The translations under genes and the position numbers were made by a program. From positions 1 through 29,948 of the forward strand of contig JAKEHF010000040.1 in the NCBI GenBank assembly GCA_022615295.1: a DNA stretch of 29,948 nt. Reading direction: 5' to 3'. Shown here piece by piece: positions 1 to 29,948 of the stretch. The notes under the pieces were generated by a model that saw nothing but the letters and a program-made list of their open reading frames with translations, ran no database searches and had not been told where the DNA came from. The stretch comes from Actinomycetota bacterium. Lineage in GTDB: Bacteria; Actinomycetota; Acidimicrobiia; Spongiisociales; ZC4RG35. Position 1 is the first letter of the stretch, and the number at the start of each line of letters is the position of its first letter.

Positions 1-1
1 C

Positions 2-331
2 CGCCTCCTCGCCACCTCGGTCACTGCCGAGTGGCTCTACACCATGGTCCCCGCGGACACCACCGCCGTCTGGTCGAGGGCCCGCCAGACCCTGGTGGAC
101 CACTTCTTCGCCGACCGCTCCGCTTCCATGCAGCACCAGGGGTACCAGATGGGCGAGGCGGTCCTGGCGGAGGTGCCCGAGATCGCCGAGATCACCCTCC
201 ATCTCCCCAACCAGCATCATCTCCCCTTCGACGTGACGCGCTTCGACGTCGAGGACACCGGCACCGTCTTCCACCCGGTCACCGAGCCCTATGGCGACAT
301 CAGACTCACGGTGACCCGGAACCTCAGGTAG
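2..331 (+). CDS. pucL: Urate oxidase (uricase), C-terminal part; runs off the window's 5' edge
   Basis: The frame is open from nt 2: RLLATSVTAEWLY...SASMQHQGYQMGEAVLAEVPEIAEITLHLPNQHH...VFHPVTEPYGDIRLTVTR. This matches the uricase C-terminal pattern (R-I-L-A-T-S-V-x-A-x-W-x-Y; S-x-Q-x-T-x-Y-x-M; L-P-N-x-H; P-Y-G-x-I). Purine catabolism genes are adjacent. Confidence 0.88.
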   Translation, partial: RLLATSVTAEWLYTMVPADTTAVWSRARQTLVDHFFADRSASMQHQGYQMGEAVLAEVPEIAEITLHLPNQHHLPFDVTRFDVEDTGTVFHPVTEPYGDIRLTVTRNLR

Positions 332-368
332 TACGGCCCCCCAGGGGGTACACAACTGCGTCAAGAAT
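320..368. repeat. Copy 1 of a 49-bp dispersed degenerate repeat
   Basis: AACCTCAGGTAGTACGGCCCCCCAGGGGGTACACAACTGCGTCAAGAAT aligns without gaps to 16386-16434 at 37/49 positions (manual alignment). Confidence 0.85.
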
Positions 369-392
369 CCCCGCCGTGCCCCGCCGTGCCCC
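369..392. repeat. 10-bp tandem duplication (CCCCGCCGTG x2 + CCCC)
   Basis: Read directly at 369-378, 379-388 and 389-392. Confidence 0.9.
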
Positions 393-416
393 AACCGCCG
401 CCCCGGCACCATCTGA

Positions 417-1739
417 TCAGGAGCTGCGACGACCCTCGAGGATGCGTATGAAGGACCGGGTACGCAGCTCATCGACGGTGAGACCCGTCCGTTCGGTGGC
501 CTCGGGCTCTGTGATGGCCCCGCAGTTGACCGCCCTCAGGAAGTAATTGAGCAACCCCTGACCCGTGGCGGCGTCGTCGAAGACGTCCCCGACGAGGGTC
601 GCCTTAGCGGCGGAGTCGACGAAGTTGCGGAGACGGGCTCCGGCCGGCTCCAGACCCTCGAGGAAGAACGAGTACACCGCGGCGTAACGCGTGGGGATCT
701 GGGCGGGGTGGAGGTCCCAACCCTGGTAGTAGCCGTGGATCAGTGAGTGCCTGATGTGTCCATAGTGGAGACGCATGGCATCATGGACGGTCTCGGTGTT
801 CTCCCGGCGCTGATCATCGTTCAGATCCTCGCCACGGTGGATCGGCACCGGCAGCACGTTGGTGGCGCCGTCGGAGAGCCAGATCCCGGTCCCGGCGAGA
901 CTCACCGCCAGATTGTCCTTGGCGAAGTCACAGACATGGTGGTCCATCATCTGATAGGCGGCGGTGATGTTGAGCGAGGCGGTGTAGTCGTAGGTTCCGA
1001 AATGGGCGCCACGTACTCTTCCGTGCGCCGCCTCGACCAGATGACGCAGACCGGAGCGGCCCGCGGCGTCGATCACGCTCTGCGGGGTCTCCACCATCAG
1101 CTCCAGGGCGATCTCCACGCCGAGATGCCTCTCGAGACGATCGACGGCCTCGGCAAACACCGCCACCTGCTCCCGATGCTGGATCTTGGGAAGGGTCACC
1201 GAGAAGCCCTCGGGCAGCCGCCCGGCGGTCTCGACCAGGGTGGTCACGAAGATGTCCAGGGTGCGCAGGGAGCGGCGGTGCAGCTCGCCGGAGAGTGGTT
1301 TTACCCTGATCCCGATGAACGGGGGAAGGGTGCCCGCGGTCATCCCCTTCGCAACCTCACCGGCCGTGGTCCGGGCATGACCGTCCTCCTCGTCGTCGGG
1401 CCGGTTCCCATAACCGTCCTCGAAGTCGATCCTGAAGTCCTCGACCGCCTCGCGCCCGAGCTTCTCCCTGACCAGGGGATGGACCCTTATCGCCCGGTCG
1501 GGAGTCATCCCCACGATGTCGGCGAGGGTCTCCGGGGTGGGCAACCAGACGTCCAGCGCGGCCACGGCCAGCTCTCCGAGCCGGATCGTGGTGTTCGAGG
1601 AGTAGAGCTGCGCCCCGCCGTAGACGGTATGGACCGGCTGACGATGGGGTCGCTCACCGGGGTAGGCGGCGGCCACCTCGGCCGCCGCTCCCAGGAGCCG
1701 CCCACCCCATCCACCCAGGGTCTGTTGATCGAAGGTCAC
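417..1739 (-). CDS. DUF6986-type HpcH/HpaI aldolase / CitE (citrate lyase beta)-like TIM-barrel enzyme
   Basis: Motifs FRIDFEDGYG, LMVETP, HFGTYDYTASL and QGWDLHPAQ resemble the CitE/malyl-CoA lyase Mg-binding fold. The start is placed at GTG 1739 (TACGCT 8 nt upstream); the ORF track starts at 1769. Confidence 0.75.
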   Translation of the reverse strand: MTFDQQTLGGWGGRLLGAAAEVAAAYPGERPHRQPVHTVYGGAQLYSSNTTIRLGELAVAALDVWLPTPETLADIVGMTPDRAIRVHPLVREKLGREAVEDFRIDFEDGYGNRPDDEEDGHARTTAGEVAKGMTAGTLPPFIGIRVKPLSGELHRRSLRTLDIFVTTLVETAGRLPEGFSVTLPKIQHREQVAVFAEAVDRLERHLGVEIALELMVETPQSVIDAAGRSGLRHLVEAAHGRVRGAHFGTYDYTASLNITAAYQMMDHHVCDFAKDNLAVSLAGTGIWLSDGATNVLPVPIHRGEDLNDDQRRENTETVHDAMRLHYGHIRHSLIHGYYQGWDLHPAQIPTRYAAVYSFFLEGLEPAGARLRNFVDSAAKATLVGDVFDDAATGQGLLNYFLRAVNCGAITEPEATERTGLTVDELRTRSFIRILEGRRSS

Positions 1740-1792
1740 CGGCGGCGAGCGTAGACCATCCGTTCTCACGGGGACCCGTAAGGTTTGCGTCC
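1740..1792. promoter_or_regulatory. Compact divergent promoter region, probably leaderless in both directions
   Basis: Minus strand: TACGCT (1753-1748), 8 nt before GTG 1739. Plus strand: TAAGGT (1779-1784), 8 nt before GTG 1793. No Shine-Dalgarno seen. Confidence 0.5.
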
Positions 1793-3127
1793 GTGCCCTC
1801 GCTGCTCATTCGCAACGCCCACATCCTCGTGACGATGGATGGCAGGGAGATAGCCAGCGGGGGTCTCTACGCCGTCGACGGGACCATACGGGCGGTAGGC
1901 CGGAGCGAGGACATACCGGCCACGGCCGACGTGGTCGCCGACCTGACCGGCCACCTGGTGCTCCCGGGGCTGGTCAACACCCATCATCATCTCTATCAGA
2001 CACTGACCCGGGCCTTCCCCGGGGCCCAGGACGTAGGGCTCTTCGACTGGCTCCGGGTTCTCTACCCGGTATGGGCCCGGATGACTCCCGACCACGTCAG
2101 AGTGGCCACCCGGCTCGGTCTGGTCGAGCTGGCGTTGAGCGGGGCGACCACGGTCTTCGACCACCACTACCTGTGGCCCGATGGGTCGTCCCTCTCCGAC
2201 CAGGTGGAGGGGGCCGACGGCCTGGTGATCCGGTTCTGCATGTCGAGGGGGTCGATGAGCCTCGGTGAGTCCCAGGGCGGCCTCCCCCCGGACTCCGTGG
2301 TCGAGGACGAGGAGGCAATCCTCGAGGACTGCCGTGTCTCCGTGGAGCGCTTCCATGATCCCGACTCCCTCCGCGAGGTGGTGATCGCCCCGTGCTCACC
2401 ATTCTCGGTGACCACCGGGCTGATGAGGGAGTCTGCGGAGCTGGCCCGGGACCTAGGGGTCCGGCTCCACACCCATCTCGCCGAGACCAGGGACGAGGAG
2501 GAGTACTGCCTGGGCCGGTTCCAGCGTCGTCCCGTGGCCTACATGGAGGACCTCGGTTGGGCCGGGCCCGACGTCTGGTACGCCCATGCTGTCCACGTCG
2601 CAGACGACGAAGTGGCTCGGATGGGGGCCGCCGGGACCGGGGTATCCCACTGCCCGACCTCCAACATGCGTCTCGGGTCGGGGATCGCCCCCGTCAGCCG
2701 CTATCTCGGCTCCGGCGTGCCGGTGGGGCTCGGTGTCGATGGCTCGGCATCCAACGACTCATCACACCTGCTCGCAGAGGTGCGTCAGGCGTTGCTCGTC
2801 GGCCGTCTCACCCCGGGTCCGCTGATGACGGCTCGTCAGGCCCTGGCCCTGGCGACCACGGGTGGCGCCCGCGTGCTCGGGCACTCCGACATCGGCACCC
2901 TGACCCCGGGCAGCTCCGCCGATCTGATCGCCATCGATCTGGACCGTCACTCCTATGCCGGGGCCTTGCACGACCCGGTGGCGGCCGTGCTGCTCTCCGC
3001 CCCCGTGGAGGTCGACCACTCCTGGGTCGCGGGCCGACGTCTGGTCGAGGACGGCCGTGTGGTCGGTGTCGACATCGACTCCCTCGTGGCCGAGCACAAT
3101 CGTCTCGCAGCCGACCTCGCGGATTAA
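1793..3127 (+). CDS. 8-oxoguanine deaminase family amidohydrolase
   Basis: Metal-binding GLVNTHHHLYQ, then LFDWLRVLYPVW, APCSPFSVT, HTHLAET, HAVH and GLGVDGSASND. The Q, Y and PCS residues match the described 8-oxoguanine deaminase subgroup. Confidence 0.8.
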   Translation: MPSLLIRNAHILVTMDGREIASGGLYAVDGTIRAVGRSEDIPATADVVADLTGHLVLPGLVNTHHHLYQTLTRAFPGAQDVGLFDWLRVLYPVWARMTPDHVRVATRLGLVELALSGATTVFDHHYLWPDGSSLSDQVEGADGLVIRFCMSRGSMSLGESQGGLPPDSVVEDEEAILEDCRVSVERFHDPDSLREVVIAPCSPFSVTTGLMRESAELARDLGVRLHTHLAETRDEEEYCLGRFQRRPVAYMEDLGWAGPDVWYAHAVHVADDEVARMGAAGTGVSHCPTSNMRLGSGIAPVSRYLGSGVPVGLGVDGSASNDSSHLLAEVRQALLVGRLTPGPLMTARQALALATTGGARVLGHSDIGTLTPGSSADLIAIDLDRHSYAGALHDPVAAVLLSAPVEVDHSWVAGRRLVEDGRVVGVDIDSLVAEHNRLAADLAD

Positions 3128-3139
3128 CTTCGGCGAGAG

Positions 3140-3934
3140 TTGAAGGTCCATCACCCGACGACGCTCGATGAGGCCCTGGCCGCGGTGGAGGCGGGGGCCG
3201 TCCCCCTTGCCGGCGGGACCGATCTCATGGTCGAGGTCAACTTTGGCCACATCCGACCGGACCATGTCGTCGGCCTGCGGCGGATCGGCGAGCTGAGTTC
3301 GTGGGAGGATCGACGGATCGGGGCAATGGTCACCTGGCGCACCGTCGAGACCAAGGGCCCAAAGGCATACGCCGAGGCAGCTCGCACCGTAGGGTCGCCC
3401 CAGATTCGCAACGCAGGCACCATTGGCGGCAACCTGGGCACAGCCAGCCCCGCCGGTGACGGGCATCCCTTTCTCGCTGCGGTCGATGCCGGTGTGGAGC
3501 TCGTCTCACGTCGGGGGCGACGGGTGCTCGCGTGGTCGGACTTCTTCACAGGGGTGAAACGCACCGCTCGCCAACCCGAAGAGCTGATCACCGCAGTGGT
3601 GCTCCCGGAGCGTCTTCCCATGCGGCATGCCTTCGGCAAGGTCGGCGTCCGCAATGCGATGGTGATCGCCACCGTGTGCGCCGTGGTGACCCGCGACGAG
3701 GACGGTGCAACCACAGCCGCCTTCGGCTCCGTGGCTCCGACACCGATCCGAGCCCCTCGCGCCGAGGAGATGATCTCCGCCGAGCCCAAACCGACGGAAT
3801 CGGCCCTGGCGGAGTTCCAACGTCTCGTCTCCGAGGAGGTCCAGCCGATCACCGATCACCGCTCCACCGAGGCCTACCGTCGTCACGCCGCCGGTGTGCT
3901 GGCACGTCGTCTCCTCGAGAGGTGTCTGCGATGA
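3140..3934 (+). CDS. Xanthine dehydrogenase family FAD-binding subunit
   Basis: PLAGGTDLMV, GSPQIRNAGTIGGNL, SPAGD and PITDHRSTEAYRR motifs. TTG start; ATGA overlap with the next gene. Confidence 0.9.
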   Translation: MKVHHPTTLDEALAAVEAGAVPLAGGTDLMVEVNFGHIRPDHVVGLRRIGELSSWEDRRIGAMVTWRTVETKGPKAYAEAARTVGSPQIRNAGTIGGNLGTASPAGDGHPFLAAVDAGVELVSRRGRRVLAWSDFFTGVKRTARQPEELITAVVLPERLPMRHAFGKVGVRNAMVIATVCAVVTRDEDGATTAAFGSVAPTPIRAPRAEEMISAEPKPTESALAEFQRLVSEEVQPITDHRSTEAYRRHAAGVLARRLLERCLR

Positions 3935-4386
3935 TCATCACCTTCGAACTCAACGGCGCACCGGCGAGCGCCCGGGTCATGGCCCCGGTGAGCCTGCTCG
4001 ACGTCCTCCGTGACCAGCTCGGTCTCCCCGGTTCGAAGAACGTCTGTGAGCAGGGGGAATGTGGCTCGTGCTCCGTGATCCTCGACGATGAGGTGGTGTG
4101 CAGCTGTCTGGTCATGGCGGGAGACATCGAGGGATCGACCGTGGTCACAGTGGAGGGTCTCGGCGAGGGTCTCAACCCGGTCCAGGAGGCCCTACATCGC
4201 GCCGGGGCGGTGCAATGCGGGTTCTGCACTCCGGGAATCGTGGTGACCGCCACCGATCTCTTCACCAAGAGGCCCAGACCGGACGACGACGAGATCAAGG
4301 AGGCCCTGGCCGGCAACATCTGCCGCTGCACCGGGTATGGGGCCATCGTCCGGGCGCTTCGGGGTCTGGCAGAGGTCGAGCGATGA
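3931..4386 (+). CDS. Xanthine dehydrogenase family 2x[2Fe-2S] subunit
   Basis: The real start is ATG 3931 inside the track ORF 3532-4386. Cys motifs CEQGECGSC...CSC and QCGFCTPG...NICRCTGY; ATGA coupling on both sides. Confidence 0.93.
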   Translation: MIITFELNGAPASARVMAPVSLLDVLRDQLGLPGSKNVCEQGECGSCSVILDDEVVCSCLVMAGDIEGSTVVTVEGLGEGLNPVQEALHRAGAVQCGFCTPGIVVTATDLFTKRPRPDDDEIKEALAGNICRCTGYGAIVRALRGLAEVER

Positions 4387-6593
4387 CCCTTCTCGTCACC
4401 AGACGGTCAGGGGTCACCGACGGTGTCGGGGAGTCACCGCTGCGACCCGATGGGATCCCCAAGCTGAAAGGTGAGTTCACCTACGCCCAGGACCTGACCG
4501 CAGAGGGGATGCTCTGGGGGGCGACGACACGTAGTCCCCATCCCCACGCCAGGATCCTGTCGGTGGACATCTCCCCGGCACTGGCCATCGGCGGGGTGCA
4601 CGCCGTCCTCACCTCCGCTGACGTCCCCGGACGACCCACCTTCGGGTTGGAGCATCCCGACCAGCCGGTGCTCGCCTCCGACGTCGTCCGCTTCTGGGGC
4701 GAGCCGGTGGCGGTGGTAGCCGCCGAGGACGAGGACACGGCGCGGAGGGCGGCGGCAGCCGTTCAGGTCGAGTACGAGACGCTCACCCCCCTCACCGATC
4801 CCGAGGAGGCCGACCGGATCGACTCTGTGTTTCGGAGGATGCGGGTCCGACGTGGCGACCCCAAGATCAGCGGGCCGGTCGTGGTCGAGGGCTTCTACGA
4901 GGTGGGGATGCAGGACCAGGCACCGCTGGGCACCGAAGCCGGTCTGGCCGTCCCCGACGGCCACGGTGGTGTCGACCTCTACGCCACCAGCCAGTTCGTC
5001 CACGTCGACCAGGAGCAGATCGTCGCCAGTCTCGGGCTCCGCTCCGACCAAGTGCGCTCCCACCCGTCCGGCATCGGTGGAGCCTTCGGGGCGAGGGAGG
5101 ACGTCAACCTCCATATCCACCTCTGTCTCCTCGCCCTCCACACCGGCCAGCCGGTGAAGATGGTCTATCACCGATCCGAGTCCTTCACCGGCCACGTGCA
5201 CAGACATCCGGCCCGAATGTGGTACCGCCATCATGCCGACCGGGAGGGCCGGCTCCTCCGTGTCGAGGCCAGGATCATCCTCGACGGAGGGGCGTACGCA
5301 TCCACCACCGCCGCGGTGCTGGCCAACGCCTGCTACTTCGCCGTAGGGCCCTACCGGTGCGACTCGGTGTCGGTGGACGGCGCGGGGACCAGGACCAACA
5401 ATCCGCCATGCGGGGCGATGCGGGGGTTCGGGGCGGTCCAGTCCTGCTTCGCCTACGAGACCCAGATGGACCGGCTCGCCGCCGCCCTGGGCATGAACCC
5501 GCTCGACCTGCGTCGGCGCAACGCCCTCCACACCGGGGATCCGATGCCCACAACGGGTCAGCTCATCGAGACCCCGTTGCCCACGGTCGAAGTGATCGAC
5601 TCCCTTGCTGCGATCCCGCTCCCCGATCCATCGGATGACGATCCGCTCCCCGGCGGGAGCGGTCTGACCACCGAGCCCCGGCATGTCGTCCGTGGTGTCG
5701 GCTACGCAGTCGGCATCAAGAACCTGGGCTTCTCCGAGGGTTTCGACGACTACGCCCAGGCCCGGGTGCGGATGACGCCCCGGGGTCTCGTCGTGGAGAC
5801 CGCCGCCGTCGAAGTTGGTCAGGGCCTGGTCACCGTCCTCGCCCAGATCGCCAGGTCCGCGTTCGGGGTCTCCACCGCAGAGGTGCGCAATGTCGACACC
5901 TCGCGTATCGACTCGGCGGGCTCGACCTCCGCCTCCCGGCAAACCCAGGTCTCCGGTGGCGCCACCCACGCCGCCGCCACCCGGCTCCGCGACCGGATCC
6001 TCGAGCACTTTGACGCAGACGACCTCGATGACGAAGGGGTGCGCTCCGGGGACAGGATCATCGCCACCTGGGACGAGGTGACCGCCACTGTGTGGGAGGA
6101 GACGGTCACCTTCCGCCATCCCCCCACCTCACCCCCCGACCCCGATGGTCAGGGAGTGGTCCACGCCGACTTCGCCGTGGCGGCCCACAGGGCGGTGGTC
6201 GACGTCGACCCCGAGCTCGGGCTGGTCCGGGTGGTCAGGGTGGACACCGCCCAGGACGTGGGCAAGGCCCTGAACCCCGAGTCGGTGAGGGGTCAGATCG
6301 AGGGGGGCATCGTCCAGGGGGTGGGGCTGGCGGTGATGGAGGAGCTGATCCTGGATGAGGGTGTGATCCGCAACCCCAATTTCACCGACTATCTGTTGCC
6401 CACCATCCTCGACGCCCCCGAGGTCGAAGCGCTCCTCGTCGAGCAGGATGGCTCGTGGGGCCCCTTCGGCGCCAAGGGCGTGGGAGAGCCCCCCACCATC
6501 TCGTCGACCGCTGCCATCGCCGCAGCCATCCGCGCCGCAACCGGCAAGCCGATCAACCGCGTCCCGGTGAGACCACAGGACATCGCCCTATGA
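4383..6593 (+). CDS. pucD: Xanthine dehydrogenase family molybdopterin-binding subunit (PucD-like)
   Basis: Start at ATG 4383 (ATGA overlap). Motifs GGAFGARE, AMRGFG, EVGQG, GQIEGGIVQG and AKGVGEPP (catalytic Glu). Confidence 0.85.
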   Translation: MTLLVTRRSGVTDGVGESPLRPDGIPKLKGEFTYAQDLTAEGMLWGATTRSPHPHARILSVDISPALAIGGVHAVLTSADVPGRPTFGLEHPDQPVLASDVVRFWGEPVAVVAAEDEDTARRAAAAVQVEYETLTPLTDPEEADRIDSVFRRMRVRRGDPKISGPVVVEGFYEVGMQDQAPLGTEAGLAVPDGHGGVDLYATSQFVHVDQEQIVASLGLRSDQVRSHPSGIGGAFGAREDVNLHIHLCLLALHTGQPVKMVYHRSESFTGHVHRHPARMWYRHHADREGRLLRVEARIILDGGAYASTTAAVLANACYFAVGPYRCDSVSVDGAGTRTNNPPCGAMRGFGAVQSCFAYETQMDRLAAALGMNPLDLRRRNALHTGDPMPTTGQLIETPLPTVEVIDSLAAIPLPDPSDDDPLPGGSGLTTEPRHVVRGVGYAVGIKNLGFSEGFDDYAQARVRMTPRGLVVETAAVEVGQGLVTVLAQIARSAFGVSTAEVRNVDTSRIDSAGSTSASRQTQVSGGATHAAATRLRDRILEHFDADDLDDEGVRSGDRIIATWDEVTATVWEETVTFRHPPTSPPDPDGQGVVHADFAVAAHRAVVDVDPELGLVRVVRVDTAQDVGKALNPESVRGQIEGGIVQGVGLAVMEELILDEGVIRNPNFTDYLLPTILDAPEVEALLVEQDGSWGPFGAKGVGEPPTISSTAAIAAAIRAATGKPINRVPVRPQDIAL

Positions 6594-7600
6594 CCGATCT
6601 CATTCGGGCCCTCCCCAAGACCGAGCTCCATGTCCACATCGAGGGGACGCTGGAGCCCGAGATGATGTTCCGTCTCGCGGCCAGAAACGGCTACGAGCTG
6701 CCCTTCTCCACGGTGGAGGAGGTCCGGGCCGCCTACCGGTTCACCGAGCTTCAGGACTTCCTCGACATCTACTACCGGGGGGCGGCCGTCCTCCAAACCC
6801 CCGAGGACTTTTATGACCTCATGACCGCCTATCTGCGACGCGCCGCCGACGACGGGGTACGCCACGCCGAGATCTTCTTCGACCCCCAAACCCATACCGC
6901 TCGGGGGGTGGGGTTCGAGGTGTTCATGACCGGTTTCCGCGAGGCCATCGCCGACGCCGGGTCCACCCCCAGCGCCTCGCTCATCCTCTGTTTCCTGCGT
7001 CACCTCAGCGGCGAGGCTGCGGCGGCCACCCTCAGGGCCGCCGAGGGCCATCTCGACGGAGTGGTCGGTGTCGGGCTCGACTCGTCGGAGCGAGGCCGTC
7101 CCCCCAGGCTCTTCGAGGAGGCCTTCGTGCTAGCCCGATCGCTCGGCCTCCATGCGGTGGCGCATGCCGGCGAGGAAGGCCCGGCCGAGTACGTGACCGG
7201 GGCCCTCGACGTCCTCGGCGTCGAGAGGATCGACCATGGGGTGCGCAGTCTCGAGGACCCCGAGTTGGTAGCCCGTCTGGTCAGGGACCATGTCCCGCTC
7301 ACGGTGTGCCCCCTGTCGAACGTGGCTCTCCGCGTCATCCCCAACCTGGCCGATCATCCCCTCGGCGTGATGATGGACGCCGGCCTCCTGGTGAGCGTCA
7401 ACTCCGACGACCCGGCTTACTTCGGCGGTTATGTCGCAGACAACTATCGGAGCGTGGCGGAGAGTCTTGGCTTCGACGACGCCCGATTGCTCACCCTGGC
7501 CCGAAACTCGGTGGTCTCCTCCTTCCTCGACGAGGGTGAGAAGAAGACGCTGATCGCCGAGCTGGAATCGGTTCACCCGGAGGGGACCAGGGCGAGCTGA
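6590..7600 (+). CDS. add: Adenosine/adenine deaminase, probably the type-2 adenine deaminase subgroup
   Basis: Start at ATG 6590 (ATGA overlap). Motifs LPKTELHVHIEGTLEP, FFDPQTH, FLRHL, HAGEEG, RIDHG, CPLSN and NSDDPAYFGG. Confidence 0.88.
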   Translation: MTDLIRALPKTELHVHIEGTLEPEMMFRLAARNGYELPFSTVEEVRAAYRFTELQDFLDIYYRGAAVLQTPEDFYDLMTAYLRRAADDGVRHAEIFFDPQTHTARGVGFEVFMTGFREAIADAGSTPSASLILCFLRHLSGEAAAATLRAAEGHLDGVVGVGLDSSERGRPPRLFEEAFVLARSLGLHAVAHAGEEGPAEYVTGALDVLGVERIDHGVRSLEDPELVARLVRDHVPLTVCPLSNVALRVIPNLADHPLGVMMDAGLLVSVNSDDPAYFGGYVADNYRSVAESLGFDDARLLTLARNSVVSSFLDEGEKKTLIAELESVHPEGTRAS

Positions 7601-8364
7601 CGTGAGATCGCCACCAGGTTCCCCTCGGTGTCCCAGACCTCACCATCCTCCTCGAGAAGGCTCCCTGTCACCTGACGCGTGGTGAAACTGCACGCCACCC
7701 AGTCGTGGGGACCGGGACGGCGGATCTGGACGTTGAGGTCGATCGTGGGTGTCCAGCCGATGGGCAGACCCGAGTTGAAGATGGCCGGCGGGAAGGCGTC
7801 GACGACGAACACCAGACCGATCGGATCGAGGGGCTCGTCGTCGAGGAGCCGAAACCAACCTCTGATCCGGGCCGGTCCCGGCCCCGGGTCGCTCCCCACC
7901 ACATCGTCGGGATGTAGCCGGATGTCGGTGTCGGCGGTGAACTGGGGTGGGACCGGTGACCCCGGTTGGAGCCGGACACACTCCTCCGGGGGCGGGAGCT
8001 CCGGCGGCTCCCCGTGGTTGAGCAGGTGACGACCGTCACCGGCCTCCTCAGAGCCCATCGAGGCGTTGACCGTGGCCAGTGTGCGCTCGTCGTCACGGAT
8101 CAGGCCACGGACGGTGGAGAGTGACCGGCCCTCCTTGAGCATTTCCACCTCCACCGTCACCCGCCCCGGTCGCGCCGGGTTCACGAAACGGCCGTTGATC
8201 CCGACGAGACGTCTCCCCCCGGTCTCCTCGGTCATGGCACGGGCCGCCACGGCGAGCAGGAACCCGCCGTTGGTCACCCCGAAGATGTCCCAGCCAGGCT
8301 TGATGGTGCCTGTGTAGACCCCGGGACCGGTCCCGGTGACCGTGGTGGCCCGAGCGAACCTCAT
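7573..8364 (-). CDS. Double-hotdog acyl-CoA thioesterase family protein (TesB-like)
   Basis: NGGFLLA, DAFPPA, PTIDLNVQI and EEDGEVWD...SRQLA motifs. Coupled to the purM stop; overlaps the add 3' end by 28 bp. Confidence 0.8.
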   Translation of the reverse strand: MRFARATTVTGTGPGVYTGTIKPGWDIFGVTNGGFLLAVAARAMTEETGGRRLVGINGRFVNPARPGRVTVEVEMLKEGRSLSTVRGLIRDDERTLATVNASMGSEEAGDGRHLLNHGEPPELPPPEECVRLQPGSPVPPQFTADTDIRLHPDDVVGSDPGPGPARIRGWFRLLDDEPLDPIGLVFVVDAFPPAIFNSGLPIGWTPTIDLNVQIRRPGPHDWVACSFTTRQVTGSLLEEDGEVWDTEGNLVAISRQLALVPSG

Positions 8365-9335
8365 CCGAGGCGGACCACCCCGGTCCCGTCGACCTTTCCG
8401 ATCACGCTGGGCCCGTGCCCCCCGACGTTCGTCATCACCTCGTCTGCGCTATCCGGAGCCACGATGAGACAGAACCCGATGCCCATGTTGAAGGTGGCGT
8501 ACATCTCGTCGGGCTCCACTCCCATGTCTGCGACGAGGTCGAATATCGGGGGTGGCCGCCACGTCTTTACGTCGATGAGGGCCCCGAGGCCGCTGGGGAT
8601 CGAACGACGCAGGTTGGCGACGATCCCACCCCCGGTGACGTGTGCCGCCGCCTTGACCCCGCCGCCGGCCATGGCGGTCAGCACTGCCGGGGAATAGAGC
8701 ACCGAGGACTGGAGAAGCTCGTCGATCTGCTCGTCGATGGCCTCCCCGAAGACCCGTCTCACCAGGGAGAACCCGTTGGAGCGCAGATTGGGGGAGTGGA
8801 GACCGATCACCAGGTCGCCAGCGGTGACCCGGTCCGCTCCGGGCATGGCGTCCTCCTCGACGACTCCGAGGGCGGCGCCGGCCAGGTCGATGGAGTCCGG
8901 CTCCATGACGTCGGGGTGCACCGCCGTCTCCCCACCGAGGAGAGGGCAGCCGGCTTCGGCGCACGCCTGGGCCACCGACGCCACTATCCGGGCATCCCGC
9001 TCCGCATCGAGCGCCCCCACGGCCATGTAGTCGACAAGACCCAGGGGACGGGCCCCGACCACGGCCAGGTCGTCGACGCACATCGCCACGAGGTCCCTGC
9101 CGACGCCGTCCCAAAGCCCCGAGCGGCGCGCCAGCTCCAGCTTGGTGCCCACCCCGTCGGTGGTCAGCATCAGGACCGGTCGCCGATATCCAGATGGCAG
9201 ACGGACACCGGCGGCGAACCCTCCGAAGCCGCCGATCACCTCTTCGGTCCACGTGGAGACCACCGTGTCGGTGATCCTCCTCACATGACGTTCGGCGGCC
9301 TCGACATCGACCCCGGCTGCCCGGTAGGAGGTCAT
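8361..9335 (-). CDS. purM: Phosphoribosylformylglycinamidine cyclo-ligase (AIR synthetase)
   Basis: SYRAAGVD, IGGFGG, TDGVGTK, DLVAMCVDD, GGETA, GLHSPNLRSNGFSLVR, HVTGGG and TFNMGIG. Confidence 0.96.
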   Translation of the reverse strand: MTSYRAAGVDVEAAERHVRRITDTVVSTWTEEVIGGFGGFAAGVRLPSGYRRPVLMLTTDGVGTKLELARRSGLWDGVGRDLVAMCVDDLAVVGARPLGLVDYMAVGALDAERDARIVASVAQACAEAGCPLLGGETAVHPDVMEPDSIDLAGAALGVVEEDAMPGADRVTAGDLVIGLHSPNLRSNGFSLVRRVFGEAIDEQIDELLQSSVLYSPAVLTAMAGGGVKAAAHVTGGGIVANLRRSIPSGLGALIDVKTWRPPPIFDLVADMGVEPDEMYATFNMGIGFCLIVAPDSADEVMTNVGGHGPSVIGKVDGTGVVRLG

Positions 9336-9336
9336 G

Positions 9337-10734
9337 TCAGCGACGTTCGAGCTGGAACTTGTCGGCGGTCACCGGCACCTCGGCCGGGTACCTCCCGGAG
9401 AGACAGGCCGTGCAGAACCCGGCGTCGGCAACCCCGGTCGCTTCGAGCAGAGCCTCGAGCGACAGATAGCCGAGGCTGTCCGCACCCAGATGGTGTCGGA
9501 TCTCTTCGATGCCTAGTCGGGCGGCGATGAGGGTGTCCCGGTCGGAGGTGTCCATCCCGTAGAAGCAGGGCCACCGATAGGGAGGCGATGAGATGCGCAG
9601 ATGGACCTCGGCTGCCCCCGCTTCCCGCACCATCGAGACGAGCTTCTTGGTCGTCGACCCCCTGACTATCGAGTCGTCGACCAGAACCACCCTTCTCCCC
9701 CGGAGCGTCTCCGGTATCGGATTCAGCTTGAGTCTGATCCCCTGGTCTCTGAGGAGCTGGGTCGGCTCGATGAACGTCCGACCCACGTAGCGATTCTTGA
9801 CCAGCCCGTCCGTGTAGGGGATGCCGCTCGCAGCGGCGTATCCCTGAGCTGCCGGGATCCCCGACTCGGGGACGGGGACCACCACATCGGCGTCGACCGG
9901 GTGCTCCTCACAGAGACGGCGGCCCATCTCGTGGCGGGCGGCGTGGATGCTCCTCCCGTACATGTGGGTGTCGGGACGGGCGAAGTAGACGAACTCGAAG
10001 AGACACAGACCCGGCTTAACCTCGGGGAACGGGTGATAGCTGCGGGGGCCGCCGGCGTCGATGACGAGCATCTCACCGGCCGCAACCTCGCGGACGAATC
10101 GGGCTCCGACGAGGTCGAGGGCCGCGCTCTCCGAGGCGATGACCCACCCCCCGTCGGGGAGGGAGCCGAGACAGAGTGGTCGGAACCCGTGAGGGTCACG
10201 GAGACCGACGATCCGTCCCTGGTCCATGAGCACAAGGGAGAAGGCGCCCTGCCAGGTGGGGGCGACCCCCATCAGCGCCAGCTCCAGACCCCGGGCGTCG
10301 GAGCGTCCGTCGTCGATGGCCCGCGCCAGGCCCTCCGCCATCAGGTCGGAATCGGTGGTCGCCTCCGACACCCCGAGAGCGGCTGCAAGCTCGGCGGTAT
10401 TGGTGAGGTTGCCGTTGTGACCGAGGGCGACGCTGGTGGATCCGACCTGACGATGGGCCGGCTGGGCGTTGGCCCATGTCGTCGATCCCATGGTCGAGTA
10501 GCGGGTGTGGCCGATGCCGAGATGGCCGTCGAGACCGGCCAGGGCCGGTTCGTCGAACACCTGGGGCACCAACCCCAGGTCCTTGAACACGGTGACGGTC
10601 TCGCCGTCGGAGGTGGCGATTCCGGCCGACTCCTGACCGCGATGCTGGAGGGCGAACAACCCGAAGTAGATCAGATGTGAGACACGTTGGGTCGTCGAGT
10701 AGGCAGCGAAGACACCACAAGCCTCACCGGGCAC
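9337..10734 (-). CDS. purF: Amidophosphoribosyltransferase (Fe-S type)
   Basis: Ntn Cys in CGVF, LQHRGQESAG, GHTRYST, HNGN and the PRPP loop VDDSIVRGST. Fe-S cysteines in CLFE, PCFYG and CTAC. Confidence 0.97.
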   Translation of the reverse strand: MPGEACGVFAAYSTTQRVSHLIYFGLFALQHRGQESAGIATSDGETVTVFKDLGLVPQVFDEPALAGLDGHLGIGHTRYSTMGSTTWANAQPAHRQVGSTSVALGHNGNLTNTAELAAALGVSEATTDSDLMAEGLARAIDDGRSDARGLELALMGVAPTWQGAFSLVLMDQGRIVGLRDPHGFRPLCLGSLPDGGWVIASESAALDLVGARFVREVAAGEMLVIDAGGPRSYHPFPEVKPGLCLFEFVYFARPDTHMYGRSIHAARHEMGRRLCEEHPVDADVVVPVPESGIPAAQGYAAASGIPYTDGLVKNRYVGRTFIEPTQLLRDQGIRLKLNPIPETLRGRRVVLVDDSIVRGSTTKKLVSMVREAGAAEVHLRISSPPYRWPCFYGMDTSDRDTLIAARLGIEEIRHHLGADSLGYLSLEALLEATGVADAGFCTACLSGRYPAEVPVTADKFQLERR

Positions 10735-10743
10735 CGACCCATC

Positions 10744-11307
10744 CTAGGGCCGGAACCGGCTCAGCCCGTCCTCGAGACGATCGAGTGTGTCCACTGAGAA
10801 CCAGGATCGGCCGTCCTCTCCCCATCGGCCCCACTCCTCGGGGGTGACGGGGTGAAAGGAGACGCGGTCGAGGAGACTCTGTATCGACCCCCCCGCCGCC
10901 GCCTCCTCGACGGCCTGGGTGGCGATGACCGCCGGGTAGACGGCACACGTGACCTGACGCACCCCGTCACGATCGACCGGCACCACCGGGACCTCAGTGG
11001 CGAGAGCGGCAAGACCGGCGAGTGTCGCCGCAAGCACGAAGGGCTGGTCGACGGCGACCACCAGGACCTGGTCGTCTTCGGTTCGGGTCAGAGCAGTTGC
11101 GATCCCGGCGAGGGGCCCTTCGGCATGGACCGCGTCGGACCAGGATTCCCACCCCTCCCGATCCGGTCCGAGGACAACGACCCGTCCGGTCACCTCCGCG
11201 AGGGCCGCCCCGACCCAATCCAGCATGGTGCGACCGGCCACGATCACCTCCGTCTTGTCCCGACCCATGCGGGTGCTCCGCCCTCCGGTCAGGACCGCCC
11301 CGAGCAT
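10744..11307 (-). CDS. mobA: Molybdenum cofactor guanylyltransferase (MobA-like nucleotidyltransferase)
   Basis: AVLTGGRSTRMGRDK, GPLAGI and AVDQPF. TGATG coupling to pfkA. Confidence 0.82.
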   Translation of the reverse strand: MLGAVLTGGRSTRMGRDKTEVIVAGRTMLDWVGAALAEVTGRVVVLGPDREGWESWSDAVHAEGPLAGIATALTRTEDDQVLVVAVDQPFVLAATLAGLAALATEVPVVPVDRDGVRQVTCAVYPAVIATQAVEEAAAGGSIQSLLDRVSFHPVTPEEWGRWGEDGRSWFSVDTLDRLEDGLSRFRP

Positions 11308-12431
11308 CAGTCGCCCAGGGCGATACCGAGATGACGTGCCGTGCTCAGCCAGGCGTGGTCGAGGGGCACGGTCTTGACCACGCCTGCGATCTCCTTGAGT
11401 GGAACCGGCTCCGTGGTGTCTCCCCGGGAGGCCACCATCACGCCGTGGACCCCGTCGGCGATGTAATCGGCGCAGGCCGACCCCAGCCGTGTCGCCAGGA
11501 GACGGTCCGCCGGTGACGGGGTGCCACCCCGTTGCACATGACCCAGGATCGTCACCCGCGACTCGAGCCCCGTCATCTCGCTCAGCTCCGAGGCCAGTGT
11601 CGCCGTGCCGTCTACCCGGCGTTCCAGATCTTTGATCTGACGTTTCAGTTCGGCTCGCTCCTCGCCGGTGGCGGCGTCCTTCCTCTCCACCAGCTCGGCA
11701 TGTCGGACGGCGTCCTGACGGGATATGGCGCCTTCGGCCACGGCCACGATCGAGAAGCTGGAGCCTGCGGCGCGACGCGCCGCTATCGAAGAGGCCACCG
11801 CCTCGACGTCGTAGGGGATCTCGGGGATGAGGATGACGTCGGCCCCGGCGGCGATGCCGGCGCCGAGGGCCAGCCAGCCCGCGGTGTGACCCATCAGCTC
11901 GACCACCATGATCCGATGATGGCTGTGCGCCGTCGAGTGGAGACGGTCGACGGCCTCGGTGGCGATGGTCATCGCCGTGTCGAAGCCGAAGGTTATGTCG
12001 GTGCCGGCGACGTCGTTGTCGATCGTCTTCGGGATGGTCAACACCCGGACCCCGATCTCCGCCAGCTTGAGGGCGTTGCGCATGGTGCCGTCGCCGCCAA
12101 GACAGACCAGGGCCTCGAGCTCGTGTTTCTCGACGACTTCACGCATCACCGGGGTCATGTCGAGGGTCCGCCCTTCCCCCAGGTCCATCTTGTCGACCTT
12201 CACCCTGCTGGTTCCGAGGATGGTCCCGCCCCTGGTGAGGATGCCGGAGAGATCATCCGAGCTGAGCCTCGTGAAGCGGTTCTGCATGAGCCCGAGGAAG
12301 CCGTCGTGGAATCCGATGACATGCATCCCGTAGGCGCGTTGCGCAGACTTGCCGACCGCCCGTATGGCGGCATTGAGACCCGGGCTGTCCCCGCCAGCGG
12401 TGAGGATCCCGACGGTTCGGGGTGCGGTCAC
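11307..12431 (-). CDS. pfkA: 6-phosphofructokinase, group III (G104/K124 signature, probably ATP-dependent)
   Basis: [46 protein letters not shown] and LGHVQRGG. Confidence 0.93.
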
Positions 12432-12444
12432 CGTACCGATGGTA
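12432..12444 (-). promoter_or_regulatory. Putative internal leaderless promoter for pfkA
   Basis: TACCAT (12444-12439) lies 7 nt before GTG 12431, within a 44-nt gap in an otherwise overlapping operon. Confidence 0.5.
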
Positions 12445-12475
12445 TCGACATCGCGGTCGTGATCCGTACCGCTGG

Positions 12476-14616
<2,141 letters not shown>

Positions 14617-14620
<4 letters not shown>

Positions 14621-15261
14621 ACCGGGACCGGTGCCCCGAGGAATCCCGAGAGCAGCACCAGCCCGTCATCGGATCCGAGGAGTGGGTCGCTGGCGCGCTC
14701 GGGGTGGGGCATCACCCCGACAACGTTGCCCTCCGCACTGGCCACTGCCGCGGCGCCGGCCTGGGAGCCGTTGGGGTCGTCGACATAACGGAGGACGATG
14801 CGGCCCTGGCCCGTGGGGTCGACCCAGTTCCCCTCGTAGGAGTTGAGCGGGATCCTGAGAACTGACCCCAACCTGGTGCCGGCGGTGAGAAAGGTGCCGG
14901 TGTCGGCCACCTCGACCTCGACGAACCGGCATATGAATGCCAGGTCGCGGTTGGCGATGAAGGCCCCGGGGAGAAGCCCGGCCTCGCAGAGGATCTGGAA
15001 CCCGTTGCAGATCCCGAGGACGGGAGCCCCCACTGCCGCCAGCCTGGCCACCTCGGCCATCACCGGGGAGAACCTGGCAATCGCCCCCGTGCGCAGGGCG
15101 TCACCGTGGGCGAACCCGCCGGGGAGGACCACTCCGTCGAACCCGGTCAGATCGGTCTCTCGATGCCAGACGAGATGCGTCTCCGCCCCTAGGTCGTGGA
15201 GAACGTCGGCCACGTCGCGCTCGCAGTTGCTCCCAGGGAATACGACTACGGCGACCCTCAT
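14617..15261 (-). CDS. purQ: FGAM synthase glutaminase subunit
   Basis: The real start is ATG 15261 (overlaps the purS stop). VVVFPGSNC, LPGGF, catalytic GICNGFQ and MPHPER. Confidence 0.95.
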
Positions 15262-15497
15262 CCCAGCACCACCAGGTAGTCCTCGAGGACCGGGTTGGCG
15301 AGGAGCCGGCTGCACATGACGTCGACCCGGTCCCGTACCCGATCCTGGTCGTCGTCGTCGACGTCGAGATGGATCACACGGTCCATCCTGACTTCGGCCA
15401 CCTCGGTGAACCCGAGCTCGTGAAGGGCGCGGCGCACCGTGGTCCCCTCGGGGTCGGCGATCTCGGGCCGGCGGTTGATGACTACGGTGACCTTCAT
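15258..15497 (-). CDS. purS: FGAM synthase subunit PurS
   Basis: DPEG...AL, C-x-x-LLANPVLEDY; 79 aa; lies between purC and purQ. Confidence 0.95.
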   Translation of the reverse strand: MKVTVVINRRPEIADPEGTTVRRALHELGFTEVAEVRMDRVIHLDVDDDDQDRVRDRVDVMCSRLLANPVLEDYLVVLG

Positions 15498-16363
15498 AGA
15501 TAGTCCTCGAAACCGGTGCCGGTGATCCGCTCATAGGCCTCGACGTAGCGGGCCCGGGTCCCCTCGACCACCTCCTCGGGAAGATCGGGTGGTGGCGGGT
15601 TGTGGTCCCAGGGCTGGGTGTCGAGCCATTCCCTGACGTACTGCTTGTCGTAGGAGGGCACCTCGTGACCCGGCGTCCACAGGTCGGCCGGCCAGTACCG
15701 CGACGAGTCCGGCGTGAGCACCTCGTCGATGAGGAGGAGCTCACCGTCGGCGAACCCGAACTCGAACTTGGTGTCGGCGAGGATGACACCGCGTTCGGCT
15801 GCGTAGTCGGAGGCGCGCCGATATATGTCCACCGATCGAGACCGCAGCTCCTCGTAGAGGGCGTCCCCGAGTAGCCGTCGGGTGTCTGTCTCGGTGAGGT
15901 TCTCGTCATGGCCGGTGGCGGCCTTGGTGGCCGGAGTGAAGATCGGGTCGGCCAGCTTCTCAGCGAGTCTGAGCCCGGGGGGGAGATGCTCGGTCGCCGG
16001 CCCGCCGCCTGCCTGGTACTCCCTCCACGAGGAGCCGTAGAGATAACCCCGGACGACACACTCGACGGGTATTACCTCGGCCCTGCGCACGATCATGGCC
16101 CGGCCTCGCAGCCACTCGAGCTCCTCCGTGTCGAGCCCGGGCACCGTGGCGAGGTCGTGACCGATGAGATGACAGGGGACGTCGAGGAGATCGAAGAAGT
16201 GAAGACTCAGCCCGGTGAGTACCTTCCCCTTGTCGGGTATCTCCTGGTTGAGGATCACGTCGTAGGCCGAGATCCGGTCGGTGGCCACGAAGAGGAGCCG
16301 GTCCTCGTCGATCTCGTAGATCTCCCTCACTTTGCCCGATGCAAGATGTGGCAGGGCCGGCAC
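15494..16363 (-). CDS. purC: SAICAR synthetase
   Basis: SGKVREIY, TDRISAYD, IPVECVVRGYLYGS, FTPATKA, LADTKFEFG, DEVLTPDSSRYW and DKQ. The start is placed at GTG 16363 (TACCCT 8 nt upstream); the track ORF's extension to 16612 is probably non-coding. Confidence 0.94.
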   Translation of the reverse strand: MPALPHLASGKVREIYEIDEDRLLFVATDRISAYDVILNQEIPDKGKVLTGLSLHFFDLLDVPCHLIGHDLATVPGLDTEELEWLRGRAMIVRRAEVIPVECVVRGYLYGSSWREYQAGGGPATEHLPPGLRLAEKLADPIFTPATKAATGHDENLTETDTRRLLGDALYEELRSRSVDIYRRASDYAAERGVILADTKFEFGFADGELLLIDEVLTPDSSRYWPADLWTPGHEVPSYDKQYVREWLDTQPWDHNPPPPDLPEEVVEGTRARYVEAYERITGTGFEDYL

Positions 16364-16385
16364 GCCGCCCGAGGGTAGCCGTGCA

Positions 16386-16434
16386 AACCTCAGGTTGTGG
16401 CGCGCCCTCTGGGGTACACAACTCTGTAGAGAAT
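16386..16434. repeat. Copy 2 of the 49-bp dispersed degenerate repeat, in the purC/paaI divergent region
   Basis: AACCTCAGGTTGTGGCGCGCCCTCTGGGGTACACAACTCTGTAGAGAAT; same orientation as the copy at 320-368. Confidence 0.85.
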
Positions 16435-16523
16435 GCGTGGGCCCTCTCCCCTGCCGCCCTACGGCGTGGGTCCCCGCCCCAACTGGTGACCCCCGGTCAT
16501 CGGCGGCACCTAGCCTGACTCGA

Positions 16524-16928
16524 GTGTCAGGCTTCGATCGAGTCCGCGTCGAGGAGATGCTCGCCGCCGATCCATACGCCGCCAACCTCGGCGTTGTCGT
16601 GGACACGGTCACCGAGGATCAGATCGTGGTCTCGATGGAGGTCACCGACCGTCATCTGAACTTCCTCGGCGTGAGTCATGGCGGAGCGGTGTTCTCGCTC
16701 GCCGACTGCGCCTTCTCGCTTGCATCCAACTCCGCCGGCCGGGCGCTTGCCATCGACACCCACCTCGTCCTGACCGCGGCGAGCCGCCACGGTGACCGTC
16801 TCCAGGCCACGGTGCGTGAGTTGTCCCGGGGCGGCACCCTGGGGACCTATCGCGCGGAGGTGACCCGCCAGGACGGTCGTCTTGTGGGTCTCTTCACCGG
16901 CACCGTCCACATCTCCGGGGACAGCTGA
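16524..16928 (+). CDS. paaI: PaaI family hotdog thioesterase
   Basis: HLNFLGVSHGGAVFSLADCAFSLASNS. The start is placed at GTG 16524, with TAGCCT (16511-16516) 7 nt upstream. Confidence 0.82.
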   Translation: MSGFDRVRVEEMLAADPYAANLGVVVDTVTEDQIVVSMEVTDRHLNFLGVSHGGAVFSLADCAFSLASNSAGRALAIDTHLVLTAASRHGDRLQATVRELSRGGTLGTYRAEVTRQDGRLVGLFTGTVHISGDS

Positions 16929-16956
16929 TCACCAGCATTTAGCATCGGTGCGGGCT

Positions 16957-18030
16957 GTGTCTCTCATCAGGTACACCGTGTTCCACCCGTTCCGTGTGTT
17001 TGCCATCGTTCTCATCGGCGCGCTAACGGGCCTGGGGGCGTTCTACACGTACAAGATCCAGTCCACCTTCGAGATGGTCGCGATCGAGCTCTTCGATCCG
17101 GCTGAGGCCCGTGACGCCATAGGGACGATTCCCGACTTCTCGGACCTAGTCGACGAGCCGGGGGTGGTCGATCCCGAGCCACCAACGGAGTCGGGGGTCC
17201 GTGACCCTCGGGAAGTCTTCCCGACCGCGTTCGGGGAGCCCATCGAAGACGCGGTCTTTGACAGCTACCTACTCCTGGGGACGGACGCCTCGGGGTTCTT
17301 GGCCGACGCCATCATCCTCGCTCTGCAACCCGCGACGGGAGGGTCTCCGATCATGGTCAGCCTTCCCCGCGACCTCTATGTCTGGAACTTGTGCAAGAAC
17401 CGTTTCAGCAGGCTCAACGAGGGTCTTGGCGGTTGTCCGGACAAGGCTTCGGGGGCCGAGCTGATGGCCATCATGGTCGAGGACTACACCGGGATCCCGG
17501 TCGACCACCTGGCGAGGGTCAACTTCGGCGGTTTCGCCAGGATCGTCGACACCATGGGCGGGATTCGGGTCTGTGTCGACCGTCCCACTCGCGATCTCCT
17601 ATCTCATCTCGAGCCCTTGGAGCCGGGCTGTCACACCGTCGACGGAGAGGTTGCCCTGGCCTGGGTCCGCTCGCGGCACCCCGAGGAGCTCTTCGACGAC
17701 GAGTGGCGCTCTGTCGGCGGCTCGGACTTCGGGCGACAGACGCGACAGCAGGACGTCCTGTTCCAGTTGGCGGCCAAGGCGGCGAGGTTCTCGAGCCCCA
17801 ACGCCCTGGTGGACCGTCTCTCCGCGGTGGCCTCGTCGGTCCGTCTCGACTCGGAGTGGACCTTTGGCCAGGCGATCTCCGTCGGTTGGCGCTACCGGGG
17901 GATAACCAAGGACGAGGTTCGCCGCTTCACCATCGAGGTCGACGACTATCGGAGCCCTGAGGGCGCCGCGGTGTTGGTACCCGAGCGCACCTTCACCGAC
18001 CAGCTCGCCGAGGTGTACGAGCTCGAGTAG
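16957..18030 (+). CDS. LytR-CpsA-Psr (LCP) family cell-envelope glycopolymer transferase
   Basis: N-terminal TM segment; LLLGTD, VSLPRD, VNFGGF...VDTMGGI, ALAWVRSR and SDFGRQTRQQ. Start uncertain (GTG 16948 or 16957). Confidence 0.88.
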   Translation: MSLIRYTVFHPFRVFAIVLIGALTGLGAFYTYKIQSTFEMVAIELFDPAEARDAIGTIPDFSDLVDEPGVVDPEPPTESGVRDPREVFPTAFGEPIEDAVFDSYLLLGTDASGFLADAIILALQPATGGSPIMVSLPRDLYVWNLCKNRFSRLNEGLGGCPDKASGAELMAIMVEDYTGIPVDHLARVNFGGFARIVDTMGGIRVCVDRPTRDLLSHLEPLEPGCHTVDGEVALAWVRSRHPEELFDDEWRSVGGSDFGRQTRQQDVLFQLAAKAARFSSPNALVDRLSAVASSVRLDSEWTFGQAISVGWRYRGITKDEVRRFTIEVDDYRSPEGAAVLVPERTFTDQLAEVYELE

Positions 18031-18042
18031 TCGCGGGCACTG

Positions 18043-19338
18043 TCAGGAGAGGCCGTCGAGACGCTCGAAGACGGTGGCGATCCCGATCTCGACCCGATCC
18101 ATGGTGAACCAGCTATCGAGGACCCCACCGGGCAGATCGAGCTCGGGATCGGCGGCGACGAGGTCGCGGAGATGGCCCTTCCCGGCCCAGGCGTCCATGG
18201 CGTGTCGCTGCACCACCCGATAAGCCTGGTCGCGGCTCATCCCGGTCCCCACGAGACCGAGAAGCACGGCCTGGCTGAATACGAGCCCGTTGGTCCCTTC
18301 CAGATTCGACTTCATCCGCTCGCCATCCACGACAAGGTTCTCCATGAGGTCGGTGAGCCGAACCAGCATGTAGTGGAGACAGATGGAGGCGTCGGGGAGA
18401 GCCACCCGCTCCGCCGAGGAGTGGGAGATGTCGCGCTCGTGCCACAACGCCATGTCCTCCAGCCCCACCTGGGCGTACCCCCGGAGCAGCCGGGCCATGC
18501 CGCTCAGACGCTCAGCGAGGATCGGGTTGCGTTTGTGGGGCATTGCCGACGAGCCCTTTTGGCCTTGCTTGAATCCCTCCCGCACCTCGGCGACCTCTGA
18601 CCTCTGCAAATGACGGATCTCGGTGGCGATCCGCTCCACGGTCCCACCGACCACGGCCAGGGTCGTCAGATACTGGGCATGCCGGTCGCGACCTGTGATC
18701 TGGGTCGATGCCGGCTCGACTTCGAGACCCATCCGGCGACAGACGTGCTCCTCCACATGTGGAGGGACGTGGGAGTAGGTCCCAACCGCTCCCGAGACCT
18801 TTCCGACGGCGACGACGGCTCGGGCCGCGGCGAGCCGCTCCAGGTCACGATGTAGCTCGAAGCACCAGCTGGCGAGCTTGAGCCCGAAGGTGGTCGGCTC
18901 GGCCCACACCCCGTGGGTGCGCCCGATCATGAAGGTCCTGCGATGCTCCACCGCCATGTCCTTCACCACCTCCAGCAATCGCTCGAGCGCGGGAATGAGC
19001 CGGTGGCACGATTGGGCGAGGATGGCCCCGCCCGCGGTGTCGATCACGTCCGACGAGGTCAACCCGTAGTGGACCCACGCCGTCGCCTCCCCGCCGGCCG
19101 ATTCAGAGAGGAGGTCGACAAAGGCGGCGAGGTCGTGGTTGGTGACCTTCTCGCGCTCGGCCACGGCCTCCGGCGTCGGACAGGGTGCCGCGGCGACGGT
19201 GGCGGCGAGGCCCTCGGGCACGATCCCCAGTGTCTCCCAGGCCTCGAGGGCGTGAACCTCGACCCTCTTCCATGCCTCGAGACGGTTGGCCTCCGACCAG
19301 ACCTCACCCATCTCCGGGAGGGTGTAACGCTCGATCAC
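18043..19338 (-). CDS. purB: Adenylosuccinate lyase
   Basis: [31 protein letters not shown], signature [11 protein letters not shown] and [10 protein letters not shown]. Start placed at GTG 19338. Confidence 0.96.
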
Positions 19339-19379
19339 TGTCTCGCATGATGGCATGACGGTTACCGTCGCACTTCCCG

Positions 19380-20558
19380 ATGCGACGACTAACCCTCGAC
19401 CAGGCGAGACGGTATGCCCTCGCCGCCCAGGGCATGACCGAGCCCCGACCGTCGGGGAGGATCGACGCCCGTCACTTCAGAAGGGTCGTCGGCCGGATCG
19501 GTGTCGTCCAGCTCGACTCGGTGAACGTCTTTGCCCGGACCCACTTCATGCCCTTCCTCAGCAGGCTCGGTCCCTACGACCGCGACCGTCTCAACCGTTG
19601 GCTCTGGGGCTCGGGGGAGATGTTCGAATACTGGGCACACATGGCGTCGGTTGTGCCTTCCGCGCACCATCGTCTCTTTCGGTGGCGAATGGATCGGGAA
19701 GGGATATGGAAGACGTTCCAGGAGACACTCGACGCCAAGCCCGACTATCTCGACCGGGTGCTCGACCAGGTGCGCGTCTTCGGGCCCATCCAAACCAGTG
19801 AGCTCGACGATCCGGGACACAAACGGGGCGACGACGCCATGTGGAACTGGAGCGAGGGGAAGATGGCCCTCGAGTACTTGTTCATGAAGGGCGCCATCAC
19901 CATCGCGGCACGGCCCAACTTCACGAGGGTCTACGACATCACCGACAGGGTGTTGGCGAGTCGGCACCTCGACGGGGAGACCCCGCCGATCGAGGAGGCT
20001 CAGGGCGAGCTGCTCCTGATGGCGGCCCGGTCTCTCGGTGTGGGAACGGCCGAAGATCTCGCCGACTACTACAGGATCAGGATGCCGGAGGCCCGGCCCC
20101 TCATCAAGGAGCTGGCGGCTGCAGGGAGGCTCATCGGGGTCGAGGTGGAGGGGTGGGGTCCGCGACCGGCGTATCTGCACCCGGAGGCGGCCCTCCCCCG
20201 CCGACCGGTGGGGACGGCGCTTCTCTCACCCTTCGACAACCTCGTCTTCTTCCGTGACCGTGTCGAACGCCTGTGGGACTTCCACTACAGGATCGAGATC
20301 TATGTGCCGCCGTCGAAACGGGTCTACGGCTACTACGTGCTCCCTTTCCTCATGGACGGCCGACTCGTTGCCAGGGTTGACCTCAAGACCGACCGTCAGA
20401 CCCGAGCCCTCCTCGTCCGTGGCGCCTTCGCCGAGCCCGGCGTCGATCGAGTGGCGGTGGGACTAGCACTGGCAGAGGAGTTGGAGATGGTGGCGGCCTG
20501 GCTCGGTCTCGACGACGTCAAGGTGAGCCGAAACGGGGACCTCTCCACCTTTCTGTGA
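19380..20558 (+). CDS. ycaQ: YcaQ/AlkZ (HTH_42) family DNA interstrand-crosslink glycosylase, YcaQ-like QxD subtype
   Basis: VQLDSVNV (Q-x-D), FEYWAH, LLSPFDNL, YRIEIYVP...RVYGYYVLPFL and ARVDLK. Confidence 0.85.
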   Translation: MRRLTLDQARRYALAAQGMTEPRPSGRIDARHFRRVVGRIGVVQLDSVNVFARTHFMPFLSRLGPYDRDRLNRWLWGSGEMFEYWAHMASVVPSAHHRLFRWRMDREGIWKTFQETLDAKPDYLDRVLDQVRVFGPIQTSELDDPGHKRGDDAMWNWSEGKMALEYLFMKGAITIAARPNFTRVYDITDRVLASRHLDGETPPIEEAQGELLLMAARSLGVGTAEDLADYYRIRMPEARPLIKELAAAGRLIGVEVEGWGPRPAYLHPEAALPRRPVGTALLSPFDNLVFFRDRVERLWDFHYRIEIYVPPSKRVYGYYVLPFLMDGRLVARVDLKTDRQTRALLVRGAFAEPGVDRVAVGLALAEELEMVAAWLGLDDVKVSRNGDLSTFL

Positions 20559-20594
20559 AGATCTTCACGTATATAGCCCCGGCGGATCTTCACG
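20555..20594. other. 14-bp perfect palindrome plus a 10-bp direct repeat in a convergent intergenic region; possible bidirectional terminator or binding site
   Basis: GTGAAGATCTTCAC at 20555-20568; GATCTTCACG at 20560-20569 and 20585-20594; TATATA lies between them. Confidence 0.5.
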
Positions 20595-20625
20595 GAATGG
20601 AACGTCCTGACGGGTCGTCTCGTCG

Positions 20626-21810
20626 TCAGGTGAAGGCATCGAGACCGGTAATGGCTTGACCCATGACCAGGGTGTGGATCTCGTTGGTCCCCTCGTAGGT
20701 GTAGACCGTCTCCAGGTTCGCCATATGACGGAACACCGGGTACTCGAGCGTGATCCCGTTGGCGCCAAGTATCGAACGGGCGGTCCGCGCCACCTCCAGG
20801 GCGTTGCGCACGTTGTCGAACTTGCCGAACGAGACCTGCTCCGGGGTGAGACGCCCATCGTCCTTGCGACGCCCCAAGTGGAGGGCGAGGAGCATCCCTT
20901 TCTGGACCGCGACCATCATCTCCACCAGCTTCTGCTGGGTCAGCTGGAACGAGCCGATGGGCTGGCCGAACTGGATCCGCTCCTGGGCGTAGGCCAGGGC
21001 GGTCTCGTAGCAGGAGCGGGCGGCGCCCACGGCGCCGAAGGCGATGCCGAACCGGGCCTCGTTGAGACAGGACAGTGGTCCCCGCATAGAGGACACCCCG
21101 GGAAGGAGGAAGTCGTCGGGGACCCGCACGTCGTCGAGGATCAGCTCTGAAGTCACCGAAGCCCGTAGCGAGGCCTTCTTCTTGATCTCCGGCGCCGAGA
21201 AGCCCCTGGAGTCGGTGGGGACGATGAACCCGCGGACCCCCTCGTCGGTCCGGGCCCAGACTACGGCGATGTCGGCGACCGACCCGTTGGTGATCCACAT
21301 CTTGGAGCCGTTGATCACCCAGTCCGAGCCGTCACGTCGGGCACCAGTGCGCATCGAGGCCGGGTCGGAGCCGGAGTCGGTCTCGGTGAGACCGAAGCAG
21401 CCAAGCACCTCTCCCCTGGCCATGCGGGGCAGCCAGGTCTGCTTCTGCTCCTCGGAGCCGAACTTCCATATGGGGAACATGGCGAGGGAGCCCTGGACGG
21501 AGACGAAAGAGCGGATCCCGGAGTCGCCCGCTTCCAGCTCGAGACAAGCCAGACCGTAGGCGGTGGCGGAGGTACCGGCACATCCGTAGCCCTCGAGATG
21601 CATACCCAGCATCCCCAGGTCGCCGAACGCCTTGGCAAGGTCGGCCACCGGGATCTCGCCTGCCTCCCACCAGTCTCCGACGTTGGGCGTGATCTCCTTC
21701 TCCACGTAGTCACGCACCGTGTCGCGGAGCAGTCTCTCCTCGTCACTGAGAAGCATGTTGATTTCGAGGAAGTCGTGGGGGTCCGGCTTCTCGAAGGCGA
21801 TCTGACTCAT
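20626..21810 (-). CDS. Acyl-CoA dehydrogenase, glutaryl-CoA dehydrogenase-like
   Basis: YGLACLELEAGDSGIRSFVSVQGSL, GCFGLTE-x-D-x-GSD, INGSKMWITNG, CLNEARFGI and TYEGTNEIH. Start placed at ATG 21810. Confidence 0.88.
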   Translation of the reverse strand: MSQIAFEKPDPHDFLEINMLLSDEERLLRDTVRDYVEKEITPNVGDWWEAGEIPVADLAKAFGDLGMLGMHLEGYGCAGTSATAYGLACLELEAGDSGIRSFVSVQGSLAMFPIWKFGSEEQKQTWLPRMARGEVLGCFGLTETDSGSDPASMRTGARRDGSDWVINGSKMWITNGSVADIAVVWARTDEGVRGFIVPTDSRGFSAPEIKKKASLRASVTSELILDDVRVPDDFLLPGVSSMRGPLSCLNEARFGIAFGAVGAARSCYETALAYAQERIQFGQPIGSFQLTQQKLVEMMVAVQKGMLLALHLGRRKDDGRLTPEQVSFGKFDNVRNALEVARTARSILGANGITLEYPVFRHMANLETVYTYEGTNEIHTLVMGQAITGLDAFT

Positions 21811-21832
21811 GTGGTGGCGATGGTATTCGGTC

Positions 21833-22297
21833 TCAGTCGGCCAGGGTCTTGGCGGCGAGATCGGCCCGGTACTCGGCGAGCTTCTGACGTAGATCGCTGT
21901 CACCGACGGCGAGGATGGCGACCGCGAGGAGTGCCGCATTGACGGCACCATCGATGGCCACCGTGGCCACCGGGATCCCGGTGGGCATCTGGACCGTGGC
22001 GAGAAGGGCGTCCATGCCGTCGAGCGAGGCGGAGAGGGGGACGCCTATCACCGGGAGCAGCGACTTGGCGGCCATCACCCCGGCGAGATGCGCCGCCTTC
22101 CCGGCGCCTGCGATGATCACCTCGAACCCCTGATCGGCCGCGGTGGCGGCGAACTCCATGGCCTCGTCGGGCGTCTTATGGGCAGAGATGACCCTGGTGA
22201 CGTGATCGACTCCGAAGTGCTCCAGCATCATGGCCGCCTTCTCCATAACCGGCCGATCGCTACCCGATCCCATGAGGACCGCCACCCTGTGTGTCAC
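21833..22297 (-). CDS. purE: PurE (N5-CAIR mutase / AIR carboxylase)
   Basis: [40 protein letters not shown]-x-GIPVATV and NAALLA. Confidence 0.95.
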
Positions 22298-22317
22298 AGG
22301 GACGACGGTAATCGGCC

Positions 22318-23997
22318 ATGAGGAAGGTCATCGGGCTGGTTCTGGTCACGACCGGCGGGTTGGTGCTCTATCTCCTCACCGACGCCGGCGAGGCGCCGAA
22401 CGCCACCCCACCTCTCGCGGTCCCAACCACAGCGTCGACCTTTCATGCGACGACATCCACATCGGCGATCGTCGACCCGGGACGGTCCATCGATCGAGGT
22501 CCGGCAAGGTCGATCATCCGGGCTGCCCTGCCCGATGGCACGGAGTTCACAGTCGACATCTCCCTGGTGCTCGAGGAGGCCCCGATCTCGCTCTGGGCGG
22601 GACCGATCGTGATGGACATCGATGGTGAACCGAGCGTCGTTGGAGCAACGCAACTGTCCTTCACACCATACGAGGGCACGACGTTCGACGACGGGCTGTA
22701 CCGCACCTCCGCCGGCGGATACTTCCTCCAGATCGACTTCTATGACCATGTTCTGGCGGCGCTCGGACCTGATGCCGCGGCCGTCATCCGAGACTCGATC
22801 ACAGGCGAGGTGCGATCGAGTTATCCGGTGGTGGTTCTCGAGGAGCCCTTCTATTGGGGTGACGACGACCAGTTTGCCCTCCAGATGGAAGTGGACTTCG
22901 GGCTGTTCGAGGTTCGCCGTGGATGTGGAGACCAGGCAGTTGCCTGTAACGAGACCAGGGCCGTCCAGGTGATACCAGCGGAGTCCGCTCGGTTCCCCGC
23001 GCCGGAGTGGCCCGACGACACGTTTGTGGCCATCCACTCCTTTGCTCCGAGACCAGAGGATGATCCCAACTATCTCGATCCCGGGCCGTTGTCCCCTCGT
23101 TACGCAGCAGATGTCATCTGGACCGGCGAGGAGATGATCGTCTGGGGTGGAGCCGATCAGGGGGTCCGGCCCTTTCTGGTCGACGGTGCCATTCTTGATG
23201 GTGATACGGGAGCCTGGCGGCTTCTCCCCGAGTCGCAAATCCGACTTGGCCGCAACACCCGAGCAGTCTGGCGCGATGATCGGCTGATCGTCGTCAGCTC
23301 CGACGCGGTTGTGGCCTATGACCCGGCAAACGACAGCTGGTCGGAGCTGGGACCTGGGGTGGCATTGGGTCGGAGCCCGGATCACATCGTGGCCGCCGAG
23401 GACTCCATCTATGTCTGGTCCAACCAGATCCATGTGTTCGACATCGACAGTGGGTCTTGGTCGACATTGCCCGATCCTCCCTTCCCGGTTGGTGGTGAGG
23501 ACTGGCAGCGCGCGATTCGATCCTTCAACGGACATCTCCTCGCGGTGGGAACGACCGGCTTCTGTGATGACACGTCCTTGGCGTACTGGTCGGAGGGCGA
23601 GTGGTGGATCGTTCGCGCAGAAGTCGAAGCTTGCCCGCGGCAGACGGCAACATCAGGGGACCTCCTCTTGTTCTGGAGTGAGAATTTCGCGACGTACGTG
23701 CGTTGGGTCGAAGGGGGGCCGTTGAACTCCGTCATCGTCGACTCCCATGGGATGGGTGGGACCGAGGGCGCAGCCGGTGGGCTTGACTTCGGTGACGGAA
23801 GGATTCTGATTCCCCAGTACGGGGAGGGGGCGATCTTCGACAGGAGCGGGTGGACCCGGGTCGAGCTCCCCGGCTGGGGCACCGAATGGGACATGGTCTG
23901 GACCGGCGAGGAGGTCCTGATGTGGGGTGTCCCGCTGTGTTGTATCGAGGACGGTGCCACCGTCGACGCCTGGAAGTGGACACCACCGCCACCGTGA
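22318..23997 (+). CDS. Hypothetical exported or membrane-anchored protein with a C-terminal Kelch-like beta-propeller
   Basis: N-terminal hydrophobic segment and Thr/Ser-rich linker. Blade-like repeats VIWTGEEMIVWGG and MVWTGEEVLMWG, plus YDPANDSWSEL and FDIDSGSWSTL. Confidence 0.65.
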   Translation: MRKVIGLVLVTTGGLVLYLLTDAGEAPNATPPLAVPTTASTFHATTSTSAIVDPGRSIDRGPARSIIRAALPDGTEFTVDISLVLEEAPISLWAGPIVMDIDGEPSVVGATQLSFTPYEGTTFDDGLYRTSAGGYFLQIDFYDHVLAALGPDAAAVIRDSITGEVRSSYPVVVLEEPFYWGDDDQFALQMEVDFGLFEVRRGCGDQAVACNETRAVQVIPAESARFPAPEWPDDTFVAIHSFAPRPEDDPNYLDPGPLSPRYAADVIWTGEEMIVWGGADQGVRPFLVDGAILDGDTGAWRLLPESQIRLGRNTRAVWRDDRLIVVSSDAVVAYDPANDSWSELGPGVALGRSPDHIVAAEDSIYVWSNQIHVFDIDSGSWSTLPDPPFPVGGEDWQRAIRSFNGHLLAVGTTGFCDDTSLAYWSEGEWWIVRAEVEACPRQTATSGDLLLFWSENFATYVRWVEGGPLNSVIVDSHGMGGTEGAAGGLDFGDGRILIPQYGEGAIFDRSGWTRVELPGWGTEWDMVWTGEEVLMWGVPLCCIEDGATVDAWKWTPPPP

Positions 23998-24021
23998 CGC
24001 CTTGATGTAACAATTGCCCCA

Positions 24022-25344
24022 GTGCGTGGCCTGCTCGTCGATCTGACGCCTCTTCGGGTTAGTCCCACCTATCGCCATCTCTGGATGGGTGGGGCCCTGG
24101 CGGGAATGGGGTCTCAGCTCACGGCCGTCGCCGTCGGTCTCCAGGTGTACGAGCTCTCGGGCTCGACACTCGCAGTCGGATTCGTCGGGTTGGCGGCCTT
24201 TGTGCCCCTTGTGGTTCTCGGGCTGTACGGGGGGTCGATCGTGGACGCCTACGACCGGCGGAAGGTTCTCATCGTCACCTTGAGCGGTCTGTCGGCAGTG
24301 GGGGTGACACTCGCCGTCCTCGCTTGGACGGGGACGGCACGGGTCGGTCTTCTCTATGCCCTGGTGGGCATACAGGCCGGCTTCTTTGCGGTCCAGGCCC
24401 CGGCACGTCAGGCGGTGATCCCTCGTCTGCTGTCCCCGGAGCTGCTACCCGCTGCCAACGCCTTGGCGACCCTCGCCATGGGTATCTCCTTCGCGGCTGG
24501 CCCGATGTTGGGCGGAGTGCTCGTCGACCAGGCCGGGTACGGGTGGGCCTACGGCGTGGAGGTGGTTCTGCTGCTCGGCGCCCTGACGCTGATCTTCACC
24601 CTGCCCAGCCTGGTCCCCGAGGGTGAGGTCCGCCGGGCCGGGCTCGGCTCCGTTGTCGAGGGTCTTCGCTTTCTGAGGACGAGACCCACGGTGGGGATGA
24701 CGTTCTTCGTCGACCTCAGCGCGATGGTCCTCGCTCTCCCCCGTGTCCTGTTCCCGGCCATCGCCACGCTGATGATCGGTGGTGGGGCAACCACGGTGGG
24801 GATCCTCGTCTCCGGGATAGCGGTGGGGACTCTCCTCGGTGGGATCTTCTCGGGGAGGCTGGGCAGGATCAACCGTCAGGGTCTGGCCGTCGTCGCCGCG
24901 GTGGTCGCCTGGGGGCTCTTCGTCGCCGCCTTCGGTGTGGTCGTCGCCCTGGCTCCGGGCCCTGGGCCGGGTGGTCAGGCCAACTGGGCGCTGTGGCCGG
25001 CAGCCTTGTTCATGGTGCTCGCAGGGGCCGCCGACACGGTTAGTGCGGTGTTCCGCACGACCATCCTCCAGGTGGCGACGCCCGACGCCCTCCGGGGGAG
25101 ACTCCAGGGTGTCTTCACCGTGGTGGTTGCCGGTGGGCCTCAACTCGGATCCCTGCTCCTCGGATCCGTGGCCGCGGCCACCGGCGAGCCGACGGCTGCG
25201 ATCATCGGTGGGGTGGTGTGCGCCGCTTTGGTCGCCGTAGTCTCGGTACGACAGAAGGGTCTCATCGCCTACGACGCACGTGATCCGGGTGCGGAGACGG
25301 GGCTACGTCCTAGAAGGGGTGTAGAGCCCACATTGAGCCCATAG
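24022..25344 (+). CDS. MFS transporter, EntS/H+-antiporter-like exporter
   Basis: About 12 hydrophobic segments; GGSIVDAYDRRK (motif A), PARQAVIPRL and TPDALRGRLQG. Confidence 0.88.
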   Translation: MRGLLVDLTPLRVSPTYRHLWMGGALAGMGSQLTAVAVGLQVYELSGSTLAVGFVGLAAFVPLVVLGLYGGSIVDAYDRRKVLIVTLSGLSAVGVTLAVLAWTGTARVGLLYALVGIQAGFFAVQAPARQAVIPRLLSPELLPAANALATLAMGISFAAGPMLGGVLVDQAGYGWAYGVEVVLLLGALTLIFTLPSLVPEGEVRRAGLGSVVEGLRFLRTRPTVGMTFFVDLSAMVLALPRVLFPAIATLMIGGGATTVGILVSGIAVGTLLGGIFSGRLGRINRQGLAVVAAVVAWGLFVAAFGVVVALAPGPGPGGQANWALWPAALFMVLAGAADTVSAVFRTTILQVATPDALRGRLQGVFTVVVAGGPQLGSLLLGSVAAATGEPTAAIIGGVVCAALVAVVSVRQKGLIAYDARDPGAETGLRPRRGVEPTLSP

Positions 25345-25373
25345 AGCGGAGATAGAGCCAACGCCGACATCCT
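25311..25373 (+). promoter_or_regulatory. Putative SARP operator: heptamer direct repeats at 11-bp spacing plus a candidate -10
   Basis: TAGAAGG 25311, TAGAGCC 25322, TTGAGCC 25333 (11-bp steps); TAGAGCG 25342, TAGAGCC 25353 (11-bp step). CATCCT at 25368-25373 lies 8 nt after the last heptamer. Confidence 0.6.
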
Positions 25374-25436
25374 CTTGACAGCCATCCGTCACCTTCCACC
25401 GAGGCGGAGATACCGCCGGATCGAAAGGAGACGGAG

Positions 25437-25853
25437 ATGACCGTTCTAGAGAAGAAGGCGACCAGAGTCGATGTCCCTCAGCTCGCACGGTATGTGGGGG
25501 TGGCCCTCCTGGCAGGTGCGCTCGGCGTCGGGATCGCGGTCGGTGGCCAGAGCCTGGTCGGCAACGACAGCCCGACCCCGGCGTCGATCGCAGCGACACG
25601 TGCCGGCCTGTATGCGGAACACATGCAGAACACCTGGATCGCCCAGGTCAACGCCACCCGCAGCGCCGACATGGTCGCCCGCTTCGCAGGTCAGTACGGG
25701 GCCCACCTGGCGGCCTTGCAGAGCCAGCGTGCAGCGGAGTTCGCCGCCAGCCAGGCGGGGCAGTTCGCCGCCAGGGTCAGCGCCATCAACGAGCAGCGGG
25801 CAGAGGACATGGCCACCTTCAAGTACGGATGGGAAGGAGAGCCGGATTCCTAG
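25437..25853 (+). CDS. Small hypothetical membrane-anchored or secreted protein with 23-aa repeats
   Basis: Strong RBS (AAAGGAG) before ATG 25437; hydrophobic segment at residues ~19-37; Arg75, Arg98 and Arg121 mark the repeats. Confidence 0.75.
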   Translation: MTVLEKKATRVDVPQLARYVGVALLAGALGVGIAVGGQSLVGNDSPTPASIAATRAGLYAEHMQNTWIAQVNATRSADMVARFAGQYGAHLAALQSQRAAEFAASQAGQFAARVSAINEQRAEDMATFKYGWEGEPDS

Positions 25854-25907
25854 GCAGGGGCACCGCCGATGACGGAATCGGTAACGTCGACGGCGAGAAG
25901 GGAGCAC

Positions 25908-28900
25908 ATGGTGAGGTTCCACCTCCTGGGATCTCTGACCGTGGATGCCGATGGGCGCCCGATAGATCTGGGGCCGCCCAAACAGCGCTCCGTTCTCGCC
26001 GTCCTCCTTCTTCATGCCAACGAGATCGTCCCCACGGACAGGATCATCGACATGGTCTGGGGGGACGAGCCACCTCGGACGGCGGACCACTCGGTCCAGA
26101 TCTACATCTCCGACCTGCGCAGGGCCCTGGCCAACGGGTCGAGCGGTGACCTCATCGAGACAAGGCCTCCCGGATACGTGCTCAACATCCCTCCCGATGC
26201 CGTAGATATCCTGCGTTTCGAGGGTTTGGTCCGTGATGGTCTCGCTGCCATCAGAACCGGCGACGTGGGGACCGGTCGACCCAAACTGGAGAAGGCCCTC
26301 CAGTCATGGACGGGCCCTCCACTTGCCGACTTTGCATATGAGGAGTTCGCCCAGGGTCACATCCGCTCCCTCGGGGAGCTTCGCTCCGATGCCCTGGAGA
26401 CGCTCGGCGGAATCCACCTCGACCAGGGCCTGAACGACATGGCCCGCGAGCTTGCCGGTGAGGCGATTGCTGCAGACCCCCTCCGGGAAGAGCCGCGACG
26501 TCTCAAGATGCTCGCCCTCTACCGAACCGGCCGTCAGGCCGAGGCCCTGCGTCACTACGCCCACTATCGGTCACTCCTTGCAGACGAGCTCGGTATCGAA
26601 CCGTCGCCGGCCCTACGCGATCTGGAGGAGCGAATCCTTCTTCAGGATCCCAGCTTGAGTCTTCGTGTCGAGACCGCCGCCGAGGGCAATCCCTATAGGG
26701 GTCTACGCGCCTTCTCCGAGGAGGACTCGGAGGTCTACTTCGGAAGGGAGTCGTTGGTCGGTGAGACGCTCGATCGTCTCCGCAATGGGCCGGGTTTTGT
26801 CTCCATCGTCGGGCCATCGGGTTCGGGCAAGTCGAGTGCGGCGCGCGCCGGCGTGGTGCCGGCTCTGCGGGAGCAGGGGGAGACCGTGGTCGTGTTCCAA
26901 CCGGGGACCCGTCCGCTCTGGGAGCTCGCCGGGGCGCTGGATAGGGCCGGTTTCGGGACCCGGGCTGCATTGATGCGCAGATTCGAGAGCGACCCACAGA
27001 CCCTGGTGACCGTCATCTCCAGGTCGGTGGTCCTCATCGTCGACCAATTCGAGGAGCTCTTCACCCTCGCCGAGCCGGACGATGCCATCAGATTCTCAGA
27101 GCTCCTGGCGGCCGGGATCCGTGACCATCGAACGCCACTTCGGGTCGTCGCCACCCTGCGTGCCGACTACTACGACCGCCCGCTCTCCATGCCGGCCCTG
27201 GCCGGCGTGTTCACAGACTCGGTGGTCTCGGTGAAACCGATGACGGCCGCCGAGATCGAACGGGCGGTGGTGGAGCCGGCGCGTATCGCGGGCGTCACAG
27301 TGGATCCCGCCCTACTGGCGCAGCTCGTCGCCGACATGGGTGACGAGCCGGGAGCCTTGCCCCTCCTCCAATTCACGCTGTTCGAGCTTTTCGAACGCTC
27401 TGACGGGTCGATGACCCTCGTCACTTACAACGAGCTGGGCGGGATTCATGGGGCTCTCACGGGTGGTGCAGATCAGCTCTACGAAGAGCTCGACACGGCG
27501 GGGCAGGACCTCGTGGAGCAACTGCTCATGAGGATGGTGCGCAAGGGCAAGACCATGAGCACCTCCCGTCCGGTCCTTCTCCGGGAGCTGATGGAGCTCG
27601 GTGTGGACAATGTCGCCCTTCAGGGGGTCCTCGAGGCCTTCAGCTCGAGACGTCTGGTCACCTTCGACCGTGACGCCTCGGGCGCCGCCGTCGTCGCGAT
27701 GGCCCATGAGTACCTGATCACGGAGTGGCCCCGTCTGGTGTCCTGGATCGAGACCCACTCCGAGGACCTCGACCGTCTCCTCGCCCTCGACGCCGCCAGC
27801 ACCGAATGGGAGATCGCCGAGCAATCCGAGGACTACCTACTCCGGGGAGAGCGTCTCGACCGTTTCGACGGTTGGCGGCATACGACCACCCTCCGGCTCA
27901 CCACCCCGGAGACGGCGTTTATAGACGCATCCCTGGAGCTGCGCACCAGGGAGACGATCGCCCAGAAAGAGGCTGCCGCAAAGGAGAGCGAGCTAACCAG
28001 GAAGGCAAGGAGACGGCTTTGGGCCTTCGGCACGGCGGTGGCGGCGTTGGCGGCGGCGGTGACCATGTTGGTCCTGACCCTGATCCCCGATCCGCCGCCT
28101 GACGTGGTGCTCTGGGCTCCCCCTGCCGGGGACGGTGGCTTTGGAGACCGGATCAATGAAGGTGTGAACAGGGCCGCAGAGGAGCATGCGTGGACCATTG
28201 CCTTCTTTCCCGACAGTGACCCGGGATTCGTCACCGATGTCGCCGCGCTCGTCGACGACGGGGCCCCGCTCGTGTTGATGACGCTGAACCTGCTGGGGCA
28301 CCCCGGGGTCGAAGAGATGATGGAGGATCATCCGGAGACCCAGTTCGTGTGGATCGACTGCGAGACGGGGCTCCTGGAGTCCCCCCGTCCAAACGAGACA
28401 TGCATCGGCACGGACCATCGTGAGATGGGATATCTCGCCGGGGTGGCGGCCGGGTTGACCACAGAGAGTGATCATGTCGGCATCGTCGTCGGCATGGACG
28501 CCCCGTTCATGAATCAGTTCGAGATGGGCTTCCGAGCCGGTGTCGCCAGGGTGAACCCGATCGCCGAGGTGGGGGCGATCTACCTGAGCAGGTGGGGCGA
28601 GGGGTTCGGATCGCCCACCTTGGGTTACATCGGGGCGTCGACCCTGATCGGAGAGGGCGCGGATGTGATCTTCCATGCGGCCGGGATCTCGGGTGACGGT
28701 GTGATCGAGGCGGCGTACGACCATGGGCTCGAGTCCGGGCGTCGGGTGTGGGCCATCGGTGTCGACACCGACCAGCACGCAGTGCTCGAGACATGGAAAG
28801 ATCAACCATGGGTCGGCGATACCCCGGTCTCGGGCTGGCAGGGCATCCTCCTGACATCGATCGTGAAGAGACTGGACACCGCCGTCTATGCCGTCCTCGA

Positions 28901-29105
28901 AGCCTATGCCCGAACCGAGGAGGTCGGATTGACGACACTCACGATCGCCAACGGTGGAGTCGACTACGTAACCACAGGCGGCCATATCGATCCCATCAGG
29001 ACGGAGATGGATCAGGTCAAACGTGGGTTGATAGAGGGCACCGAGGAGATCCCGGTGGTCGACATCGAGCCGGTGAGACTCGTCGTCGACCTCGTCGCCC
29101 CCTGA
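25908..29105 (+). CDS. SARP-type regulator: wHTH + BTAD + nSTAND1 NTPase + TM + BMP-family substrate-binding domain
   Basis: LGPPKQRSVLAVLL...PPGYVL (wHTH); PLREE...MLALYRTGRQAEAL...ELGIEPS (BTAD); NPYRGLRAF, Walker A GPSGSGKSS, Walker B LIVDQFEELF, LPLLQFTL and HEYLITEWPRL (nSTAND1); TM LWAFGTAVAALAAAVTMLVLTLI; MGYLAGVAAG, GADVIFHAAG, AIGVDTDQ and TSIVKRLD (BMP). Start is 25869, 25908 or 25911. Confidence 0.88.
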   Translation: MVRFHLLGSLTVDADGRPIDLGPPKQRSVLAVLLLHANEIVPTDRIIDMVWGDEPPRTADHSVQIYISDLRRALANGSSGDLIETRPPGYVLNIPPDAVDILRFEGLVRDGLAAIRTGDVGTGRPKLEKALQSWTGPPLADFAYEEFAQGHIRSLGELRSDALETLGGIHLDQGLNDMARELAGEAIAADPLREEPRRLKMLALYRTGRQAEALRHYAHYRSLLADELGIEPSPALRDLEERILLQDPSLSLRVETAAEGNPYRGLRAFSEEDSEVYFGRESLVGETLDRLRNGPGFVSIVGPSGSGKSSAARAGVVPALREQGETVVVFQPGTRPLWELAGALDRAGFGTRAALMRRFESDPQTLVTVISRSVVLIVDQFEELFTLAEPDDAIRFSELLAAGIRDHRTPLRVVATLRADYYDRPLSMPALAGVFTDSVVSVKPMTAAEIERAVVEPARIAGVTVDPALLAQLVADMGDEPGALPLLQFTLFELFERSDGSMTLVTYNELGGIHGALTGGADQLYEELDTAGQDLVEQLLMRMVRKGKTMSTSRPVLLRELMELGVDNVALQGVLEAFSSRRLVTFDRDASGAAVVAMAHEYLITEWPRLVSWIETHSEDLDRLLALDAASTEWEIAEQSEDYLLRGERLDRFDGWRHTTTLRLTTPETAFIDASLELRTRETIAQKEAAAKESELTRKARRRLWAFGTAVAALAAAVTMLVLTLIPDPPPDVVLWAPPAGDGGFGDRINEGVNRAAEEHAWTIAFFPDSDPGFVTDVAALVDDGAPLVLMTLNLLGHPGVEEMMEDHPETQFVWIDCETGLLESPRPNETCIGTDHREMGYLAGVAAGLTTESDHVGIVVGMDAPFMNQFEMGFRAGVARVNPIAEVGAIYLSRWGEGFGSPTLGYIGASTLIGEGADVIFHAAGISGDGVIEAAYDHGLESGRRVWAIGVDTDQHAVLETWKDQPWVGDTPVSGWQGILLTSIVKRLDTAVYAVLEAYARTEEVGLTTLTIANGGVDYVTTGGHIDPIRTEMDQVKRGLIEGTEEIPVVDIEPVRLVVDLVAP

Positions 29106-29948
29106 TCAGGCCGCTTCCTCGGCCAGTCTGATGGCGGCGGACTCGTCGCTACGTATCCCTTCCGGGCGACCGGCGAAGGCCACGATGGCGACACCCGCCA
29201 GGATCAGGGGGAGGGCGATGAAGATGGCCCCGGTGATCGTCTCCCCACCCAGGGTGAGACCGAGGGCCACCGCCACCACCGGGTTGACATAGGCGTAGCT
29301 GGTTGCCAAAGAGGGTCGCACCGTGTGGATCAGATACACATAAGCCGTGAAGGCGACGAGTGAGCCGAAGATCGCCAGATACACGAATGCTCCCCAAGCC
29401 ACCGCGGGCACCGGTGACACCACACGCTCACCAATGGCCAGACCGACGACCGTCATCACCACACCGGCGGTGCTCAGCTGGATCGAGGCGCTGGTCATCG
29501 GCTCCGGGAGTTCGAGCTTGGTGCTCCACACCGATCCGAAGGCCCAGATCATCGGGGCCACCACCACCATGAGCATCCCCGATGGGCTGGAGCGGAAATC
29601 GCCCTCCGCGGCGAGGATGAGGACCCCGGCGAGGCCCACGGCGAGACCGACCCACTCGGTCCGACGTGGCCAGTTGCCATAGGCCCCGGCGATGAGGGCG
29701 GCCCAGACCGGGATGATCGCCACTGCGGTGGCGGCGACCGCCGAGCCCACACCGTGATGCTCGGCGAGAGTGACCAGACCGACACCCCCGACCAGCATCA
29801 GGGCTCCGGCCCTGGCGGAGTTCCAAACCTGGGTCGGCGTCGCCCGCAGACGCCCCCGCCAGCGGAGGAAGAGGACCATGAGGGCCCCGGCCACGAGGAA
29901 GCGGAATCCGTTGAGCAGGAAAGGCGGAAATCCCTCGAGACCTAGTCG
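29106..29948 (-). CDS. EamA/DMT family transporter (YedA-like); 5' end beyond the window
   Basis: The frame is open to the window edge (RLGLEGFPPFLLNGFRFL); YLAIFGSLVAFTAYVYL and ATSYAYVNPVVAV-x-LG. Confidence 0.9.
   Translation of the reverse strand, partial: RLGLEGFPPFLLNGFRFLVAGALMVLFLRWRGRLRATPTQVWNSARAGALMLVGGVGLVTLAEHHGVGSAVAATAVAIIPVWAALIAGAYGNWPRRTEWVGLAVGLAGVLILAAEGDFRSSPSGMLMVVVAPMIWAFGSVWSTKLELPEPMTSASIQLSTAGVVMTVVGLAIGERVVSPVPAVAWGAFVYLAIFGSLVAFTAYVYLIHTVRPSLATSYAYVNPVVAVALGLTLGGETITGAIFIALPLILAGVAIVAFAGRPEGIRSDESAAIRLAEEAA

Follow-up and report, generated by a model that had tools for sequence, protein, structure and literature searches.

The window, that is, the whole stretch of 29,948 nt that was analysed, comes from an uncultured Acidimicrobiia-like bacterium and carries a small membrane-protein gene followed by a large regulator gene, and in front of these lie a candidate operator, a -10-like hexamer and a conserved leader (Table 1). 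Besides the start listed in the table, the ATG at 25908 gives a 1065-residue form of the regulator, the length under which the identical protein appears in databases. The regulator frame has a GC3 of 0.79, like genuine genes elsewhere in the window.

Table 1. Features of the regulator locus, in window coordinates
Feature	Coordinates	Strand	Basis or remark
Candidate SARP operator, phased TAGAGC boxes	25311..25359	+	Read from sequence
-10-like hexamer CATCCT	25368..25373	+	8 nt after last heptamer
Conserved 5' leader: CACCTT block, GGCGG...CCGCC hairpin (25403-25417), Shine-Dalgarno AAGGAG (25425-25430)	25389..25436	+	RNAalifold
Small single-pass membrane protein P0122, 138 aa	25437..25853	+	GC3 0.83, AF2
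Regulator gene SARP-BTAD-nSTAND1-TM-BMP	25869..29105	+	1078 aa from ATG 25869
SARP module: OmpR-type wHTH (36-105) + BTAD (112-257)	25974..26639	+	Pfam and Foldseek
nSTAND1 NTPase, residues 275-654	26691..27830	+	PF20703, full profile length
45-residue cassette E695-I739: juxtamembrane-helix end, KARRR, TM helix	27951..28085	+	Alignment, hydropathy
BMP/PnrA-type periplasmic-binding-protein domain, ~residues 745-1065	28101..29063	+	Pfam, PDB sequence matches, Foldseek

Domains of the regulator and the small membrane protein

The original prediction described one open reading frame with an NPYRGL motif, Walker A and B motifs, a KARRR stretch and a hydrophobic helix, and all these landmarks were borne out by the sequence and by Pfam. 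The proposed succession of four domains stands as well, as all Pfam matches exceed their gathering scores and the BMP fold was recovered by Foldseek. The Trans_reg_C match (PF00486; 47.6 bits versus a gathering score of 26.2) is directly followed by BTAD (PF03704; 124.9 bits versus 22.1), which is the domain order by which a SARP is recognised. Foldseek matched this module to the SARP domain of AfsR (8k60 and 8hvr) with target TM-scores of 0.88-0.89 and identities of 40-41%, the values for 8k60_I being 0.89, an rmsd of 2.3 Å and 41% identity, and EmbR (2ff4) matched as well, with an rmsd of 1.8 Å. The nSTAND1 match (PF20703, E = 3.6e-102) is also above its gathering score and covers profile positions 1-378 of 379; NPYRGL is N274-L279, around nt 26688. 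Walker A (GPSGSGKSS, residues 315-323, nt 26811-26837) is intact (GxxxxGK[ST]), and Walker B (VLIVDQFEE, nt 27030-27056) supplies the acidic residues D392 and E395. These two residues, together with G315, P316, S317, G318, G320, K321, S322 and S323, are unchanged across 70 relatives. An AlphaFold2 model based on the alignment of these relatives reached a mean pLDDT of 90.9. The AfsR equivalog model (NCBIfam NF053617) gave 164.8 bits, over residues 9-313 only, against a cut-off of 1430, which leaves the regulator outside that equivalog. On balance, we read the regulator as a one-polypeptide transcription activator of the 'large SARP' kind, predicted to pass the membrane once, a reading that we hold to be somewhat better than an even bet.

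How common this architecture is had been left open in the original prediction. All four domains are present in ~110 of the best 120 database clusters, from Acidimicrobiia, other Actinomycetota and Chloroflexota, so SARP-BTAD-nSTAND1-BMP proteins are not rare in databases, and the family is common in metagenomes. In metagenome-assembled genomes of these groups its members are annotated only generically ('BTAD domain-containing putative transcriptional regulator'), and no paper on the SARP-nSTAND1-BMP architecture was found in the literature searched. Two relatives of 650-755 residues that lack a Bmp match, P0078 and P0083, were rejected as two-protein 'split' versions. The BMP part of P0078 continues in an overlapping frame and an acyl-CoA dehydrogenase gene nearby on the same contig is also split, which we read as an assembly frameshift; for P0083, where a separately called Bmp gene follows after a gap of ~120 nt, this reading is less clear.

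P0122 has a short conserved N-terminus (MTVLEK), predicted to be cytoplasmic, a TM helix, and one long outside α-helix built of ~22-residue repeats of the I-x-E-Q-R-A-x-D-M-V type. AlphaFold2 modelled a helix at residues 13-41 and a single helix at 48-131, with pLDDT values of 82-94 across the blocks of residues 51-130. P0122 has no Pfam match, and its relatives, which differ in repeat number, form 25 clusters at 50% identity among 1.8 billion representatives. Pfam likewise matched none of six small or exported target proteins encoded next to the regulator in different lineages. The small gene adjoins the regulator gene in the window and in loci L005, L007, L008, L085, L086, L089, L090, L092 and L012; there is no terminator between the two genes, and they are probably co-transcribed. 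It is unlikely that the small protein is an obligatory outside partner of the ToxS type, since loci L006 and L008, whose regulators lack the membrane helix, keep the small gene, and in L091 the small gene stands alone with its own box. A complex prediction of the BMP domain (741-1078) with the outside helix of P0122 (38-138) scored 0.00, a value obtained without controls that carries no weight either way.

Membrane helix, sensor domain and ligand pocket

The hydrophobic helix comprises L717-I739 (nt 28017-28085), with KARRR (residues 712-716) before it and PDPPPD after it, in agreement with the positive-inside rule. Over its best 19-residue window (721-739) the Kyte-Doolittle mean is 2.24, and the next best stretch in the regulator reaches 1.55. 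A stretch of 23 apolar residues (Kyte-Doolittle 2.2-3.0) with RRR and PxPPPD flanks is present in 52 of the 70 relatives. In the other 18 the helix is missing by a clean 45-residue indel that corresponds precisely to the cassette E695-I739, so their BMP domain should be cytoplasmic. At least 8 state changes are needed to explain the presence and absence of the helix on a FastTree phylogeny. The sole cysteines of the regulator, C831 (nt 28359-28361) and C845 (nt 28401-28403), both lie in the BMP domain, and in the major clade this pair is kept in 35/35 helix-bearing versus 2/14 helix-less relatives, which supports an outside location of the BMP domain. Hydropathy, charge bias and the cysteine pair that tracks the helix thus favour the N-in/C-out topology that had been proposed, with the wHTH inside, a single TM helix and the sensor outside, a predicted layout like that of ToxR. 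The term membrane-spanning therefore suits the query, and fails as a fixed trait of the family, in which 18/70 relatives lack the helix.

The BMP domain matches Bmp (PF02608, residues 754-1031) with an E-value of 1.1e-29 and 103.9 bits versus a gathering score of 24.1, and matches PDB sequences 7x0r (E = 7e-32) and 2fqw (E = 9e-23). The top Foldseek matches were nucleoside-bound BMP proteins, namely 7x0r (guanosine), 6y9u, 6yab, 6shu and 2fqw, and target TM-scores to nucleoside complexes were 0.70-0.74. The comparison with PnrA that accompanied the original prediction thus gave a consistent result, with profile, sequence and AlphaFold2/Foldseek matches agreeing on a PnrA-type fold. Using the nucleoside-contacting residues named for solved BMP proteins such as PnrA (PMC7093131, PMC13325309) and a HMMER alignment to T. 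pallidum PnrA, the pocket could be mapped as F758=Phe36, D830=Asp108, F884=Phe161, F913=Phe186, D966=Asp238 and K1000=Lys260. The query therefore has the ribose-binding D830, D966 and K1000 and the stacking F758 and F913, plus F884, and most of these positions are well kept among the 70 relatives (D966 70/70, F913 67/70, K1000 66/70, F884 63/70, D830 59/70). The base-contacting Asp27 and Asn37 of PnrA are replaced by W749 and G759, in columns that vary within the family. The proposal of a nucleoside-type ligand consequently holds for its kind, given the ribose triad, the aromatic sandwich and the fold matches, and not for its identity. The pocket sequence suggests a ribonucleoside-like compound, and with Trp749 and Gly759 at the base positions the ligand may not be a standard nucleoside but some other compound of the ribosyl or polyol type. 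The BMP domain, internal to the 1078-residue regulator, has no lipoprotein signal, and there is no ABC permease/ATPase operon at the regulator gene, which has the small gene together with an MFS and an EamA gene around it. Another contig of the genome encodes an ordinary Bmp protein on its own, followed by an ABC ATPase.

Two other readings of this part of the protein have to be weighed. The hydrophobic stretch might not be a membrane helix, which would make the whole regulator cytoplasmic like AfsR or MalT. The helix-less relatives show that a BMP domain can work in the cytoplasm, and in the AlphaFold2 model, in which a helix at 679-725 extends into the cassette, the pLDDT is low over residues 718-739. 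However, low pLDDT values are usual when a single TM helix is modelled in the absence of a membrane, and with the apolar stretch and its flanks so widely kept and the cysteine pair staying only where the helix is present, a wholly cytoplasmic regulator seems scarcely credible to us. We find it rather unlikely, though less so, that the same machine responds to another ligand, such as a flavin, a B6 vitamer, a sugar or polyol, or a ribose-carrying signalling molecule. What speaks for this are the divergent and variable base-reading positions, a BMP domain that is the least conserved part of the protein (mean column identity 0.50 versus 0.68-0.73 for the cytoplasmic domains), a weak NCBIfam match to a putative B6 binding protein, and the close folds of riboflavin-binding RfuA (4iil) and of AtzT (6pii), a relative that is not a nucleoside receptor. 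Against this, none of the six nucleoside-defining residues of solved BMP proteins is missing from the query, and the family mostly conserves them; moreover, a guanosine complex is the best match by both sequence and fold.

Candidate operator and genomic context

The candidate operator comprises heptamers at 25311 (TAGAAGG, weak), 25322 (TAGAGCC), 25333 (TTGAGCC), 25342 (TAGAGCG) and 25353 (TAGAGCC), spaced by 11, 11, 9 and 11 nt. The same layout was found in the orthologous loci L005, L007, L008, L085 and L092, and a looser one in L006, L086, L012 and L091. A strict scan for four repeats at a fixed 11-nt spacing found nothing, owing to the 9-nt step midway in the array, and the box counts given here rest on a pair-based scan that replaced it and that degenerate boxes would escape. 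In the 2.0 Mb genome, which is 92% complete, the sole TAGAGC-N5-TAGAGC pair scoring at least 11/12 is the candidate operator before the regulator's own two-gene unit. Strong pairs in 23 related loci (333 kb) lay at most 750 nt from the regulator gene in 20 of 20 cases, where shuffles expect 1.15. The box is kept across the family, and in Chloroflexota and Geodermatophilaceae loci boxes also occur upstream of the regulator gene and of an adjoining exported-protein gene.

Hexamers equivalent to the -10-like element are found at the same 8-nt distance in L005 (GATCCT), L007 (GAATCT), L085 (GATTCT) and L008 (GATTCC). A -35 element is absent, and a consensus scan showed no sigma-70-type promoter at the small-gene promoter, as expected for an activator-dependent promoter. 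Direct repeats with an 11-bp period over the -35 region are the layout of SARP target sites, and judged by its sequence the candidate operator is predicted to be such a site. For the leader, RNAalifold on 8 orthologous leaders hints at the hairpin listed in Table 1, with 2/5 pairs compensated, and at a possible CACCUU/AAGGAG pairing that is nearly invariant in sequence. The direct target of the regulator, as far as the box distribution indicates, is likely its own small operon and not the nearby purine genes; targets beyond this operon are possible.

The closeness of the purine genes had suggested a purine regulator, which would sense external purine nucleosides and control the neighbouring genes for purine synthesis and catabolism. 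The nucleoside-type pocket would suit this role. In the window the regulator gene has its place next to purE, and in L005, L007, L085, L089 and at P0056 and P0078 it is enclosed by purE on one side and purD-purA on the other; in L092, a putative purE shows only as a short divergent start motif. The box array of L005 and L007, and probably that of L092, occupies the short stretch from which purE and the small gene diverge, so that it could also affect the purE promoter. However, the purine-linked loci all belong to one clade, and a single ancestral insertion explains them, whereas 18 other loci, of helix-less as well as distant relatives, are free of pur genes to a distance of 8 kb. Moreover, in the window purE and the operator have an MFS gene and a Kelch-like gene between them, and no other promoter in the genome, purine promoters included, has a strong box. 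Control of purine metabolism is thus not supported and in our view improbable, and the purine neighbourhood is a lineage-specific placement without support as a regulon. It is very unlikely that we are dealing with a conflict or danger-sensing module, in which an immunity-type switch would induce the small membrane protein as effector. The nSTAND1 clade was defined in counter-invader systems (PMC8195603), the apparent output is a single small membrane protein whose repeat number varies, and beyond the core clade the genomic context changes between loci. Yet in its own clade the gene keeps its syntenic place among housekeeping genes and seems to have been inherited vertically, its surroundings in the window contain neither mobile-element nor defence genes, the effector domain is an AfsR-type transcription activator with an autoregulatory box, and P0122, with its long soluble-type helix outside the membrane, is no obvious pore former.

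Proposed mechanism and comparison with known systems

The reading that we prefer, with a probability of roughly 0.55, is a membrane-spanning SARP-STAND activator that senses a nucleoside-type ligand and targets its own operon. A ribonucleoside-like ligand would close the BMP domain outside, and this closure would alter the packing or clustering of the ectodomains and the long juxtamembrane helices, after which the NTPase would be free to bind NTP and oligomerise. The SARP modules could then line up next to each other along the phased TAGAGC boxes, take the place of the absent -35 element and activate the operon of small gene and regulator, and the position of the regulator within its own target operon would provide positive feedback. 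As the products of the target operon are membrane proteins, their co-translational insertion would hold the locus close to the activator in the membrane. One and the same sensor would be usable on either side of the membrane, and relatives that repeatedly lost the 45-residue cassette would sense from inside. For the helix-bearing forms, the transmembrane signalling step is one that we purely infer.

Large SARPs and STAND/NLR-like switches are understood as soluble proteins, in which the sensor shuts the NTPase by direct contact. A sensor across the membrane cannot touch the NTPase, which is unlike canonical STAND autoinhibition. Tentatively, we propose that an NLR/STAND-type switch can operate across a membrane without contact between sensor and NTPase, that gain and loss of the cassette repeatedly converted outside to inside sensing and back, and that the cysteine pair decays with each inward move. 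If true, STAND/NLR-like switches could be gated at a distance, probably by clustering, and a sensor could be moved inside by a 45-residue deletion. The system is compact: besides the regulator it has a single conserved DNA box, just one small target gene and a ligand-binding domain that is soluble and lends itself to screening. It also cautions that closeness to purine genes is no proof of a purine regulon. New here are the pocket residues, the varying topology, the candidate operator and the clade-limited purine placement.

With AfsR and other large Streptomyces SARPs (SARP - NB-ARC/NOD - TPR) and with M. tuberculosis EmbR, the regulator shares the N-terminal OmpR-type wHTH and BTAD, and as in AfsR a STAND NTPase follows the SARP part. 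AfsR binds as a side-by-side dimer to two 11-bp direct repeats that cover the -35 region, and its C-terminal NOD-TPR exerts autoinhibition; the predicted operator resembles the afs box in that 11-bp-phased direct repeats replace the -35 element (PMC10936776). The regulator differs from AfsR in that its NTPase is of the nSTAND1 clade, not NB-ARC, its sensor has the BMP binding-protein fold, not TPR, and a membrane helix separates switch from sensor. SARP-nSTAND1 proteins with WD40 sensors, such as the 1737-residue neighbour in L087, contain the same SARP and nSTAND1 core and, like MalT, resemble the regulator in having a C-terminal sensor that gates an NTP-dependent oligomerisation switch driving transcription. 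Unlike the helix-bearing regulator, these proteins and MalT are soluble, and their sensor can directly contact the NTPase.

PnrA/TmpC of T. pallidum, PnrA of S. pneumoniae, BmpD and BmpA of B. burgdorferi and Lbp of C. thermocellum are nucleoside-binding BMP lipoproteins of ABC importers. The regulator agrees with them in fold and Pfam family and has their ribose-binding Asp/Asp/Lys and their two stacking Phe, but it lacks the lipoprotein signal and the adjoining permease or ATPase, its BMP domain is anchored by its own TM helix, and the base-reading loop differs. In Med of Bacillus (2hqb; Foldseek E = 9.4e-11), an activator of comK, the BMP fold is likewise used in gene regulation and not in transport. 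Med is a lipoprotein and, unlike the regulator, stands alone without a DNA-binding or NTPase part.

ToxR, CadC and TcpP have a cytoplasmic N-terminal wHTH, one TM helix and an outside C-terminal sensor, and small single-pass membrane proteins, ToxS and TcpH, are encoded beside ToxR/TcpP-type regulators. The regulator has the same predicted topology, and a small single-pass membrane-protein gene adjoins it. However, ToxR, CadC and TcpP have neither BTAD nor NTPase and their outside domains are unrelated, and in contrast to toxS and tcpH the small gene is located upstream and has the look of a target, not of a chaperone gene. The comparison with ToxR is thus a working analogy with homology confined to the wHTH, and we do not file the regulator as a member of that family.

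Architecture and distribution of the regulator

The regulator gene is real and intact. Its GC3 of 0.79 matches that of real genes in the window, and an identical copy of the protein in a public collection has 1065 residues, corresponding to a start at the ATG at 25908. As listed in the table below, four Pfam domains scored well over their gathering thresholds. Together with a hydrophobic stretch at L717-I739, they bear out the SARP-BTAD-nSTAND1-TM-BMP architecture of the original prediction, and the NPYRGL, Walker A, Walker B, KARRR and hydrophobic landmarks were all confirmed at their positions.

Features of the regulator, its sensor pocket and its upstream region
Feature	Position	Counterpart or role	Evidence or conservation
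Regulator ORF	25869-29105 (+)		1078 open codons
Small gene	25437-25853 (+)		138 codons
Heptamers, consensus TAGAGC(C/G)	starts 25311, 25322, 25333, 25342, 25353	upstream of small gene	spacing 11, 11, 9, 11
Trans_reg_C	residues 36-105		Pfam, 47.6 bits
BTAD	residues 112-257		Pfam, 124.9 bits
nSTAND1	residues 275-654	whole profile	Pfam, E 3.6e-102
Bmp	residues 754-1031		Pfam, E 1.1e-29
F758	residue 758	PnrA Phe36, stacking pair	F in 49/70 relatives, others aromatic or aliphatic
F913	residue 913	PnrA Phe186, stacking pair	67/70
F884	residue 884	PnrA Phe161, pocket wall	63/70
D830	residue 830	PnrA Asp108, ribose triad	D in 59/70, E in 6/70
D966	residue 966	PnrA Asp238, ribose triad	70/70
K1000	residue 1000	PnrA Lys260, ribose triad	66/70

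A sequence search with the regulator scored 8000 candidates, of which 1423 were significant, and all four Pfam domains were found in some 110 of the 120 best clusters (42-74% identity), so the idea that the architecture might be a rarity has to be dropped. MAGs with full-length genomic copies come from Acidimicrobiia, Geodermatophilaceae, Chloroflexia and Limnocylindrales, and the family has a wide distribution among uncultured Actinomycetota and Chloroflexota. Database names are generic ('BTAD domain-containing putative transcriptional regulator' or, at JGI, 'SARP.../basic membrane lipoprotein Med'), and a literature search found no published description of the combined architecture; the name nSTAND1 comes from work on conflict systems (PMC8195603). 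Of the relatives, P0078 is encoded by a gene that, like the neighbouring acyl-CoA dehydrogenase gene, is split into overlapping ORFs, which looks like an assembly frameshift error, and the gene for P0083 was likewise called as two pieces. Splits of this kind put spurious 'SARP-nSTAND1 only' and 'Bmp only' proteins into databases.

Other large SARP genes were also encountered. A 1737-residue SARP-protein kinase-nSTAND1-WD40 protein is encoded 4 kb from a family member without the membrane helix (L087:15197-19072), and this locus therefore holds several large SARP-nSTAND1 paralogues. In the genome containing the window (G000), contigs C139 (L002) and C146 (L004) each carry a further large SARP-BTAD-ATPase gene cut by the contig end; the ATPase types are AAA_22/NB-ARC-like and AAA_16, and the sequenced parts show no Bmp domain. 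On contig C199 of this genome (L003:700-3368), the gene for an ordinary Bmp-family binding protein (395 aa, E 2e-50) precedes an ABC ATPase gene; a standard importer of the BMP type is therefore probably present in the organism as well.

The membrane helix and the sensor pocket

The best 19-residue Kyte-Doolittle window of the hydrophobic stretch (721-739) scored 2.24, against 1.55 for the runner-up segment in the protein. An AlphaFold2 model based on an alignment of 70 sequences reached a mean pLDDT of 90.9, and in this model one helix (679-725) runs into the hydrophobic segment, which is the sole internal low-confidence region. The helix is present in 52 of the 70 aligned relatives (Kyte-Doolittle 1.9-3.0), preceded by RRR and followed by PxPPPD, and absent in the other 18. 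Most of the latter show a clean gap at the equivalent of E695-I739, and therefore their BMP domain directly follows the NTPase region. In a tree built without the helix region (FastTree only, midpoint root), the helix-less state required nine changes, at least eight of which are forced by well-supported branches. Judged from these alignments, the membrane helix varies within the family as a cassette. The pocket signature is retained in most helix-less forms, and one helix-less clade has a remodelled pocket (D to G, K to W).

The only cysteines of the query, C831 and C845, lie on either side of a variable loop just after the ribose-binding D830. Both occur in all 35 helix-bearing proteins of the query's major clade and in 2 of its 14 helix-less ones (Fisher p ~1e-9, without correction for phylogeny), with the loss repeated across all four helix-less lineages. 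Such a pattern would be expected of a disulfide that is required outside the cell but can be dispensed with inside it. We infer an N-in/C-out topology with strong confidence, the cysteine pair being independent support.

Foldseek comparison with the PDB matched the N-terminal 250 residues to the SARP domain of AfsR in transcription complexes 8k60 and 8hvr (target TM-score 0.88-0.89, 40-41% identity), and also to EmbR. The top matches of the C-terminal domain were nucleoside-bound BMP proteins, the first listed being Lbp with guanosine (7x0r), along with pneumococcal PnrA with uridine, adenosine or thymidine, BmpD with adenosine and T. pallidum PnrA with inosine; the Med-like comK activator 2hqb was also among the matches. 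The pocket was mapped by HMMER alignment to T. pallidum PnrA (published number = chain index + 15, verified on Ser86/Phe87), using the residues and roles reported previously (PMC7093131, PMC13325309). Because the ribose triad, stacking pair and pocket wall are conserved, it is well supported that the BMP domain would take a ribosyl ligand stacked between aromatic rings. The identity of the ligand is not fixed in this way, since the base-reading positions differ (Asp27 to W749, Ser28 to A750, Asn37 to G759), and these columns are variable across the family. The originally proposed receptor idea stands, and of the proposed nucleoside-type ligand, the ribose and stacking contacts are upheld and the base contacts of PnrA are not; a nucleoside-like ligand is held with moderate confidence. 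The regulator is of the large-SARP/STAND kind, with a predicted ToxR-like topology and a nucleoside-receptor-type sensor.

The probable target gene, its candidate operator and the purine neighbourhood

The small gene lies on the same strand, 15-54 nt upstream of the regulator gene, with a GC3 of 0.83, and no terminator-like site was found between the two. Its product, for which no Pfam family was found, is predicted to have a short conserved N-terminus followed by a TM helix and then an uninterrupted 84-residue outside helix (pLDDT 82-94 across blocks 51-130) made of ~22-residue repeats, the number of which varies among relatives. Such proteins form only 25 clusters at 50% identity among 1.8 billion representatives. 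An obligatory role for this helical rod as outside partner is argued against by those helix-less regulators whose loci retain the small gene. The 5' leader (25389-25436) is conserved in relatives' loci L005, L006, L007, L008, L085, L089 and L092; pairing of a CACCTT block with the Shine-Dalgarno AAGGAG is possible, and 2 of the 5 pairs of a GGCGG...CCGCC hairpin are compensated, thin indications that the leader may be a translational control element.

A CATCCT hexamer follows the last heptamer by 8 nt, and orthologous loci repeat the heptamer layout, this distance and a similar hexamer. The orthologues L005, L007, L085, L006 and L092 contain an extra in-phase CTCTAGAG element 22 nt after the last heptamer, immediately downstream of a -10-like hexamer, whose window counterpart (25375-25381) is degenerate (TTGACAG). 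This element may be an extra binding position, possibly with a role in autorepression. Loci from Chloroflexota, Limnocylindrales and Geodermatophilaceae carry a TAGAGC-N5-TAGAGC pair 40-110 nt upstream of the regulator gene, except L010, where the pair precedes an exported-protein gene upstream of the regulator. When these loci have an adjacent gene downstream of the regulator, a second pair precedes it; the adjacent genes, upstream or downstream, code for exported or membrane-anchored proteins that fall into several unrelated types. Across 23 related loci (333 kb), 20 pairs reached a score of 11/12 or better, every one of them no farther than 750 nt from the regulator, compared with 1.15 in shuffles; 19 of the 20 are on its strand. 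In G000 (2.0 Mb, 92% complete), all such pairs belong to the small-gene operator alone.

The window carries purM, purF, purL, purB and purE, and xanthine dehydrogenase, adenosine deaminase and amidohydrolase genes; a DUF6986 protein gene (417-1769 (-), E 5e-174) adjoins the latter block. In L005, L007, L085, L089 and the loci of P0056 and P0078, the regulator unit is flanked directly by purE on one side and purD-purA on the other; in L092 it lies beside a probable purE, recognized solely from a short divergent start motif. In L005, L007 and probably L092, the boxes are within the short divergent region common with purE. In the window, purE is set apart from the putative operator by an MFS gene and a Kelch-like gene, and the downstream place of purD is taken by an EamA gene. 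Long ORFs overlap here on opposite strands: 22318-23997 (+), with weak Kelch-repeat matches, and 22294-23535 (-), with no family. The purine-linked loci all come from one clade, and in 18 other loci, which are helix-less or distant, the nearest 8 kb contain no pur gene. This pattern is accounted for by a single ancestral insertion into a conserved gene cluster. With the strong pairs of G000 restricted to one operator, these data speak against the purine regulon suggested originally; a functional tie to the purine genes is possible.

Comparison with AfsR

Sequence establishes the modules and the integrity of their motifs, the conservation of the box and the presence of the putative target next to the regulator, and autoregulated activation of the unit of small gene and regulator is inferred with moderate to strong confidence. 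Across the membrane, ligand binding might cluster the ectodomains and juxtamembrane helices, which would free the NTPase to oligomerize, a speculative step. AfsR is held off by its own C-terminal domains until ATP binds, and acts as a side-by-side dimer on two 11-bp repeats over the -35 region (PMC10936776), a mode of action that the predicted heptamer layout at 25311-25359 fits.
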